From: Deltaproteobacteria bacterium
GTDB lineage: Bacteria > Myxococcota_A > Polyangia > Polyangiales > Houyiibacteriaceae
Length of the DNA stretch: 64,000 nucleotides
Direction: 5' to 3'
Assembly: GCA_019313915.1 (NCBI GenBank)
Contig: JAFDAJ010000001.1
Span: 33,369 to 97,368 of the forward strand
Below are positions 1 through 64,000 of this stretch, piece by piece. The position numbers and the translations under genes are program-made. The first letter of the stretch is position 1; each line of letters starts with the position of its first letter. The notes below the pieces were generated by a model. It worked only from the letters and a program-made list of their open reading frames with translations. It made no database searches and was not told the DNA's origin.

Positions 1-902
1 CGCAGGCCGCGAAAGACCACCCACCCGAAGGCCGCACAGAGGAGTACGACTCCGATGAAGCCAAGCTCCTCGCCGATGATCGCGCTGATGAAGTCCGTGT
101 GCGCCTCCGGCAAGAACAGCAGCTTCTGGCGGCCATCACCTAGCCCGACGCCGGTCCAGCCGCCCGAACCGAAGCTCATCAGCGACTCGGTAATCTGGTA
201 GCCGGCGCCCTGCCTATGTTCGAACGGCTCGAGAAATGCCTTGATACGGCGCATTCGATAAGGGGAAGAAGCGATGGCGGCATAGCCGATCGGAACGGCC
301 AGTAGCACGCAACCGAGCAAGTAACCCGCCTTCGCGCCTGCCGCGAACAGCACGACGAACGTCAGGACTGCGATCATCACGGCGCTACCGAAGTCGGGCT
401 GCGCGAGACACAGGAGCATCAACAGACCCGCAACGAGCACGTGGGGCAGGAACCCGATCGAAAATGTTCGCATCCGATCGGACTTCTTCGCTAAGGAATG
501 CGCGAGCCACATGATCATGGCGAGCTTGGCGAGCTCAGCTGGCTGCACGTTGACGGGGCCCACGGCCAGCCAGCGAGTGGCACCACCGGCGCTGCGGCCG
601 AATCCAAGCGCCACGGCGATCATCAGCAACACGGCCACCAACAACACGGGATAGGTCGAGCGCCGGAGCAAGCCGATGTCGACGCGCGTGAAGATGATGA
701 GGACGACGAACGCGGCGACTGCAAATACCGTCTGGCGGATCAAGAAGTGGAATCCATTGCCGAACATGTTGTTCGCGTAGACGGCGCTCGCGCTGTAAAC
801 CATCACCACACCGAATGCGATCAATCCAACGAGCGTGGCTGCGAGCGTGACGTCAGGCGGGCCTGGTTCCATCGGGGGTGCGGGTTTCGAGGCGCGGCTC
901 AT
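1..902 (-). CDS. ftsW: Cell division/peptidoglycan polymerase FtsW (SEDS family), partial; the C-terminus runs off the left edge
   Basis: Absent from the ORF track because it has no stop inside the window. Reverse-strand translation from ATG (complement of 900-902) reads MSRASKPAPPMEPGPPDVTLAATLVGLIAFGVVMVYSAS...GPVNVQPAELAKLAMIMWLAHSLAKK...QPDFGSAVMIAV...GGWTGVGLGDGRQKLLFLPEAHTDFI. This is a multi-TM FtsW/RodA pattern with no stops. It shares a 4-nt ATGA overlap with the murD stop and sits in the canonical dcw position after murD. Confidence 0.85.
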   Translation of the reverse strand, partial: MSRASKPAPPMEPGPPDVTLAATLVGLIAFGVVMVYSASAVYANNMFGNGFHFLIRQTVFAVAAFVVLIIFTRVDIGLLRRSTYPVLLVAVLLMIAVALGFGRSAGGATRWLAVGPVNVQPAELAKLAMIMWLAHSLAKKSDRMRTFSIGFLPHVLVAGLLMLLCLAQPDFGSAVMIAVLTFVVLFAAGAKAGYLLGCVLLAVPIGYAAIASSPYRMRRIKAFLEPFEHRQGAGYQITESLMSFGSGGWTGVGLGDGRQKLLFLPEAHTDFISAIIGEELGFIGVVLLCAAFGWVVFRGL

Positions 903-2257
903 GCTTGCTCTCCCAGGGTTTCAACGGCTCGTTGGAAGTGGTCGCCCCGCTGGGCGTAGGATCGGAACATGTCAAAGCTCGAGCAGGCCGGCGCGAGAAG
1001 CACGGTGTCTCCCGGGCGAGCCAGCGACGCCGCGTGCGTGACCGCATCACTCATCGAGGTCGCGCGCCGGATCTCGACAGGAGAGTCTGCGAACGCGCGT
1101 TCCAGGAGCGAGGCGGCCTCTCCGAGGACCACGACCGCCCGTCCCTCCTCGGACATGCGCTGCCGAAGCGGTTGGTAGCTTCCTCCTTTGTCGACGCCGC
1201 CCGCGATCAGCACGATCTTTCCCTTCGACCCTGCCAGACCGTCGATCGATGCAACCGCGGCGCCCACGTTGGTGGCCTTGGAATCGTCGATGTACTCGAC
1301 GCCGTCGACCGAGCGGACGTACTGGCTGCGGTGGGCGAGACCCTTGAAGTCGCGGAGAACCGAGGCGATGTCGTCGTCGCGGACGCCTATCAACCGCGCC
1401 GCAAGCACAGCCGCGCACGCGTTCGACACGTTGTGCGAACCACGAATTCTCAGCTGCTCGACGGGAACGCGAATGGAGCTTCGCGTATCGGTGAGCACAC
1501 CGTCGACGACGCGAACGTCACCGGATCGACCGTCGAACAAGACCACGGTGCCGGCGTCATCGATGAGCTCGCGAAGGTCAGGCGCATCCGCCGGAAGCAC
1601 CGCGAAATCTCCTGCGTCCTGTCGCTCGAAAATTCGGGCCTTGGCAGCTGCATACGCATCGAACGAAGGATAGCGGTCGAGATGATCGGGCGTGATGTTG
1701 AGCAAGACCGCGACGTGCACCTTCATCTGCGACACCCTCTCGAGTTGGAAGCTCGAGAGCTCGACGATGACGAGGCCGCCCTTGCCCCCGGCGTCCGTGC
1801 CGGCCGCTTCGATCATCGGGCGACCCAAGTTGCCACCGATGAATTGGGGACGTTCGAGACAGCGGCTCATCTCGCCGATCAACGTGGTGACCGTGCTCTT
1901 GCCGTTCGTTCCAGTGATCGCGACGATCGGCGCCTCGATGAACCGCGCGGCGAGCTCAACCTCGCTCACAACGGGCACGCCGCGCTCCTCGGCTCGATCG
2001 AGTTCGGCAAGCGCAGGCACGCCCGGCGATACGACGATGAGGTCCAACTCCTCGAACGCACTTGCCGGATGCCCGCCGAGCACTAGTTCTGCGCCGAGAC
2101 CCTCGGCTTCGGCTGCGGCAGCGCCGAGCCCTTTCCGGTCGCGTTGGTCGTTGACCCTGACGCGCGCGCCGCGCTCCGCCAGAAAACGCACGACGGCCAA
2201 CCCACTCTCCCCGAGCCCGACCACCATCGTGTTTTTCCCGGAGAGCTCCACGGTCAC
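899..2257 (-). CDS. murD: UDP-N-acetylmuramoylalanine--D-glutamate ligase
   Basis: 452-aa ORF with an N-terminal Rossmann motif VVGLGESG and the Mur ligase P-loop ITGTNGKST. It lies between mraY and ftsW in dcw order and overlaps the mraY stop. Confidence 0.95.
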   Translation of the reverse strand: MTVELSGKNTMVVGLGESGLAVVRFLAERGARVRVNDQRDRKGLGAAAAEAEGLGAELVLGGHPASAFEELDLIVVSPGVPALAELDRAEERGVPVVSEVELAARFIEAPIVAITGTNGKSTVTTLIGEMSRCLERPQFIGGNLGRPMIEAAGTDAGGKGGLVIVELSSFQLERVSQMKVHVAVLLNITPDHLDRYPSFDAYAAAKARIFERQDAGDFAVLPADAPDLRELIDDAGTVVLFDGRSGDVRVVDGVLTDTRSSIRVPVEQLRIRGSHNVSNACAAVLAARLIGVRDDDIASVLRDFKGLAHRSQYVRSVDGVEYIDDSKATNVGAAVASIDGLAGSKGKIVLIAGGVDKGGSYQPLRQRMSEEGRAVVVLGEAASLLERAFADSPVEIRRATSMSDAVTHAASLARPGDTVLLAPACSSFDMFRSYAQRGDHFQRAVETLGEQA

Positions 2258-3381
2258 CTCAACTTCAACGTCGCTAGACTGAACACGGCCAACATGATCG
2301 CGATGATCCAGAAGCGAACGATGACCCGCGGTTCGGGCCAGCCCTTCTTCTCGAAGTGGTGATGGATGGGCGCCATCAGGAAGATGCGCCTACCCGTGAG
2401 TCGGAAGTAGCCGACCTGCAGCATCACGCTCACCGCCTCGACGACGAAGATGCCACCGAGAATCATCGAAAGGAGCTCGTTCTTGGTAAGAACCGCGAGG
2501 GCGCCGAGGCCCCCACCAAGAGCGAGCGAGCCGACGTCGCCCATGAAGACCTGGGCGGGATAGGTATTGTACCAAAGGAAGCCGAACCCTACGCCAACCA
2601 CCGACGCGGCGAAGATGCTGAGCTCGCCAGCGCTCTCGATGTGAGGGATGTCGAGGTACCCAGCGACGACGTTGCCGAACAACGTCAGGCCCGCGAGGTA
2701 CGCGAGGATGGCGTACGTGCCTGCCGAAATCATGACGGGGCCGATCGCCAAGCCGTCGAGTCCGTCTGTGAGATTCACCGCATTGGACGTGCCGACGATG
2801 ACGAACGACGAAAAGATGACGTAGAGCCACGGTGGCAACTCGATCGGGTACTTGGAAAACGCGAAGAACGGGGCCGCAAGTCGGTGACGGATCTCGAGCC
2901 AATCGCTCGGAAGGCCAGTCTCGCCGTAATAGAGCCAGCTGCACACGAGGAGCGCGGTGCTGAACTGCAGAAGAAGCTTGTACCGGCCCGAGAGACCGCC
3001 GGTCGAACGCGTCCGGATCTTGGACGTATCGTCGATGTAGCCGACGACCCCGTACGCCACCGTGATCAGCGTCACGACCCACACCATCGCGTTGGAGGGG
3101 TCAGCCCAGAGCACCGTGGAGAGGACCAGCGCGAGCAGCATCAGAGCGCCGCCCATCGTCGGCGTGCCAGCCTTGGCAAGGTGTGTTTCCGGTCCTTCCG
3201 CACGAATGACCTGCCCGATCTGCTTCCGCTGCAGGCGACGAATGAACCAGGGATAGAGCCCGAAGCTCAGCAGGAGCGACGTCATCGTCGCCATCAGGAA
3301 ACGGAACGGCACGTATCGAAGGACGTTGAGAAACGACAGAGATTCGTGCGTGTGCAGGGGATAGAGCAAGTAGTAGATCAT
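2254..3381 (-). CDS. mraY: Phospho-N-acetylmuramoyl-pentapeptide transferase
   Basis: Polytopic membrane protein with the NAVNLTDGLDGLA motif. The ORF-track start at 3513 is trimmed to MIYYLLYPLH at 3381. That start gives an ATGA overlap with the murF stop (3378) and matches the usual MraY N-terminus. Confidence 0.93.
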   Translation of the reverse strand: MIYYLLYPLHTHESLSFLNVLRYVPFRFLMATMTSLLLSFGLYPWFIRRLQRKQIGQVIRAEGPETHLAKAGTPTMGGALMLLALVLSTVLWADPSNAMVWVVTLITVAYGVVGYIDDTSKIRTRSTGGLSGRYKLLLQFSTALLVCSWLYYGETGLPSDWLEIRHRLAAPFFAFSKYPIELPPWLYVIFSSFVIVGTSNAVNLTDGLDGLAIGPVMISAGTYAILAYLAGLTLFGNVVAGYLDIPHIESAGELSIFAASVVGVGFGFLWYNTYPAQVFMGDVGSLALGGGLGALAVLTKNELLSMILGGIFVVEAVSVMLQVGYFRLTGRRIFLMAPIHHHFEKKGWPEPRVIVRFWIIAIMLAVFSLATLKLR

Positions 3382-4787
3382 CGTTGCTCTCCCTCGAGGA
3401 GCGGCGGGATCACGCGCTCCATTTCCATCGACCGCGATCCCTTCACCAAGACGACGGCGTTCAAGGGAAGCCGTCCGGATAGCCCTCCGCAGCCGCTCGC
3501 ATCTTCGAACCAAAGCGTGTCAACGCCACGAGCGTTCGCTGTCGCGACGGCATCGTGCATCGCTGCGCCACAGCCAACGAACAGAAACACGCCGGCGCCG
3601 GCCGCGAGCTCGCCAACCCGTCGGTGCGCCTCGTCGGTGTGGGCGCCGAGCTCCTTCATATCCCCGAGGATCGCGACCAGTGGCGCCTCGCGCTTTTCGG
3701 CGATGGCGCGGGCGGCGTTCAACGCGACCTCGAGGGATGCGGGGTTGGCGTTGTAAGCATCGTCGATGATGAGGCGCCCGCCGCTCCCGGCCATGGGCCG
3801 CATGCGCCCAGGTGAAGGTGCGACCCCCGCAATTCCGCGAGCGGCGTCCGCGAGCGAGGAGTCCAATCCGAATGCAATTGCAAGAGCGCCGGCCGCGTTG
3901 AGGACCGCACCCTCCCCCAACAGCCTCATCGCGATCTCGACTTCCTGACCACGGACTTGGAATCGGGCCTGAGTGCCGTCCGCGTCCACGTCCCAATCGA
4001 TGACGCGCACGTCGCTCTCCGCCGCGCACCCATAGAAGAGCTTGCGCTTGGCGCGAACCACGGACGCGCGCTTCTTCAGCGGCGCATCGTCACCATAGGC
4101 CACCACAACGCCGTCGTGCGCAATCGCGTTCAGGAGCGAAATTTTCTCATCGGCCACGGCTTCCACCGAACCGAGCCCCTCGGTGTGCGACAGGGTGGCG
4201 CGCGTAACGATGCCCACGTCCGGTGCTGCGATCTCGGTCAAACGCGCTATCTCTCCAGGCTCGCTGGTTCCCATCTCGATGACGGCCGTGTCGACTGTCG
4301 CGTCGAGCTCGAAGAGTGTCATTGGAACGCCGATCCGGTTGTTGAGGTTACCGGTCGTCTTGAGCACTCGGTGACCCGCTGATTGCAATGCGGCTGCCGT
4401 GAGATCTTTCGTCGTCGTCTTGCCAACGGAGCCGGTGATGCCGACCACCTTGCCGTTCCAGGCGTCGCGGTGAGCCCTCGCGAGGTCACCGAGCGCGACT
4501 AACGTGTCGTCCACCTCCACGGCGCTCACGTAGTCGGGAAGCGAAGTTCCGCGCTCTACGATCACCGCGGTAGCACCCGCATCCGCTGCCTGCGTGGCGA
4601 ACTCATGCGCATCGAAGCGCTCGCCGCGCAGTGCCACGAACAGATTGCCTTGCTGGATGGCGCGGGAATCCGTCACGACGCCGCGAACGCTTTCCCATGT
4701 CGGCCCTGTGGCGCTGCCCCGAGTGGCCGCGATGACGTCACCTCGATGGAACTGCGCTTGATTGCTCGGAATTGGAGTCGCCATCAT
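3378..4787 (-). CDS. murF: UDP-N-acetylmuramoyl-tripeptide--D-alanyl-D-alanine ligase
   Basis: 469 aa with the Mur ligase P-loop GITGSVGKTTTK. It lies in dcw order between murE and mraY with overlapping junctions on both sides. Confidence 0.92.
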   Translation of the reverse strand: MMATPIPSNQAQFHRGDVIAATRGSATGPTWESVRGVVTDSRAIQQGNLFVALRGERFDAHEFATQAADAGATAVIVERGTSLPDYVSAVEVDDTLVALGDLARAHRDAWNGKVVGITGSVGKTTTKDLTAAALQSAGHRVLKTTGNLNNRIGVPMTLFELDATVDTAVIEMGTSEPGEIARLTEIAAPDVGIVTRATLSHTEGLGSVEAVADEKISLLNAIAHDGVVVAYGDDAPLKKRASVVRAKRKLFYGCAAESDVRVIDWDVDADGTQARFQVRGQEVEIAMRLLGEGAVLNAAGALAIAFGLDSSLADAARGIAGVAPSPGRMRPMAGSGGRLIIDDAYNANPASLEVALNAARAIAEKREAPLVAILGDMKELGAHTDEAHRRVGELAAGAGVFLFVGCGAAMHDAVATANARGVDTLWFEDASGCGGLSGRLPLNAVVLVKGSRSMEMERVIPPLLEGEQR

Positions 4788-6310
4788 GCGCCTCCCGCTA
4801 CGTTCGCGATCGCCGCACGCGCTTCTTGGCGGTCGTCGAAGTGCATCCGCTCGCTCCCGATGATTTGGTAGGTTTCGTGTCCTTTGCCCGCCAGGAGCAC
4901 GGTGTCTCCGGCGCCCGCCGCGCGAATGGCAGCGGCGATGGCCGCCTTGCGATCCAGCAGTGTGCAGTAACCATGGGACGCGCCAGCGAGCTCGCTGGCT
5001 CCGATCCGCGTGCCACCTGCTTGCTTGGCGCCGGATTCGACTTCGTCGAGGATGCGCTGCGGATCTTCGCTACGGGGATTGTCGCTCGTCAGCACGCAGA
5101 GGTCGGCGTTTTGCACGCCCACGCGACCCATCTGGGGGCGCTTCCCCTTATCGCGGTCACCTCCCGCCCCAAAGACGACGATGAGCCGGTTCGGCGTCAC
5201 GGCGCGCATCGTGTCGAGCACCCTTGCGAGCGCGTCAGGGGTGTGCGCGTAGTCCACGAGCACGGCTACATCGTGAGGATGCGTGATCCGCTCGAGCCGT
5301 CCGGGGCTTCCGCTCGCCGACTCCCAAGCCGCTGCAACCGCATTCAAATCTAGATCGAGCGCGTACGCGCAACCGAGTGCAACGAGGAGGTTCTCGAGGT
5401 TGTGCTCGCCGAGCATCGGGCTGCGTAGCTCGACGACGCCCGTCGGCGTTTGGACCTGGGCATGAATCCCGGCGCGAGTGACGGACCATTGGGCGGCCAC
5501 GATCTCGGCGTCGCTTCCAGAACGGCGAGAGCACCGGATGACCGGAACGGGCGCACGGGACGCGAGCTCGGCTCCGAATGGGTCATCGACGTGGATGACG
5601 GCGCGTTTGGGCGCGAGGTCGGTGAAGAGGCGCGCCTTGGCCTCGCCGTAGCGCTCCATGGTCTGGTGAAAATCCAGATGATCGCGGGAAAGGTTGGTGA
5701 ACGCGACGACCTCGAAATCGAGCGCATCGACGCGATGCATCGCGAGGCCATGGCTCGACACCTCGAGCACGAGATGCGTCGCCCCGTCATCGAGCGCTTG
5801 CCGCGCGAAACGCGAGATGTCGTCGCCTTCCGGCGTAGTGTGGAGCGACGGGCGCTGCGCGCCGGCGGCCACGAGACCCGTCGTCCCCACGAGCGCGGGC
5901 TTCGCGGACACACCCTCGATCGCCTCCTTCAAGAGATACGCGGTCGTCGTCTTACCATTGGTACCCGTGATTCCGACGGTGTGCAGAGCGCTCGTCGGCG
6001 CCCCGTAGACCAGCTCCGCCGCCCGCCCAAGGCCCACGCGCGCGTCCGGCACGGTAATTTGCGGAACGTCATAGGCCAGCTGCTGCTCGGCCATGACGGC
6101 GACCGCTCCTCGCGCTAGCGCATCGTCGACGAAACTAACCCCGTCGTGTGTCTCTCCCGGAACGGCAACGAACAAGTCTCCGGCGGTCACCTCACGAGAG
6201 TCGTGCTGCACACCGCGCACGGCTTGCGTCGCCAAACCGATGATCTGGCCCCCGATCCCGCTGCTCTGCAGTTGGGCGAGTGTCATACCTTGACTCGGTT
6301 CACGGGGCAT
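4784..6310 (-). CDS. murE: UDP-N-acetylmuramoyl-L-alanyl-D-glutamate--2,6-diaminopimelate ligase
   Basis: 508 aa with the P-loop GITGTNGKTTT and a DNPR motif (LTSDNPRSEDP), which is typical of meso-DAP-adding MurE. The start may instead be the internal MTLAQLQ at 6286. Confidence 0.93.
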   Translation of the reverse strand: MPREPSQGMTLAQLQSSGIGGQIIGLATQAVRGVQHDSREVTAGDLFVAVPGETHDGVSFVDDALARGAVAVMAEQQLAYDVPQITVPDARVGLGRAAELVYGAPTSALHTVGITGTNGKTTTAYLLKEAIEGVSAKPALVGTTGLVAAGAQRPSLHTTPEGDDISRFARQALDDGATHLVLEVSSHGLAMHRVDALDFEVVAFTNLSRDHLDFHQTMERYGEAKARLFTDLAPKRAVIHVDDPFGAELASRAPVPVIRCSRRSGSDAEIVAAQWSVTRAGIHAQVQTPTGVVELRSPMLGEHNLENLLVALGCAYALDLDLNAVAAAWESASGSPGRLERITHPHDVAVLVDYAHTPDALARVLDTMRAVTPNRLIVVFGAGGDRDKGKRPQMGRVGVQNADLCVLTSDNPRSEDPQRILDEVESGAKQAGGTRIGASELAGASHGYCTLLDRKAAIAAAIRAAGAGDTVLLAGKGHETYQIIGSERMHFDDRQEARAAIANVAGGA

Positions 6311-8354
6311 GCGGCCTCCGCGATACCGCCGCTGTTAGCGCTCTAGTGCGCGACTGTGGGGGCGCAACATCGGCGTCGAAGCGCCGCCGCTCCAGCTGGA
6401 GTTGGACCACCGACCCGTGAGCCACCGCCTTGCCCGGTGCAGGGTGTTGGACGAGCACGACCCCGGATCCTTCGACCTCCGCGACCAACGACTCCGCGTG
6501 CAGAGCGATGACAGCTTGCCGCAACGGCAGCGAGCGCACATCCGGCACGGCGCTCTCGCCCTTCTCGACGGCTTCCTCCTCCGGAGCAGGCTCCGCTTCG
6601 GCCGGGGCGATCTGCCGTTCCTTCTTCTTCGCGAGAACCGCTTGCCTGCCTTCGGGCGCGATCCCCATGTGCCTCAGCGTGACTTCGGCAATGCGCCGAA
6701 ACACAGGACCTGCCACCGTCCCGCCGTAGTGCGCGATCACGGGCTCATCGATGACGACGGAAATCACCACGGACGGCCGGTCCGCGGGAGCGAACCCAAT
6801 GAAAGACGCTAGCCACTTGTCCTTGGCGTAGCCGCCGTGGACGTAGTCTGCCTTCTGCGCCGTGCCCGTCTTGCCTGCGACGAGATATCCGTCGATGGCG
6901 GCTTCTATCGCGGTACCACCGGGCTCGGTCACGGCGGTGAGCATTTGCCCCACGAGCTTGGCGACGCGCCGCGGAACGACCTGGCGCCGAACCCGTGGTT
7001 TGTTCTCCTCGACGGTGGCGCCGTGCCCGTCGGTCATGCGGCGCACCAGCATCGGTTGCATCAAGCGGCCCCCGTTGGCGATGGCGCTCATTGCCGTCGC
7101 CATCTGGACGTTCGTCACGCTCATACCCTGGCCAAAAGACACCGCCGCGGTATCGATCTCGTACCAACGCCGGTAGTGACGAAGGATGCCGGCGGTTTCA
7201 CCCGGCACACCGAGGCCAGTAGGCTCACCAAATCCGAAACGACGAAACCCTCGGTAAAGGTCCTTCTTGCCGAGAGCTTGCGCAATCTTCGCCGTCCCAA
7301 TGTTACTGGAGTAGGCAAGGATCTGGGTGGGGGTGAGCCACTCGTATGGATGAGCATCGTGAAGGAGGCGTCCCCCGATCCGCGTGACCCCGTTCTCGCA
7401 GTTGATCGACTGATTGGGCTTGACCGCACCCGCTGCCAGCGCCGCCGCCATGGTGAACGGCTTGACGGTCGAGCCTGGTTCAAAACGGTCGACGACCGCG
7501 CGATTACGCCGGTGCGCGGTGGGATGTTTGGACGGTTCGTTCGGATTGAACGGCGGGTAGTTCGCCAGTGCGAGGATCTCTCCGGTCGACGGGTCCATCA
7601 CCACGACGCTTCCCCCACGCGCCTCGAACGTCCGCACCCCCAGCGCGAGCTCTCGCTCCGCGATATGCTGAATCGCCTTGTCGATCGTGAGTACGACGCT
7701 TTGACCTTGGATCGTCCTGTCGTCTTCCATCTTGTCCGCAAAGACGACATGGCCGCGCCGATCACGAATCGCCTCGACGCGTCGGTCTGCCCCGCGAAGC
7801 CGGTCCTCGTACGCAAGCTCGATTCCCTCGATGCCTCTTCCGTCGATGTCAGCGAATCCTACGAGATGCGCCGCCAGATGACGATTCGGATAGTAGCGGC
7901 GCGCTTCGGTCGTCAGCTCGACGCCGGGGATGTCGAGTTCGCGAATGCGCGTGGCTTCGTGCGGTGTCACCCGACGCTCGATCCAAACGAAGTAGCGATC
8001 GGACCCCAGGCGCTTTGCCAACCGCCGCGGGTCGACATCGAGAATTTTCGCGATGCGCTTCGCCACCAGTGTCGGGTCCTGCTCCATCGCCTCGAGGCGG
8101 CGGGGATTGGCGTAAACGCTGTCGACGTCCACGCTCACCGCAAGCTCAGCCCCGTGCCGGTCGTAGATTGCGCCACGCCGAGGAGAGACCCGAAGGTGCC
8201 GGATGTGCTGATCTTCGGCCATTTCACGCAGACGATCGCCGCTCGAGATCTGGACGTGAAACGCGCGAACGACGACCAGCATCGCAACGCACATCACGCA
8301 CGCGCCGAGCAGCGCGATCCGCGCCCGAAACCATCGCTGTCGCCGGTTCTTCAC
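6300..8354 (-). CDS. ftsI: Penicillin-binding protein 3 (FtsI-type class B transpeptidase) with a C-terminal PASTA-like domain
   Basis: 684 aa with an N-terminal TM anchor. The transpeptidase motifs are SxxK (GSTVKP), SxN (YSSNIG) and KTG (GKTGTA). The GTG start overlaps the ftsL stop (GTGA). The C-terminal segment VPDVRSLPLRQAVIALHAESLVAEVEGSGVVLVQHPAPGKAVAHGSVVQLQL fits the PASTA consensus. Confidence 0.9.
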   Translation of the reverse strand: MKNRRQRWFRARIALLGACVMCVAMLVVVRAFHVQISSGDRLREMAEDQHIRHLRVSPRRGAIYDRHGAELAVSVDVDSVYANPRRLEAMEQDPTLVAKRIAKILDVDPRRLAKRLGSDRYFVWIERRVTPHEATRIRELDIPGVELTTEARRYYPNRHLAAHLVGFADIDGRGIEGIELAYEDRLRGADRRVEAIRDRRGHVVFADKMEDDRTIQGQSVVLTIDKAIQHIAERELALGVRTFEARGGSVVVMDPSTGEILALANYPPFNPNEPSKHPTAHRRNRAVVDRFEPGSTVKPFTMAAALAAGAVKPNQSINCENGVTRIGGRLLHDAHPYEWLTPTQILAYSSNIGTAKIAQALGKKDLYRGFRRFGFGEPTGLGVPGETAGILRHYRRWYEIDTAAVSFGQGMSVTNVQMATAMSAIANGGRLMQPMLVRRMTDGHGATVEENKPRVRRQVVPRRVAKLVGQMLTAVTEPGGTAIEAAIDGYLVAGKTGTAQKADYVHGGYAKDKWLASFIGFAPADRPSVVISVVIDEPVIAHYGGTVAGPVFRRIAEVTLRHMGIAPEGRQAVLAKKKERQIAPAEAEPAPEEEAVEKGESAVPDVRSLPLRQAVIALHAESLVAEVEGSGVVLVQHPAPGKAVAHGSVVQLQLERRRFDADVAPPQSRTRALTAAVSRRPHAP

Positions 8355-8656
8355 CGCACCCTCCCCGCGGCCGCGCGACTCTTCTTTTCCTTCATCGTCA
8401 CAATTCGGGTCGGCTTCGGCACTTCCATTTGGAGCGTTCCGCGCGCGATGGTCTCGATGCGACCGCTCTGCCGAAGCGTCGCTGCCTCGATCGACAGCAA
8501 GCGACGATCCTGAAGAAGCTCACGCTGTCGCCCGCGCTCATCGCTCACTTCATATCCGAGGCGAACAGTCTCGAACCGGATGGAGAGGTGAACAACGAAC
8601 GCTGCCGCTGTCGCGAAGACCGCAACGCACCACAGAGGCAGAAAGCGACCCTTCAT
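8351..8656 (-). CDS. ftsL: Cell division protein FtsL-like (single TM plus short coiled coil)
   Basis: 101 aa with one TM (LPLWCVAVFATAAAFVVHL) followed by a helical region. It sits between rsmH and ftsI and overlaps both neighbours. The assignment rests mainly on position and architecture. Confidence 0.6.
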   Translation of the reverse strand: MKGRFLPLWCVAVFATAAAFVVHLSIRFETVRLGYEVSDERGRQRELLQDRRLLSIEAATLRQSGRIETIARGTLQMEVPKPTRIVTMKEKKSRAAAGRVR

Positions 8657-9543
8657 GCGGCGACCTCCACGCGACGGGCCGCGCGAAGCTTGGCGCTACG
8701 CGACCTACGGTTGCGTTCTCGTTCTTCATCGGAGGCGATAATCGGACGCTTCGTCAGCGGCGAAAGATGCTCGCTGTCGCGGAACGTGTGCTTCACCATG
8801 CGGTCCTCGAGAGAGTGAAAGCTGATCACCGCGACGACGCCGCCGATTCGCAGTACGCTCGGCAGTTGTTCGAGCAATGACTCGAGCTCGGCAAGCTCTT
8901 CGTTCACCGCGATGCGAAGCCCTTGAAAGGTCTTGGTTGCGGGGTCGATGCGTCCGCGTCGGCCTCCAGTAGCCCGATGCACCGCGCGCCTTAGGTCGGC
9001 CGTCGTTTCGAGCTCGCCCTCTTCGTACGCCCGTCGCAGCGAGCGCGCGATCTTCCGCGAACGATGTTCCTCTCCATATCGATAAATCACGTTGGCCAGC
9101 TCTTCGGCGTCGCAACGGCCGATCAAGTCCAACGCGCTCTCCCCTTCGGTCGGATCCATGCGCATATCGATCGGCCCCTCTTTGGCGAGGGAAAAGCCGC
9201 GCTCTTGTTGATCGAGCTGGGCCGAGCTAACCCCGAGATCCGCCACGATTCCGTCGACGTGCTCGATGTCGAGCGAGGTGAGGACGTCCCGAAGGTCGCT
9301 GATGCGCGCTTTGCGAAGAGTCACGCGATCACCAAACTCCGCGAGTTCCGCCCCGGCAGCTTCGACCGCGCTAGGGTCGCGGTCGGTTCCGATCAAACGG
9401 CCGTCCGGTGCGCTACGCTGCAAGATCGCGCGCGCGTGCCCCCCACCACCGAGCGTGACGTCCGCATAGACGCCCCCAGCAACCGGTGCGAGCTGCTCGA
9501 GCACTTCGTCGAGGAGGACCGAGGTATGCTCGAACGCGCTCAC
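8653..9543 (-). CDS. rsmH: 16S rRNA (cytosine1402-N4)-methyltransferase
   Basis: 296 aa with the N-terminus HTSVLLDEV and the SAM motif DVTLGGGGHA. It follows mraZ with an overlapping junction. Confidence 0.95.
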   Translation of the reverse strand: MSAFEHTSVLLDEVLEQLAPVAGGVYADVTLGGGGHARAILQRSAPDGRLIGTDRDPSAVEAAGAELAEFGDRVTLRKARISDLRDVLTSLDIEHVDGIVADLGVSSAQLDQQERGFSLAKEGPIDMRMDPTEGESALDLIGRCDAEELANVIYRYGEEHRSRKIARSLRRAYEEGELETTADLRRAVHRATGGRRGRIDPATKTFQGLRIAVNEELAELESLLEQLPSVLRIGGVVAVISFHSLEDRMVKHTFRDSEHLSPLTKRPIIASDEERERNRRSRSAKLRAARRVEVAA

Positions 9544-9992
9544 AAGCCGAGCTCCGCCAGCCGTCTGGCGATCCCCAAACGGCGATCCTCGTCACTGAGT
9601 ACCTCCTTGCGAAGATCCTCGAATGTCCCTTTCGCCCAGAGCTCGATGTAGCTTCCCATTCCAGCCCAGAGCGCATCGCGCTTGAGGCCGGCGTGCTTGC
9701 GAAGCGCAGCGGGAATCAGAAGGCGACCCACCTTGTCCACCTCGCATTCGACGGCCCCGGAAACGTAGATGCGCTTGAGCGTCACCACGTCGGCGTCGAA
9801 CTGTGGAAGCTCGGAAAGGCGCTTCTCGAAGGCAAGCCACTCGGCCATCGGGTATGCCACAAGACAGGTGTCCAACCCGGTGGTGAGCACCAACTTCGAG
9901 TCGCCCTGCGCCGTCATCACCTCACGGAAGCGAGACGGCACGGAGGTGCGGCCCTTGGCATCGATGCTGTGCTCGTAGCGTCCTCGGAACAA
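9540..9992 (-). CDS. mraZ: Transcriptional regulator MraZ
   Basis: 150 aa with duplicated SpoVT/AbrB-like halves carrying the DxxGR motifs (SIDAKGRTSVP and VDKVGRLLIP). It is the first gene of the dcw cluster. Confidence 0.95.
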   Translation of the reverse strand: MFRGRYEHSIDAKGRTSVPSRFREVMTAQGDSKLVLTTGLDTCLVAYPMAEWLAFEKRLSELPQFDADVVTLKRIYVSGAVECEVDKVGRLLIPAALRKHAGLKRDALWAGMGSYIELWAKGTFEDLRKEVLSDEDRRLGIARRLAELGL

Positions 9993-10023
9993 CCTAACCC
10001 TCTCGTCCTAGCTAGCGGCTAAT

Positions 10024-10048
10024 TGGCACTTGATCCCACAAGTTCCCA
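10024..10048 (-). promoter_or_regulatory. Candidate MraZ operator with three 5-nt boxes on a 10-nt period
   Basis: The minus strand reads TGGGA-ACTTG-TGGGA-TCAAG-TGCCA, 32-56 nt upstream of the mraZ start. This is the same TGGGN/5-nt-spacer direct-repeat architecture described for E. coli MraZ, although the third box is degenerate. A TTGACA hexamer (complement of 10083-10088) lies further upstream in a locally AT-richer stretch. Confidence 0.4.
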
Positions 10049-10285
10049 CCAAGGCTGGAAACTAAGGTGCGAGCTCCTCGGGTGTCAACTTCTTTCTGCA
10101 GCCCAAGTGATAGAATTCAAAAGGTTTTTCACGATGATGGAGATGCGTATCAGACCGGGAATCGGAGGTGGGAAGTCCACACTCTATCCCCAAGAACGTT
10201 TAGGCCCCGGCTCCCTGTTCCCCGCAGCTCACCTGGGGGCGATTCTGGCATGTATGATGCTTAATTCCGCCAGCATTGACCACGG

Positions 10286-10636
10286 GTGCCCGTGCTATCC
10301 TGGCGATCGGTGGATCCGATCGAGGAAGCGTGGGCGCGGGTCGAGGCCGAGTGGGGGAATGAGGGCGCACATCGACGGTTCGTGGGCGTGTGTGTGGCGC
10401 TCGATCGGCTACCGGAGGCCGGACAACGCTACCGGGAAGTCCGCGAAACCGACCCGGCCCGGCGAGATGAGGCGGCCAAGCAAATCGATACGCTGATCGT
10501 CCTGGCGACGCAGCAGCTGCAGGACACCCGCGTCGAGCCAGCCAGTCCCGAACACAAAAGGACGCTGACATGGGCTGCGTTCTTTATCATGTTGGTGTTG
10601 ATGGGGGCGGGGGTCTTGCTCTTGATGCGGGGGTAA
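10286..10636 (+). CDS. Hypothetical small helical protein with a C-terminal TM anchor
   Basis: 116 aa with good GC3 bias. The C-terminal hydrophobic segment is WAAFFIMLVLMGAGVLLLM. It ends 30 nt upstream of the MglA-like GTPase gene. I recognise no family, and the GTG start is uncertain. Confidence 0.5.
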   Translation: MPVLSWRSVDPIEEAWARVEAEWGNEGAHRRFVGVCVALDRLPEAGQRYREVRETDPARRDEAAKQIDTLIVLATQQLQDTRVEPASPEHKRTLTWAAFFIMLVLMGAGVLLLMRG

Positions 10637-10666
10637 CCCCGGACGGGAGCGGCTCCGCGACGAGGG

Positions 10667-11341
10667 ATGCAGGTAGATTTTGCCGCGAAGGAACTGACTG
10701 TGAAGCTGGTCTACTACGGGCCGGCGCTCAGCGGGAAGACGACCAACCTGCGGGCGATTCACTGGCTCGGTACGTCAAACGCTTGTGGTGAGCTCATGAC
10801 TCTCGAAACGCAGAACGACCGCACGCTGTTCTTCGACATGCTCCCAATCACGGTGAGCTCTCAGAGTGGGCTCAAGATTCGCTTGAAGCTGTTCACCGTA
10901 CCGGGGCAGGTGATGCACAACGCGACGCGGAGACTGGTTCTGCAAGGGACTGACGGCGTCGCGTTCATCGCGGACTCGCAGCGCAGTGAGGCGGACGCAA
11001 ACCGCGAGTCCTTCGTGAACCTCAAGCACAATCTCGAAGAGCTCGGGATCAACCCGGAGCGCATCCCAATTATCATTCAGTTCAACAAACGCGACATGGA
11101 AGATGTCCGCACGGACGAGGAGCTGGAAGCGATTGCGAAGCAAAGCCGGGAGCCGATCTTCAGAGCCGTCGCAACGCGAGGCTATGGCGTCATGCAGACG
11201 TTGCGTGGGTTGATTCGCGAGACCTGGGACAAGCTCGAGACGGAGCATCAACTCGAGAACAAATTCGGGATCAGCGCGGTCCGGTTCATGAACGAAATCG
11301 AATTGAAGTTGAAACACAATCCGGGGCGACGGGAGCGATGA
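10667..11341 (+). CDS. MglA-family Ras-like small GTPase
   Basis: 224 aa that aligns by eye with M. xanthus MglA. Shared motifs are KLVYYGPALSGKTTN (P-loop), NDRTLFFD (switch I with the intrinsic Arg), FTVPGQ (switch II) and QFNKRD (G4). It carries about 30 extra C-terminal residues. Confidence 0.85.
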   Translation: MQVDFAAKELTVKLVYYGPALSGKTTNLRAIHWLGTSNACGELMTLETQNDRTLFFDMLPITVSSQSGLKIRLKLFTVPGQVMHNATRRLVLQGTDGVAFIADSQRSEADANRESFVNLKHNLEELGINPERIPIIIQFNKRDMEDVRTDEELEAIAKQSREPIFRAVATRGYGVMQTLRGLIRETWDKLETEHQLENKFGISAVRFMNEIELKLKHNPGRRER

Positions 11342-12744
11342 TGCAGGACGACACCAACGCCGCCGACATCTTGATGGGAGACGTCGTTCGTCTGGAAGAC
11401 GTGCTGAGCCGCGATTCGGTGACGTCGGTTTCCAGGTCGTTCTTTGCATTATTCGGGCTTCCCGTTCGCATCATCTCCCACGAGGGCGATCTTCTCGCGG
11501 ACGTGCATCGCGACCGCCCGCTCTGCAACTACCTCAACACGCTGAGCAACGGTCAGCGCGCATGCGCGAACACGGTAAGTGTGGTTCGGGACCTGGAGCC
11601 GAACGGTCAGACCATCGTTCACCCTTGCTTCACAGGAGCGGTCTACCGAATCGTGCCGCTCGAGTACCAGGGTCGTCCGATCGGTCGCCTGATCGTGGGT
11701 CCATACGTCCCCGCTGAAACTCAGGGGCCACCTGCGTCGCTCTTGTCGATCGACGCCGCGATCGACGTACCGAGCGCCCGCGAGCACTTCGATCGAATGC
11801 CGCGCGTGCGGCAAGACATCGCCGAAGAGCTCTGTTCCCACCTCAAAGGAGTGTTGGAGCTACTCGTCTTCTCGGGTCACCGCGCCCAGCTCGCGTCGAC
11901 GATGCAAATCGCCAACGTGCGAGAAAACTACAGAGAGCTGGCCGAGAAAAACGAGGCACTGAAGACGTCCTATGACGAGCTGAAACAGGTCGACCAACTC
12001 AAGTCTACCTTCTTGGCCACGGTGAGCCACGAGCTCCGAACCCCGCTCACCTCGATCATCGGCTACACCGAGATGCTCGAAAGCGGCAGCGCGGGCGCGC
12101 TCAGTGACGGACAAGCGGAATTCCTGAAGACGATTCGTACCAAGGCCGACCAGCTACTGGGCTTGATCAGCAGCCTCCTCGACCTCGGTCGCCTCGAAGC
12201 CAAGAACCTCGAGCTCCACCACGAAGCCGTCGACCCGCACGCCCTGCTCTCCGATGTGGGTTCCACGATTGTGCCCAATGCCAACCGGCGCAACGTCACG
12301 CTCGACATCAAGGTTGCGGACGGAGCCCCCAAGATCTGGGGGGACCAGGTTCGGCTGCGTCAGATTCTGCTCAACCTCGCCGACAATGCGTTGAAGTTTA
12401 CACACGAAGGTGGCGAGGTGGTCCTCGGGGCGGAGGCGGGCGAGCTCGACGCTGTGGGCCCGTCGGGACTGGGTGCCGCCTTGTTCGCGGCCAGCCGGCC
12501 AGCTGTGGTTCTGACGGTGCGCGACACGGGCATGGGCATCCCTGAAGAGAACCTCGCCAGGATTTTCGATGCCTTCTATCAAATCGACGCCGGGACGACG
12601 CGAGCCCACGGCGGTGCTGGGTTGGGATTGTCGATCGTCAAACAGCTCGTCGACGGCCACAACGGGACGATTGAGGTGGCAAGCGCCCTTGGTGAGGGCA
12701 CAATCTTCACCGTGAGGCTCCCAGCCGCCGACGCCAATGCGTGA
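11338..12744 (+). CDS. Cytoplasmic sensor histidine kinase with an N-terminal PocR-type sensory domain
   Basis: 468 aa with an ATGA overlap onto the GTPase stop. The PocR-like signature is PLCNYLN...GQRACANT...HPCFTGAVYRIVPLEYQGRPIGRLIVGPY. The kinase motifs are the H-box SHELRTPLTSIIGYTEML, the N-box NLADNALKF, G1 DTGMGI and G2 GGAGLGLS. It has no TM segment, no receiver domain and no adjacent response regulator. Confidence 0.9.
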   Translation: MMQDDTNAADILMGDVVRLEDVLSRDSVTSVSRSFFALFGLPVRIISHEGDLLADVHRDRPLCNYLNTLSNGQRACANTVSVVRDLEPNGQTIVHPCFTGAVYRIVPLEYQGRPIGRLIVGPYVPAETQGPPASLLSIDAAIDVPSAREHFDRMPRVRQDIAEELCSHLKGVLELLVFSGHRAQLASTMQIANVRENYRELAEKNEALKTSYDELKQVDQLKSTFLATVSHELRTPLTSIIGYTEMLESGSAGALSDGQAEFLKTIRTKADQLLGLISSLLDLGRLEAKNLELHHEAVDPHALLSDVGSTIVPNANRRNVTLDIKVADGAPKIWGDQVRLRQILLNLADNALKFTHEGGEVVLGAEAGELDAVGPSGLGAALFAASRPAVVLTVRDTGMGIPEENLARIFDAFYQIDAGTTRAHGGAGLGLSIVKQLVDGHNGTIEVASALGEGTIFTVRLPAADANA

Positions 12745-13687
12745 CGAGTTTGCCAAGATCGAGTGGCTGAAGACCCGCTTCGACCTCGACGGCGACTCCA
12801 AGAAGGTCCTCGTCAGCATCGGGGACGACGCGGCGGTGATCGACTTTGGCAACCGGCCGACCATCATCACAGTCGACACTCAGGTGGAAGACGTCCACTT
12901 TCGGCGTGACCTGATCTCCTCCCGTGATTTAGGGTTTCGTGCGATGGTCGCGGCCGCGAGCGACGTTTGGGCGATGGCTGCGATGCCGAGCGCCGCCGTC
13001 GTCGCGCTCACCCTTCCCCCGGACTTCCCGGACGAAGAGTTTCGCGAGTTGATCGAAGGACTTGCCGAGGCCGCGCGCATCACGGGAGCCCGCGTCGTCG
13101 GCGGCAACTTGAGCCAAGGCGCATCGCTGTCGGTGACGACGACTGTTTTTGGCTTACCCATCGCAGAGCCAGTGACCCGACATGGGGCGCAAGCGGGCGA
13201 CTCGGTCTATGTGACCGGGACGCTGGGCTCGGCCGCACTCGGGCTCGCCATCCTGCAAGCCGGTGCGCCCGGTCTCGAGCACGCCGCGAGCTTCGTCGAC
13301 CGTTGGAAACGGCCGCCGACAAATGGTCACGCGGCCAAGGGACTCGCGGACTTCGCGACCGCAGCGGTCGATGTCTCCGATGGCTGTCTGCAAGACCTCC
13401 ACCACGTGTGCGCCGCGTCGGGCGTTGGTGCGACATTGCGCGCCGACGCAATCCCAGCTTCACCCGGTTACCAGTCGATATGCGAAGCGCTCGAACTCGA
13501 CCCGGTGGTGCTCGCGCTCACCGGTGGCGAAGATTACGAGCTGATATTCACTGCACCGGAATCCTCCGAGGCTAGCGCGTTAGGAACGAAGATCGGCGAG
13601 ATCATCGATGGCTCCGGCGTTGAGGTCGTCGACGAAGCTGGTCGGGTGATCGACATCGAGCGAACCGGCTTCCGTCATTTCTCGTAA
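12737..13687 (+). CDS. thiL: Thiamine-monophosphate kinase
   Basis: 316 aa in the AIR-synthase-related fold with GDDAAVI and a C-terminal GGEDYELIFT. It is collinear with E. coli ThiL and overlaps the kinase gene 3' end by 8 nt. Confidence 0.9.
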   Translation: MRDEFAKIEWLKTRFDLDGDSKKVLVSIGDDAAVIDFGNRPTIITVDTQVEDVHFRRDLISSRDLGFRAMVAAASDVWAMAAMPSAAVVALTLPPDFPDEEFRELIEGLAEAARITGARVVGGNLSQGASLSVTTTVFGLPIAEPVTRHGAQAGDSVYVTGTLGSAALGLAILQAGAPGLEHAASFVDRWKRPPTNGHAAKGLADFATAAVDVSDGCLQDLHHVCAASGVGATLRADAIPASPGYQSICEALELDPVVLALTGGEDYELIFTAPESSEASALGTKIGEIIDGSGVEVVDEAGRVIDIERTGFRHFS

Positions 13688-14850
13688 AGCCAAGCTTGAC
13701 GACGCTCATCGTCGAACTTGGCGGCGCCACGTGCTTCTTCTGCGAGCACTTCATCGAGTGATGCGCCCTCTTCAACCGTCATGCGAAACTCGGGACCGCC
13801 CGTGAGCAGGTCGATCGCGGGGCGATCGGACACGAACTCGTACTTCTCGGTTCGCCAACGCTCTTCCGCCGGAAGCGACGGAAGCACGGCCGCGAGCATC
13901 CGGAGATAGGCCTCGTACGGACGAAAGACCCAAGGGTCGGTGACATGGACCTGGACGCCGGAACAACTTCGGCCGGCGTATTTGTGAAACGTTGGTGTGA
14001 ACTCGACGGGCCGTAGCGTGACGCCGTGGAGGTCGAGCTCCAATAGGGGGCCCACATCCAGGCCTGGCGCTCCCCAGAGCTCGAATGGCCTGGTGGTTCC
14101 TCGCCCTTCGGAGAGCTTGGTGCCCTCGACCATACATCCGCCCGGATAGACCAACGCGGTATCGACGGTCGGCATGTTGGGCGACGGCATCACCCAGGGA
14201 AGGCCGGTGTCGTTCCATTGCATCGAACGGGTCCAACCGGTCATCGTGACTATCTGTAATGCGTCGCGGTCGATGCGCTCGCGGTCGCAGACCCACTGCA
14301 TGAGCTCCGCAATGGTCAGCCCATGCCTCACGGCCACCGGGTACAATCCTACGAACGAGAGATAGCCTTCGCGCTGTGGCGCACCCTCCACGCGCGCGCC
14401 GCCGATGGGATTGGGACGATCGAGCAGAACGACGTCGGTCCCGACCGCCGCCGCGACTTTCATCGTGAGCGCAGCGGTCCACACATACGTGTAGTAGCGC
14501 GACCCCACGTCCTGCAGATCGATGACAATCGCATCCAAGCCTCTCAGCCACCCCGGCTTCGGGCTCAAGTCTTCAGCGTCATCTCCGTAGAGCGAATAGA
14601 CGGGAACGTCGGTTTCGTCGGTGTTCCCGACGCGGACCATGTCTTGCGCGGCCCCCGCAAACCCGTGCTCGGGTCCGAACAACGCGGCGACATGAGCCCC
14701 TGCGCCCTGCAGGACCGAAGCCGCTGAGCGGAGCGAGCGATCGACGCTAGCCGCGTGCGCCAGCAATCCCACCTTTCGTCCCGCAACCAGGCGCACGGCG
14801 TCCGAATCACCATCGGCGATGCGGTCGAGGCCTGTTCGAACGCCTGTCAA
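13675..14850 (-). CDS. DUF1343 family protein (NamZ-like exo-beta-N-acetylmuramidase family)
   Basis: 391 aa. The N-terminus GLDRI...[11 protein letters not shown]...LFGPEHGF and its length are typical of DUF1343/YbbC (NamZ). The 3' end overlaps the convergent thiL by 13 nt. Confidence 0.8.
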
Positions 14851-15800
14851 TCGGCCTCACCCACCGCAGGCGCCTCGGTGGTTTCGCCAGCGAGAAGATA
14901 GAGGAGCGCCATGCGCACGGCGACGCCGGCTTCGACCTGTTCGAGGATCACGCTGCGTTCGCCGTCGGCGATGACGTTTTCGATTTCGACGCCGCGGTTC
15001 ATCGGCCCAGGGTGCAGGACGATCGCATCTGGCTTTGCGTACTGAATCGTAGCCGGGCCAATGCCAAACGTGCGCGCGTATTCCCGAGGGCTCGGCAGAA
15101 GCGCGCCCGTGAGACGCTCTCGCTGAATGCGCAGGACCATCACGACATCGGCCCCTTCGAGACCTTCCTCGAGCCGGTCGAACACTCGTACGCCGAGGGA
15201 GTCGACCGCCGCTGGAAGCAGTGTGCGTGGCCCGACGACCCGCACCTCGCATCCAAACAACTTCAGCAGGTGCGCGTTGGACCGCGCAACGCGTGAGTGG
15301 GCGATGTCGCCAACGATGGCGACGACCAAATTGTCGAGTGTTCCCTTTTCCCGCCGAATGGTGAACGCGTCGAGTAGCGCCTGGGTGGGATGCGCATGCA
15401 TCCCATCACCAGCATTGATGACGCTGCACCCGATCTTGGAGGCGACGTAGCTCGGCGCGCCCGAAGCATCGTGTCGAATGACGATCACGTCGGGATGCAT
15501 CGCCTCGAGCGTCCGGCAGGTGTCCTGTAAAGTCTCGCCTTTTTTCACGCTCGATGCGGACACGCTCATGTTGATGACGTCGGCGCTCAGGCGCTTGCCG
15601 GCGAGCTCGAATGAGGTCCGGGTCCGGGTCGATGCCTCGTAGAAGAGGTTGATGACCGTCTTGCCGCGGAGCGTCGGCACCTTGCGCACCGGCCTGCGGG
15701 ACACCTGGAGGAAGGCCTCCGCCGTGTCGAGGATGCGCTCGACGTCGACGCGGGTGAGGCCTTCGATGTCGAGGAGGCTGCGATGGGGAAACGCGTCCAT
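14847..15800 (-). CDS. pyrB: Aspartate carbamoyltransferase catalytic subunit
   Basis: Carries the STRTR motif ([11 protein letters not shown]) and the HPTQ motif ([10 protein letters not shown]). The start is trimmed to [15 protein letters not shown], which abuts the pyrR stop. Confidence 0.93.
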
Positions 15801-16339
15801 CACCCTCCCTCCGTGAGCACCGCCCGATCTGGCCCGGCAGCGTCTATCCAAACGTCGAGGCGTGCACCCGCGTCCATTTCGATGGCACGGCCGACGAAGT
15901 CCGGTGCGATTGGAAGCTCGCGGCCCCCGCGATCACAAAGCGCCGCAAGCCAAATTCGCGCTGGGCGCCCGTGGTCCTGCAGGCACTCGATGGCCGCACG
16001 CACTGTGCGCCCCGTGTGGAGCACATCGTCGACCAGCACGACGTGTCGGCCGTTCACTTCGAACGGGATGTCGCTCGGCCCTATCTTGGGGTTGGGAAGC
16101 GCCGTTGCCGCATCATCGCGATAGAGTGAAATGTCGACCGTCCCCACCGGCGGCGGCCTGCCCTCGACCTTCGCAATCTCGTCTGCGATGCGCATCGATA
16201 GCGCGACCCCGCCGCGACGAATGCCAACCAAAGTCAGGTCTTCGATGCCCGATGTCGCTTCCAGAATCGCAACAGCAATGCGTCGAATGCTCCGTTGGAT
16301 AGCGTCCGCATCGAGTACGACCTTCTGGGTTCGAGCCAC
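15800..16339 (-). CDS. pyrR: Bifunctional pyrimidine operon regulator/uracil phosphoribosyltransferase PyrR
   Basis: Carries the PRPP-binding motif [13 protein letters not shown]. The start is trimmed to the GTG giving (V)[21 protein letters not shown], which aligns with the B. subtilis PyrR N-terminus MNQKAVILDEQAIRRALTRIA. The ORF-track start at 16402 would add 21 unmatched residues. Confidence 0.88.
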
Positions 16340-16379
16340 GTTCGGCGCAGTGTGTGTGAAAACACCGTGCGCTTCAAGC

Positions 16380-17153
16380 CTAGGCGACCGACAGGCCCCC
16401 ATCGATGGTAACCAGGCTTCCCGTTTGCCAAGTTTGATCGAGCACGTTGATGATGACAGCGGCGATTTCCTCAGGCTTTCCGAGCCGGCCCAAGGGATGC
16501 AAAGCTGCCAGCGCCGCGAGCTGGGTCTCGACCCGCTCGTCGAGCTGCGCTGCAGTGAGAGACTCGCCTGGGCGCAGGCGCGGGGTACGCAGCATGTCGG
16601 TATCCACGCCGCCTGGCAGCACCGCGTTCACCCGCACGCCGGCGGAGGCGAGCTCGAGAGCAAGACCTTTGGTGAGCGTATTCAGGGCGGCCTTGGTCGC
16701 TGCGTAGACCACCGTCGTACGTGCAACGCGCTCGGAGAGCGTGCTCGAGACGTTGACGATCGACCCTCCCCGGCCACGAAGATGCTCTGCGACCGCTTGC
16801 GACATCAGAAGCGGCGCGACCAGGTTGACGCGCACCTGAGCCTCGATCGATTCGAGGGTGATGGCCCCAACTGGTTCGTAGCTGGCGATCCCGGCGCAGT
16901 TCACCAATCCGTCGACGGACCCAAACGCGTCGATCGCGCGCTTCGCCGCCTCGGGGACACGAGCCACGTCCTCGAAGTCCACGGACACCGTCCGGACACG
17001 GTCTGCCGCGGACGCTTCGAGCGCCCCTAACGCCTCCTGGTTGCGCGCGATCGCGACGACCTTCCCGCCGCGCGACAGGATCGCCTCGACCGTCGCGCGT
17101 CCAATGCCGCGAGTCGCGCCAGTGACGATAACAGTGCCTTCAGAAACTGTCAT
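16380..17153 (-). CDS. Short-chain dehydrogenase/reductase (classical SDR)
   Basis: Carries TGATRGIGRA (cofactor binding), NAG (NCAG) and the catalytic YAATKAALNTLTK (YxxxK). It starts at MTVSEGT, immediately after the stop of the upstream FolB-cupin gene. Confidence 0.85.
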   Translation of the reverse strand: MTVSEGTVIVTGATRGIGRATVEAILSRGGKVVAIARNQEALGALEASAADRVRTVSVDFEDVARVPEAAKRAIDAFGSVDGLVNCAGIASYEPVGAITLESIEAQVRVNLVAPLLMSQAVAEHLRGRGGSIVNVSSTLSERVARTTVVYAATKAALNTLTKGLALELASAGVRVNAVLPGGVDTDMLRTPRLRPGESLTAAQLDERVETQLAALAALHPLGRLGKPEEIAAVIINVLDQTWQTGSLVTIDGGLSVA

Positions 17154-17154
17154 C

Positions 17155-17901
17155 TCAACCCAAGCCCGCAATCGGACCCCAGGGTGGCTCGGCCGGAACG
17201 TCGGCCGGTTCCCCGCTCACCTCAATCTCGTCCTCAGGAATGAAGCGGGGCAAGTCGACGCAGAGGATGCTCTGGTGCCGGTCGGTCGGATTCGTGTAGG
17301 TGTGCGCGGCGCCCCTCGGCCATCGGTGCACCGTCCCGGGCGCGCACGGCTGCCCCTGACACAGCAGCCCGTCGCCCAACACCATCTCGGACTCTCGCAT
17401 CTGCTGATGCACGTGAAGCGGGATGCTCTTGCCGGAAGCGACGTTCAGACGGTAGATGCCGGCGCCCTTGGTCTCGTAGATCACGTCGACGGTACCGAAG
17501 GGCTTGGTTTCGACCTCGACGTTGCACCATGCGGCAGTGCGCTCGATCTCGAGCGAGGGTACCGCGAAGCCACGCAGAGCGCCGGGCTTGGTGAGACGGA
17601 CGACTGCGGAGTCGACCTGAGCGCGGCGCTCGTCGGGCGCGGGAGGTGCGAGGAGATACCGAGCGAGCACGTGCCCAGCGGTTTCGAGCAGACGGAAGCG
17701 GCAGCTGCGCAAGAGGAACACCATCTGCGACGCAGTCGCGGCGTAGTCGATCGTGGAGCGCAGACTCTCCTTGACCGCCGACGTTTCGGTTTGCAGACGC
17801 ATCTCGACGTCGACGCGGAGCGGCTGCGAGGCGTTGCGCTCGTGCGGGTACACCCCGACGACGCAGTCGACCGTCAGCTCCTCGATGCGCAGGACATCCA
17901 T
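17155..17901 (-). CDS. Dihydroneopterin aldolase (FolB/FolX)-like domain fused to a C-terminal cupin domain
   Basis: The N-terminal half is collinear with E. coli FolB: GVYPHER vs GVYDWEQ, DYAATA vs SYADIA, LLETAG vs LVERVA, and RLTKPGA vs KLSKPGA. The C-terminal half has cupin motif 1 (near match, GKSIPLHVHQQMRESE) and a perfect cupin motif 2 G(X)5PXG(X)2H(X)3N (GTVHRWPRGAAHTYTN). The start is uncertain, either M at 17901 or M at 17952. Confidence 0.75.
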   Translation of the reverse strand: MDVLRIEELTVDCVVGVYPHERNASQPLRVDVEMRLQTETSAVKESLRSTIDYAATASQMVFLLRSCRFRLLETAGHVLARYLLAPPAPDERRAQVDSAVVRLTKPGALRGFAVPSLEIERTAAWCNVEVETKPFGTVDVIYETKGAGIYRLNVASGKSIPLHVHQQMRESEMVLGDGLLCQGQPCAPGTVHRWPRGAAHTYTNPTDRHQSILCVDLPRFIPEDEIEVSGEPADVPAEPPWGPIAGLG

Positions 17902-17950
17902 GCGACCAAGGCTATCCCATTTCGAGACTTCTGCTAGAGTCCCGCCTTCC

Positions 17951-19228
17951 ATGAGCGAGGCCAACTCCGATCCCATGAACGACATCGCGGAGCTCGCTGC
18001 CTTTCGACCCGTCCCGCGCACAGGAGTGATCTACGTCACGGTCGAGGCCCAGAAGCGTGGTTTTAGCCTCGATGCGCCGGGGTGGTGCAACCTCGGACAA
18101 GGCCAACCTGACACCGGCGAGCTTCCCGGCTCCCCCAATCGCGTGACCAACATCCCAGTGCGCTCGGGCGACCTCGACTACGCGCCGGTTGCGGGTGTGT
18201 GGGAGCTCCGCGAAGCGGTTGCCGGGCTCTACAACACTCTGTTCCGCCGCGGGATGAAGTCACGGTACTCGGCGGAAAACGTTTGCATCGCAGGCGGCGG
18301 CCGCGTCGCGGTGATGCGCGCCTGCGCAGCGATTGCACCCATTCACCTCGGGCACTTTCTGCCCGACTACACCGCCTATGAAGAGCTGCTCGACGTGTTC
18401 CGGCGGTTCTTGCCGATCCCGATCTTGCTCGACCCGAAGCAAGGATACGAGTTCACTCGGGAACAGCTCGAAGAAGAGATTCTCGGACGGGGCCTGAGCG
18501 CGATTCTAGCGAGCAACCCCTGCAACCCGACAGGCAAAGTCGTGCAGGGAGACGCGCTCGCCAGCTGGGTCGAAGCGGCACGGGATTTGAACTGCGCGCT
18601 CCTGCTGGACGAGTTCTATTCGCACTACGTGTGGACCGGAGACCAGTCGATCGTCAGCGCTGCGCAGTACGTCGAAGACATCGACAAGGACCCTGTTGTC
18701 GTGTTCGACGGTCTCACGAAAAATTGGCGCTACCCGGGCTTCCGCGTCAGCTGGATTGTCGGTCCGAAGCGCGTCATCGAGTCCGCCGCGAGCGCAGGCT
18801 CGTTTCTCGATGGCGGCGGGGTCGCACCAATGCAGCGGGCCGCGATCGACCTCGTCCAAGAAGAGCCGACGCTTGCAGAAGCGAAAGCCGTGCACGACGA
18901 GTTCAAAAAGAAGCGGGACTTTCTCGTGAACGGTCTGAAAGACATCGGCGTGAGGTTCGACCTCGAGCCACAGAGCACCTTCTACGCATGGGGAGACCTG
19001 AGCGGCCTGCCGCCTTCGCTTCGCAACAGCGACGACTTTTTTCGGGCTGCTCTCGATCGGCAGGTCATCTGCGTGCCAGGGCACTTCTTCGATGTGAACC
19101 CAGGCAAGCGGCGAACGGGCCGCCCGTCGAGGTTCGTCGAGCACATGCGCTTTTCGTTCGGGCCACCGATGCCAGTCCTCGAAGAGGCCGTCGATCGGCT
19201 CCGCGCCATGGTGGCGGACGCCACGTAG
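17951..19228 (+). CDS. Pyridoxal-phosphate-dependent aminotransferase (class I/II fold)
   Basis: 425 aa from MSEANSDPMNDIAELAAF. Collinear class I aminotransferase features include SNPCNPTG and a conserved Lys region (DGLTKNWRYPGFR). The first 66 codons of the ORF-track model overlap the divergent gene and were removed. Confidence 0.85.
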   Translation: MSEANSDPMNDIAELAAFRPVPRTGVIYVTVEAQKRGFSLDAPGWCNLGQGQPDTGELPGSPNRVTNIPVRSGDLDYAPVAGVWELREAVAGLYNTLFRRGMKSRYSAENVCIAGGGRVAVMRACAAIAPIHLGHFLPDYTAYEELLDVFRRFLPIPILLDPKQGYEFTREQLEEEILGRGLSAILASNPCNPTGKVVQGDALASWVEAARDLNCALLLDEFYSHYVWTGDQSIVSAAQYVEDIDKDPVVVFDGLTKNWRYPGFRVSWIVGPKRVIESAASAGSFLDGGGVAPMQRAAIDLVQEEPTLAEAKAVHDEFKKKRDFLVNGLKDIGVRFDLEPQSTFYAWGDLSGLPPSLRNSDDFFRAALDRQVICVPGHFFDVNPGKRRTGRPSRFVEHMRFSFGPPMPVLEEAVDRLRAMVADAT

Positions 19229-19264
19229 CCGCAGCCCCAACTAGCCGAAACTAGATCGAAATTC

Positions 19265-19286
19265 GCCGCTTCCGCGCGGCCTTTTT
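19265..19286 (+). terminator. Candidate intrinsic terminator downstream of the aminotransferase
   Basis: GCCGC-ttccgc-GCGGC hairpin (5-bp GC stem) followed by CTTTTTGCGCTTTG, about 37 nt after the stop at 19228. The stem is short, so this is tentative. Confidence 0.35.
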
Positions 19287-19306
19287 GCGCTTTGTCGTTC
19301 ATGTAG

Positions 19307-20188
19307 GTGATCATGCTACATATGACGACATCTGCAGCGGTCGCGGCGAGGATAGAGCAACAGCCACGGGAGGCAGCCCCCTTCGTGAAGTGGGTCGGGG
19401 GCAAGGGCCGATTGCTGAGCCAGCTGCGACCGCTGCTCCCTTCGGGGGTAGAGCACATGCGCCACGTCGAGCCATTCGTCGGCGGTGGCGCGCTCTTTTT
19501 TTCGCGCCGCCCTGGGCGAGCGCTGCTGACCGACATCAACCGGACCCTCGTGGCGACGTACTCAGTGGTCCGCGATGACGTCGAAGACGTGATCATGGCG
19601 TTGCGCCGACTCGCCGGCCGCCACTCCAAGGAGAGCTACTACCAGGTGCGCGAACGGTACAACCAGAGCGGTCGCGTTTCAACCTCGAAGCGGGCGGCGA
19701 TGTTCATCTACCTCAACAAGACCTGTTTCAACGGATTGCACCGTGTGAATCGCAAAGGCGAGTTCAACGTGCCGGTCGGCTCGTACAAGAGACCGCGAAT
19801 CTTGAACGAAGAGGGTCTGCGCGCGGCCAGCCGCGCGCTCAGAGATGCCGAACTCGAGTGCGCTCCGTTCGATGCGCTGCTCGAAAACGCAAAGCCCGGC
19901 GACTTCGTCTACTTCGACCCGCCCTACGAGCCCGTCTCGCAAACCGCGAGCTTCACATCCTACGCGCGCGACGGCTTCTCCCGAGAAGACCAAACGCGCT
20001 TGCGCGACGTGTACAAAGCCCTCGACCGTCGAGGCTGCAAGGTCATGCTCTCCAACAGCGACGTCCCCTTCATCCACAGCCTCTATGGCAAGTTCAACAT
20101 CGACATCGTAGCCGCCCCCCGGGCCATCAACTGCGACGCCAAGAAGCGCGGAAAAGTGAGCGAGCTCGTAGTCCGCAACTATGCGTAA
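19307..20188 (+). CDS. Dam-family (alpha-class, D12) N6-adenine DNA methyltransferase, no cognate nuclease adjacent
   Basis: 293 aa with FVKWVGGKGRLL, motif I VEPFVGGGALFF and motif IV FDPPY, in the Dam motif order. Its GC3-rich codon usage resembles that of its neighbours. The start could be GTG at 19307, ATG at 19313 or ATG at 19322. Confidence 0.88.
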   Translation: MIMLHMTTSAAVAARIEQQPREAAPFVKWVGGKGRLLSQLRPLLPSGVEHMRHVEPFVGGGALFFSRRPGRALLTDINRTLVATYSVVRDDVEDVIMALRRLAGRHSKESYYQVRERYNQSGRVSTSKRAAMFIYLNKTCFNGLHRVNRKGEFNVPVGSYKRPRILNEEGLRAASRALRDAELECAPFDALLENAKPGDFVYFDPPYEPVSQTASFTSYARDGFSREDQTRLRDVYKALDRRGCKVMLSNSDVPFIHSLYGKFNIDIVAAPRAINCDAKKRGKVSELVVRNYA

Positions 20189-20257
20189 GAGGAGTCAGAC
20201 CTCTTTTTGGGCGTGGGCCCCCTTGCCAAGAACCGCAAACCGCGAGACGGTGCGCCG

Positions 20258-21259
20258 ATGCAGCCCCACACCCCGCCCCTACTGCTGTGCCTCTGCTATC
20301 TTGCTGCCTGCAGCCAACAAGCTGAGGTGGCGAAAATCACGCCCACCATGTCGCATTCGTTCGAGTCCCTCACAATTGACGCGGGAGCGGAGATCAGCGA
20401 CCTCTGCCAGAGTTGGACGTTAGACAACGACGAACCGCTGTACGTAGCCAAGATACGACAGCGCAACGACGGCGCGTGGCATCACTCGAATTGGTTCTTC
20501 GTCCCTGAGAGCGAGTATCCAGGCCCCGACGGCACTTGGGACTGCGACGAGCGGGGCTTCCATGACGTTGCGGCGGCGTTGGCCGGAGGCGCCTTCTTCG
20601 CGCAGTCCACCCAAACCTTCCAAGAGCTTCAAGCCTTCCAGGAAGGCGCCGTCCTCGAAATTCCGCCGCGGCACAAAATCGTGGGCGGCGTGCACCTCGT
20701 AAACGTGTCGGCGGGCGCTCTCGATACCGCGCTCAGCTTCGACATCGAGACGGTCCCCGAGGAAAGCGTTCGAGTGCGACTCCGTCCCATCGCATTCACC
20801 AACACCGCACTCGACATCGAGCCACAGGCGGAGTCGCGATTCGGAATGACGTGCGACATCGGAATCCCCTCCGATTACAATATCTACTACGTTCTGGCGC
20901 ACTACCACGAGTGGGGAAATTATTTCCGGCTCAGCTTCGTCGACGAGGATGGAGGCGATCGAACGATCTTCGAACTGAGCAACTCGATCGGAGAACCGCT
21001 CGGCATCACGCTCGATCCGCCGATCAACTCACGAAACGCGTCGAAGCTACGTGTTGAATGCGGCTACATCAACGACACCGACCAGCCTCTAACTTATGGG
21101 CTGGCTGGCCATGAAATGTGCGTGTTCCTCGCCTACAGCGACGCCGACTACAAGATCGGCGCGTCCTCGGGAGACAACACCGCGATGGGCCCAAACGAAG
21201 ATGGCATATACATGAACGAAACCGCCTGCGGCGGTGTGCTCGCGGTCCCGGCCCCGTAG
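20258..21259 (+). CDS. Lipoprotein resembling copper type II ascorbate-dependent monooxygenases (PHM/DBH family)
   Basis: Carries a lipobox signal peptide, MQPHTPPLLLCLCYLAAC|S. The ligand pattern is HH (WHHSNWF), H (GGVHLVN), HxH (AHYHEWG) and M (GHEMCVF) at roughly 70-residue intervals. TWDCDERG matches PHM YWFCDEG. Confidence 0.7.
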   Translation: MQPHTPPLLLCLCYLAACSQQAEVAKITPTMSHSFESLTIDAGAEISDLCQSWTLDNDEPLYVAKIRQRNDGAWHHSNWFFVPESEYPGPDGTWDCDERGFHDVAAALAGGAFFAQSTQTFQELQAFQEGAVLEIPPRHKIVGGVHLVNVSAGALDTALSFDIETVPEESVRVRLRPIAFTNTALDIEPQAESRFGMTCDIGIPSDYNIYYVLAHYHEWGNYFRLSFVDEDGGDRTIFELSNSIGEPLGITLDPPINSRNASKLRVECGYINDTDQPLTYGLAGHEMCVFLAYSDADYKIGASSGDNTAMGPNEDGIYMNETACGGVLAVPAP

Positions 21260-21273
21260 AGCCGACGCGTTAT

Positions 21274-22086
21274 TCAGTCCAAACTGATGCGCGAAGCCCG
21301 CACAAACTCCGCAGTCGCCGGATGCTCGCTGTGTAGCAAGTCCTGCGGTGTGCCCGTCGCCGTGATTTGCCCCTGATGCAGGAAGCTGAGGTGGTCGGCG
21401 ATGCGGACCACCGAGGCCATGTCGTGGCTGATCACGATCGACGTCACGCCGAACATCTCCTCCGCTTCGGTGATCAAGTCGTCGACCATCTCCGTGGTGA
21501 TTGGATCTAGGCCGGTGGTTGGCTCGTCGTAGATCAAAATTTCACTCTCCAAAATCATCGCGCGCGCGACAGCAACGCGCTTTTGCATGCCGCCGGAGAG
21601 CTGGGCGGGAAGTTTGTGGGCTGCGTCAGCCACCCCGAGCGCCGACAACCGATCCATGACGCGAGCGCGCACCTCTTTGCGTGAAAGATCGGTATGCTCC
21701 CGCACCGGGAACGCGACGTTGTCGAACACCGTCATGGAGTCGAACAGCGCCGACATCTGAAACACCATCCCGAAGGTGCGGCGCATGGCCGCGAGGTTGA
21801 GGCCCTCGAGCTTGGCGAAGTCCACGCCGTTGACCAGAAGCTCGCCCGCGTCAGGTTTCTCCAGGCGAATCAGCTGACGCATCAGCACCGTCTTGCCCGA
21901 CCCGGAAGGACCAATGATCAAGTTTGTCTTCCCGCGATAGATATCGAGCGACACGCCGTTGAGCACGTGATGGTCGCCGTAGCTCTTGTGTACATCGCGA
22001 ATCCGGACGTGAACCGGGTCGCCCTTCGCTTGCACGGGCAACGGAGGCCGCGTCAAACGCATCAAGTTGCCTCGAAAGACCTTCAT
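21274..22086 (-). CDS. mlaF: ABC transporter ATP-binding protein (MlaF-like)
   Basis: Carries Walker A GPSGSGKT, the signature LSGGMQKR and Walker B LIYDEPT. The start is trimmed to MKVFRGN, which abuts the permease stop. Confidence 0.85.
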   Translation of the reverse strand: MKVFRGNLMRLTRPPLPVQAKGDPVHVRIRDVHKSYGDHHVLNGVSLDIYRGKTNLIIGPSGSGKTVLMRQLIRLEKPDAGELLVNGVDFAKLEGLNLAAMRRTFGMVFQMSALFDSMTVFDNVAFPVREHTDLSRKEVRARVMDRLSALGVADAAHKLPAQLSGGMQKRVAVARAMILESEILIYDEPTTGLDPITTEMVDDLITEAEEMFGVTSIVISHDMASVVRIADHLSFLHQGQITATGTPQDLLHSEHPATAEFVRASRISLD

Positions 22087-22934
22087 CAGAAGAACCCTTG
22101 CCCCAGAACGAGGCTCGTCACGAGATAGTCCAGCATGAGGATGGCAATGGCGCTCTGTACCACGGCACGGTTGGTCGCGCGCCCTACTCCCGCGGCGCCA
22201 CCCTGCGCGTAGAATCCTTGGCGGCACGCAATGAGCGTGACAGCAACCCCGAAGACCATTGATTTGATCAGACCCTGTGAAACGTCGTCCCAATCGACGA
22301 GCCACTTCAACCGGTCCATGAACACGCCCGGGTCGAGTCCGAGAAGCGATACCGCCACGAAGAACGCCCCAAACACCCCGACGACGTTGAAGAGCATCGT
22401 CAGGATCGGGACCATGACGAAACCGGCGACCAGCCTTGGGACCACTAAGTACTGCACCGGATTGACTGCCATGGTGACGAGTGCGTCAATCTGATTGGTG
22501 ACGCGCATCGAGCCGAGCTCCGTCGTCATCGCACTCCCCGCCCGACTCGTGACCATGAGCGCGGCAAACACCGGCCCCACCTCACGCGCCAACGCGAGCC
22601 CGATGACGGCGCCCGTTTGGTTCTCGGCGCCGAAGTCGCGAAAGCCGTCGACGAGCTGCAGGGCAAGCACACCCCCGACGAACACCGCAGTCAGCGAGAC
22701 GAGGAAGATCGAGCCAATGCCGATGAACTCCATCGCTTCGACGAAGAGCCGGCCACGGTACGGTGGGCGGATACCCCAAAAAACCGCCTCCCAAAGGAGC
22801 CTGAAGAGCGCGCTAATCTCGACGAATGGCGACAGGAGCGCGCGGATGAGCCACTCGCCGGCGTCACGCGCTGCAGCGCGTAGCTTCGACGCCTTTTCCG
22901 GGGTCGCGGACGCGGTGGGCGCGGCGTCAGGCAC
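22086..22934 (-). CDS. mlaE: ABC transporter permease (MlaE-like)
   Basis: 282 aa with the multi-TM MlaE/YrbE-type pattern (FVEAMEFIGIGS..., GREVGPVFAALMV, RVTNQIDAL). It lies directly upstream of the MlaF-like ATPase. No MCE/MlaD gene is adjacent. Confidence 0.85.
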   Translation of the reverse strand: MPDAAPTASATPEKASKLRAAARDAGEWLIRALLSPFVEISALFRLLWEAVFWGIRPPYRGRLFVEAMEFIGIGSIFLVSLTAVFVGGVLALQLVDGFRDFGAENQTGAVIGLALAREVGPVFAALMVTSRAGSAMTTELGSMRVTNQIDALVTMAVNPVQYLVVPRLVAGFVMVPILTMLFNVVGVFGAFFVAVSLLGLDPGVFMDRLKWLVDWDDVSQGLIKSMVFGVAVTLIACRQGFYAQGGAAGVGRATNRAVVQSAIAILMLDYLVTSLVLGQGFF

Positions 22935-22966
22935 GAGGCTTCATAACATGGTTCGGCCCCGGGACG

Positions 22967-24121
22967 TCAGCCATTCAGATACACACGGGGGACTCGGCGC
23001 GACACGTTGGTCAGCACCTCGTATGGGATGGTTCTAGCCGCGGCCGCGAGGTCGCACGCGTCGAGAATGGCGCCGTTCTGCTCGCCGAGCAGCAACGCTT
23101 CGTCGCCAATCGCAACATCGGGAACGCCCGAAACATCGACGGTGGTGAGGTCCATCGCGATATTTCCCACGATGGGACAGCGGACACCGCGAATCAACAC
23201 ATGACCGCGATTCGAAGCGGAGCGCAGCAGGCCGTCTCCGTACCCGACCGGAATCGTCGCCAAGAGAGTCTCCGTCGTCGCGCGAAACGAACGCCCGTAG
23301 CCCGCGGAGTCGCCCGGCCCGAGCGTCCGAACTCGAAGAACCTCAGTGCGCCAGCGCATTGCAGGGCGAAGCGGCGCATCGATGGTGTCGGATCCCGGAT
23401 AGCCGTATAGGGCGAGGCCCGGGCGCACCCAATCAAAATGGGTTTCGGGATGCCGGAAACAAGCCGCACTGTTGGCGGCATGCAAGACGACCGGCTCGTG
23501 GCCGAAGCGGCGAACGAGGCCTTGCGCTCGGGCAAAGCCCGAGATTTGCTCCGCGACGTAGTCTGGATCGACATCGGCCGTCGAGAGGTGAGTCATGAGT
23601 CCCGCAATACGAATCGAAGGGAATCGCCGGAGCTCGCGGAGGAACTCACTGAGCTCGCCGAGCGGCACGCCGAGACGACCCATCCCAGTGTCCACTTTGA
23701 GGTGCACGTCGATCGCGCGGTCCCCGGAAACCGCATCGAAGGCGCTCGCCTCGGAGATCTCGTAGAGGACAGGGGTGAGCCCGGCCGCGATGATGTCTCG
23801 GTGGGCGCCACCGCTGATTCCATTGAGGACGAGAATCGCGCGGTCGATGCCGGCCTCACGAAGCTCGATCCCTTCTTCGGCAAGGGCGACACCAAAACCG
23901 TCGACCCCGTCCGCCTGCAAGCGTTGAGCGACGGGGACCACGCCGTGCCCATATGCATCGGCCTTCACCACCGCGAGGACCTTGCGGCCCTGCACCGCGT
24001 CCCGCACCACCCGCAGGTTGTGTCCGATCGCGTCGAGCAGCACCTCGGCGCGCGTCGGCCGCACGGATGCGTCCGCACTCTGCACGCGCGGCCTCAAAGG
24101 CCTGGGTAAATCGGATCGCAC
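22967..24121 (-). CDS. alr: Alanine racemase
   Basis: 384 aa with the PLP-lysine motif VVKADAYGHG and a collinear C-terminal beta domain (GYGDG, PIVGNIAMD). Confidence 0.9.
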   Translation of the reverse strand: MRSDLPRPLRPRVQSADASVRPTRAEVLLDAIGHNLRVVRDAVQGRKVLAVVKADAYGHGVVPVAQRLQADGVDGFGVALAEEGIELREAGIDRAILVLNGISGGAHRDIIAAGLTPVLYEISEASAFDAVSGDRAIDVHLKVDTGMGRLGVPLGELSEFLRELRRFPSIRIAGLMTHLSTADVDPDYVAEQISGFARAQGLVRRFGHEPVVLHAANSAACFRHPETHFDWVRPGLALYGYPGSDTIDAPLRPAMRWRTEVLRVRTLGPGDSAGYGRSFRATTETLLATIPVGYGDGLLRSASNRGHVLIRGVRCPIVGNIAMDLTTVDVSGVPDVAIGDEALLLGEQNGAILDACDLAAAARTIPYEVLTNVSRRVPRVYLNG

Positions 24122-24197
24122 GGGTTGGGGCTAACGGTTGGCGCCGCCTCCGTCAAGCATTGGCGTCCTAACGCTGGGGGGCTACGCTCTTCTCTGC

Positions 24198-25097
24198 ATG
24201 GCACGGGCTCAACGACGCCACACGGAGGCGGGGAAGCGCGCCGACCAGCGTTCCACGCGCGTGCTCTGGGGCGGGCTGCTCGCTGGCGGTCTCATCGCGG
24301 TTGGCATCGCGCTCGCGCCGGGCTTCCGCGAGCCCGCCGAAGAAACCGTCGCCCCGGTAGACATCACGCCAAGGGAACCCGCTCTCCCCGCGGCGGCCCC
24401 AGAGGTCGAGGCGCTTCGCGTGCGCGTCGTTCGTAAGTACCCGCACGCGGCGGACGCCTTTACGCAAGGGCTCATCTGGCACGAGGACGCGATGTACGAG
24501 AGCACCGGCCAATACGGGCGTTCTTCGCTCCGCAAGGTCCGGCTCGAGGACGGCAAAGTGCTCGCGGAGCGCAAATTGGAGTCGCGATTCTTTGGCGAGG
24601 GCCTGGCACGTGTCGACGATCGCTTGATTCAACTCACCTGGCGCGCGGGCCTCGCGTTCGTGTCGGACCTGACGACCCTCGAGGAGCACAAAGCTCTCAG
24701 CTACAGCGGCGAGGGTTGGGGCCTGTGTTACGACGGGACGGCGCTAGTGATGAGCGATGGCTCCTCGATGTTGGAGCTCCGCGACCCGGAGTCGATGGCG
24801 CTACTCGGCGAGGTAACTGTATTGAAGAACGGACATCCCGTGCGGAAGCTCAACGAGCTCGAGTGCACAGGCTCGGAGGTCTACGCCAACATCTGGCAAA
24901 GCAACGAAATCCTGCGCATTGACCGCAAGAGCGGGCGCGTCACTGCGACGATCGATGCAAGCGGTTTACTGTCGCGCAGCGAAGCAAGGCGCGCCGACGT
25001 TCTCAACGGGATCGCTTACAAGCCGGAGTCGAAGACGTTCTTGCTCACGGGCAAGCTCTGGCCTCATGTGTTCGAAGTCGAGCTCGTGCCCCGCTGA
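24198..25097 (+). CDS. Glutaminyl-peptide cyclotransferase (plant/bacterial beta-propeller type)
   Basis: Carries YPHAADAFTQGLIWHEDAMYESTGQYGRSSLRKV...FGEGLARVDDRLIQLTWR...NELE...IYANIW, typical of the Glu_cyclase_2 family. The start is trimmed to MARAQRR, ahead of a signal-anchor helix. Confidence 0.8.
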   Translation: MARAQRRHTEAGKRADQRSTRVLWGGLLAGGLIAVGIALAPGFREPAEETVAPVDITPREPALPAAAPEVEALRVRVVRKYPHAADAFTQGLIWHEDAMYESTGQYGRSSLRKVRLEDGKVLAERKLESRFFGEGLARVDDRLIQLTWRAGLAFVSDLTTLEEHKALSYSGEGWGLCYDGTALVMSDGSSMLELRDPESMALLGEVTVLKNGHPVRKLNELECTGSEVYANIWQSNEILRIDRKSGRVTATIDASGLLSRSEARRADVLNGIAYKPESKTFLLTGKLWPHVFEVELVPR

Positions 25098-26014
25098 TCT
25101 CGGGCATGCACCTCGATCACGGGATCCCACTTCGCGAGCCTCGTACGCATGATCGCGATCGCGTCTGGACTCTCGTCGATGAGGACGAAGCCTCGGCCAA
25201 GACGCGCGGCCGCCTCACCGGTCGTTCCGCTCCCGGCAAAGAAGTCGAGTACCGTGTCCCCGGGCTCCGTGTGCACCTTGATGATGCGCTCGAGCACGCC
25301 CAACGGCTTCTGCGTGGGATACCCGGTCTTCTCCTTGCCATTCGTCGGCACGATGGTGTGCCACCACACGTCGGTTGGCGTCTTGCCGCGGGCGGCTTTC
25401 TCTTTCCCCACGAGCCCCGGCGCCATGTACGGAATGCGATCCATCTCATCGAACTGAAACACGTAGCGCTTTGGGTCCAGGACGTACCAAAGCAGGGTGT
25501 CGTGCTTGGCCGGCCACCATCGCTTCGGACGCCCACCGAAATCATACGCCCAAATAATCTCGTTTCGAAAATGATCCCTGCCCAAGAGTCGGTCCAGCGC
25601 GACTTTCACGTAATGCACTTCTCGATAGTCGAGATGCACGAACAGTGACCCATCGGGGGTCAGGCACGGCAGCGCGGCTTCGATGCGGCTCATCAGGAAT
25701 GGAATGTACGAATCGAATTCGTCTTCGTAGGTCGGGCTGTCGATCGGCTCGACATCGTAGCGCCGGCCGCCAAAGCCCCGTCGCTCACCCTCCTCGGCCA
25801 CCCGCACCTGCATCCTCTGGCGGGACTGCTTGCGTCCCGTGTTGAACGGCGGATCGATGTAAATCAGCCGCGCAAGCTCGCGCGGGAGCGTCTCGAGGAC
25901 CTCCAAGTTGTCACCCTGCACGATTCGGTTCACACGGCCGAGCCTATCATCCGCAGGTGAGTGCGCCCATCCTCGAACCCGCTTGCAGCGCCGCAGGGGT
26001 CGCTCTACGCTCAC
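25064..26014 (-). CDS. Beta-class N6-adenine DNA methyltransferase (N4/N6 MTase family), no cognate nuclease adjacent
   Basis: Motif IV IDPPFN comes before motif [15 protein letters not shown], which is the beta-class order. [12 protein letters not shown] is also present. The natural start may be the GTG giving [13 protein letters not shown] at 25933. The 3' end overlaps the convergent cyclase gene by 34 nt. Confidence 0.85.
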
Positions 26015-26019
26015 GGTCG

Positions 26020-26220
26020 ATGCAACTCGTGGTCAACGGCGAAGAACGGCAGGTCGGGCCAAGCATGACCGTGAAGCAACTGCTCGCCTCACTCGGCCTG
26101 GCAGACACGTTGGTCGCTGTAGAGCGCAATGAAGAAGTCGTTCCGCGCGCACAACACGAGAGCACAGGGCTCAACGAGGGCGACCGGGTCGAAGTAGTCC
26201 ATTTCGTAGGAGGTGGTTAG
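26020..26220 (+). CDS. thiS: Sulfur carrier protein ThiS
   Basis: 66 aa from [12 protein letters not shown] ending in the ubiquitin-like ...HFVGGG C-terminus. It lies directly upstream of thiG. Confidence 0.85.
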
Positions 26221-27018
26221 GTGTCCGAAGATGTCCTGAAGATCGGCAAGTTCGAGTTTCGTTCGCGTTTGTTCACGGGGACGGGCAAGTACCCGGATCT
26301 CGACACCGCCAGGGGGGCGTTGAAAGCGTCGGGCTGCGAAGTCGTCACGGTCGCAGTGCGCCGCGTAGATCTGAAGGCGACGGGCGCCGATTCGATCATG
26401 ACGGTTCTCCGCGAAGGCAACTACACGCTCCTTCCAAACACCGCCGGGTGCTACACGGCCGAGGACGCGCTTCGCACCGCGCGGTTGGGGCGGGAGCTGC
26501 TCGACACACCGCTGGTCAAGCTCGAGGTAATCGGCGACGAAAAAACTCTCTTCCCCGACGTCCCCGCGACGCTCGAAGCCGCCAAAGTACTCGTGGACGA
26601 GGGATTCATCGTTCTGCCCTACTTCAACGACGACCCAATCGCCGCGCGTCGCCTGGAGGATCTGGGTTGCCCGGCGGTCATGCCCCTCGCTGCACCGATC
26701 GGCAGTGGGCTCGGCGTTCGCAATCCCTTCAACATCGAGATCATCGTGAAGCACGCCAACGTGCCGGTCATCGTGGATGCGGGGGTCGGCACGGCGTCTG
26801 ATGCCGCCATCGCGATGGAGCTCGGCGTCGACGGCGTGTTGATGAACACGGCGATCGCTGGCGCGAAAGACCCGGTTCGGATGGCGCGCGCAATGAAGGC
26901 TGGTGTCGAGGCCGGCCGCGATGCATTCCTCGCCGGCCGCATTCAACGCAAGCTCTACGCAACGGCATCGAGTCCGCTCGAAGGCGTCATCGGCTCCGAG
27001 CAAGACGGCCGATCCTAG
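26221..27018 (+). CDS. thiG: Thiazole synthase
   Basis: 265 aa with a GTG start, highly collinear with ThiG ([19 protein letters not shown]..., [35 protein letters not shown]). Confidence 0.95.
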
Positions 27019-27028
27019 CGTCCGGACA

Positions 27029-27667
27029 ATGACCCCAGCTCTTCCGCGGATCTGGATCATTACCGACCCGAGTCATCCCGACGGTCCGGTGACCCCGGTT
27101 CGACGCGCCCTCGAAGGGTGCACGCCTGGCCTGGTGGGCGTGCAGCTTAGGGCTAAGAATGTATCCGATCGCCAACTGGTGACTTGGGGCCGGGAGCTGC
27201 GCGACGTGACGCAGGCCGCCGGCAGCCTATTGGCCGTCAACCGACGGGTAGACGTCGCCCAGATCGTCGGCGCAGACGTCGTGCACCTCCCCGAGCTCGG
27301 CCTCCGCGCGACGGACGTCCGCCACCAATGGCCAACGCCTGCAATCATCGGGGTCTCACGACACGACCGGACAGGCCTCGAGGCTGCCAAGCGCGATCTC
27401 GCGACGTATGCATTCTTGAGCCCCGTCTTCCACGTTCCAGGCAAGGCCCAGCCGATCGGCATCTACGGACTTCGCGACGCGATCGCCAACGTCGGGATTC
27501 CGACATACGCGCTTGGGGGCATTGGAGCCGAGGATTGCAAGGCTGTGCTCGCGACTGGCGCATTCGGCGTCGCAATCCGCCGGGCAATCTACTCGGCGAA
27601 CCAGCCTGGTGAGACCTTACGCCAATTCCTGCGCGCGCTTGACAAGAACCCTGCAAGCGGCGAATAG
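27029..27667 (+). CDS. thiE: Thiamine-phosphate synthase
   Basis: 212 aa from MTPALPRIWIITD, with the ThiE pattern VQLRAK..., VNRRVDVA, GVSRHD, FLSPVF and YALGGI. Confidence 0.88.
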   Translation: MTPALPRIWIITDPSHPDGPVTPVRRALEGCTPGLVGVQLRAKNVSDRQLVTWGRELRDVTQAAGSLLAVNRRVDVAQIVGADVVHLPELGLRATDVRHQWPTPAIIGVSRHDRTGLEAAKRDLATYAFLSPVFHVPGKAQPIGIYGLRDAIANVGIPTYALGGIGAEDCKAVLATGAFGVAIRRAIYSANQPGETLRQFLRALDKNPASGE

Positions 27668-27675
27668 CCAGCATT

Positions 27676-28302
27676 GTGGGAGCGGTTCGCAGCGGGTTTG
27701 GATGCCTGTCGTGGGTAGGCGCCGGCATCATCGTCATCGCGTTGGTGCTCAAGGTGCTGGTGTTCGACATGGCCGAGGTCGGGCACAATGGGATGGCTCC
27801 CACGCTGCTTCGGGGCGAGCGGGTCCTGATCAACAAGAGAGCTACCCCGGACATCGGGTCCATTGCCGTATGCCAGCACCCCACCGAGGATGGCTGGGTC
27901 GTCGCCCGCGTAGCGGCCACCGGGGGTATGGTCATCGACTCCTACGGCGATGAGCTCCGCATCGACGGCGAGCTCGTGACTTTCGATCAGCAGGGCGAGG
28001 TGTCTTTCTACAACGCCGACAATGACCGCGCCAGATCGGTCGTGTGGGGCGACGAGTACTTCGGAACCCACATCCATCGAATCTTCATGGAGGCCAAGGG
28101 ACGGCATCTAGTTCGGAAGACCGAAGTTGGGGCCGGTGAGCTCTACCTACTTGGCGACTACCGTGCCTACATGGGGCAGGACAGCCGCGCCTATGGGGTC
28201 GTCGATGCATCGACGTGCCGCGGTACGATCGTCTTCCGGATCACCCCGGTGGACGGCCTCGGGCACGACATCGCCCACCGTTATTTCGAGCCGATTCGAT
28301 AG
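27676..28302 (+). CDS. Signal peptidase I (S26) homologue lacking both catalytic residues
   Basis: 208 aa with an N-terminal TM anchor. Box B reads HNGMAPTL where S26 enzymes have SM(x)PTL. Box D reads VVARVAATGGM where they have Y(V/I)KR(x)xGxPGD. Box E is recognisable as LGDYRAYMGQDSR. Confidence 0.75.
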   Translation: MGAVRSGFGCLSWVGAGIIVIALVLKVLVFDMAEVGHNGMAPTLLRGERVLINKRATPDIGSIAVCQHPTEDGWVVARVAATGGMVIDSYGDELRIDGELVTFDQQGEVSFYNADNDRARSVVWGDEYFGTHIHRIFMEAKGRHLVRKTEVGAGELYLLGDYRAYMGQDSRAYGVVDASTCRGTIVFRITPVDGLGHDIAHRYFEPIR

Positions 28303-28372
28303 TGGCGCTTCCACGTTGCCTGAAGCTCGGTCCGATCTATGCTCCGCGCGCCGAGGACACGGAAACCGCCTG

Positions 28373-29068
28373 ATGAGAGTCGCTGTCGTACAATTTCCGG
28401 GCTCAAATGCCGACTGGGACGCGCTGCATGCGGTGCGCGACGTTCTGGGCGCGGACGCCTGGTACGCCTTCCACAAAGAAACCAGCCTGGGTGACGCCGA
28501 CGCCGTCGTCATTCCGGGGGGCTTCTCTTACGGCGACTACCTTCGTGCCGGCGCGATCGCAGGCTTCAGCCCCATCGACAACGCAATCCGCGAGTTTGCC
28601 AGCCGCGGCGGGCCTGTCCTCGGAATCTGCAATGGCTTCCAGATTCTAACCGAGATGGGCTTGCTGCCCGGCGCGTTGACGCGGAACGCCCATCTTCGCT
28701 TCGAGTGTCGCGACATTCATCTGCGCGTCGAGAACGAAGGTCCTTTTACCAACATGGGCAAGGGCACCGTCCTCCGTCTGCCGATCGCACATGCAGACGG
28801 CCGCTATCACACGACCAGCGAAGGGCTCGCCGAGCTCGAGCGCAACGGCCAAATCGCCTTCCGCTACAGCACACACAAAGGCGACGCCCCAAACGGCAGC
28901 GATGCAAACCCAAACGGATCGGTGGGTGACATCGCGGGCGTTTACAGCCGCGACAAGAACGTTCTCGGCATGATGCCGCATCCCGAACGGGCAAGCGAGG
29001 TCATCCTCGGCAACGACGACGGTCTCTCGTTGTTCACCTCGCTTCGGCGTCACTTGGGGTTCGAATGA
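28373..29068 (+). CDS. purQ: Phosphoribosylformylglycinamidine synthase subunit PurQ (glutaminase)
   Basis: 231 aa from [12 protein letters not shown], with the catalytic Cys in GICNGFQ and the His in MMPHPER. It overlaps the purL start. Confidence 0.93.
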
Positions 29069-31347
29069 GCACACCAGCGAACTTTCCCGGAGAGCCCGAC
29101 AGCTCACCCGAAATCGCGCGCGAGTTCGGCTTGGCCAAGCACGAATGGGACCGCGTCTTGAGCACGCTTTCCCGCGCGCCCAGCTATGCGGAGCTCGGTG
29201 TCATCAGCGTGATGTGGTCCGAGCACTGTTCCTACAAGTCGTCGCGCATTCACCTTGGGCGTCTGCCCACGACGGGCCCACAGGTCGTTCAGGGGCCCGG
29301 TGAGAACGCCGGCGCGGTGGACATCGGCGACGGCTTTTGCGCGGTGTTCAAGATGGAGTCTCACAACCACCCGTCTTACATCGAGCCGTACCAGGGCGCA
29401 GCGACGGGCGTCGGGGGCATCTTGCGGGATGTGTTCACGATGGGCGCGCGCCCAGTGGCATCACTGAACTCGCTTCGATTCGGTCGGCCCGACCATCCGA
29501 AGACCCCTCACCTGGTCAAGGGTGTGGTCGCTGGCATCGGCGGCTACGGCAACTGCATCGGTGTCCCGACGGTGGGCGGCGAGGTGCAGTTCGACGAGAG
29601 CTACGACGGAAACATCCTGGTCAATGCGTTCACGGTGGGCATTGCCAAAACCGACGAGCTTTTCTTCGGTGTTGCCGAAGGCGTCGGCAACCCGATCATC
29701 TACGTCGGCGCAAAGACCGGCCGTGATGGGATTCATGGGGCCACGATGGCCAGTGCCGAGTTCGGAGAAGAGACAGACAGCAAGCTCCCAACCGTGCAAG
29801 TCGGTGACCCGTTCATGGAGAAGCTGCTCCTCGAGGCCTGCCTCGAGATCTTTGCGACCGATTGCCTGTCGGGCGTGCAGGACATGGGCGCCGCGGGTCT
29901 CACCTCCTCGTCGGTCGAAATGGCAGACCGCGCAGGCAACGGCATCGAGCTCGACCTAGACGCGATTCCGCGACGGACCAAAGCGCTCAGCCCCTACGAG
30001 ATGCTTCTGAGCGAGTCGCAGGAGCGCATGCTGATGGTCGCCAAAGAGGGGCGTGAGCAAGAGGTATTCGACCTGTGCGCAAAATGGGACTTGGACGCGT
30101 CTATCGTTGGCCGCGTAACCGACACGGGACGCTTCGTTTGCAAAGCAACGCCCGGGTATGACCCGTTCGATGGCACCGGCGAGCCCGACCCGGTCGTCGT
30201 GGTGGATCTGCCAGTCGACTTACTGACGAACGCCGCACCTAAGTACGACCGCCCTCAAGAGGCGCGCGCCGAGCATGCCACTTTGATGACGATGACGGGC
30301 GACGCCCCCGACGACTTGGGCGCTGAGCTCGTGCGCTTGATCGGCTCGCCCAACATCGGAAGCCGCTCCTGGATCTGGCGCCAGTACGATCACATCGTCC
30401 GGGACGGCACTGTCATCCGTCCTGGCGAAGGCGACGCGGCGGTGATTCGCGTTTTCTGCGAGGATGCCTCGGGAACGCGCGAGAAGTTTCTCGCGATCTC
30501 GTCCGACTGCAACGGCCGGCACGTGGAGCTCGACCCGTTCGGCGGGGCTGCAATGGCGGTGGCCGAGTGCACGCGCAACGTCGTGTGTGTCGGCGCCAAG
30601 CCACTCGGCCTCACCGACTGCCTCAACTTCGGAAACCCCGAAGTGCCGGAACAAATGTGGCGCTTCGCGCAGGCGATCGACGGCTTGGCGGCGGCGTGTG
30701 CCGCACTCGGCGCTCCTGTTGTTTCCGGGAACGTGAGCCTCTACAACGAGACCGACGGCAAAGCGATCCTGCCCACGCCGACGGTTGCCGTCGTCGGTCA
30801 GCTCGAAGACGCTGAGCATCGGCTGGGGCTTGGGTTCGTCGGCGAAGGCGACGTCATTGCCCATCTCGGACGGCCGTCTCGCGGCGTGCTCGGCGGATCG
30901 GAATGGCTCGTCCAACGCACCGGCTCGGTGACGGGCGCCCCGGTCGGCATCGATCTCGAAGCCGAGGCGGCTCTTCAGCACGCGATGCTCGAGCTTGCGC
31001 GCACCAAATTGGTGAAGAGCGCACACGACATCAGCGACGGAGGCTTCGCGGTCTGCTTGGCTGAGTCGTGCATTGCAACTGGGCACGGCGCGCGTGTCAC
31101 CCTCCCCTCGAGCGAGGACGCTCCTGCACATGCCCTGCTTTTCAGCGAGGAGCCTTCACGTATCGTCGTGAGCCTCCCGGCCGGCAACGTCGGCGAGGTA
31201 GGTAACATCTGCAAGCGTTACGGCGTGCCCTTCGAAAAGATCGGAAGGGTCACCGGCCAAACGCTGGCTATCGACGGCGTTTGCGAAGTCCCGATCGAAG
31301 AGCTCGCCGACTCGCACGCAGCCGCACTCGACTCGATCGTCAGCTAG
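29065..31347 (+). CDS. purL: Phosphoribosylformylglycinamidine synthase subunit PurL
   Basis: 760 aa with [22 protein letters not shown] and duplicated AIR-synthase-like domains. No purS lies upstream in the window. Confidence 0.95.
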
Positions 31348-32665
31348 TCTGTTTCGGGGCCAAGGAGTAGCCCACGAGCCCTGCCGCCACGGCGACGGCG
31401 ATCCAAGGGATCAGACCTGTTTCGGTCTTGAAGGCGTTGTAGAGCATCCAAATCGAGGAGCCGGCATAGATGGCCGCAGCGATCAAGGCCTGAGGTCGAG
31501 GGGCGCGGAGGTTTGGCTTGTGTCGCCTCACGCGGAACAGGCCGATCGCAACCAGCGCCGAGAAGAAGACGAGAATGCCGGCCACGTTGCTGAGGAGCTC
31601 CCCGATCGTGTGCACGTAGAGGAGGAGGATCGCGAGCGCGCCTTGGAGAACCACCGACGCCCGAGGCGGCGACCCCGGCTTGGCACGCAGGAACGACGGA
31701 AGAAATCCGTCGCGGGCCATCTCTGCGTAGACCCGGGGCCCCACGAGAAGCATCGCGCTGGCGCTCGATACCATGATCGCCGCGATGCCGATCGACATGG
31801 CGTTGGCGCCCGCATCCCCCAGGAAGTCCCGTGCAACCAGATGTCCCAGGGTCACTTTTCCCTCCTCGTACTGAAGAACGATTCCTGCACGCTCCGGGGT
31901 GAGATTGGAGAGGAGAACCCAGTTCACGAGGAGGTACGCGGTCCCCACTAGCGCGCAACCGATCAACATGGCGCGCGGCACATCCCGACGCGGCGCTCGA
32001 AACTCCTCGGCCGCGTAAGCCGCAGCGTTCCACCCCGAGAACGCGTAGGCCACGAAGAACAGGCTCGTCGCAAAGGGAAGTGCCGTACCGGTGGACTCGT
32101 TTACGGGGACCCAGGTTGGCCATTGGTTGTCGCCCATGGACAAGCCGAGCGCGATGAACGCGAGGACGAGGAGGCCCTTGATGATGACGAGTCCGTTCTG
32201 CGTCCATTTCGACAAACGGAGTCCGACCGCGTGGAACGCCGTCAGTGTAACGATCAGCGCGGTCGCTCCCAAGCGCGCGTCGCCGGCGCCGAACACCGCG
32301 AAAATGAAGGCCGCCGCCCCGAAGGCGCTGATTGCCGTCGGGGCCGAGAAACCCACGAGCAGCGACGCCCAACCGGCAAGGTAACCCACCGCGGGGTGAA
32401 GTAGCTCCGAGAGATAACGATACTCTCCACCGGACCGCGGAATCAACACAGCGGCCTCGGCGTAGGTGCGTGCGCCCGCCATCGCGAGCAGCGCCCCAAC
32501 CACCCATGCCAGGAGGATCCATCCGGCGCTGAGCTCCTGAGCCATGAAGCCGGCGCTCAAGAAGACGCCCGCGCCGATCATGTTTGCGACCACGAGGCCG
32601 ACACCGGACCCAAGGTCCAAAAACCCCATGCTACGCTCGGCACCACCAGGGTTGGATACGCTCAT
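31340..32665 (-). CDS. APC-superfamily amino acid/polyamine permease
   Basis: 441 aa with about 12 hydrophobic segments and the APC-type N-terminus ([11 protein letters not shown]). The 3' end overlaps the convergent purL by 8 nt. Confidence 0.85.
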
Positions 32666-32729
32666 GCGATGTGGTTGGTCGTTGGGGAACGGCGTGATTT
32701 CACGGAGTCGGGGACCCGCAGAGTGTCCC

Positions 32730-35700
32730 CTATTCTGCCGCGTCGGCGATGGGGCGTTTTTTGCCGCGTAGCTCTACGGAGACCAGTTTGGAGACGCCGG
32801 GTTGTTCCATGGTGACGCCGTAGAGGACGTCGGCGAATTCCATGGTGCGTTTGGAGTGGGTGATGATGATGAACTGGGAGCGGTCGGTCATTTGCTGAAT
32901 GACCTCGGCGAAACGGCCGATGTTGGCCTCGTCGAGCGGGGCGTCGACCTCGTCGAGCAGGCAGAACGGGCTTGGCTTGTACTGGAAGATGGCGAAAATC
33001 ATCGCGACCGCGGTGAGGGCTTTTTCGCCGCCGCTCATCAGTTCGAGGGAGCCGAGGCGCTTGCCCGGAGGCTGAGCGATGATATCGACGCCCGTTTCCA
33101 GCATGTCTTGCGGTTCGGTCAGCTTCAGCTCGGCCTTCCCCCCGCGGAAAAGAAGCGGGAAAATGCGCTTGAAGCGCTCGTTGATCGCGGTGAACGCCTC
33201 TCGGAAGAGCGCCCTGCTCTCGCGGTTCATCTGACGAATCGCTTTCTCGAGCTTGGTGAGGGCGTCCTCGAGGTCACGGCGTTGACTGGTGAGGTATTCG
33301 TAGCGCCCTGCGTTTTCTTCGTACTCCTCGATCGCGGTGAGGTTGATCTCACCCATGCGGTCGATCAGCCGTTGCAGCTCTTCAGCGCGGGCGGTGACTT
33401 CGGCATCGGGCACGGGCCGCGCGTGGTGGTCGCCGATGACGTACGCGAGCTCAACGCGATGCTTGTCGAGAACCTGCTCGTCGAGGTGCTCGAGCGACAA
33501 GGTCAACTCCCGCTCGCGAAGCGTCAGCTCGTTCAGCTCGGTGGACTGCTCGTCAATGGTGGAGCGCAGCTTCTTGAGTGACGCCTCAGACTCCCCGAGC
33601 TGGGTCTGCGCTTCGTCGAACCGCGCGCGCTGACTCGAAAGCCCTTCTCGGGCCACACCTGCGTCGTGCGCCGTCTCGCTCAGGCGGCCGCGGTGCAAGA
33701 GGATGCGCCCGGCCGCTTGACCCTGATCGCGATCGGCGATCGCCACATCGTCGCGCAGCCGAGCCTCGCGCGCGTCGAGCTCGGAAATCGAACGGTCGAG
33801 CTGCCCCAACAAGGAGCGCTCGCGGTCGGCGCGCTCGCGGGATTGCGTCGCACCAACCTTGACCTCCGTGACCTTCGCTGCTTGCTCGTCGACGACCCGG
33901 CGCCGCTCGGAGAGCACGCTCTCGGCGACCTGGGAGGCCTCTTCGGCGTCGGCCACGTCGCGCTGGGCATCCGTGAGCTGGCGCCTGGTATTGCTTTCGT
34001 CGACGTCGACCTCGGACAGAGCAGCGCGGCCTTCAGTCTCGGCGTTGGCGATCTCCCGGCGACGCTCTTCGATGCGACGAATCTCCATTTCGACGACCCG
34101 GAGGTCTCGCTCGGCGCCCAGGATTTCCAGCTCGGCGTCGTGGGCCTGGACCCTGGCCGAATCGATGGCGGCCTGTCGCTCAGCAATGTTGGCCCGGAGC
34201 CGCCCCTGATTGGCCGTGGCGCCGTCGAGCTCGGCGCCCTCGGATGCGGCCGCCTCCTCGAGCTCGCGGATCTCACGCTTGAGCCTGAGTAAATGCGTTG
34301 CCGACTCATCCTTGGCTCCACCAACGACCGCACCGTCGGCGAGCAGGGCCTGCCCGTCGAGTGTGACCAGCTTCCCTTGGAACCCTTGTCGATGGAGGCG
34401 CGCGGCGGTTTGCAAGGTGTCGACGACCAAGACATCGAACAACAAGTGACGTACCCACGCTTCGTCGGCGTGCGAGTATCGAACGAGCGTCAGCAGCGGC
34501 CCAACGATGCCCATCCCCGCGGGGAACTGCGGCACGATTCGCGGCGCTCCGCGCGGCGAACGCGGAAGGAACGTCGCGCGGCCCTTCTCTTCACGTGCGA
34601 GGTAGTCGGCCGCGCGCAACGCCGCGTCAGTGTCGTAAACGAGTAAGTACTCGAGCGACCCGCCAAGCGCAGCACCCAAGGCCCGCGTGTGCTCCGCGGG
34701 ACACTCCAAGCGATCGGCAACCAAGCCGACCAAGCCGGAACGACCCGTGTCGCCCGAGGCATTGGCATATCCGGTCATCACCGCTTGCGCCCCAGCGCCC
34801 ACGCCTTCGAAGCGCTCGTGAATTTCGTTGAGTGAGCGCAGCCTCGACCTCGTTACCGCAAGCTTCTCGCGAAGCCCGTCGACCTCTCCGTCTGCCCGGT
34901 GCAACGCGTCCTTGCCGGTCGACAGCGATGTCTCGATCTCGGTTTGACGTTCGGCCGTCGCGGACTTGCCGCTCCGCAGTCCAACCATGCGGGCCTCGAG
35001 CTCTCCGCCCTGTTGCGTGAACTCCACCTCACGCGTCGCAAGCGTCTGCAACTCCTCTTGCAAGCGTTCGAGACGCCCGCGAATGTCTTTGCGCCGCGCG
35101 TCGTAACCATTGAGCACTGCCTCGGCACCCGCAACGCGGGCATGACCCTCCGCCAGCCGGGCGCGCGCGTTCTGCAGGGCCACCTCGGCCTCTTCTGCAG
35201 TGTTTTTGCGGGCTTGAAGCTCTGCTTCGACCTCTGACAGAAGCTGCCCCGCCTCGGTTTCGAGGGACTCGAGCTCGCTCAGGGAGAGTCGGACGCTCGA
35301 CACTTCTTGTTGCAACCCATCGCGCTGCCCCTCCAGTTGTCGAAGCTCGCGGGTCGCTAACTCTTTGCGCTCGACCAACGCAGTTTGTCGGTCCTGTTGT
35401 TGGCGGATCAAGCCTTCGAGTTGGCGAACCAGGTTGTCGAGCTCGTACGCGCGCCCTTGTCCGCGCTCGACCTCCGAGCCCATCTGCTGCAACGAAACAC
35501 GGTCTGCTTCGACCGATGCTTCTTTCGCGATCAACGTGCGCCGACTCGATTGCACATCCTCGTTAGCTTTCGATAGCGAGACGGAAACAGAACCCATCTG
35601 TCCGCGCAGCTCCAGGAAACGGTGCGACGCGACCCACAAGTCGAGGTCGCGCATTTCCGTCTTGTATCGCTTGTAGCGTTCGGCCTTTTGCGCTTGCCGC

Positions 35701-36338
35701 TTGAGCGACGCCAGACTGCGCTCGAGCTCACCAATGATGTCGGTGACGCGCAAGAGATTCTGACGCGTTTGGTCCATCTTGCGTTCGGCAGTGCGTTTAC
35801 TCAGCTTGAACTTGCTGATGCCCGCGGCCTCTTCGATCATCGAACGACGATCCTCCGGCTTGGAGGTGACGATGTACCCGATGCGCCCCTGCTCGATGAT
35901 CGAGTACGCGCGCTTGCCAACGCCGGTGCCCAAGAACAAATTGGTGATGTCGAGCAGCCGGACGGGAGTCCTGTTGATGCGGTAATCGCTATTGCCCTGG
36001 CGATCGAGACGCCGCGTGACCTGAATCTCGGCGTAGTCGCTATATTCGGGCGGGGCGAGGCCGTCGGTGTTGTCGAACGTGAGGGTAACCTCAGAAAATC
36101 CGTGGGGTCCGCGCCCCTCGGCCCCACTGAAAATCACGTCCTCCATGTGCTTGCCGCGGAGTCGGGACGGCGACTGCTCGCCCATGCACCATTTGATAGC
36201 GTCGACGAGGTTCGATTTGCCACACCCATTCGGCCCGACGACACAAGTAATGTCGTGGTCAAAATGGACCGTCGTCTGGTCGACGAAGGACTTGAAGCCA
36301 ACGATTTGGAGCTTCTTAATCTTCACGATGCCCCCCAA
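32730..36338 (-). CDS. smc: Chromosome partition protein Smc
   Basis: About 1,200 aa with Walker A GPNGCGKSN, long coiled coils around a central hinge, the signature MSGGEKALTA and Walker B FCLLDEVDAPLD. The ORF-track start is a TTG. The GTG at 36326 (VKIKKLQIVGFKSF) matches the usual Smc N-terminus better. Confidence 0.95.
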   Translation of the reverse strand: MGGIVKIKKLQIVGFKSFVDQTTVHFDHDITCVVGPNGCGKSNLVDAIKWCMGEQSPSRLRGKHMEDVIFSGAEGRGPHGFSEVTLTFDNTDGLAPPEYSDYAEIQVTRRLDRQGNSDYRINRTPVRLLDITNLFLGTGVGKRAYSIIEQGRIGYIVTSKPEDRRSMIEEAAGISKFKLSKRTAERKMDQTRQNLLRVTDIIGELERSLASLKRQAQKAERYKRYKTEMRDLDLWVASHRFLELRGQMGSVSVSLSKANEDVQSSRRTLIAKEASVEADRVSLQQMGSEVERGQGRAYELDNLVRQLEGLIRQQQDRQTALVERKELATRELRQLEGQRDGLQQEVSSVRLSLSELESLETEAGQLLSEVEAELQARKNTAEEAEVALQNARARLAEGHARVAGAEAVLNGYDARRKDIRGRLERLQEELQTLATREVEFTQQGGELEARMVGLRSGKSATAERQTEIETSLSTGKDALHRADGEVDGLREKLAVTRSRLRSLNEIHERFEGVGAGAQAVMTGYANASGDTGRSGLVGLVADRLECPAEHTRALGAALGGSLEYLLVYDTDAALRAADYLAREEKGRATFLPRSPRGAPRIVPQFPAGMGIVGPLLTLVRYSHADEAWVRHLLFDVLVVDTLQTAARLHRQGFQGKLVTLDGQALLADGAVVGGAKDESATHLLRLKREIRELEEAAASEGAELDGATANQGRLRANIAERQAAIDSARVQAHDAELEILGAERDLRVVEMEIRRIEERRREIANAETEGRAALSEVDVDESNTRRQLTDAQRDVADAEEASQVAESVLSERRRVVDEQAAKVTEVKVGATQSRERADRERSLLGQLDRSISELDAREARLRDDVAIADRDQGQAAGRILLHRGRLSETAHDAGVAREGLSSQRARFDEAQTQLGESEASLKKLRSTIDEQSTELNELTLRERELTLSLEHLDEQVLDKHRVELAYVIGDHHARPVPDAEVTARAEELQRLIDRMGEINLTAIEEYEENAGRYEYLTSQRRDLEDALTKLEKAIRQMNRESRALFREAFTAINERFKRIFPLLFRGGKAELKLTEPQDMLETGVDIIAQPPGKRLGSLELMSGGEKALTAVAMIFAIFQYKPSPFCLLDEVDAPLDEANIGRFAEVIQQMTDRSQFIIITHSKRTMEFADVLYGVTMEQPGVSKLVSVELRGKKRPIADAAE

Positions 36339-36483
36339 AGGAGTAGTTGGACGTGGCTATCACTGAACATACGATATTGCAACGCTTTACGCGACCAGAA
36401 GCGAGGGTCAGTGCGTGACCCCCACAATATGTAGTGGTTGGGTCATCTGCACCCGCCTAAGTTCAAGTCAGCGTGAGGGGTTC

Positions 36484-37233
36484 CTACTCGGACTTCGCTG
36501 CCTGGAGCGCGTCGGCGACGGGAGGCTCGGAGCCGGCCTGGCCCCGTCGCATCGACGCGGGAACCCGGTCTCGGAGGTATTCGAGGAAGGTTCTTGCCAT
36601 CTCCATGTCTCGGGACGAGAGAGCATCCACGAGCTCGTGGAGCCTCTTGCGATTGCCGTCGCTCGGCGCGACCGCACTGGCCCGCGGGTCCGTCGCCTCG
36701 GCCGGCTTCTCGGCTTGGGGCTCATCTTCCTGGACCTGTTGGGCCGTCGGAACGTGCCACGTGGGTCGCTCCACGGAGTGAATCCCGTGCGCGGTCAGCC
36801 ACGATTCCATACAGGATCGCAAGCGCTCGGATCGAAAGGCAAACCAGCGCTCCCGATCCACCGCGTGGCTCACCAGGGCGTCCTTGAAACGTCGAAACGC
36901 GCCCTTGCCGTCTATCGCGACGTTGAGCCCTCGCCGCAGCTCTTCGTCTTCGACGGTCGCGATGAAACGCTCCATCCATCGATACTGCTCGCGCGACGAA
37001 ACCGGATCAATTCGCAGATACCGGCTGTCACCAATGATGCGTGTATGCATCGAAGGGTCTGCAACCCCGTCGACGATGCGAATCACCTCGCCAGTATCGA
37101 AGTGCAAGTAGCTGTGCACTTCGGGTGCGTTGTTTTCAAAAGCGTCTTCGAGTGCCTCCCAAGCTACCGGTACATCTAGTTCTTCTTTGTCTTCTGTGTC
37201 TTCTGTGTCTTGCCCGACATCATTCTCATTCAT
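36484..37233 (-). CDS. UPF0158 family protein
   Basis: 249 aa with an acidic N-terminus containing an EDTEDTEDKEE repeat. The family hallmarks are YLRIDPVSSREQYRWMERFI, GKGAFRRFKD and RERWFAFRSERL. A 4-nt overlap links it to the glpK stop. Confidence 0.7.
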   Translation of the reverse strand: MNENDVGQDTEDTEDKEELDVPVAWEALEDAFENNAPEVHSYLHFDTGEVIRIVDGVADPSMHTRIIGDSRYLRIDPVSSREQYRWMERFIATVEDEELRRGLNVAIDGKGAFRRFKDALVSHAVDRERWFAFRSERLRSCMESWLTAHGIHSVERPTWHVPTAQQVQEDEPQAEKPAEATDPRASAVAPSDGNRKRLHELVDALSSRDMEMARTFLEYLRDRVPASMRRGQAGSEPPVADALQAAKSE

Positions 37234-38729
37234 GTTATTCCCATCTCACTTCGCGCCCGCCGTACCGCGTCGCGCCATCGCCTCAAGTGCCCGTCTCGTA
37301 CGGGTTGGGTGACCTGGGGCTCAAAGCTACGCTCGATACGGTAAGCATCCACAATAGATCTAAGACCATCGAATACACCAACGGCCATGCCAGCTAAGTA
37401 AGCAGCTCCTAAAGCAGTCGTTTCGACATTCTCGGGACGGTCAATCGTCACCCCGAGCATGTCGGCTTCAAATTGCATGAGTAAGTCATTGCGGGCCGCA
37501 CCACCGTCGACCCGTAAACGTTTGATTGGGCGACCCGCGTCTGCCTGCATCGCATCGACCAGGTCGACGATCTGAAAGGCCATGGCCTCGAGGGTTGCTC
37601 GCGCCAGGTGCGCGGCAGTCGTGTCCCTCGTAAGTCCGTAGATGAGGCCACGCGCGTGCGGGTCCCAATAGGGCGCCCCCAACCCCGCCAAAGCGGGCAC
37701 GAACACGACATCACCTGTTTCGTCGACCTCTCGGGCCTTGGCTTCGATTTCATCGGAGGACTTGATCAGCCCCAGCCCATCGCGCAGCCATTGAACCGCA
37801 GCACCGGCGATGAACGAGCTTCCTTCGAGCGCGTACACCGTCTGGTCGCCGAGGCGCCACGCGATCGTCGTGAGCAGCCCGTGGTTGGAGTGCACGGGCT
37901 CGGTTCCGGTGTTCATGAGCAGGAACGCCCCCGTACCGTACGTGCATTTGGCGTCGCCGACTTCGAAGCAAGTCTGACCAAACAAAGCGGCCTGCTGGTC
38001 ACCAGCCATCCCGGCAATGGGAATCCCATCGGGTAGGCCCGGGACGCCCGAGGTGTGCGAGTACACTTCTGAGCAGGTCCGAACCTCCGGCAACAAGGCC
38101 ATCGGCACGTGCAGCTCGGCGGCGAGCTCCTCGTCCCAGCGTCCTTTCACGATGTCATACAGCAGCGTCCGCGAGGCATTGCTCGCGTCGGTCACGTGCG
38201 CCTGACCGCCGGACAGCCGGTACACCAACCACGAATCGATTGTACCGAAAGCCAGCTCGCCCTTTTCGGCCCGCGCCCGCGCGCCATCGACATGCCGGAG
38301 GAGCCATTCGAGCTTGGTTCCTGCCAAGTAGGGATCGAGCACGAGGCCGGTCCGCTGACGGAACATCTCTTCCTTGCCGGCGTCCTTTAGCTCCTGGCAG
38401 CGGTCGGCGGTGCGGCGGTCCTGCCACACGATGGCGTTGTGAACCGCTTTGCCTGTGTTTCGGTCCCACAGGACAGTGGTTTCCCGCTGATTAGTGATAC
38501 CGATGCCCAAACAATCGGTCGTCGCGACCCCCGCCCGCTCGATGGCTTCGCCCACGGCGTCGTGGACGCTCTTCCAAATCTCTTCGAGGTCGTGCTCGAC
38601 CCAACCCGGCTTCGGGAAATGCTGCGGAAACTCGTGATTTGCCCGCGCGAGAATCTGCCCCGCAGGAGACAAAAGCAGCGCGGTGGAACCTGTGGTTCCC
38701 TGATCGATCGACAAAAGAAAGCCCGACAT
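37230..38729 (-). CDS. glpK: Glycerol kinase
   Basis: 499 aa from MSGFLLSIDQGTTGST, collinear with GlpK throughout (FGTIDSWL, GDQQAALFGQ). Confidence 0.95.
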   Translation of the reverse strand: MSGFLLSIDQGTTGSTALLLSPAGQILARANHEFPQHFPKPGWVEHDLEEIWKSVHDAVGEAIERAGVATTDCLGIGITNQRETTVLWDRNTGKAVHNAIVWQDRRTADRCQELKDAGKEEMFRQRTGLVLDPYLAGTKLEWLLRHVDGARARAEKGELAFGTIDSWLVYRLSGGQAHVTDASNASRTLLYDIVKGRWDEELAAELHVPMALLPEVRTCSEVYSHTSGVPGLPDGIPIAGMAGDQQAALFGQTCFEVGDAKCTYGTGAFLLMNTGTEPVHSNHGLLTTIAWRLGDQTVYALEGSSFIAGAAVQWLRDGLGLIKSSDEIEAKAREVDETGDVVFVPALAGLGAPYWDPHARGLIYGLTRDTTAAHLARATLEAMAFQIVDLVDAMQADAGRPIKRLRVDGGAARNDLLMQFEADMLGVTIDRPENVETTALGAAYLAGMAVGVFDGLRSIVDAYRIERSFEPQVTQPVRDGHLRRWRDAVRRARSEMGIT

Positions 38730-38772
38730 CCGAACGGCTACGGTACGAAGCCTCGGGTGCAAAGTAAAGCGG

Positions 38773-39870
38773 CTACTCTGGAGCGCTCATCCAGGCTTGA
38801 AACCGTGGCCAGGCCTCCCCAAGACGCGCCTGGAGATCGGCCACGACCGCCTCCGACTCCGCGACATCCGCGCCGAGCTCTCGCGCCCGCTCGCTGCAGA
38901 CCATCGCCGCCAAGACCTGATCGCGAGCGCCCAACGACCGCGCCAGAAGCGGCAACGCGTCGCGCTCCTCCGCACCGAGCCGGATTGCCCGTCTCAACAG
39001 CCCGATCGCCTCGCCGTGTTTCTCGCTCGCCGCCGACGCGCGTCCCAGTGCCAGGAATAGGCCCCCGGCCTTTCCCGATTCGCCAGCCCATTGAATCCCC
39101 AGCCGCAAGACTTCGTTGGCGGCATCGAGCTCACCCATGTTTGCGTACGCGGTGCCGAGCAGGTCCAGGCTGACTGAGAGCCTGCCGTGGACGTCCTCGC
39201 TGAGACCCTCCGCCTCCCCCGTACGCAGCAGCATGGAAATCGAAGTCAACCAGGGGTTGAGCATCGCGACCGTGGCGCCCCAGTTCCCGTGAGCGTTTGC
39301 GTCTTCCGCCTGGTCTACGATCGCAAGGTCGATCGCGTTGTCGTTCTGCCGGCCGATCCCGAGCTCGGAGCGCACGCGTTCATCGAGGACATCTCTGAAG
39401 TCGTCGAGCCCCAAGACGTGCCGAAGCTCGTTGAACTGGAGCGTGATCTCGGACAGGCCAAGGTCAGCGCGAAGCTCGAGCGGCTCCACCTGGAACAAAG
39501 CGGCTTCGAGCATGTAGCGCCCACCGATGTGCGCCTGCAGCGCCTCGGCATCGGCGTCGTCTGGAAGGCTCCAGCTCTGAAGCGGCGTGAGCAGTGACTG
39601 TCCAATCGTCTCACGGAATTCAGAAAGCGGAACCTGCCGAACCGTGGGGTCCTCACCGATCGAAAACTCCACCGTCGTCGGGCTCTCCGAGTGCGGACTG
39701 GCGGTCAGGCTGACGATGCGCGCGCCGGCAATGAGGGCGAGTCCGAGGGTACTGCGACCGATGAGCTCCGCGGCCTTCTCGAAATCCTCGGACTGTTCGA
39801 GGACCTGCTCGAACCAACCGTCGGGACGCGCGGCAGACAGGTCGTAGGCCCGCGGAGAACCGCCGGCCAT
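38773..39870 (-). CDS. Hypothetical protein with a C-terminal TPR-like helical repeat region
   Basis: 365 aa from MAGGSPRAY, starting 1 nt after the epimerase stop. The C-terminal third is helical and TPR-like (LLGTAYANMGELDAANEVLRLGI..., GEAIGLLRRAIRLG). The N-terminal approximately 220 aa match nothing I recognise. Confidence 0.6.
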   Translation of the reverse strand: MAGGSPRAYDLSAARPDGWFEQVLEQSEDFEKAAELIGRSTLGLALIAGARIVSLTASPHSESPTTVEFSIGEDPTVRQVPLSEFRETIGQSLLTPLQSWSLPDDADAEALQAHIGGRYMLEAALFQVEPLELRADLGLSEITLQFNELRHVLGLDDFRDVLDERVRSELGIGRQNDNAIDLAIVDQAEDANAHGNWGATVAMLNPWLTSISMLLRTGEAEGLSEDVHGRLSVSLDLLGTAYANMGELDAANEVLRLGIQWAGESGKAGGLFLALGRASAASEKHGEAIGLLRRAIRLGAEERDALPLLARSLGARDQVLAAMVCSERARELGADVAESEAVVADLQARLGEAWPRFQAWMSAPE

Positions 39871-39871
39871 T

Positions 39872-40837
39872 TTACGCCTCGCCGCTGAGCTTGCGGCGGT
39901 ACCACTCGATCGTGTTGAGCAGCCCCTCTTCGAGCTCGACATGCGCCCGGAAACCGAGAATCTGCTCGGCCTTCTTTACGTCGGGAATGCGAAGCTCGAC
40001 GTCCGGGAAGTCCCAATCGACGAACTCGATCGCGGACTTGCTCTCGGTGAGGCGAACGATCAGCTGGGCGAGCTGGTAAATCGTGACGGTGCTTCGCGGA
40101 TTCCCGATGTTGAAGCTCTCGCCAACCGCGCCCTCGCGCTGCATGGCGAGGAGGATCGCCTCGACGATGTCGTCGATGTAACACCACGAACGAATCTGAT
40201 CGCCTTCGTTGTGAATGCGAAGGGTTTCGCCCTGGAGCGCCCGCACGACGAACGCGTGGACCGCGCCTTCCCCAACCTGCCCTGGCCCATAGATGTTGAA
40301 CGGGCGAATCGCAACCGTTGGGAGGTTGAACTGCTTCCAGTAATTGTGAGCAAGGTGCTCCGTGGCGAGCTTGCTGACCGCATACGTCCAGCGGGCTTCG
40401 CCGACCGCGCCGAGGCTGGTGACGTCCGCTTCCCGCACGCGAAACGCATAGGAACCAAATACCTCGCTTGTGGAGAAATCGATCACCCGCTTGACGCCTG
40501 TGCAGTCGTGGGCCGCGCGAAGGACGTTCATCGTGCCTTCGAGTGAGACCTCCATCGTCATGACGGGGTTCTTCAAGACCGTGTCGACGCCCGCAATCGA
40601 CGCCATGTGGATGATGTACTCGCAACCGGTGACCGCCCGGCGAACCGCCGTCAGGTCCCGGACGTCGCCGACGACGAGCTCGATGTTCGGATGCCTGTCG
40701 AGGCCGGCGCTCGAAAGCGCGTTTCGCCGTAGGATATCAAGGACCCGGATGTGGTTGTCGTCGGCCAAACGAGCAGCCAACGCGGTCCCGATGAACCCCG
40801 CGCCCCCGGTGATCAGAATGTGCGCCCCCTTCAACAT
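39872..40837 (-). CDS. NAD-dependent nucleotide-sugar epimerase/dehydratase (extended SDR)
   Basis: 321 aa with ILITGGAGFIGTAL, the catalytic YAVSKLATEHL (YxxxK) and RPFNIYGPG. Confidence 0.88.
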   Translation of the reverse strand: MLKGAHILITGGAGFIGTALAARLADDNHIRVLDILRRNALSSAGLDRHPNIELVVGDVRDLTAVRRAVTGCEYIIHMASIAGVDTVLKNPVMTMEVSLEGTMNVLRAAHDCTGVKRVIDFSTSEVFGSYAFRVREADVTSLGAVGEARWTYAVSKLATEHLAHNYWKQFNLPTVAIRPFNIYGPGQVGEGAVHAFVVRALQGETLRIHNEGDQIRSWCYIDDIVEAILLAMQREGAVGESFNIGNPRSTVTIYQLAQLIVRLTESKSAIEFVDWDFPDVELRIPDVKKAEQILGFRAHVELEEGLLNTIEWYRRKLSGEA

Positions 40838-40995
40838 GATTCCCAGCTAGCACATACGGAACTCGGAAGTCGAGAAAGCCAAGTCCCTTTACAGGGGGCT
40901 TCCTGCGTGGGATCTTGACCCAACGAGGGGGTATGGGCATCTTTCAGGCGATGGCCGACATGACGTTGGCGCGCGAACCCGCTTAGCTGTTCATC

Positions 40996-43320
40996 GTGAT
41001 GGAACGATTCGTCCTCTGGCACAGGATCCTACCTCCCGCCTTTGAAGAAGAGGAGACGACCGCCGCTGCCGGCCAGTGGGCGCGGTACGTCACCAACGAG
41101 GTGCAAGGTGGCGGCGGCGAGGTGATGTCGTCCCTTGCAGGAACGGTGGTCGCAAACTTCGCGCTTCACGAGCTCAAGACCGCGATCAACCTGGCCCTGC
41201 GTTTGCTCGCCGAGGCCGAGTCACAGCCCGTCCCAACAGGAGGGCTTCCGATTGCTTTCGGCATCGCGAGCGGCGACATTGGACGGGCCGAAGACGACGC
41301 CGGACATCTCACGAATAGCGGTAGCGCGATCGACCGCGCGCAGCTCTTGGCCAACCAGGCGCGCGCCGGTGAAGTCGTGCTCGATGTCGAGTCCCGTGAA
41401 GCCGCCTCGAGGACCTATCTGTTCGGGCGGTCCGTCAGCACGAGCTCCTTTGCATTGCACGGAGAGGCCATCGACCGAAGCCGGCCACTTCTCGAAAAGT
41501 GCCGCCAGTCGGTGGGCCTGCTGCAGCCCGCCCCCATTCCGGCAAGCGTGCGTCATACCCTCGAGCCGATGAAGAAGGCCGCCGCTGGGACGCAGACTTG
41601 CGCGTTCTATTTGAAGGGGGCGCTGGGCGTCGGGGCGCGCGCCGGAGTGTTTGCGCTACGCGACGAGCTCCGACCCCCGGTATTCTTGGAAATCGGTGCG
41701 GTTCCCGGCGGGCTGGAGCCGCTTGGGGGGCTTCGGCTTGCGCTCCTGAAAGCTTGGCGAACGCTCGGGCCGACGCGCAAAGCCTTGAAAAAGACGGAAC
41801 CCGGAGTGGCTGACGCGCTCAAAGCCATCGCTTGCGCGACTCCTCCGCCCCGTGAGGCGACGATCCATGCGCTCAAGGCGACATGCCGCGCGCTGCGGAC
41901 GGAACACGGGCTTCCGTGGATCTACATCGATCGCCTCTCGGCGGTCGATCCGGCAACGCTCGAGGTCCTTGGTGCGGCCCTGTCCGATGACACGGTCGCC
42001 GCGTTGCTGTGCGTCCGAACGACAGAGTCGAGCGTTCCGGCGGGCCTTCGCAGCGTACAGCGGGCGGCAAAGATCGACGTACCTGCGCTCGATCCCAGCG
42101 AAGCGCTAGTGGTGGCTACTGGTATCCTCGGGCCACACGCCAACGCGGAGATCGCCACACAGCTCGTAATCACCGGCGGCACGACGGTGCTCGGAATCAC
42201 CGAAGCCGCGCGAACCATGGTCGCCACTGGAGACCTCGTATACGACGGCGGCACGTTCGTCTGGCGTGACGAGACGGCTGAACGGCGCCAACACATTGGC
42301 CCGCGCGCTCTCCTCGAAGAACGGTTCGCGACGCTCGATACATCATCGATGCGTTTCCTCGAGGTCGCGTGCTCGGCCCTCCCCGCATCGTCTGCACAGG
42401 TTGTCGACGCGGCGGTTGCGCTGGACGGAATACGAGAGAGCACACGGCGCAGAGCCCTCGAGGCCCTGATCAACGATGGCCTCTTGACGCCGCAGGGCAA
42501 GCCCGATTCCGAGCTCCTTCGGAGGGCAGTAGTTCAGCGCATGCCACCCGCGCGCCGGACGGAGGTTTACCGGTTCGTCGCGCACGCGCTTCACACGGCT
42601 GAGCCACTGGTCGGGCCGTCGATGGCGGCCACGGTGGGGGCGTACCTGTGCGAGGGAGGCGACCTCGCGCGCGGCGCCCTCGCGATTCTCGAGGCGGGCT
42701 CCCTTGCCGCCGACAACGGGTACACCACTGCGGCGGTGCGACTGGCTGCCGCCGCAGTTCAGTATCAACCCGACGCGGAGACCCGCGATGCCGCGTCGGA
42801 AATCAGCCGAGCGGTTCGGCTTCCATCGGGACCACCGCTGGACGAAGAAGAGGAGAGGCCGACGATCCCGGTTCCCAACGCGAAGCCAGACGACCCGGTC
42901 GAAGAGATCGTGCGAACGCTCAAGGAAAAGGACCACGACAAGTTCGACACCTTGATCGAATCCTCCATTGCTGCAGGCGGCGACCTCACCGGCGCCCATT
43001 GCCTACGCGTCGTCTCGTACGTGAGTCGTGACGACGTTCGTCGGGCCAAACAAGCCCTAGATGCCGCCAAGAAGAGCCCCAATCAGTCTCCCGGAGCCGC
43101 CATCCGGATTGCAATCGCGTCATCCTGCGTACAACTGGCCCGCGGGCGCGCACGCGACGCGATGATCGATGCACTCGAGGCGCTTGCCGGCGCGCGCGCT
43201 CAACAAGACGGCCCGGGAGAAGCCGCCGCCCTCAAGATGGTGTCGGCGACGTGTCTGGCCGCCGGCCTCGCGAGCGACGCCAACCGGCTCGCGCACGTCG
43301 CCGAAGCGGTCGCTAGCTGA
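40996..43320 (+). CDS. Large cytoplasmic protein with a degenerate class III cyclase-like N-domain, a degenerate AAA_16/STAND-like region and C-terminal helical repeats
   Basis: 774 aa. The N-terminal region GGEVMSSLAGTVVANFA...LALRLL...LPIAFGIASGDIG...GSAIDRAQLLANQARAGEVVLD follows the cyclase homology fold pattern, but the metal-binding FxDxxGFT block is absent. The P-loop position reads LKGALGVGARAG, with no Lys-Ser/Thr. The assignment is by eye only. Confidence 0.5.
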   Translation: MMERFVLWHRILPPAFEEEETTAAAGQWARYVTNEVQGGGGEVMSSLAGTVVANFALHELKTAINLALRLLAEAESQPVPTGGLPIAFGIASGDIGRAEDDAGHLTNSGSAIDRAQLLANQARAGEVVLDVESREAASRTYLFGRSVSTSSFALHGEAIDRSRPLLEKCRQSVGLLQPAPIPASVRHTLEPMKKAAAGTQTCAFYLKGALGVGARAGVFALRDELRPPVFLEIGAVPGGLEPLGGLRLALLKAWRTLGPTRKALKKTEPGVADALKAIACATPPPREATIHALKATCRALRTEHGLPWIYIDRLSAVDPATLEVLGAALSDDTVAALLCVRTTESSVPAGLRSVQRAAKIDVPALDPSEALVVATGILGPHANAEIATQLVITGGTTVLGITEAARTMVATGDLVYDGGTFVWRDETAERRQHIGPRALLEERFATLDTSSMRFLEVACSALPASSAQVVDAAVALDGIRESTRRRALEALINDGLLTPQGKPDSELLRRAVVQRMPPARRTEVYRFVAHALHTAEPLVGPSMAATVGAYLCEGGDLARGALAILEAGSLAADNGYTTAAVRLAAAAVQYQPDAETRDAASEISRAVRLPSGPPLDEEEERPTIPVPNAKPDDPVEEIVRTLKEKDHDKFDTLIESSIAAGGDLTGAHCLRVVSYVSRDDVRRAKQALDAAKKSPNQSPGAAIRIAIASSCVQLARGRARDAMIDALEALAGARAQQDGPGEAAALKMVSATCLAAGLASDANRLAHVAEAVAS

Positions 43321-44176
43321 CGCCGGCGCGGCCGATTGGATACGAACCGAGCACCTTGAGAAAGGTAGTGACCGCTTCGAGGTCGCGAAGTGCGGCCTGC
43401 GTCGCCTCACGATCGACGTTGCCCTCGAAGTCGACGTAAAAAACGTATTCGAATGGCGTGTGCGGCTTGGGTCGTGACTCGATTTTCGTGAGGTTCAGAC
43501 CTTGCTCGGCGAAAATGGCGATACACCGCGCCAAGGCGCCCTGCTCGTGGATCGTCGAAAAGATCAACGAGGTCTTGCACGGCACCCCTTGCTCGTGATG
43601 GGCCAGCTCCCGCGCAACGATGACCATCCGCGTGTAGTTCTCCGGGTGGTCCGCGATGTCCCGGCGCAGGATTGGGAGGCCGTGCAGCACTGCCGCTTCT
43701 TCGCTCGCGATGGCCGCCTGAGTCGGGTCCGCGTCGTGCTTGACCTTCTCGACGGCCATCGCGGTGTCGACAAACGCTTCGACGTGGCAGTCTTCGAGGG
43801 TCTCGAGGAACTCGCCACACTGCGCCAACGCCACCGGGTGGGAGTAAATGCGGCGAATGTCTGTCACGGCCACATCCGACGCTCCGATCAGGCAATGCGC
43901 GATTGGCTGGAACTCTTCTCCCACGAGGAAGAGCCCCGTCTTAGCGAGGAGGTCGTAGCTGTCATTGATCGACCCGGCGATCGAGTTCTCGATGGGAAGC
44001 ACCGCATAGTCGGCTTGTCCCGCCTTCACCGCGTCGAGCATTTCCCGAAAGCTGTGGTAGCCCACGCAGCGAATTGGTGACTGGGCGCTCGCGAAGTGAT
44101 GCATCGCAGCGAGTTGGCTGTACGCGCCCTCGGCGCCCTGGTAGCCGACCACCAACTCTTGTTTCGTCTGGGTCAA
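43313..44176 (-). CDS. pheA: Prephenate dehydratase (PDT plus ACT domains, no chorismate mutase domain)
   Basis: 287 aa with VGYQGAEGAYS, the TRF-like region, and the ACT region ending in the ESRP motif (TKIESRPKP). Confidence 0.9.
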   Translation of the reverse strand: MTQTKQELVVGYQGAEGAYSQLAAMHHFASAQSPIRCVGYHSFREMLDAVKAGQADYAVLPIENSIAGSINDSYDLLAKTGLFLVGEEFQPIAHCLIGASDVAVTDIRRIYSHPVALAQCGEFLETLEDCHVEAFVDTAMAVEKVKHDADPTQAAIASEEAAVLHGLPILRRDIADHPENYTRMVIVARELAHHEQGVPCKTSLIFSTIHEQGALARCIAIFAEQGLNLTKIESRPKPHTPFEYVFYVDFEGNVDREATQAALRDLEAVTTFLKVLGSYPIGRAGVS

Positions 44177-44187
44177 AGTAAACCGCC

Positions 44188-44673
44188 TCAGTCTCGAAAA
44201 TTCACGTATTGGAGCGGCAGATCGAAGTCCTTCTCTTTGAGGAACGCGATGGTCTCCTGCAAATCGTCACGCTTCTTTCCGGAAACCCGCACCGTGTCGC
44301 CCTGAATCGATGCCTGAACCTTCAGTTTGCTGTCTTTGATCGCCTTGACGATTTCCTTGGCCTTCTCTTTGGACACTCCCTCTTTGAGCTTGATGAGCTG
44401 CCGCCACATTTGGCCACCTGCTTGTTGTGCTTGCTGTGGGTCGAGGGACTTCAAGGACACTTGCCGGCGGACCATCTTGCTTTCGAGCACGTCGCGCGCA
44501 GCGTCGAGTCGGCCTTCGCTGTTCGACCGAATGACGATCCCTTCATCGGTCTGCTCGATCGTGCTCTCGGTACCCTTGAAATCGTATCGCTGGGCAAGCT
44601 CTTTGCTCGCTTGATTGCGTGCATTGTCGACTTCGTGCTGGTCGAGTTTGGAAACGACATCGAACGACGGCAT
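44188..44673 (-). CDS. yajQ: YajQ family (UPF0234) nucleotide/cyclic-di-GMP-binding protein
   Basis: 161 aa. MPSFDVVSKLDQHEVDNARNQASKELAQRYDFKG is the canonical YajQ N-terminus. Confidence 0.9.
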   Translation of the reverse strand: MPSFDVVSKLDQHEVDNARNQASKELAQRYDFKGTESTIEQTDEGIVIRSNSEGRLDAARDVLESKMVRRQVSLKSLDPQQAQQAGGQMWRQLIKLKEGVSKEKAKEIVKAIKDSKLKVQASIQGDTVRVSGKKRDDLQETIAFLKEKDFDLPLQYVNFRD

Positions 44674-44697
44674 GTTGACCTCCGGGGCGCGATCATA

Positions 44698-46203
44698 TCA
44701 CGCCGTTGGCTTGCGGCGAGCCGGCTTCTGCACATCCACGCTAGAGTCCCCGCTCACTAGCGGCGAAAAGAAATTGTCCTTCTTGGTATACTCGTCGACG
44801 CGGAATGCAAACTTGTAGCTGGGCGCCGACCGCATGTTGCAGTCAGTGCGCTCGCAGAACCGGCAGGTCGTCCCGACGGGCACCGCCATCTTCTTCGGAT
44901 CGGCAAATGGCAGGTCGTCGGCGTATGCAAAATGCTTGGCGTCGTCCGCATGGGTGCCGAGGCCGATGCTGTAGGTCGTGCCCTTTACGAGCGAACCCTG
45001 TTGCGGCTCGCTGACGACCTTGGCAAAGCAGAAATATGTCGAGCCGTCGGGAAACGCCGAGTACTGCTTGGTGATCACGCTCGGCGTCAGGAACGCCAGA
45101 TGGACGGCCATCTTGGGGCAAGAGCCGTCTTGGTGGGGGAACCGAATTCCGTCACCCGAGTAGCGCTTGGAGATGTTCCCGGCAACGTCAACCCTCAGAA
45201 AGTGCATCGGAACGCCGCGGCGCCGCGGGTCCGACAGATTGCACATCCGATGCGCAACCGTCTCGTACGACGACTCGAAGATCTGGGCGAGGAGCTCGAC
45301 GTCGTACCGGGTGCTCGTCACCTCCCGGTAGAACTCCGGATACGGAAGCAGGAGCGCCCCGGCGAAATAGTTGGCGAGGTGAATCTTGATCAGTTTCCGA
45401 GTCTCGGTGTGTTGGCCGCTGTAGCCTTCGAGGATCGGCCTGTGTAGCTTTTCCTCGTCAAAGAGCCCGAGCGCAATCGTATGCGCTAGCTGGAACTTCA
45501 GTCGCTGTTCGAACAACCCCTCCGAGATGGTCAGGATGCGCTCGTCGGCATTCCACGTGCGGATCACGGAGCTGCCGGTGCGCTCCGGAATTCGGTGCAC
45601 GCGCACGCCTACCTGCGCCAGCAGTCCGCGTTCGAGGTCGTCGCTCGTCACACGGCGTCCAAGCGCACAGTCCCGCCGAAACTGCTGCGCACGCTCCTCC
45701 AACGACTCGAACCAGTTGGCGTGCTGCTCGAGAAAGTCCGTCACCTCGTCGTACGGGCTGTAGTCGAAGCGAACGGAGTCGTCGTCCGCCTGCCGCTCCC
45801 GTTGCGCGATGCTTGCCATGACGTGGTCGAGCTGACTGCGCGTATTCTTGTAGAGATTGAAGAGGGCCGTGATCGTGGCCACCATTCGCGGCTCGGCGCT
45901 GATGCTCGCCAGATCGTCCTCGCTGAGGTTGAGCGAGCGCAACAAGGGCTCGTCGAGGAGCCGCGCAAGGCCGTCGTCGACCCGGCGTTCGCCGAGGCTG
46001 CCCATGAAGTCTTCGATGGCGACGCCGTACAGTTCGATCGCCTGAAACAGCAAGGGTAGCTGAACGACGCGCTTGCCCTTCTCGATGAGGCTCAAGTAGG
46101 CGGGCGAGATCTTGAGACGGCGCGCGACTTCGCTCTGCTGCAAGCCCCGCCGCAGCCGAAGCTCGCGCAATCGCTGCCCCATCGCCGCGTTGGTCTCCGC
46201 CAT
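44698..46203 (-). CDS. XRE-HTH regulator with ImmA/IrrE-like and DUF2083 domains (short-chain fatty acyl-CoA regulator ScfR/PrpR/RamB type)
   Basis: 501 aa with the N-terminal HTH GQRLRELRLRRGLQQSEVARRLKISPAYLSLIEKGKR, a central metallopeptidase-like core and a C-terminal Cys cluster (TTCRFCERTDCNMR). It is divergent from an acyl-CoA mutase operon. Confidence 0.85.
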   Translation of the reverse strand: MAETNAAMGQRLRELRLRRGLQQSEVARRLKISPAYLSLIEKGKRVVQLPLLFQAIELYGVAIEDFMGSLGERRVDDGLARLLDEPLLRSLNLSEDDLASISAEPRMVATITALFNLYKNTRSQLDHVMASIAQRERQADDDSVRFDYSPYDEVTDFLEQHANWFESLEERAQQFRRDCALGRRVTSDDLERGLLAQVGVRVHRIPERTGSSVIRTWNADERILTISEGLFEQRLKFQLAHTIALGLFDEEKLHRPILEGYSGQHTETRKLIKIHLANYFAGALLLPYPEFYREVTSTRYDVELLAQIFESSYETVAHRMCNLSDPRRRGVPMHFLRVDVAGNISKRYSGDGIRFPHQDGSCPKMAVHLAFLTPSVITKQYSAFPDGSTYFCFAKVVSEPQQGSLVKGTTYSIGLGTHADDAKHFAYADDLPFADPKKMAVPVGTTCRFCERTDCNMRSAPSYKFAFRVDEYTKKDNFFSPLVSGDSSVDVQKPARRKPTA

Positions 46204-46217
46204 CCGAGCCGTTTACC

Positions 46218-46227
46218 GTAAATTTAC
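46218..46227. promoter_or_regulatory. Perfect 10-bp AT-rich palindrome GTAAATTTAC, a candidate operator in the divergent regulator/ecm intergenic region
   Basis: It lies 15-24 nt upstream of the regulator start codon and is flanked by TTTAC direct repeats (46212-46216 and 46223-46227). It is conspicuously AT-rich for this sequence. Confidence 0.3.
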
Positions 46228-46438
46228 AAGATCCACCAGCGCCGAGAACGCACGGAAAGTACCGTTTCCCGGCCACTTGACCGCCACTGGCCGTATGATA
46301 ATCCAACAGAGACCCGGCTCGACCGTGTGAAGCTGTAAAGAGCACCGCAACGGTCATCAGGGCCGAGCACGCAAGCAACGCGAGAAACGATGTAGGCTTC
46401 TGCCCCCTCGGGCAGATCGCGAAGGAAAGGACCGGCGG

Positions 46439-48445
46439 ATGGCGGAGTACGGCAAGCGGGAGCGCGACAGACCGTGGATCATGCGGACCTACTCGGGCCA
46501 CAGCACGGCGGCGGCATCGAACGAGCTGTATCGAACGAACCTGGCCAAGGGTCAGACCGGCCTCAGCGTCGCGTTCGATTTGCCCACGCAGACCGGGTAC
46601 GACGCGGACGATCCGCTCGCTCGTGGCGAGGTCGGCAAGGTCGGCGTTCCGGTTTCGCACATCGGCGACATGCGCGCGCTCTTCGACGGGCTGCCACTCG
46701 ACCAAATGAACACCTCGATGACGATCAACGCCACCGCCGTGTGGCTGCTGTCTCTCTACGTTGCAGCCGCCCAGGACCAGGGCGTCGACCCAAGCGTCCT
46801 TCGCGGCACGACACAGAACGACATCATCAAAGAGTATCTGTCGCGCGGCACCCATATCTTCCCGCCCGCTGCGTCGATGCGACTCACCACCGACTTGATC
46901 ACGTACACGGTCAGTGAGGTTCCGAAATGGAACCCCATCAACATTTGCAGCTACCACTTGCAAGAAGCTGGTGCGACACCGACGCAGGAGCTCGCCTACG
47001 CGCTGGTCACCGCGATCGGCGTGCTCGACGCAGTGAAGGCGACCGGCCGCGTGCCCGAGAGCGACTTCGGCAAGGTGGTCGGACGCATGAGTTTCTTCGT
47101 CAACGCCGGCATTCGTTTTGTCGAAGAGCTGTGCAAGATGCGAGCGTTCGTCGAGCTGTGGGACCGCGTCACCCGAGAACGCTATGGCGTCACGGATCCG
47201 AAGCAGCGGCGGTTCCGATACGGCGTGCAGGTGAATTCCCTCGGGCTCACGGAGCAGCAGCCCGAGAACAACGTCATCCGAATCGTTCTGGAAATGCTGG
47301 CAGTGACCCTCAGCAAGGATGCCCGCGCTCGCGCGATTCAGCTTCCCGCCTGGAACGAGGCACTTGGTCTGCCGCGGCCGTGGGACCAGCAGTGGTCACT
47401 GCGCGCTCAGCAGATCCTCGCCGACGAGAGCGACCTTCTCGAATACGCCGACCTGTTCAAGGGCAGTGAAGTGGTCGAGGCGCAGACACAGCGTCTCGTC
47501 GACTCGGCATGGGCCGAGGTCCAAGAGGTGTTGAAGCGCGGCGGCGCTGTCGAAGCGGTGGAGAGCGGCTACATCAAACAGAGGCTCGTCGAGTCAAACG
47601 CAGCGCGGCTTCGCGCGATCGAGAACGGCGACCGGGTGGTCGTTGGCGTCAACAAGTACGTCGAAGGCGCGCCCTCCCCCCTCACAGAGAACCTCGACGA
47701 GGCGATCCTCACTGTCGACCCCGAGGTCGACGCCAGTCAGCGCGCTGCGCTAGCTCGCTGGAAAGAAGAACGCGACAACGCTGCCGTCGAACAGGCGCTG
47801 GCGGAGCTGCAGCGCGTGGCGAAGACCGACGAGAACATGATGACGGCGTCGATTGCCGCTGCTCACGCAGGCGTCACGACGGGCGAGTGGGCCAACACGC
47901 TCCGCGAGGTCTGGGGTGAGTACCGCGCACCCACCGGTGTCGCCGGCGCGACCGTGAAAACCTCCGGATCCGGCCCCGCGGCGGAGACGATCGCGCGGCT
48001 GCGTAAACGGCTCGATGAGCTCGAGGTGCGGATGGGACGACGGCCAAAGCTGCTCGTGGGCAAGCCCGGTCTCGACGGCCACTCCAACGGCGCAGAGCAG
48101 ATCGCCATCAAGGCGCGCGATGTGGGTTTTGACGTGGTCTACGAAGGGATTCGCGTCTCGCCGGAACAGATTGTCGCGTCCGCGCTAGAGGAAGGCGTCC
48201 ATCTGATCGGCCTGAGCATCCTGAGCGGCTCGCATCTCGCACTCGTACCCGAAGTCGTGCGGCGGCTTCGAGACGCCGGGCTTGGCGACGTGCCGGTCGT
48301 CGCCGGTGGCATCATTCCAGAAGCGGATGCCGAACGGCTTCGTCGCGATGGGGTCGCCGCAGTCTACACACCCAAGGACTTCGAGCTCGACAACATCATG
48401 AGCGACCTGATCGACTTGGTGGACCGCCAGCATGCCGCCGAGTGA
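46439..48445 (+). CDS. ecm: Adenosylcobalamin-dependent acyl-CoA mutase, single-chain, most like ethylmalonyl-CoA mutase
   Basis: 668 aa with DRPWIMRTYSGHSTAAASNELYRTNLAKGQTGLSVAFDLPTQTGYD, which is the Ecm/MeaA-type N-terminus. The C-terminal B12 domain carries the DxHxxG motif (GLDGHSNG). The context with meaB, ccr and an acyl-CoA dehydrogenase supports the call. Confidence 0.8.
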   Translation: MAEYGKRERDRPWIMRTYSGHSTAAASNELYRTNLAKGQTGLSVAFDLPTQTGYDADDPLARGEVGKVGVPVSHIGDMRALFDGLPLDQMNTSMTINATAVWLLSLYVAAAQDQGVDPSVLRGTTQNDIIKEYLSRGTHIFPPAASMRLTTDLITYTVSEVPKWNPINICSYHLQEAGATPTQELAYALVTAIGVLDAVKATGRVPESDFGKVVGRMSFFVNAGIRFVEELCKMRAFVELWDRVTRERYGVTDPKQRRFRYGVQVNSLGLTEQQPENNVIRIVLEMLAVTLSKDARARAIQLPAWNEALGLPRPWDQQWSLRAQQILADESDLLEYADLFKGSEVVEAQTQRLVDSAWAEVQEVLKRGGAVEAVESGYIKQRLVESNAARLRAIENGDRVVVGVNKYVEGAPSPLTENLDEAILTVDPEVDASQRAALARWKEERDNAAVEQALAELQRVAKTDENMMTASIAAAHAGVTTGEWANTLREVWGEYRAPTGVAGATVKTSGSGPAAETIARLRKRLDELEVRMGRRPKLLVGKPGLDGHSNGAEQIAIKARDVGFDVVYEGIRVSPEQIVASALEEGVHLIGLSILSGSHLALVPEVVRRLRDAGLGDVPVVAGGIIPEADAERLRRDGVAAVYTPKDFELDNIMSDLIDLVDRQHAAE

Positions 48446-49439
48446 CCCTCACGACGACGCCCAACAAGTGATGGCTGCCAACAAGGCGGCCGTCTCCCGC
48501 GCCTTGAACCTCGTCGAGGATCGACGCCCCGAAGCCCAAACGGGCGTGACCAAGCTATTGGCTGAGCTCAAAGATGCACCCAAGGCAGCCGGTGGTCACC
48601 GCGTCGGCCTCACCGGACCGCCCGGCGTTGGAAAGAGCACACTGACATCCGCGCTCGCGCGCTCGGTTCGACAGCGTGGTCGCACCGTCGGAGTCGTTGC
48701 CATCGATCCCTCCAGCATACGGTCGGGCGGCTCGTTGCTGGGCGACCGCGCTCGTATGAGCTTCGATCCCTCGGACGAGGGGTTGTTCGTGCGTTCACTC
48801 GCAACGGCCGGCGTAGTCGGAGGCCTTGCCTACGCGGCCAACTCGGCCGTGCGCGTCTTGGCCGCCGCCTACGACATGGTCGTCATCGAAACGACCGGAG
48901 TCGGCCAGTCGGAGATCGACATCGTTCACGTGGCGGACACCGTCGTGCTCGTCATACAGCCAGGAAGCGGCGACGTTCTTCAGTTCCTGAAGGCCGGCAT
49001 CATGGAAATCCCAGATATACTGGTTGTAAACAAAGCCGATCACGACGAGCTGGCACAGCGCGCCGTCTCCGACCTCCGCGGTGCCCTTCAAACCGCCCAC
49101 GCAGTAGGGGCCGGCAGCGGGCAGGACGTGAATTGGGAGACGCCGATCCTCGCGACGAGCGCGACACAAGGCACCGGAATTGAGGAGCTCATCGACACCC
49201 TCGATGAGCATCGGCAACACCTCGATGCGACGCTCGCGGGACGCCGTCGCCAAGGCGAGGTCCAGTGGACCCTCGACCTTTTCAGCCGCAAGCATGGCGA
49301 GCACGGGGTTTCGACCCTAGGTGGCCTAGCGCAGCTGAAAGCCCGCGCCGAACGAGACCTCGACGGCGGACAAACGCCGTTGAGCCTTTGCGAACGCTTG
49401 AGCCGAGAGTATGTAACCGCGCTCGGCAAGACACCGTGA
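48432..49439 (+). CDS. meaB: Mutase-associated G-protein chaperone (MeaB/ArgK family)
   Basis: 335 aa with the P-loop GPPGVGKST, the switch region ETTGVGQSE and NKAD (VVNKAD). It overlaps the mutase 3' end by 14 nt. Confidence 0.88.
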   Translation: MPPSDPHDDAQQVMAANKAAVSRALNLVEDRRPEAQTGVTKLLAELKDAPKAAGGHRVGLTGPPGVGKSTLTSALARSVRQRGRTVGVVAIDPSSIRSGGSLLGDRARMSFDPSDEGLFVRSLATAGVVGGLAYAANSAVRVLAAAYDMVVIETTGVGQSEIDIVHVADTVVLVIQPGSGDVLQFLKAGIMEIPDILVVNKADHDELAQRAVSDLRGALQTAHAVGAGSGQDVNWETPILATSATQGTGIEELIDTLDEHRQHLDATLAGRRRQGEVQWTLDLFSRKHGEHGVSTLGGLAQLKARAERDLDGGQTPLSLCERLSREYVTALGKTP

Positions 49440-49446
49440 GGAACAC

Positions 49447-50667
49447 ATGAGTGAACGTCCAGATATCGTCCCCGTCGGTCAAGTCCCAGAGCTAGGCGCC
49501 GTGCCCAAGAAGATGCACGCCTACGTGATTCGCCCGGAGCGTTTTGGCGAGCCCAATCAATCGTTCCAGCATGAAGAGGCGTCGGTTTGGGAGCTCGGTC
49601 CTGGCGAGGTCCTCGTGCAGGTCATGGCTGCCGGCGTGAACTTCAACGGGGTCTGGGCGGGGCTCGGCAAGCCGGTCAACGTCCTCAAGGGTCACGGTCT
49701 CGACTACCACATCGCTGGCTCCGATGCGTCGGGCGTCGTGTGGGCGATAGGCCCTGGGGTCAACGGCCACACGGTCGGCGACGAAGTGGTCTTGCACTGC
49801 AACCATCTCGTGAACCCGGGCACCGACGACCTGCAGACCATCTGGGGCTACGAAACCCCCGACGGGTCGTTCGCGCAGTTCACCAAGGTGCAGGCGCAAC
49901 AGGTGCTGCCAAAGCCCGCGCACCTCAGCTGGGAAGAGGCCTCGAGCTACGGCCTCACCTATTACACGGCACACCGCATGCTGGTCGACCGCGCCAAGGT
50001 CCAACCAGGCGAAGATGTGCTCATCTGGGGTGCCGGCGGCGGTCTCGGCGTGTTCGCCGTGCAGCTTTGCAAGGTCATGGGCGCGCGCGCAATCGCCGTC
50101 GTATCGAGCGACGACAAAGCCGAGCTCGCCATGAAGCTCGGCGCACATGGAGTCATCAATCGCAGAGACTTCCCGGCGCTTCAGTACAAAGACGACATGA
50201 CCCCTGAAGAACAGAAGGCGCACAGCGCCGACCTCAAGGGCTTTGGCAAGCGCATTTGGGAGATTCTCGGCGAACGCAAGGGCCCGGACGTCGTGTTCGA
50301 GCACGTCGGCAAGGCGACCTTCCCGGCCAGCGTGTTCCTAGCAGCAAAGTACGGTCGAATCGTCATCTGCGGCGCGACTACCGGCTACAATCTGAACTTC
50401 GACGTGCGCCACCTTTGGATGCGCCAAAAGAGGATCATCGGCTCGCACTTCGCGGATGCCGATTCCGCGCGCCGCGCCAATCGCCTGGTCATTCAGGACA
50501 AGGTCAAGCCTGTCATGACGCGCCTCTTCACATGGGAAGAGATTCCCGAGGCCCATCAACTGATGTACGAGAACAAGCTCCACGGCACTGTCGCGTGCTT
50601 GGTCGGTGCGCCCCGGCCCGGACTCAAGAACTTCGAAGAAACCCTCGCCGCGATGGCGAACGGTTAG
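49447..50667 (+). CDS. ccr: Crotonyl-CoA carboxylase/reductase
   Basis: 406 aa, closely collinear with characterised Ccr: MAAGVNFNGVWAG, YHIAGSDASGVVWA, IWGYETPDGSFAQFTKVQAQQ, FDVRHLWMRQKRIIGSHFA. Confidence 0.88.
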   Translation: MSERPDIVPVGQVPELGAVPKKMHAYVIRPERFGEPNQSFQHEEASVWELGPGEVLVQVMAAGVNFNGVWAGLGKPVNVLKGHGLDYHIAGSDASGVVWAIGPGVNGHTVGDEVVLHCNHLVNPGTDDLQTIWGYETPDGSFAQFTKVQAQQVLPKPAHLSWEEASSYGLTYYTAHRMLVDRAKVQPGEDVLIWGAGGGLGVFAVQLCKVMGARAIAVVSSDDKAELAMKLGAHGVINRRDFPALQYKDDMTPEEQKAHSADLKGFGKRIWEILGERKGPDVVFEHVGKATFPASVFLAAKYGRIVICGATTGYNLNFDVRHLWMRQKRIIGSHFADADSARRANRLVIQDKVKPVMTRLFTWEEIPEAHQLMYENKLHGTVACLVGAPRPGLKNFEETLAAMANG

Positions 50668-50675
50668 GAGCAGCC

Positions 50676-52289
50676 ATGCAGCAGATCATCGACGCTATTG
50701 AGGGTGTTTACCGGCGCGCGCATGACAACGTGAAGGCACTCGTTTTCGAAGGGGATCGGATCAGCGCGAAGAAGCTGAACGAGAATCAACTTGCCGCGCA
50801 TGCGGTCGCGTACCTGGCAACCGAGCTCGAAGCGTGCCGGCAGATGGCTGCATGGGCCGAGCGTGTGGGCGGAGACTACGAGGGCAAGGTGGCGCGCGCC
50901 TACGTTGGCGAGGTCGCCCGCACGATCGTCGGCGGAGTCGACCTCGGCGCATGCGAGAACATCGGCCTGGGCGAGCTCGGAATCACCGAGGCGGATCTAC
51001 GCGAGACTGTGCTTCGGCCAGAGGTCGTCGCGTTTTCCAAGGAGCACGCCAGCGGCCAAGTGTACATCCAGCTCGCGGCCCACGCGCGGGACCACGGGTT
51101 CCCGAGCCCCGGGTTCGACGACGAGATGCTCGATGAGATCCGCTCGCAGTTCTCGAAGTTCGTCGATGCCGAGGTCGTTCCCCAGGCACAAGAAATCCAT
51201 CGCAAGGACGCCTTGATCCCGATGGACATTATCGACCAGATGAGCGAGCTCGGCGTGTTCGGGCTCACCATCCCCGAGCAATACGACGGGCTCGGGATGA
51301 GCAAGGTCGCGATGTGCGTCGTCACCGAGGAGCTATCCCGCGGTTACATCGGCGTCGGGTCGCTCGGCACGCGCTCGGAAATTGCTGCTGAGCTGATCAT
51401 GGGTGGCGGCACCGAGGAGCAGAAGCAGAAGTGGCTTCCGAAACTCGCTGCGGGCGAGGTGCTTTCGACCGCGGTCTTCACCGAGCCTAACATTGGCTCG
51501 GACCTGGCCCACCTTGGAACGCGTGCGGTAAAGCAGGATGATGGCAGCTATGTGATCAACGGGCAGAAGACGTGGATCACGCACGCGGCTCGCGCGGACT
51601 TGATGACTGTCCTGGCTCGCACCGATGCTGGCGAGCCGGGCTACCGAGGCCTGTCGATGTTCCTCGCCGAGAAGACGCGACGTAGTCGCGACGAAGGCGA
51701 AACGGAATTCGTCGACGAGGGCCTCACCGGCACCGAGATCAAGGTACTCGGCTACCGGGGCATGGGCGAATACGAGCTGAGCTTCGAGGACTTCAAGCTC
51801 CCCGCAGATTCGCTGCTGGGCGGCGAGGAAGGCGCAGGATTCAAGCAACTGATGCGCACATTCGAAAGCGCGCGGATTCAAACGGCCGCGCGCGGCGTGG
51901 GCGTGGCGCAAGCTGCTCTCGAAGACGCAATCCTCTACGCAACCGAGCGTGAGCAATTCGGCGGACCGATCTTTCAATTCCCCCGCGTCGCTCGCAAAAT
52001 CGGCCGCATGGTCGTCCGCATCCAGGCCGCCCGGCAGATGACCTATTTCAGCGGCCGCGAGAAGGATCAGGAGAAGCGCTGCGACCTCGAAGCAGGCATG
52101 GCGAAGCTCTTGGCCACGCGCTCCGCGTGGGAAGCCGCGGACGCGAACGTCCAGATTCATGGCGGAAATGGCTATGCGGAGGAGTACACCGCATCCCGCC
52201 TGTTGGTGGATGCGCGAGTCCTCAGCCTGTTTGAAGGCGCCAATGAGATTCAGGCACACGTCGTCGCGCGCCGGCTTCTCGAAAGCTGA
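50676..52289 (+). CDS. mcd: Acyl-CoA dehydrogenase with an N-terminal extension, probably (2S)-methylsuccinyl-CoA dehydrogenase
   Basis: 537 aa from MQQIIDAIEG, with AGGAG 5-10 nt upstream of the start. It has an ACAD fold preceded by an extension of roughly 150 aa, as in Mcd. The position after ccr supports the call. Substrate specificity is inferred from context only. Confidence 0.7.
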   Translation: MQQIIDAIEGVYRRAHDNVKALVFEGDRISAKKLNENQLAAHAVAYLATELEACRQMAAWAERVGGDYEGKVARAYVGEVARTIVGGVDLGACENIGLGELGITEADLRETVLRPEVVAFSKEHASGQVYIQLAAHARDHGFPSPGFDDEMLDEIRSQFSKFVDAEVVPQAQEIHRKDALIPMDIIDQMSELGVFGLTIPEQYDGLGMSKVAMCVVTEELSRGYIGVGSLGTRSEIAAELIMGGGTEEQKQKWLPKLAAGEVLSTAVFTEPNIGSDLAHLGTRAVKQDDGSYVINGQKTWITHAARADLMTVLARTDAGEPGYRGLSMFLAEKTRRSRDEGETEFVDEGLTGTEIKVLGYRGMGEYELSFEDFKLPADSLLGGEEGAGFKQLMRTFESARIQTAARGVGVAQAALEDAILYATEREQFGGPIFQFPRVARKIGRMVVRIQAARQMTYFSGREKDQEKRCDLEAGMAKLLATRSAWEAADANVQIHGGNGYAEEYTASRLLVDARVLSLFEGANEIQAHVVARRLLES

Positions 52290-52322
52290 CGGGCTCGGCC
52301 CGAGCGGCCATACTGCCCCGGG

Positions 52323-54068
52323 ATGAGCCCTGATCGCGTCGGCGGTGGGTGGAGGCCGGTTCACATCGCCTTCGCCGTAGTGCTCGCGCTACAGGTCTTC
52401 TTGGCCGTGTGGGGCGTCGCCGATCAATGGACTCGCGGCCACAACGGCTGGAACGGTTCCGCATATCACAACGCCGCGCGCAACACGTTGCGTTGGGACG
52501 TTGTGTTCCCGCTTCAGTACGAAACCGCCAACGTCCCTCCCAAGAAAGAGCAACTCTACACCCACGCGCCGCTTGCGTTGCACTTACACAACGTTGCCAG
52601 CGTGAAAATTTTCGGCGACCGCGAGCTGTCAATCCGGCTCGTGGCGGGCTTCTGGAGCGTGGCCGCGCTCTGCATGCTGTTCGCGGTCGTGAGACGCCTT
52701 TGGGACGACGCGCACGCCCTCGCTGCATCCGCGATCTACGTAGCCCTCCCAATCAACGCGATCTACACCAACATGGCCAACCACTCGGCCGGCTTCATCT
52801 TCTGGTCTCTACTCACCCTCTATCTCTATATCCGAGCCATCCGCGCCCCCCCCTGGCGCCGCCTAGACTTCGCCCTCTTCCTGGCAACCTTCGCCGTCGC
52901 CGCCAGCTGGGACTGGCCCGCCTACTACATAGCCGCCTGCATAGCCCTCCACTGGACATGGACCCTAGGCGATAGCGCCGGGGCAGTGGGGCGGGACAAA
53001 CTGCCGCCGGAGGCGTCCGGCGAGAAAGGCAGGCTGCCCTCTTGGTTGTGGCTCGCTGGGTTTTGTGGGTGGGTGGTTTTGGTTTTTGTGGGGCATTTCG
53101 TGTTGGTTGAGGTGGTTACTGGGAACTTGGATGAGTTGGCGGGGGCGTTTAATACGCGGCGGGCGCTTTCTTGGGGACGGTTTCGAACGCACTTGCTGGT
53201 TGTACCGGAGCTGATGTTTACCGCACCTGTGCTTGGCCTGTGCGTCGCGTGGTTCGGGACGTGGTGCGTTCGTGCAGCGCGCGGGACGGCACGCGCACGG
53301 GACTTGGTGCCCATCGCATTTCTGATCGCGGGATTGATTCACTACTGGACCTTTCGCTGGAGCGCGGTCGTTCATTCGTATTGGGCTTGGCCTGTGCTTC
53401 CCGCGGTGGCCATTGCGGTTCCGGTGTCACTCTTTGCGATGGCGCGATGGATTCGCGAGCGGGCGGGGGCTTTGGCGAGCCTCAGTGTGTTGCTCCTGCT
53501 CATCCCGCTGGCGATCCGCATCGTTCACATCGTTCCCGAGGGGCGCTACGTCGGCGGCGCGATGTGGTTCTTCACCCCGGTACGCGGCGCGATGGACACC
53601 TACGATTCAGGACGGCCGGAGCTCCGCTTCGCCGAGCGTGTCAAGGAGTGGACCGACCGGGCTACCGGGGTCCAACTGCATACCAGCCTCAAACCACTTC
53701 GACTGGAACCCCGCTTCGACATCACCCTCGATCGCGTGACCCATCGTTGGTCACAGAATCCCCGCATCGAGATCCCAAACGACCAGGGAGCCAGTGGGTG
53801 GGTCTTCGTCGCGGCGCTGGATGCCTTTACCGAAGAGCAGCGTGCTGCGTTTGCCTCCCGCCATCCGTACCGTCAATTCGGGGACTACTTCATGCTGGAC
53901 TTGCGAAAGGAAGCTCGCGACATCGAGGCGTGGGGCCTTGCCCCGCTCGCGATCACGCCCCGGTGGTGGCTTTTGCACAATGCTGTCGAACCCCCCGTGA
54001 GGGCGACGCGGCTCATCGCGACGGAGCAAGCCCTCGACGAAAAGGTGGCTGAGCTCGATGCCCCATAG
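52323..54068 (+). CDS. Polytopic membrane protein, GT-C fold glycosyltransferase-like (ArnT/PMT family resemblance)
   Basis: 581 aa with about 11 hydrophobic segments followed by a soluble C-terminal domain. The overall architecture and first-loop region resemble GT39/GT83 enzymes. I could not verify the catalytic motif by eye. It overlaps the next gene by 11 nt. Confidence 0.55.
   Translation: MSPDRVGGGWRPVHIAFAVVLALQVFLAVWGVADQWTRGHNGWNGSAYHNAARNTLRWDVVFPLQYETANVPPKKEQLYTHAPLALHLHNVASVKIFGDRELSIRLVAGFWSVAALCMLFAVVRRLWDDAHALAASAIYVALPINAIYTNMANHSAGFIFWSLLTLYLYIRAIRAPPWRRLDFALFLATFAVAASWDWPAYYIAACIALHWTWTLGDSAGAVGRDKLPPEASGEKGRLPSWLWLAGFCGWVVLVFVGHFVLVEVVTGNLDELAGAFNTRRALSWGRFRTHLLVVPELMFTAPVLGLCVAWFGTWCVRAARGTARARDLVPIAFLIAGLIHYWTFRWSAVVHSYWAWPVLPAVAIAVPVSLFAMARWIRERAGALASLSVLLLLIPLAIRIVHIVPEGRYVGGAMWFFTPVRGAMDTYDSGRPELRFAERVKEWTDRATGVQLHTSLKPLRLEPRFDITLDRVTHRWSQNPRIEIPNDQGASGWVFVAALDAFTEEQRAAFASRHPYRQFGDYFMLDLRKEARDIEAWGLAPLAITPRWWLLHNAVEPPVRATRLIATEQALDEKVAELDAP
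52846..52853 (+). repeat. C8 homopolymer inside the GT-C-like gene
   Basis: cgc gcc ccc ccc tgg, encoding RAPPW. It is one of only two runs of 8 or more identical bases that I noticed in the window. Confidence 0.9.
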
Positions 54069-56082
54069 GTCACTCGCACCCGGGCTAACCTTGTGGGCCT
54101 CGGCCTATGTGGGATGGGCCCTCTTCTTGCCCGCGGGCCTACTACCGCAAACCTCTGTATCGATCGCGCTTCTAGGTCAGTTGTTTTGGCTCGCGCTCGT
54201 CGGCTCGGTCCCGACGACGTTGATGTTGGGGGCCGCGTCTCGAATGACCCACGCGCCTAGAGGTGCGATCGGGGCCTCGGCGGCGGCAGTGCTCATGTTC
54301 GGGGTGGCCCTCGGCTGGGAGCACACCGACTTCCTGCTTTCGGGCCCACAATGGATGTTTCACCCACAGCGCCACGTGGCGCGCATCGTGATGGTCTCAG
54401 CCTTCGGTTTGGTCGGAGCAGGAGGTTGGGTGTGGCTGATCCTCGGCACCCGCATCGAACGCAGGCAGCGGCTCGCAGCCTGGATCGCGTCCAGTCTGTG
54501 CGCAGTCGGGCTGCTAATGGCGGCTATCGTGCGCTACCGGGCATACGACTACTCGATGGCGCAGTTGGTCTTCCCAGCGGGTGTCCTCTCGGGCGCGATC
54601 GTGTACCTGCTCGTTCGCGAGTCTCGACACTGGCCGATCGTTCTGGGCGCCGCCGCACTGTGCGTGCTGATGGGCGCTGGCTCGCGCTTCGAACCCGCGC
54701 TCGTCGCGACCGGTCAGCGAGAAGTGGTTGCGCACAGCCGAGCGGCTGCGTTGACGACCCTCTACGTGCTTCCCCACTTCACCCGCGAGGAAACATGGTC
54801 TATCGCTGGTAAGGCATGCCCGGAGCCCAGGGCCGTCGTCGAGCAATCGCCGATCGGGCTCGAGCCAAATGAACGCCGCAATGTGATCATCGTCACGGTC
54901 GACGCCCTTCGAAACGACATCGTGGGCATGGAAATCGGTGGACGCCCGGTGACCCCAGAGCTGACACGCCTCGCGAAATCCGGCGTCTCTTTCACCCACG
55001 CCACATCGACCTATCCAGCCACCCTCTTCGCTGTTGGGAGTGCGTTCACCGGCTTGAGCCCCGCGGAGCTCTATCTCTCACCTGCGCTCCCCGACACGAT
55101 CTTCACGCGCGCCCGCGCTCACGTCGACCAACAGCTCGCCGTCCTTCCCGACGTCAGTTGGTTTCGGCTTCCCATCGTCCAACAGTTCCTCGCACCTGGC
55201 GCAGAGACCGCCTTCGCGCCAACCGATGCCGCCGCCACCGATGCCCTCATCACGCGGCTCCAAGCTGCACGTGCCGACGGCGCCTCCGTGATGGCCTGGG
55301 TCCACTACTACGCGCCGCATGACCCATACCAAGCACACAGCGATTTTCCCTTCGGTAGAGGCAAGAAGAATGCCTATCTGAGTGAGGTGGCGTACTTCGA
55401 CCGGGAGCTGGGCCGCCTTATGCAGTACTTGAACGAAGACGGCTGGCTCGCAGACACGCTGGTCGTTTTCTTTTCGGACCACGGCGAAGCCTTGGGCGAG
55501 AAGTCCTACTGGGGGCACCACGTTTACTTAAACGGCTGGATGGTCGACGTCCCGCTGGTGTTATGGCACGCGAAGCTGCCTGCTTCGAAGCCGCGCGTTG
55601 GCGTCAGCCTGGCGGACGTCGCTCCGACGGTGCTGCACTTCCTCGGGTTGCCCGCTCCTTCGGACATCCCCGCACAGAGCCTCTTCACGCTGGACCCGAA
55701 CCTCCCGAACCGCCCGTCTTTCTCTGAGGCGTTCCCTGTGCGCGGCCGCGAGCTCTTCGACAGCTTCCGTCTCGCCGCGCTCGATGACGCATCGATTCGG
55801 GCTAGGCTCCGCAGTATTCGCGTGGCGAGCAAGGGGTACGAGCCCAAGGGCGCGATTACGCTTGGCCGCTATCGCTTGATTCACCATCGCGGCGCTGACA
55901 CGACGCTCTTCTACGACCACCAAAGCAACCCAGGTGAGGAGATCGACGAGGCTGCTTCAATCCCAGAAGCCGGCAAGCTCCTTCGACGCGAGCTCGATCG
56001 GTGGGAGCAGGAGCAACTCCGGCGTGTCGAATGCCGGCTTCAACTCACCGAGGACCGGCCGGCGATATCTCGTCCTGAATGA
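54058..56082 (+). CDS. Membrane-anchored alkaline-phosphatase-superfamily (sulfatase-like) hydrolase/transferase
   Basis: 674 aa with about 6 N-terminal TM segments followed by a sulfatase-fold domain (NVIIVTVDALRND, FFSDHGEALGE). The nucleophile position reads TSTYPAT, without a C/SxPxR sulfatase signature. This points to a Thr/Ser phosphotransferase type such as EptA/LtaS. Confidence 0.8.
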   Translation: MPHRSLAPGLTLWASAYVGWALFLPAGLLPQTSVSIALLGQLFWLALVGSVPTTLMLGAASRMTHAPRGAIGASAAAVLMFGVALGWEHTDFLLSGPQWMFHPQRHVARIVMVSAFGLVGAGGWVWLILGTRIERRQRLAAWIASSLCAVGLLMAAIVRYRAYDYSMAQLVFPAGVLSGAIVYLLVRESRHWPIVLGAAALCVLMGAGSRFEPALVATGQREVVAHSRAAALTTLYVLPHFTREETWSIAGKACPEPRAVVEQSPIGLEPNERRNVIIVTVDALRNDIVGMEIGGRPVTPELTRLAKSGVSFTHATSTYPATLFAVGSAFTGLSPAELYLSPALPDTIFTRARAHVDQQLAVLPDVSWFRLPIVQQFLAPGAETAFAPTDAAATDALITRLQAARADGASVMAWVHYYAPHDPYQAHSDFPFGRGKKNAYLSEVAYFDRELGRLMQYLNEDGWLADTLVVFFSDHGEALGEKSYWGHHVYLNGWMVDVPLVLWHAKLPASKPRVGVSLADVAPTVLHFLGLPAPSDIPAQSLFTLDPNLPNRPSFSEAFPVRGRELFDSFRLAALDDASIRARLRSIRVASKGYEPKGAITLGRYRLIHHRGADTTLFYDHQSNPGEEIDEAASIPEAGKLLRRELDRWEQEQLRRVECRLQLTEDRPAISRPE

Positions 56083-58207
56083 CGGTCGGCTTCGGCGAAA
56101 CCACTGCACCGGCGGTCATCGAGAGCCGGGCCTCGTGGAACTCGATCGCCGCCACCTCACCCGACACAGTCGTCGCGTACAGCTGAACCACGAGTTGGCT
56201 CGAGTCCTCCGGAACCCCGATCTCGTAACTCAATCGCCACCGCTCTCCCCCTCGCACGCGGACGCCCTTCCGAACGAACTTCTCGTAGCCATTGAGAAAG
56301 ACATCTTGGTGAAAATCGATCGTCGCTGCGTCGCCGGAGACCTCGAGGTCCAGATCGACACGCAAGGTCGCGCCGCCCGGAACGCGAAGATACTGTCCAC
56401 CAATTAGAAGCTTCTTGCCTGCGGCCGCCGGCACCGACACAGTGCCCTCGGTCAACAGCTCGAGCGCCCCGGCCTCCGTCATGTCTCCGCGACCGGATCG
56501 CGTCCGTCGAGCCACCTCGATCAGCACCTGTCGCTCACGCGGCGGCGCGGGCTTGGTGTGCCGCTTTGGGCCGAACACCCGATCATCGACGGGGACAGAG
56601 CGAATGCAGTCGCGGAACGACTCTCCGCACACGATGGCGCTGCCCGAAGGCTCCCACATGATGACGCTTCGGGCATACGTGTTGCCCGCAAACACCCGCC
56701 GCGGGGTGTCGTAGTCGCGGAACCAACTGCGCCCCATGAACCGACTCGCCTGCTGCTCCAAGCCGAGGAGGTCGGTCACCGAAAGAGCCGTATCGACGTG
56801 CGCGTAGAGCGTGTCGATACGTTTCGCGCGCGGATCGGGCATCATCACGATCACAAATGACCAGCTCTGTGAGAGCAGCTTTTGCGTCCGGTTCGCTGCC
56901 TGCGCAAGCCCCGCCGACTCGTCTGAAGTGATGATCACGACCGTGTCCCGCAGCACCCCATGTCGTTCGAGCTGGGTCAGGAACTCGGCGAGTCCGTCGT
57001 CGGCCCATCGAAAGGCGCGCTCCTGCCGACTCCGTGCTCCTTCCGCGGTTGCCGCATCCGGGAACGTAAACGGGTGGTGGGTTCCGACCGTCAACATCGT
57101 CGCGAAGAACGGACGCTCGGCGTCATGCAGCTCGACCACCCGCGCAAGCGACTGCTCGAAGAACGCTTTGTCGTCGACGCCCCAATCGCTGCGCGCATAA
57201 CTCCGCTCGAACCACGGGTCTCCAACCAGCTCCTCGAAGCCCGCCTTCCTCATGAACTGGTCCTTCAGCATGAACCCCAGGGGCGCCGACTGAATGTACG
57301 CCGTCGCGTATCCCTCATCGCGCAGAACGCTAGGAAGGCACCGGCGGGCCGCACCATAGACCTGTTCGGTCATCTTGGACTGGTCGGTGAGGAGCTTCGG
57401 ATAGTCCCCGCACAGGATGCCGTACTCGCCGCGGTTCGTCTGCCTTTGGTGAGAGACTACGTGCGTGAAAAGAATGTGATGCTGGGCGAGCTCGTCGAGC
57501 TTTGGCATCGTGGTCGCACTGACGACGCCCTCGGCCGCCGCAACCGAAGGCAAGTGGGCGCCCGATGCCGCTTCGATGAGGACGAGAAGGACGTTGGGTC
57601 GGTCGGAGAGAGGGCCGACCCAGCGTTCGCCGCGCAGATTGCCTCGAAAGACTTCACCAATCTCGGCGCGGATCGCAGCCGACCCCACTCCGGCGGACGC
57701 GGGCAAGATCGACAGATTGGCCTGAAGCGCGTGTCGTTGTCGCCATTCGTCCTGCGCCTCGGACATCGGAACGAGCACCTGTCCCAGCACACAAGTAGCC
57801 AACGCCACGCCCCACCACCGCCACCACACGTGGCCCGGAGGTCGCGCCCACGCCCCCCCCGCGATCGCCAATGCGGTAGCCAATGCAACCAGGGCAGGAT
57901 GTCGCACGTGGAGCACCGAACCGCCGACGAACGTCGAATCAGCAAGGAAGCCCGCGTGGCTCAGCGCGTAGAGTGAATCGAAGACCGCGATGAACTCATA
58001 CATCGCAAAGCTGAGCCAAACGAACGATACGACCAACGCCATCCCGACCGCTCGACCCCACCATCGGCGAACCGAAAACAGGAAGCCTGCGGCGCCCACG
58101 ATGAGTAGCGCGACCGAAGCATCGGCGAAAAAGCCACGCAAGTCAGCGGGAGCAAGAGATAATTGCTTTTCGTTCAGTAACAAGGCGCGGGTGAGCCACG
58201 GCACCAC
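56045..58207 (-). CDS. Membrane-anchored LtaS/sulfatase-like phosphotransferase with an extra C-terminal beta-rich domain
   Basis: 720 aa with a GTG start and about 5 N-terminal TM segments. The AP-superfamily domain carries PNVLLVLIEAASG and the candidate Thr nucleophile in HQRQTNRGEYGILCG. An unassigned C-terminal domain of about 180 aa follows. The 3' end overlaps the convergent gene by 38 nt. Confidence 0.8.
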   Translation of the reverse strand: MVPWLTRALLLNEKQLSLAPADLRGFFADASVALLIVGAAGFLFSVRRWWGRAVGMALVVSFVWLSFAMYEFIAVFDSLYALSHAGFLADSTFVGGSVLHVRHPALVALATALAIAGGAWARPPGHVWWRWWGVALATCVLGQVLVPMSEAQDEWRQRHALQANLSILPASAGVGSAAIRAEIGEVFRGNLRGERWVGPLSDRPNVLLVLIEAASGAHLPSVAAAEGVVSATTMPKLDELAQHHILFTHVVSHQRQTNRGEYGILCGDYPKLLTDQSKMTEQVYGAARRCLPSVLRDEGYATAYIQSAPLGFMLKDQFMRKAGFEELVGDPWFERSYARSDWGVDDKAFFEQSLARVVELHDAERPFFATMLTVGTHHPFTFPDAATAEGARSRQERAFRWADDGLAEFLTQLERHGVLRDTVVIITSDESAGLAQAANRTQKLLSQSWSFVIVMMPDPRAKRIDTLYAHVDTALSVTDLLGLEQQASRFMGRSWFRDYDTPRRVFAGNTYARSVIMWEPSGSAIVCGESFRDCIRSVPVDDRVFGPKRHTKPAPPRERQVLIEVARRTRSGRGDMTEAGALELLTEGTVSVPAAAGKKLLIGGQYLRVPGGATLRVDLDLEVSGDAATIDFHQDVFLNGYEKFVRKGVRVRGGERWRLSYEIGVPEDSSQLVVQLYATTVSGEVAAIEFHEARLSMTAGAVVSPKPTVIQDEISPAGPR
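57853..57860 (-). repeat. G8 (plus-strand C8) homopolymer inside the LtaS-like gene
   Basis: The minus strand reads gcg ggg ggg gcg tgg, encoding AGGAW. Confidence 0.9.
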
Positions 58208-58284
58208 AAGGCACAGGGCGACGATGAGCCCCCAGGCCGCCCTTCCCCTCCAGTCCCGGCGCGTCGCTTCGATGACGGGAAGTT

Positions 58285-58902
58285 ATGAGCTATGCAATCA
58301 CGATGGCAAAGGGTTTCGCACCAGCCGCCGAACGCAATCGGCAACCGATCTTGGACGTGCTTCGCCGGGTGCTCCCGCCCGCTGGTCTCGTTCTCGAAAT
58401 AGCGAGCGGAACCGGACAGCATGCAATCTTCTTTGCCGAGCACCTCCCCAAACTCCAATGGCAGCCGACCGATACTTCCTCCGAAGCCCTGCAGAGCATG
58501 GGCACGTGGGTCGACGAAACCAAGCACGAGAATCTTCTGACTCCGCTCGAGCTCGACGTTCGGTACTCCCCCTGGCCCCTCGTGAACGCCGACGCCTTGG
58601 TGTGCATCAACATGATTCACATCTCATCGTGGGAAACCACCGAAGCGCTGTTTCACGGAGCGAGCGAGTTGCTCGCAAACGGATCCCCTATGATCACATA
58701 CGGCCCATATCGACTCCAGGGTGAGCACACGGCACCGAGCAACGCGGCATTCGACCAAAGCCTTCGGTCCCGCAACGCGCGCTGGGGCGTTCGCGACATC
58801 GACGAGCTCCTGGAGTTGGGCTGGCGAACCGGTTTCACGCTCGAGGAGCGAGTCGGCATGCCGGCCAACAACATGACCCTCGTGTGGACGCGCGACGCCT
58901 AA
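58285..58902 (+). CDS. DUF938 family SAM-dependent methyltransferase
   Basis: 205 aa. APAAERNRQPILDVLRRVLPPAGLVLEIASGTGQHAIFFAEHLPKLQWQPTD is the hallmark DUF938 N-terminus. Confidence 0.8.
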   Translation: MSYAITMAKGFAPAAERNRQPILDVLRRVLPPAGLVLEIASGTGQHAIFFAEHLPKLQWQPTDTSSEALQSMGTWVDETKHENLLTPLELDVRYSPWPLVNADALVCINMIHISSWETTEALFHGASELLANGSPMITYGPYRLQGEHTAPSNAAFDQSLRSRNARWGVRDIDELLELGWRTGFTLEERVGMPANNMTLVWTRDA

Positions 58903-59858
58903 GAAAACGGCCCGTGTGACGACGGATTCAGAAACAGCGCCACGAAATACACAATGAAAACGAGGATGAGCATGACCCCTCGTTTGCGGCCGATGTGACT
59001 CCGCTCGTTCACCGCCATCAATACGAGCAGCAAGGTCACGCCGGCCATGATCGGAAAGTCCCGGACGATGACGGCGCGATCCACCGAACCCGGCGCGATG
59101 ATGCCGGGAAGCGCGAGCACGCCGAGCAAGTTGAACATGTTGGACCCAACGACATTGCCGACCGCGATGTCATGCTCACCATGACGCGCAGCTGCGACCG
59201 AAGCGGCCAGCTCGGGAAGGCTCGTTCCAAGTGCAACCAGCGTCAGGCCTACGATGAGCTCGCTCACCCCGAGGTCGCGCGCGATACCCACAGCACCCCA
59301 GACCAGCACCCGGGAACCAATCAGCAGAAAGACCAATCCCACCAACAACGTTCCGACCGCCCTGCGGGTAGGTAAGGAGCGGGGGATCGCGTCGTCCTCC
59401 GAGCCGACCGCGAGCGGGTCCGGATCCCCTGGCTCCTCCTTGCTGCCCTGCATCGCAATCCACGCGACCAGCACGAACATCCCGGCCATCAGGACGAGGC
59501 CTTCGACTCGGCTGAGCTCTCCATCCCAGAGGAACGCCCAAGCGACCGCCATGCTCACAAAGAGGACTGGGATCTCGCGGATGAGCAGCCGTGAGTGAAC
59601 GCTCAAAGGATGAACCAGCGCCGCGGCGCCGAGGACCAGCGTCACGTTGGTGATGTTCGACCCGATGGCGTTTCCGATACCCATCTCACGGCTCCCTGCC
59701 GCCGCGGCCATGCCGGAGACCAACATCTCTGGCGCCGACGTGCCGAACGCGACGATCGTCAGCCCGATGACGAGGCGGCTGACGCCCAGATTGCTGGCAA
59801 GCCCCGCCGCCCCGTACACGAAGCGATCGGCACCCCAGACCACGGCGATGAAGCCCAC
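58899..59858 (-). CDS. Calcium/cation antiporter (CaCA, YrbG-like)
   Basis: Two alpha-repeats are present (GTSAPE and GTSLPE). The listed GTG start removes most of the first TM segment. The frame is open for 14 more codons upstream with no ATG, GTG or TTG, so the true start is unclear. Confidence 0.85.
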   Translation of the reverse strand: MGFIAVVWGADRFVYGAAGLASNLGVSRLVIGLTIVAFGTSAPEMLVSGMAAAAGSREMGIGNAIGSNITNVTLVLGAAALVHPLSVHSRLLIREIPVLFVSMAVAWAFLWDGELSRVEGLVLMAGMFVLVAWIAMQGSKEEPGDPDPLAVGSEDDAIPRSLPTRRAVGTLLVGLVFLLIGSRVLVWGAVGIARDLGVSELIVGLTLVALGTSLPELAASVAAARHGEHDIAVGNVVGSNMFNLLGVLALPGIIAPGSVDRAVIVRDFPIMAGVTLLLVLMAVNERSHIGRKRGVMLILVFIVYFVALFLNPSSHGPFS

Positions 59859-60053
59859 GATGACCGCGATAATGTCGTAGGGCAGCGTCAGGACGACCTC
59901 TCAGACGAAACGAGGAACAGCCTAGTTTCGCTCAGGACACAAAGCGCGCAAGCCCCGCGCAGATCGCACTGGCAAAACCACCCCGCGGAGGGCTATACGT
60001 GTCAGACTAGACCGGTTCGTGCTTGACCTAATCGGTTTAAAGGAGGGGACAGC

Positions 60054-60815
60054 ATGGGTGAGCGCCTAAGGGACAAGGTGGCGATCGTCACAGGAGCAAG
60101 TCGAGGAATCGGCGCAGCCATCGCGGGCTATATGGCCGAAGAGGGGGCCAAGGTCGTTCTCGTGTCGCGAAAGATCGAAGGCCTGCAAGCGGTGGCCGAC
60201 GAAATTCGTGGGAACGGGGGCGAGGCGATGCCCATTGCATGCCACGTCGGCCATCCTAACCAGCGGCAAGAGATGCTCGACCAGGCGTTGAAAGCGTACG
60301 GCAAAGTAGACGTTCTCGTGAACAACGCTGCTACCAACCCGCACTTCGGTCCGATGCTCACCATCGACGGCGGGGCCTGGGACAAGACCTTCGAAGTCAA
60401 CGTGAAGGGCTACTTCGGCATGATCCAGCTGGTCGCGGGTCACTTGCAGGAGCGTAAAGCGAAGGGCTCGATCGTGAACGTCGCGAGCGTCGTCGGAACG
60501 ATGGCGGCGCCGATGCAAGGTGTCTATGCCATGACCAAAGCCGCGGTCATCTCGATGACGAAGACCCTGGCCATGGAGCTCGGCGGTGCGGGCATTCGCG
60601 TCAACGCGATCGCGCCCGGATTGATCGAGACCAAGTTCGCGCAGGCGCTCGTGGACAACGACGAGATTCGATCGAGCATCCTGCAGCGAACCGCGGCGGG
60701 TCGGGTTGGCCAGCCGCGAGACATTGCAGGAGGCGCGGTTTACTTGGCTTCGGACGAGTCGGATTACGTGACGGGGGATGTCATGGTCATCGACGGCGGT
60801 TGGACACTCACTTAA
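60054..60815 (+). CDS. Short-chain dehydrogenase/reductase (FabG-like)
   Basis: 253 aa with AAGGAGG upstream of the start. It carries TGASRGIGAA, NNAA and the catalytic YAMTKAAVISMTK. Confidence 0.9.
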   Translation: MGERLRDKVAIVTGASRGIGAAIAGYMAEEGAKVVLVSRKIEGLQAVADEIRGNGGEAMPIACHVGHPNQRQEMLDQALKAYGKVDVLVNNAATNPHFGPMLTIDGGAWDKTFEVNVKGYFGMIQLVAGHLQERKAKGSIVNVASVVGTMAAPMQGVYAMTKAAVISMTKTLAMELGGAGIRVNAIAPGLIETKFAQALVDNDEIRSSILQRTAAGRVGQPRDIAGGAVYLASDESDYVTGDVMVIDGGWTLT

Positions 60816-60828
60816 CCGGGGGCGGCCG

Positions 60829-63800
60829 ATGATCGGAAAGCCACCACCGCGCCCACCAAGGCCCGCGCGCAAGCTCGATTTAGTCGAGCTGCGAATCGCG
60901 AATCTGCGCCGTGAGATCGAAGCGGAAACCGAGCCCAGGGGCCAGGCAGCGATCCTCTACCAAGTGGGTGCGCTCTATGAACACGAGCTCAAACGGGTTT
61001 CCGAGGCGGTCGCTCATTACGGGCAGGCACACGCCGCCGCGCCTGGCTTCCAGCCAGCCCTGATCGCTCAACTGCGAATCGCGGAACGGTCCGAAAACGG
61101 GCACGACCTAGCAGCGCTTCGTTCCGAGCACGTCGCCACGGCAACGAGTCCTGCCGTGAGCGGCGCGGCGCTGATGGCCTTGGCGCTTCACTCCGAAGAT
61201 TGGGCTTCTCTTCTACGAGAGGCAATTGCGCGGTCTCCCGAGCCGGTCGTGCCTGCCCTCATCCTCGAATGGCTCGCCGAGGCACACGGCGACCAGAGTT
61301 CCGTCCGGCATGCGTTGCGTACGCAGGCGGAGCACGCCGTGGACCCCATACTTCAGGCCGCCCTCTGGATCGACGTGGCCTTGGGTGACATCGACGCGGG
61401 CGCCCCGGACGAGGGGATCGAGGCGCTCGAACGCGCTTGCGAGTCGGACGCGCTGGCCTGGCAGGCAAGGTCGCTGCAACGGCAAACCGCTCGGGAGCAC
61501 GGGCGCTGGGATGTATTCGTTCTCGCAACGGCCTCAATGGCGCAGCTACTCGAGGCAGCCGCAGAAACAGACGGGCCCTCGGACCCGCTGAACCTTTCGG
61601 TGCCCGCCGAAGAGCGCCTCCCGATGGCGGCATTCCTATGGCAAGAGGCGGCGGCGTGCAGCACGGCTCGGCTCGACGACGTCGATGCGGCGGCGGGATA
61701 CATCGATGCAGCGTTGCGTCTGTTCCCTGACCGACGGGTCACTCGCCTGCAGGCGTTGCTCATCCAGGAGCATCGCGACGACTCAGTAGCCTTGGAAGAG
61801 GCGTCCGGATGGTTTCTCGCCGAGGCACCTGACGATCCGGCGTTTGTCGCGCATGAGGTACGGCGCGCACTGTCCGGCGAAGACGTCCAGAATGCCACGG
61901 ATACACTCCGTGACGCGGCGGCCCGGTATCCGGAATCCGAGTATGCCCAAGCTGCTTTCGACGTCGCGTTGGTTCGCAATGCCGATCAGTCGTCGCGGGT
62001 GGAGCGTGTCGAGCGGTTGCGCGAACGTTCCGGCACTGCCGAGGGAGAGGCGCGCGCGCGGCTCTCGTGGCACGCAGCACAAGTCTCAGCCAAAGGCTCC
62101 ACGATATCGGGCCAAGCGCAGACTCTCTACAGCGAGGCTGCCGGCGATGCCACGACCTCGAAAGAACGGATCCTGCGCGAGGCACTGGGCGCGGCGCTCG
62201 TCGCGAAACAGCCAAGCGACATCATCGAGCGTTGCGACGCGCTGATGGAGTGCGACATCGACGCCTCCGAGCGGGCGATGCTTGCGTTCACTCGATGGGA
62301 CGTGACGCAAAACGTCCTGGGAGCAAGCCAGGAAGCAGATCTGCTGTTACGGAACAGCCTCGGGGACGCCGACACTCATGCGTGGGCTCCCCAGGTCGCT
62401 CGCGCCCAAGCCGCATGGTCAGGCAACACGAGCTTACTGGCCCAAGCCCACGAAACGATCGCGGGTCTCACGACGGGAGGCGCACAGATCGGGCACCTAT
62501 GCGCTGCTGGACAGGCCTACGCGCGGAGCCGGGACTGGGACGCAGCCGAACGCGTCCTTCGCCGGGCATTGGGCGCTGCTCCCGACGACCGCTACATCGT
62601 CACGCTGCTCGATGGCGTCCTGCGGGAGGGAGGCCGTCCCGAAGACGTGGTGTCGTTGGCGCGTGAGTGGTCGCGGGGCGAGCCGGGCGCCGCTCTTGGG
62701 GAGCTTTCGCTTTTGCTCGCCGGGGCAACCGCTGAGCGCAGCGGGAACCTGACGGCCGCCCGGCACGCATACGAGCAAGCCCTCTTGGAAACGCCGAGCT
62801 CGCCCGGTGCCGCGCTGGCATTGCTCGACGTCGCCCGCCGCCAGGACGATGCGCACACAAGGCTGCGAGCCTATGCCCACCTCTCGAACACCGAACTCGG
62901 TGGAGGCGTACCGGAGCTGTACGCACTGCTTCGAGGAGACGCACTCGGCAGCGAGAACGGGAGTGACGCTGCAAAGGCGTATGAGCGGGCGCTCGAACAC
63001 CCGGCCACGGCGCTGTGTGCGGCGGTCGCACTGCTGTCGATCCCCACGCGCCTCACGACGACCGATCAGCGCTCGGCCGCCGAGGAGGTTCTCGCAGACG
63101 CGGGCGATACGCTTGCGGAGGACGCTCATGAGTTTGGCGCTGCCTATGGGGCGCTCCGCGCGTCGCTCGGCAACCAGAGCGCATCGGGCGGTGACGCGTG
63201 GCTTCAACTCGCGGCGTTGGCGCCGACCGAGGCCTTGCGCGCCGGGGCGTTGCTGCAAGGTCTGCGCGCCGAACGCATTGCCCGTGGGACCGGGGCTACC
63301 GATGAGCTCTTCATGCTTGCCCAAGACGCCGAAGCGTTGGCCGAAGCCCATGCGGAGGCGGCGATCGCCATCGACGAAGCGCTCGCACCGGGTGACGACG
63401 CGGAGTTTCGCGTCCACGCGCTCGAGCGAAAGCTGCATCACAGCGAAGCGGTCGGACGTGCGGCGCTCGACGCCGCGTACTGCCGCGCACTGGTCGAGGC
63501 GGATCGCGGCGCGGAAGCTGTGACACTGCTCAGCCGCGCGGTCGATGATCGGCCCGACGACCTGGCACTCTGGGAGACGCTCCGAAGCGCCGCGCGCCAA
63601 GCTCGAGAGTGGCCGCTGGTCGCTCAAGCTTGCGAGCGCCTCGCGCCGTTCGTCGAAGGCTCGTTGAGAGCCGATCTCTTGGAGGAGGCCGGCGTCGTTC
63701 GATTGGAATGCCTCGAACAACGACAGCAAGCGGAGGACCTCTTTCGCCGCGCCATCGTAGAGGACCCGACACGCGACATCGCCTTCCGCCGGTTGCACGA

Positions 63801-64000
63801 CCTGCTTGCCCAACAAGAAGACGCTGAAGCCCTCGAAGAGCTCGTTTCGGGACGACTTGCCCTCGGTGGCCCGAAGGATCGGCTTGACTTGCTCTACGAG
63901 CGCGCGCGCCTTCTTCGCGGCTTCAGTGACCGGCCTGGCGCACTGGAGGTGCTCGGTGAGCTCTTCAGCGCCGAACCGGCGCACGTCGGCGCGTTGGCGC
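60829..64000 (+). CDS. Very large TPR-like helical-repeat protein, partial; it runs off the right edge after more than 1,057 codons
   Basis: Absent from the ORF track because it has no stop in the window. I checked the frame codon by codon from ATG 60829 to 64000 and found no stop. GC3 bias is strong, and Ala/Leu-rich TPR-like motifs recur (LYQVGALYEHELKRVSEAVAHYGQA..., AERVLRRALGAAPDD..., AEDLFRRAIVEDPT...). Confidence 0.65.
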   Translation, partial: MIGKPPPRPPRPARKLDLVELRIANLRREIEAETEPRGQAAILYQVGALYEHELKRVSEAVAHYGQAHAAAPGFQPALIAQLRIAERSENGHDLAALRSEHVATATSPAVSGAALMALALHSEDWASLLREAIARSPEPVVPALILEWLAEAHGDQSSVRHALRTQAEHAVDPILQAALWIDVALGDIDAGAPDEGIEALERACESDALAWQARSLQRQTAREHGRWDVFVLATASMAQLLEAAAETDGPSDPLNLSVPAEERLPMAAFLWQEAAACSTARLDDVDAAAGYIDAALRLFPDRRVTRLQALLIQEHRDDSVALEEASGWFLAEAPDDPAFVAHEVRRALSGEDVQNATDTLRDAAARYPESEYAQAAFDVALVRNADQSSRVERVERLRERSGTAEGEARARLSWHAAQVSAKGSTISGQAQTLYSEAAGDATTSKERILREALGAALVAKQPSDIIERCDALMECDIDASERAMLAFTRWDVTQNVLGASQEADLLLRNSLGDADTHAWAPQVARAQAAWSGNTSLLAQAHETIAGLTTGGAQIGHLCAAGQAYARSRDWDAAERVLRRALGAAPDDRYIVTLLDGVLREGGRPEDVVSLAREWSRGEPGAALGELSLLLAGATAERSGNLTAARHAYEQALLETPSSPGAALALLDVARRQDDAHTRLRAYAHLSNTELGGGVPELYALLRGDALGSENGSDAAKAYERALEHPATALCAAVALLSIPTRLTTTDQRSAAEEVLADAGDTLAEDAHEFGAAYGALRASLGNQSASGGDAWLQLAALAPTEALRAGALLQGLRAERIARGTGATDELFMLAQDAEALAEAHAEAAIAIDEALAPGDDAEFRVHALERKLHHSEAVGRAALDAAYCRALVEADRGAEAVTLLSRAVDDRPDDLALWETLRSAARQAREWPLVAQACERLAPFVEGSLRADLLEEAGVVRLECLEQRQQAEDLFRRAIVEDPTRDIAFRRLHDLLAQQEDAEALEELVSGRLALGGPKDRLDLLYERARLLRGFSDRPGALEVLGELFSAEPAHVGALA

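What the first reader, a model, noticed from the sequence alone, without database searches (positions are those of the whole stretch)
16380..17901. FolB/FolX-like domain fused to a metal-binding cupin and followed directly by an SDR, a possible pterin side branch
The N-terminal domain keeps the residues that align with the DHNA catalytic positions: Glu in GVYPHER, Tyr in DYAATA, Glu in LLETAG and Lys in RLTKPGA.

The C-terminal domain is a cupin with a perfect motif 2 (GTVHRWPRGAAHTYTN) and a near-perfect motif 1. I do not know of a characterised FolB-cupin fusion.

A classical SDR starts 1 nt after its stop. In E. coli and Pseudomonas, a FolB paralogue (FolX) together with an SDR (FolM) makes tetrahydromonapterin. 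By analogy, this pair could make or modify a non-folate pterin, with the cupin adding an isomerase or dioxygenase step.
Basis: partly seen in the sequence, partly recalled or inferred. Interest (0 to 1): 0.55.

Follow-up and report, generated by a model that had tools for sequence, protein, structure and literature searches.

The report
Folate enzyme carrying a pterin-branch cupin
This bacterium's ordinary folate-making enzyme carries an extra, unstudied metal-binding enzyme which, with the reductase next door, probably makes a second pterin cofactor, possibly tetrahydrobiopterin by a route that bypasses the textbook synthase.

Summary
Observation confirmed: a 248-aa FolB-cupin fusion (17901-17155, minus strand) is followed after 1 nt by an SDR; 725 homologues rule out a frameshift. 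The FolX+FolM analogy fails. The N-domain is the genome's only FolB and keeps all four aldolase residues, so it is most likely the housekeeping enzyme; the SDR lacks the pteridine-reductase Arg.

The side-branch idea holds. The cupin (3His-1Glu site, invariant Cys) is an uncharacterised family in Myxococcota, Oligoflexia and a protist. It persists where the FolB half is dead, and sits beside folK, folE, folM-like genes or a Nudix domain. An SDR is adjacent in 21 of 24 divergent loci with an intact cupin and 0 of 16 without. Close relatives of the window SDR lie in phhA-PTPS-II-SDR operons, and PTPS-II never co-occurred with the cupin, though not significantly at family level.

Best guess (about 0.35): the cupin is a non-homologous pyruvoyl-tetrahydropterin synthase and the SDR a sepiapterin-reductase analogue. 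No activity is shown and no consumer was found in this genome. First readers noted the same fusion in four other genomes.

The parts
17155..17901 (-). FolB-cupin fusion gene, 248 aa
17539..17901 (-). Dihydroneopterin aldolase (T-fold) domain, residues 1-121, with E21, Y53, E73, K105; the only FolB of the genome
17218..17526 (-). Cupin domain, about residues 126-228. Predicted metal ligands H163, H165, E170, H200; C214 and P218 invariant; E172, D216, D224, E225, Y150, W194 nearly invariant in 134 diverse members
16380..17153 (-). Classical SDR, 257 aa: TGxxxGxG, R37 (NADP(H) preference inferred), S137-Y150-K154, S-T-L subfamily signature; not a FolM/PTR1 type
15800..16363 (-). pyrR (start approximate), followed by pyrB and namZ; syntenic mostly in close relatives, not part of the module
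17951..19228 (+). Divergent class I/II PLP aminotransferase; common neighbour in Polyangiales only, not detected in the distant loci, not counted as part of the module

Best explanation
A bifunctional branch-point protein. (1) The N-domain is the cell's normal dihydroneopterin aldolase for folate synthesis (strongly inferred, about 0.85-0.9). (2) The cupin is a separate metalloenzyme that stays attached to the T-fold and diverts a dihydroneopterin species into a non-folate pterin together with the SDR (inferred from context, about 0.7). (3) Most likely chemistry (inferred, not shown): the metal binds the side-chain hydroxyls of dihydroneopterin tri- or monophosphate, a Cys or Glu base drives ketol-type isomerisation and loss of the 3' group to give 6-pyruvoyl-tetrahydropterin, and the NADPH SDR reduces the keto groups to a tetrahydrobiopterin-type cofactor. 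The cupin would stand in for PTPS-II and the SDR for sepiapterin reductase. The confidence given is for all three steps together.
For: Sole FolB, catalytic residues intact, rest of the folate pathway present (roles from PMC4176595). The halves are lost independently: live/live, dead FolB/live cupin and live FolB/dead cupin all occur. In 5 of 5 Oligoflexia with a dead FolB half, a separate folB exists. SDR adjacent in 21 of 24 divergent loci with an intact cupin, 0 of 16 with a degenerate or absent cupin. The window-type SDR was found only beside the cupin gene (17 genomes) and in none of 35 cupin-negative genomes. Pterin context: folM-like gene directly upstream in 13 loci; head-to-head with folK; Nudix-SDR-cupin-folE; fusion to a YtkD/RppH-type Nudix in about 20 proteins. 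Displacement clue: in 8 Oligoflexia an SDR with the same S-T-L signature follows a PTPS-II (CxxxxxHGH; motif from PMC5041015); 7 have a phhA-like gene upstream and 4 lie tail-to-tail with a folB that has lost its cupin. These SDRs group with the window SDR clade (SH-aLRT 90; FastTree 0.92). PTPS-II and the cupin never shared a genome: 40 vs 44 of 301 Myxococcota, 20 vs 8 of 101 Oligoflexia. PTPS uses a His-bound metal and a catalytic Cys (PMC2229834); the cupin has three His, a Glu and an invariant Cys, and its best structural match is a sugar-phosphate isomerase.
Against: No activity data. No known consumer in this genome: PhhA and NOS not found, AGMO C-domain not found but without a positive control. 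PhhA does not track the cupin in Myxococcota and is near-universal in Oligoflexia, most of which have neither cupin nor PTPS-II. The mutual exclusion is not significant once kinship is counted (family level p=0.27; Oligoflexia p=0.16). The SDR partner is not one orthologous group: those beside Oligoflexia cupins fall elsewhere in the tree, and the clade joining window-type and PTPS-II-linked SDRs also holds three SDRs with no pterin neighbour detected. The SDR profile was built from cupin-adjacent genes, which inflates their scores. Some intact cupins have no SDR nearby. A Nudix fusion would compete with a triphosphate-using enzyme unless the substrate is the monophosphate. The position of C214 relative to the metal could not be measured (no coordinates).
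Confidence: 0.35

Rival explanations
1. The cupin and SDR modify or salvage a pterin side chain by other chemistry (ketol isomerisation or epimerisation through a keto intermediate, dehydration, or repair of oxidised dihydropterins), giving a non-biopterin pterin such as a monapterin or threo isomer.
For: All the pterin-context evidence applies equally. Isomerase, dehydratase and lyase cupins score alike structurally (Z 12-14.6). The window SDR clade is sister to FolM-like reductases (0.935). No BH4-dependent hydroxylase in this genome.
Against: Does not explain why close relatives of the SDR sit in phhA-PTPS-II operons beside a cupin-less folB.
Confidence: 0.3
2. The cupin and SDR dispose of glycolaldehyde, the by-product of the aldolase.
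For: Direct fusion to the enzyme that releases it; the SDR is a generic carbonyl-reductase type with no close solved relative.
Against: The cupin stays intact where the fused FolB has lost all catalytic residues, and decays where FolB is alive. Nudix, folM and folE links are unexplained.
Confidence: 0.08
3. FolX/FolM analogue: the N-domain is an epimerase and the SDR a dihydromonapterin reductase making tetrahydromonapterin.
For: DHNA has a side epimerase activity (PMC4176595). In other lineages a FolM-like gene precedes the fusion, so monapterin may be made there.
Against: Only FolB in the genome; FolX model E=5e-6 against 1.5e-13 for folB; the SDR lacks the Arg that marks pteridine reductases (PMC13259868); no FolM-like gene found in this family.
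Confidence: 0.07
4. The cupin is a non-homologous aldolase, or a FolB bypass like PTPS-III, that takes over when the FolB half dies.
For: Dead-FolB versions sit head-to-head with folK. Two draft genomes (G077, G302) have a dead FolB half, folK, and no other folB found.
Against: Six genomes with a dead FolB half keep a separate folB; the cupin is fully conserved beside a live FolB; the SDR link is unexplained.
Confidence: 0.08
5. The cupin has no pterin role; the SDR link is inherited synteny.
For: In close relatives the whole block (dam, aminotransferase, pyrR, pyrB, namZ) is syntenic. A shared fold shows no function.
Against: Other neighbours change while the SDR stays; it disappears with cupin decay; links to folK, folE, folM and Nudix recur in separate lineages.
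Confidence: 0.12

Closest known systems
Dihydroneopterin aldolase FolB (E. coli, PDB 2o90; S. aureus, 1dhn)
   Same: T-fold, E21/Y53/E73/K98-equivalent residues, about 30% identity to the Y. pestis and E. coli enzymes, sole copy in a complete folate pathway.
   Different: Carries a C-terminal cupin and a short insertion before K105. FolB fusions seen in the searches are to FolK (PDB 2cg8) or Nudix (Atlas cluster); no paper on a cupin fusion was found.
FolX + FolM tetrahydromonapterin branch (E. coli, Pseudomonas)
   Same: A T-fold gene next to an SDR; true FolM-like genes precede the fusion in other lineages.
   Different: Here the T-fold is not a paralogue and the SDR is not a pteridine reductase.
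PTPS-II + sepiapterin reductase tetrahydrobiopterin pathway
   Same: Works-like claim only: His-bound metal plus conserved Cys, followed by an NADPH SDR; close relatives of the SDR sit in phhA-PTPS-II operons.
   Different: The cupin is unrelated to PTPS in fold. The SDR did not list a sepiapterin-reductase family among its top matches. No BH4 consumer was found in this genome.
Cupin sugar-phosphate isomerases (T. kodakarensis phosphomannose isomerase, 7zvy; PF01050)
   Same: Best structural match, Z 14.6; nearest named Atlas clusters at 0.88-0.90; 3His-1Glu motif.
   Different: 13% identity; own conserved Cys-x-Asp-x-Pro-x-Phe and Asp-Glu motifs; almost always attached to a live or dead FolB domain; no sugar genes recur nearby.

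Membership tests
FolB / dihydroneopterin aldolase | Pfam PF02152 and TIGR00526 above cut-off; T-fold | tested here: met
   70.8 vs 31.8 bits and 53.1 vs 45.05 bits; Z 16.4 to 1dhn
FolB / dihydroneopterin aldolase | Catalytic and binding residues Glu21, Tyr53, Glu73, Lys98 | tested here: met
   E21, Y53, E73, K105 aligned and invariant
FolB / dihydroneopterin aldolase | Equivalog model TIGR00525 above cut-off | tested here: not met
   51.2 vs 72.15 bits; a divergent member, so the assignment rests on residues and on being the sole copy
FolB / dihydroneopterin aldolase | Aldolase activity on 7,8-dihydroneopterin | not testable with these tools
   needs an assay or complementation
FolX (dihydroneopterin triphosphate epimerase) | Paralogue beside a canonical folB; PRK11245 model above cut-off | tested here: not met
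   Only FolB-fold gene found in the genome; 26.5 vs 152 bits
FolM/PTR1/PruA pteridine reductases (window SDR) | N-terminal TGxxxRxG with Arg (PMC13259868); Asp rather than Ser before the catalytic Tyr (own knowledge) | tested here: not met
   TGATRGIG and Ser137; PRK09135 129.5 vs 288 bits
Classical SDR | TGxxxGxG and Ser-Tyr-Lys triad | tested here: met
   G12, G16, G18, S137, Y150, K154 invariant in 31 relatives; Pfam adh_short E=9.5e-50
Metal-binding cupin | Double-stranded beta-helix with HxH-x4-E and a distal His | tested here: met
   Fold; H163, H165, E170, H200 invariant in 134 members. Pfam Cupin_2 is below cut-off; metal binding itself untested
PTPS-II (6-pyruvoyl-tetrahydropterin synthase) | T-fold COG0720 protein with CxxxxxHGH | tested here: not met
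   The domain is a cupin; the genome's only PF01242 gene has the QueD motif CxxxHGH. Only a works-like claim is made
Sepiapterin reductase | Sequence-family membership | tested here: inconclusive
   Not among the best 25 NCBIfam or best 60 PDB matches; no direct comparison run
Sepiapterin reductase | NADPH-dependent reduction of pterin side-chain carbonyls | not testable with these tools
   needs an assay

The most novel reading that the evidence does not exclude
The cupin is a non-homologous replacement for 6-pyruvoyl-tetrahydropterin synthase and its partner SDR a new sepiapterin-reductase family. Together they form an unrecognised route to a tetrahydrobiopterin-type cofactor in myxobacteria, Oligoflexia and some protists, serving an unidentified pterin-dependent enzyme in genomes that lack PhhA and NOS.
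Probability: 0.3. Interest if true: 0.78.

Novelty: new variant of a known kind. Interest (0 to 1): 0.6.

Why it matters
Pterin pathways are mapped almost entirely on T-fold enzymes, and I found no paper that places a cupin in them. This family has a sharply conserved active site, recurs beside folB, folK, folE, folM and Nudix genes in two bacterial phyla, and occurs in a protist, yet is annotated only as dihydroneopterin aldolase or hypothetical protein. If it makes pyruvoyl-tetrahydropterin, it is a new case of convergent chemistry and implies an unknown pterin-dependent reaction in these bacteria. A two-enzyme LC-MS assay can decide it. The phhA-PTPS-II-SDR operons also nominate a candidate new sepiapterin-reductase family, whatever the cupin does.

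Tried and rejected
Frameshift artefact: rejected.

A FolB-cupin-SDR triple fusion (P0142) was discounted: its cupin is cut short and the contig is full of fragmented genes. A second (P0206) rests on one contig.

Searches for a consumer led nowhere: PhhA, NOS, AGMO C-domain (no positive control), pterin-4a-carbinolamine dehydratase (present here but in 67 of 80 genomes regardless of the cupin).

No relative in viral contigs. A homologue search with the Nudix fusion was swamped by Nudix candidates. The fold search of that model was dominated by the Nudix domain, so the dead T-fold rests on profile comparison (96-97%) and its strand-helix order.

The Fisher test used a miscounted table (19/3 instead of 21/3) and treats kin as independent; it is not used. 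The careful IQ-TREE search did not finish; only quick trees are cited. No model coordinates were available to measure the metal site. No complex prediction was run, since no binding is claimed. Literature searches found no paper on this fusion or on myxobacterial biopterin synthesis; the library lacks most subscription papers.

Full report
Observation. The window holds one 248-codon frame at 17901-17155 on the minus strand, and an SDR whose ATG (17153) follows the stop by one base. Residues 5-117 match Pfam FolB above cut-off; residues 153-215 match Cupin_2 only weakly. A confident model (pLDDT 93.7) shows a DHNA T-fold followed by a cupin barrel, with best matches to S. aureus DHNA (Z 16.4) and a cupin phosphomannose isomerase (Z 14.6). 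There are 725 homologues, the named ones from Myxococcota, so the fusion is not a sequencing error. The host is inferred to be a Polyangiales member from the titles of its closest loci.

The N-domain. E21, Y53 and E73 align without gaps to E. coli DHNA and K105 aligns to K98. These are the binding and catalytic residues described in PMC4176595, and all are invariant in 65 homologues. The genome (rated 100% complete) has this one FolB-fold gene, plus folE, folK, folP, folA and a single PTPS-family gene of QueD type. It therefore needs this domain for folate. FolB models score better than the FolX model, though the strict equivalog cut-off is missed. I read it as the housekeeping aldolase, not a FolX-like paralogue (inference, strong).

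The cupin. A cupin-only profile found 359 representative proteins. In 134 of them H163, H165, E170, H200, C214 and P218 are invariant, and E172, D216, D224, E225, Y150 and W194 nearly so. This is the pattern of an active site. The domain occurs in 44 of 301 Myxococcota and 12 of 101 genomes of the class containing Oligoflexales, in a contig that looks alphaproteobacterial from its ATP-synthase gene order, and in the protist Plasmodiophora brassicae. Many members have an N-domain that Pfam does not recognise; profile comparison shows it to be a decayed FolB that keeps the two helices but not the catalytic residues. About 20 members add a C-terminal Nudix domain of the YtkD/RppH type. Three states exist: both halves alive, FolB dead with cupin alive, and FolB alive with cupin dead. 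Where FolB is dead, a separate folB was found in six genomes and not in two drafts. So the halves have separate jobs, and the cupin is neither a general FolB replacement nor a mere servant of the aldolase.

The SDR. It is a classical SDR with a Ser-Tyr-Lys triad and a basic residue suggesting NADP(H). It lacks the Arg that marks pteridine reductases (PMC13259868), so it is not FolM. FolM-like genes do occur, as a separate gene directly upstream of the fusion in 13 loci of other lineages, and were not found in this family. An SDR follows the fusion in 70 of 78 evaluable loci; in close relatives that could be plain synteny, since pyrR, pyrB and dam are kept too. The divergent set is more telling: an SDR is adjacent in 21 of 24 loci with an intact cupin and in none of 16 with a decayed or absent cupin. 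The window-type SDR was found only beside the cupin gene and in none of 35 cupin-negative genomes. These genomes are kin, and the profile was built from adjacent SDRs, so I give no probability.

Pterin context. Dead-FolB cupin genes lie head-to-head with folK in several lineages, and one contig reads Nudix-SDR-cupin-folE. With the FolB, FolM and Nudix links, this places the cupin at the dihydroneopterin branch point (inference, about 0.7).

The displacement clue. In eight Oligoflexia an SDR with the window SDR's S-T-L signature follows a PTPS-II gene (motif CxxxxxHGH, PMC5041015). Seven have a phhA-like gene upstream, and four lie tail-to-tail with a folB that has lost its cupin. Such an operon looks like tetrahydrobiopterin synthesis with the SDR in the sepiapterin-reductase role. 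Quick trees join these SDRs with the window clade (SH-aLRT 90; FastTree 0.92), along with three SDRs of other context, and FastTree places FolM-like reductases as sister. PTPS-II and the cupin were never found in the same genome, but this is weak: p=0.27 at family level in Myxococcota and 0.16 in Oligoflexia. PTPS works with a His-bound zinc and a catalytic Cys (PMC2229834); the cupin offers a similar set on another fold.

How it most likely works. Shown: sequence, fold, residue conservation, gene content and linkage. Inferred: the N-domain makes 6-hydroxymethyl-dihydropterin for folate; the cupin isomerises the side chain of dihydroneopterin tri- or monophosphate and eliminates the 3' group to give 6-pyruvoyl-tetrahydropterin; the SDR reduces it to a biopterin-type tetrahydropterin. 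I put this full chain at about 0.35, and another pterin side-chain reaction at about 0.3. The main weaknesses are the lack of any assay, the lack of a consumer in this genome (no PhhA or NOS), PhhA not tracking the cupin, and SDR partners of more than one clade.

Comparison and verdict. The N-domain is filed as a divergent FolB. Membership of FolX, FolM and PTPS-II was tested and not met; the PTPS link is a works-like claim only. I found no paper on this fusion. Four first-stage notes describe the same fusion in other genomes; they repeat the observation and are not independent support for function. Verdict: a real, uncharacterised pterin-linked cupin family on a housekeeping enzyme; new variant of a known kind; interest 0.6.

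Noticed in passing
P0191 (Plasmodiophora brassicae CEO96139.1) and about 20 similar proteins such as P0229, P0167, P0139: Dead-FolB, intact cupin and YtkD/RppH-type Nudix in one protein; several look eukaryotic. A candidate dihydroneopterin-triphosphate pyrophosphatase fusion.
   Followed up: partly
L293, L295-L298, L300, L302, L304 (Oligoflexia): Operon of a long (about 580-650 aa) phhA-like gene, PTPS-II and an SDR outside the known sepiapterin-reductase matches; a candidate new sepiapterin-reductase family.
   Followed up: partly
L309-L337 (several Myxococcota families): Tandem pair of PTPS paralogues before folE: one with CxxxxxHGH, the other mostly lacking the Cys. Possibly a heteromeric PTPS.
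   Followed up: no
Myxococcota families f18 (0/22), f25 (0/13), f26 (0/4): No FolB found in whole families; they may use a bypass or lack folate synthesis.
   Followed up: no
G077 (L165, L269) and G302 (L196, L270): Dead FolB half, intact cupin, folM-like gene and folK, but no other folB found; how they make folate is unexplained (draft genomes).
   Followed up: partly
L197:1040-3960: Vut_1 (queuosine precursor transporter family) directly before a folM-like gene and a dead-FolB-cupin-SDR fusion; single contig.
   Followed up: no
L198/L199: Amidohydrolase and creatininase-family genes run into the Nudix-fused version; possibly pterin deamination or salvage.
   Followed up: no
many Oligoflexia genomes: A 300-340 aa protein with two weak PTPS-like halves is widespread.
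   Followed up: no
window 20207-21259 (+): 350-aa protein with a lipoprotein-like start and many His, no Pfam match; present in only a few related loci.
   Followed up: no
window 19307-20188 (+) and 25064-26014 (-): A D12-class adenine methyltransferase conserved near this locus in Polyangiales, and a second putative DNA methyltransferase (from its motifs, not searched).
   Followed up: no
window 13675-16363 (-): pyrR, pyrB and namZ follow the SDR with little or no spacing, so they may share a transcript with the fusion in this genus.
   Followed up: partly
G000:C6:6442-6711: Pterin-4a-carbinolamine dehydratase in a genome with no PhhA or NOS; common across the phylum.
   Followed up: partly

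Follow-up and report, generated by a model that had tools for sequence, protein, structure and literature searches.

The 64-kb stretch of DNA analyzed here (the window, to which all positions refer) contains on its forward strand an open reading frame (ORF) that runs, in the ORF list, from position 20207 to position 21259 and opens with a TTG codon. An in-frame ATG at position 20258 coincides with the start in homologues, and translation from this codon yields a product of 333 amino acids (Table 1). A first-pass annotation, made from the letters of the sequence, had read the product as a bacterial lipoprotein with the copper ligands of animal peptidylglycine alpha-hydroxylating monooxygenase (PHM) and dopamine beta-hydroxylase (DBH), and had quoted a LAAC lipobox (Cys18) and the motifs WHHSNWF, GGVHLVN, AHYHEWG, and GHEMCVF, all of which are present in the ORF. 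The residue numbers given there (92-93, 163, 232/234, and 304) count from the TTG codon; counted from the ATG, with an offset of 17, they become H75/H76, H146, H215/H217, and M287, the numbering used below.

The gene is flanked by a gene for a Dam-type methylase (19307-20188) and by convergent MlaF/MlaE genes and lies amid housekeeping genes. The other neighbors include genes for an aminotransferase, an alanine racemase, a glutaminyl-cyclase-like protein, an N6/N4 methylase, PurQ/PurL, and SMC. Promoter and terminator scans around the gene returned nothing useful, and neither a paralogue nor a PSCyt1-like domain (see below) was found elsewhere in the window.

Table 1. Features of the gene and of its predicted product
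Feature	Position	Strand	Remarks
Putative PHM/DBH-like two-copper lipoprotein gene	20258..21259	+	Alternative TTG start at 20207; stop codon 21257-21259; basis: homologues, hhalign, Foldseek
Predicted lipoprotein signal peptide, ending at lipobox L-A-A-C	20258..20311	+	Cys18 codon 20309-20311, predicted lipidated residue 1 of the mature protein
Predicted N-terminal jelly-roll domain, ~residues 31-166, with Cys50 and Cys96	20348..20755	+	Basis: strand pattern of the models, hhalign, conservation
Candidate CuH-type ligands H75, H76, and H146	N-terminal domain; codons 20480-20485 (H75, H76) and 20693-20695 (H146)	+	
Predicted C-terminal jelly-roll domain, ~residues 175-331, with Cys199, Cys268, Cys288, and Cys324	20780..21250	+	Basis: hhalign and HMMER alignments, conservation
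Candidate CuM-type ligands H215, H217, and M287	C-terminal domain; codons 20900-20908 (H215, H217) and 21116-21118 (M287)	+	

Distribution and conservation of the family

When 5.8 billion proteins were searched by a word index, 1310 relatives were found at an E value of ≤1e-3, which form >1300 clusters at 90% identity; a profile run exhaustively against 1.84 billion representatives gave 752 clusters at 50% identity, 296 of them at an E value of ≤1e-10. Given these 1310 relatives and 752 clusters, the ORF is, as judged from sequence comparison, a genuine gene under purifying selection. The best 120 of the 1310 relatives match over their full length with 54 to 93% identity; all are unnamed or called "hypothetical protein," and none of these 120 has a precomputed Pfam domain. 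One distant relative, P0481, carries a precomputed match to PF03712, and another bears a telling JGI label, so that annotation pipelines occasionally glimpse the relationship to PHM. The full-text literature searched, whose coverage excludes most subscription journals, yielded no account of a PHM/DBH-like family in bacteria.

With one genome per GTDB species, relatives were located at 146 loci. Among the loci listed, nearly all belong to metagenome-assembled genomes labeled Polyangiales, Sandaracinaceae, Myxococcales, Myxococcota, or "delta proteobacterium," often with three or four loci per assembly; among cultured bacteria, Sandaracinus amylolyticus (P0422, CP070225.1) has a member of the family. 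Two proteins that might have passed for canonical PHMs of bacteria, P0386 and P0388, were the weakest matches of a search with rat PHM. Their contigs also carry genes of eukaryotic type (REX1B, and an NHL gene downstream), and both proteins probably represent PAM of picoeukaryotes and are not bacterial.

H75, H76, H146, H215, H217, M287, Cys18, and six further cysteines are invariant in 28 relatives with 52 to 92% identity to the window protein. The six candidate copper ligands are also kept in 56 to 58 of 61 more distant representatives (27 to 51% identity), with the CuM-type HxH and Met retained in 56 or 57 and the six structural cysteines in 60 or 61 of them. A few distant members miss single ligands, and these may be degenerate paralogues.

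Lipoprotein signal

The N-terminus reads MQPHTPPLLLCLCYLAAC followed by SQQ, and the LAAC sequence at residues 15 to 18 fits the lipobox [LVI][ASTVI][GAS]C. The lipobox cysteine is kept throughout the family (28 of 28 relatives and 56 of the 61 distant representatives), which bears out the lipoprotein assignment of the first-pass annotation. The n-regions of relatives begin with M-R and their lipoboxes include LIGC, LVAC, and VVAC, whereas that of the window protein contains a basic residue only if translation begins at the upstream TTG. In paralogues, Gly-rich tethers follow the lipobox Cys, and in both AlphaFold models of the window protein the signal-peptide segment has low pLDDT and is disordered or helical, which is usual for such a segment. 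The protein is thus probably lipid anchored in the cell envelope, at the periplasmic face or at the surface, as far as localization can be read from the sequence. In Myxococcus, Lys at position +2 after the lipobox Cys is a reported signal for retention in the inner membrane. Since the residue at this position is Ser instead of Lys, sorting to the outer membrane would be suggested, albeit with low confidence.

Remote homology to PHM and DBH

Of the Pfam models for this enzyme class, to which the first-pass annotation had pointed, neither Cu2_monooxygen nor Cu2_monoox_C matches the window protein even at an E value of ≤10, and at this threshold there is no match to any other entry of Pfam or NCBIfam. 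A phmmer search of the PDB returned only MEMO1 and FabG (E values of ~0.5), which we judged to be chance matches, and a profile built from 28 sequences found only antibody fragments there (E values of >0.2). We therefore compared profiles, using an alignment of 61 family representatives with identities down to 27% (A2) and an alignment of 25 animal PHMs headed by the catalytic core of rat PHM (A3). The evidence from single-profile HMMER searches is only marginal: the A2 profile reached rat PHM chains in the PDB with an E value of ~0.7, placing PHyHelG on VHTHHLG and dqEMC on SDEMC, and in a targeted search the animal PHM HMM reached distant family members with at most 22 bits. In contrast, the profile-profile comparison of A2 with A3 by hhalign is strong (Prob 97.4%, E value of 1.5e-11, 246 columns).

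In this alignment WHH is paired with V-H107-H108 of rat PHM, VGGVH with VLQV-H172, HYH with H242-T-H244, and EMC with E-M314-C315, so that all six candidate ligands fall on the copper ligands of PHM, as the first-pass annotation had proposed. The flanking blocks that it had matched (TWDCDE/YWFCDE, HYHEWG/HTHHLG, and EMCVF/EMCNL) are paired as well, and the ligand order with near-equal spacing holds, the steps being 70, 69, and 70 residues compared with 64, 70, and 70 in rat PHM. Furthermore, C50, C96, C199, C268, and C288 align with PHM C81, C114, C227, C293, and C315, respectively; C324 lies outside the aligned region, and the correspondence is one of cysteine positions, so that counterparts of the PHM disulfides C293-C315 and C227-C334 would be putative.

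Two AlphaFold2 models were built, one from an alignment of 28 sequences (pLDDT 85.5, pTM 0.81) and one from an alignment of 61 sequences (pLDDT 94.1, pTM 0.89), and both have two β-sandwich domains behind the signal peptide. When the models were searched against the PDB with Foldseek, the first 31 matches in each case were exclusively PHM and DBH chains (E values of 2e-13 to 2e-10 and of 4e-15 to 3e-11 for the two models, probability 1.00, TM scores of 0.47 to 0.67), with coverage of both domains. The highest TM scores were obtained with 6ala_A and 4zel_A, the DBH chain 4zel_A giving the highest query-normalized value (0.61 to 0.63, with a root mean square deviation of ~5 Å). Both chains represent "closed" conformers, with a hinge rotation of 18 degrees (PMC6123673), and since the top scores go to these, the moderate TM scores against open PHM would largely reflect domain orientation in the models. 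By its likeness to PHM, the protein is predicted to have two metal sites that face each other across an interdomain cleft.

The next matches were 4 to 7 orders of magnitude weaker (E values of 1e-7 to 1e-5, TM scores of ~0.2 to 0.33) and comprised PNGase-like proteins, phage double-jelly-roll capsids, and DUF2961 proteins. They bear on the idea that the product is a lipoprotein with a double jelly roll of the PNGase F or another kind, which binds or hydrolyzes glycans and has a fortuitous His/Met pattern. PNGase F and PHM share one Pfam clan and fold, double-jelly-roll proteins are widespread in bacteria, and PHM has been described as the eukaryotic branch of the clan (PMC8812541); bacterial lipoproteins with such folds are common, and PNGase-like and DUF2961 structures do appear at E values of ~1e-5. 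However, what PNGase F and DUF2961 proteins (clan CL0612 and relatives) have in common with the window protein is the general double-jelly-roll plan without the copper sites, at TM scores of ~0.3, as opposed to 0.5 to 0.67 over both domains for PHM and DBH. Together with the profile-profile homology specifically to PHM and the strong conservation of all six ligands, this makes a glycan-directed function with a chance metal pattern extremely improbable.

The relationship to PHM and DBH put forward in the first-pass annotation is thus supported by three lines of evidence, the profile-profile alignment, the Foldseek ranking, and the conservation of the ligands. The window protein is a remote homologue of PHM and DBH by fold, sequence homology, and metal ligands and is not an orthologue of PHM. 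The window protein has no Pfam match, and only 18 of the 61 distant members touch Cu2_monoox_C (PF03712), all weakly (best E value of 1.4e-4); on these sequence grounds, the family is a separate group within the PHM/DBH superfamily that lies outside current Pfam models.

Candidate substrate pocket

In PHM, R240, Y318, and N316 hold the C-terminal glycine of the substrate (PHM-substrate structure 1OPM). The positions of R240, N316, and Y318 are occupied here by L213, V289, and L291; within the subfamily, L213 and L291 show no variation (28 of 28 relatives). L213 falls on R240 both when the HxH strand is extended without gaps and in the HMMER alignment, but this assignment is less certain than the others, since hhalign places a gap of 5 residues before HxH. 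Q170 and Y79 of PHM have no conserved counterparts in the family. With Leu213, Val289, and Leu291 in place of the residues by which PHM holds the carboxylate and the backbone, a C-terminal glycine is, on the evidence of the alignments, not the substrate, and since these anchors are not conserved, action on Gly-extended peptides is probably not to be expected. The same Leu/Val/Leu residues suggest a substrate that is more hydrophobic and not a carboxylate; confidence in any particular substrate assignment is low. The remark of the first-pass annotation that the protein has no obvious substrate agrees with this loss of the residues that anchor the substrate in PHM.

These residues also weigh on whether the gene codes for a true PHM (EC 1.14.17.3) that would produce amidated peptides in the envelope, perhaps together with the glutaminyl-cyclase-like gene nearby. 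In favor of this reading, the structural matches are led by PHM chains, and at a distance of 3 kb there is a Glu_cyclase_2 gene (24138-25097), an arrangement also seen at two loci of relatives (L004 and L012). Against this stand the replacement of the three anchors; the three housekeeping genes on the opposite strand that separate the cyclase gene from the window gene; the restriction of this linkage to the closest, syntenic relatives; and the PAL/NHL lyase gene, which was found neither among the window genes scanned (part of the window) nor in related loci, the protein itself being single-domain. We regard a true PHM as quite improbable.

Genomic context

The gene order around the window gene is common only to relatives with at least 78% identity (loci L004, L005, L007, L008, L012, and L035), and relatives with ~75% identity are found in unrelated genomic contexts. 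A function based on an operon was therefore rejected, as the neighbors are syntenic only in these closest relatives. No conserved partner gene emerged from the relatives' loci compared.

A further reading of the gene is that of a noncatalytic copper-binding envelope protein that uses the PHM scaffold for copper buffering or delivery, for sensing, or for pure electron transfer. No copper-handling, cytochrome, or substrate-related gene was seen adjoining the window gene, and the want of adjacent substrate or pathway genes, the presence of several paralogues per genome, and the loss of individual ligands in a few distant members would fit such a role. On the other hand, the asymmetric His3 and His2Met set, including the Met of the O2 site, is kept down to ~30% identity, and it is catalysis and not storage that needs this set; in addition, no cop, cus, or cue genes occur in the neighborhoods seen, around the window gene and at the relatives' loci. 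A purely copper-binding function is in our estimation unlikely.

Relatives with cytochrome-like modules

Relatives of 505 to 570 amino acids have an additional C-terminal domain of ~130 amino acids with the pattern PSC-x4-CH(G/D)...GLDL...(H)MP...WI..GA. This C-x4-CH domain matches the Pfam model PSCyt1 (Planctomycete cytochrome c) with 17 bits, below the cutoff of 22 bits. At ~22 loci (e.g., L041 and L090), a group of paralogues that are 50 to 57% identical to the window protein is part of a conserved cluster of genes on one strand, which encode two lipoproteins of ~590 to 665 amino acids, a YceI-like protein, a lipoprotein of 217 amino acids, and the PHM-like lipoprotein itself; a convergent ychF gene comes next. 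The PSCyt1-like domain of the long relatives also forms the start of the two large lipoproteins (hhalign Prob 85%), where it is followed by a divergent double jelly roll of the PHM type (hhalign against the family, Prob 93%, E value of 2.8e-7), in which HH, H, and HxH are kept and the Met is replaced by Thr.

The fusion of PSCyt1-like domains to some relatives, and their clustering with others, suggests that c-type-cytochrome-like modules may feed electrons to the myxobacterial family, a suggestion that comes from the relatives and not from the window gene. For the same reason, the reductant is probably not ascorbate, and a c-type cytochrome or another periplasmic redox protein would be a more likely donor. 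YceI proteins bind isoprenoid or lipid ligands. The YceI-like gene in the paralogue clusters thus hints that the substrates may be lipids, isoprenoids, or otherwise hydrophobic, again by association with the paralogues and not with the window gene.

Discussion

We consider it likely that the gene codes for a lipid-anchored envelope protein of a Polyangiales/Sandaracinaceae-type myxobacterium and that this protein acts as a noncoupled two-copper monooxygenase (C-H hydroxylase) of the PHM/DBH superfamily. That the product is an enzyme of the two-copper monooxygenase type is, taken by itself, also fairly likely, with copper binding and O2 chemistry inferred by analogy with PHM. After processing by Lgt and LspA, the protein would be held through Cys18 either at the periplasmic face of a membrane or at the cell surface. 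The N-terminal jelly roll would hold the electron-transfer copper (CuH) on H75, H76, and H146, which would take up single electrons, and the C-terminal jelly roll would hold the O2-activating copper (CuM) on H215, H217, and M287. With two single electrons taken up and O2 activated at CuM, this site would abstract hydrogen from the substrate, held in a cleft more hydrophobic than that of PHM, and hydroxylation of the C-H bond would give the hydroxylated substrate and water.

In textbooks, PHM, DBH, and TBM stand as enzymes of animals (and algae), and they are the model case of O2 activation by noncoupled binuclear copper; the products of the animal enzymes include amidated peptide hormones and noradrenaline. 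PHM, the core of PAM (PF01082 plus PF03712; PDB 1PHM, 1OPM, and 1SDW), likewise consists of two jelly rolls of ~300 residues in all, and its CuH His-His...His and CuM His-x-His...Met ligands occur in the same order and with nearly the same spacing, in a column-by-column alignment that includes a common EMC motif. It is the best structural match, at a sequence identity of ~15% that lies under the Pfam thresholds. PHM resides in the lumen of secretory granules and has a PAL partner, whereas the window protein is bacterial, is predicted to be anchored as a lipoprotein by its lipobox, and has no PAL partner that was seen, and ascorbate is unlikely to be its reductant. DBH, tyramine beta-monooxygenase, and MOXD1 (PDB 4ZEL) share the catalytic double-jelly-roll core and the ligand set; DBH, however, has ~600 amino acids with a DOMON domain and a C-terminal dimerization domain, and the bacterial protein has neither in its 333 residues. 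Hence, the fold and the metal site were already known, and what is new is the phylogenetic home, the lipid anchoring, the substrate pocket, and probably the electron supply.

A broader proposal, which we put forward as possible though on the doubtful side, is that the family represents a large, undescribed myxobacterial radiation of PHM/DBH-type enzymes. These would be periplasmic and ascorbate free, would receive electrons from C-x4-CH domains that are fused or encoded alongside, would act on hydrophobic envelope or secreted substrates, and would perhaps represent the prokaryotic stock of the eukaryotic neuropeptide and catecholamine enzymes.

In summary, the protein described here would represent an animal enzyme class in prokaryotes, in a branch that has kept the whole metal site, has discarded the peptide-binding residues, and is predicted to bear a lipid anchor. 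As a small prokaryotic protein that probably works without ascorbate, it could serve as a model for studying the long-range electron transfer and the open/closed mechanism that are disputed for these enzymes, and the occurrence of the family in the cultured Sandaracinus amylolyticus opens it to experiment. Myxobacteria are prolific makers of natural products and sterols, and the family may represent a new C-H hydroxylation chemistry in these bacteria; it also bears on the origin of the eukaryotic PHM and DBH enzymes.

Start site and genomic neighborhood of the PHM-like gene

The true start of the PHM-like gene is uncertain, because the upstream signals fit the alternative TTG at 20207 better than the ATG at 20258 that is favored by homologues. 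Within window 20189-20207, a Shine-Dalgarno-like GAGGAG immediately follows the stop codon of the Dam gene and precedes the TTG by 12 nt, whereas only a weak purine-rich stretch lies upstream of the ATG. Moreover, the TTG start would add a basic n-region (KNRKPR) that the signal peptide of the ATG-initiated protein lacks.

The proximity of a Glu_cyclase_2 gene is a curious echo of peptide-hormone maturation in animals. MlaF/MlaE and alanine racemase genes on the opposite strand separate the two genes, and the linkage was seen only in the closest syntenic relatives (loci L004 and L012). The two DNA methyltransferase genes are less than 6 kb apart, and no restriction enzyme was recognized among the neighbors scanned. 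The five sizeable ORFs listed in the table matched no Pfam family at the thresholds applied, and spurious high-GC ORFs may be among them; the ORF at 17041-17937, for instance, overlaps the extended aminotransferase ORF.

Window neighbors of the PHM-like gene and ORFs without a Pfam match
Feature	Window position	Strand	Remark
ORF	16131-17030	+	no Pfam match
ORF	17041-17937	+	no Pfam match
D12-class Dam-like DNA methyltransferase	19307-20188	+	stand-alone
Glu_cyclase_2 (glutaminyl-cyclase-like)	24138-25097	+	3 kb from PHM-like gene
N6_N4_Mtase DNA methyltransferase	25064-26014	-	stand-alone
ORF	26089-27060	-	no Pfam match
ORF	38773-39942	-	no Pfam match
ORF	40996-43320	+	no Pfam match

Distribution and domain partners of the family

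Among the loci listed, all carriers are Myxococcota except CAXMND01, a single MAG labeled "uncultured Coxiellaceae bacterium" that contributes both L031 and L077. This label probably reflects mis-binning or mislabeling rather than a true presence in the Gammaproteobacteria.

A family paralogue is found within a conserved five-gene same-strand cluster (L041:533-7002, equivalent to L090:2806-9053, JBAVOF010000045.1) and at about 22 similar loci. Besides this PHM-like lipoprotein, the cluster encodes a YceI-like protein, a 217-aa lipoprotein, and two lipoproteins of ~590 to 665 aa with an N-terminal PSCyt1-like domain and a divergent PHM-like double jelly roll, in which HH/H/HxH is retained and Thr replaces Met. 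A convergent ychF lies downstream.

Long family members (505 to 570 aa; P0130, P0131, P0136, P0140, P0146, P0150, P0165, and P0185) carry a PSCyt1-like domain in their C-terminal ~130 aa. Its motifs are C-x4-CH, which differs from the common CxxCH, and, further downstream, (H)MP. This domain may be a heme c module that is joined to the copper enzyme in one polypeptide.
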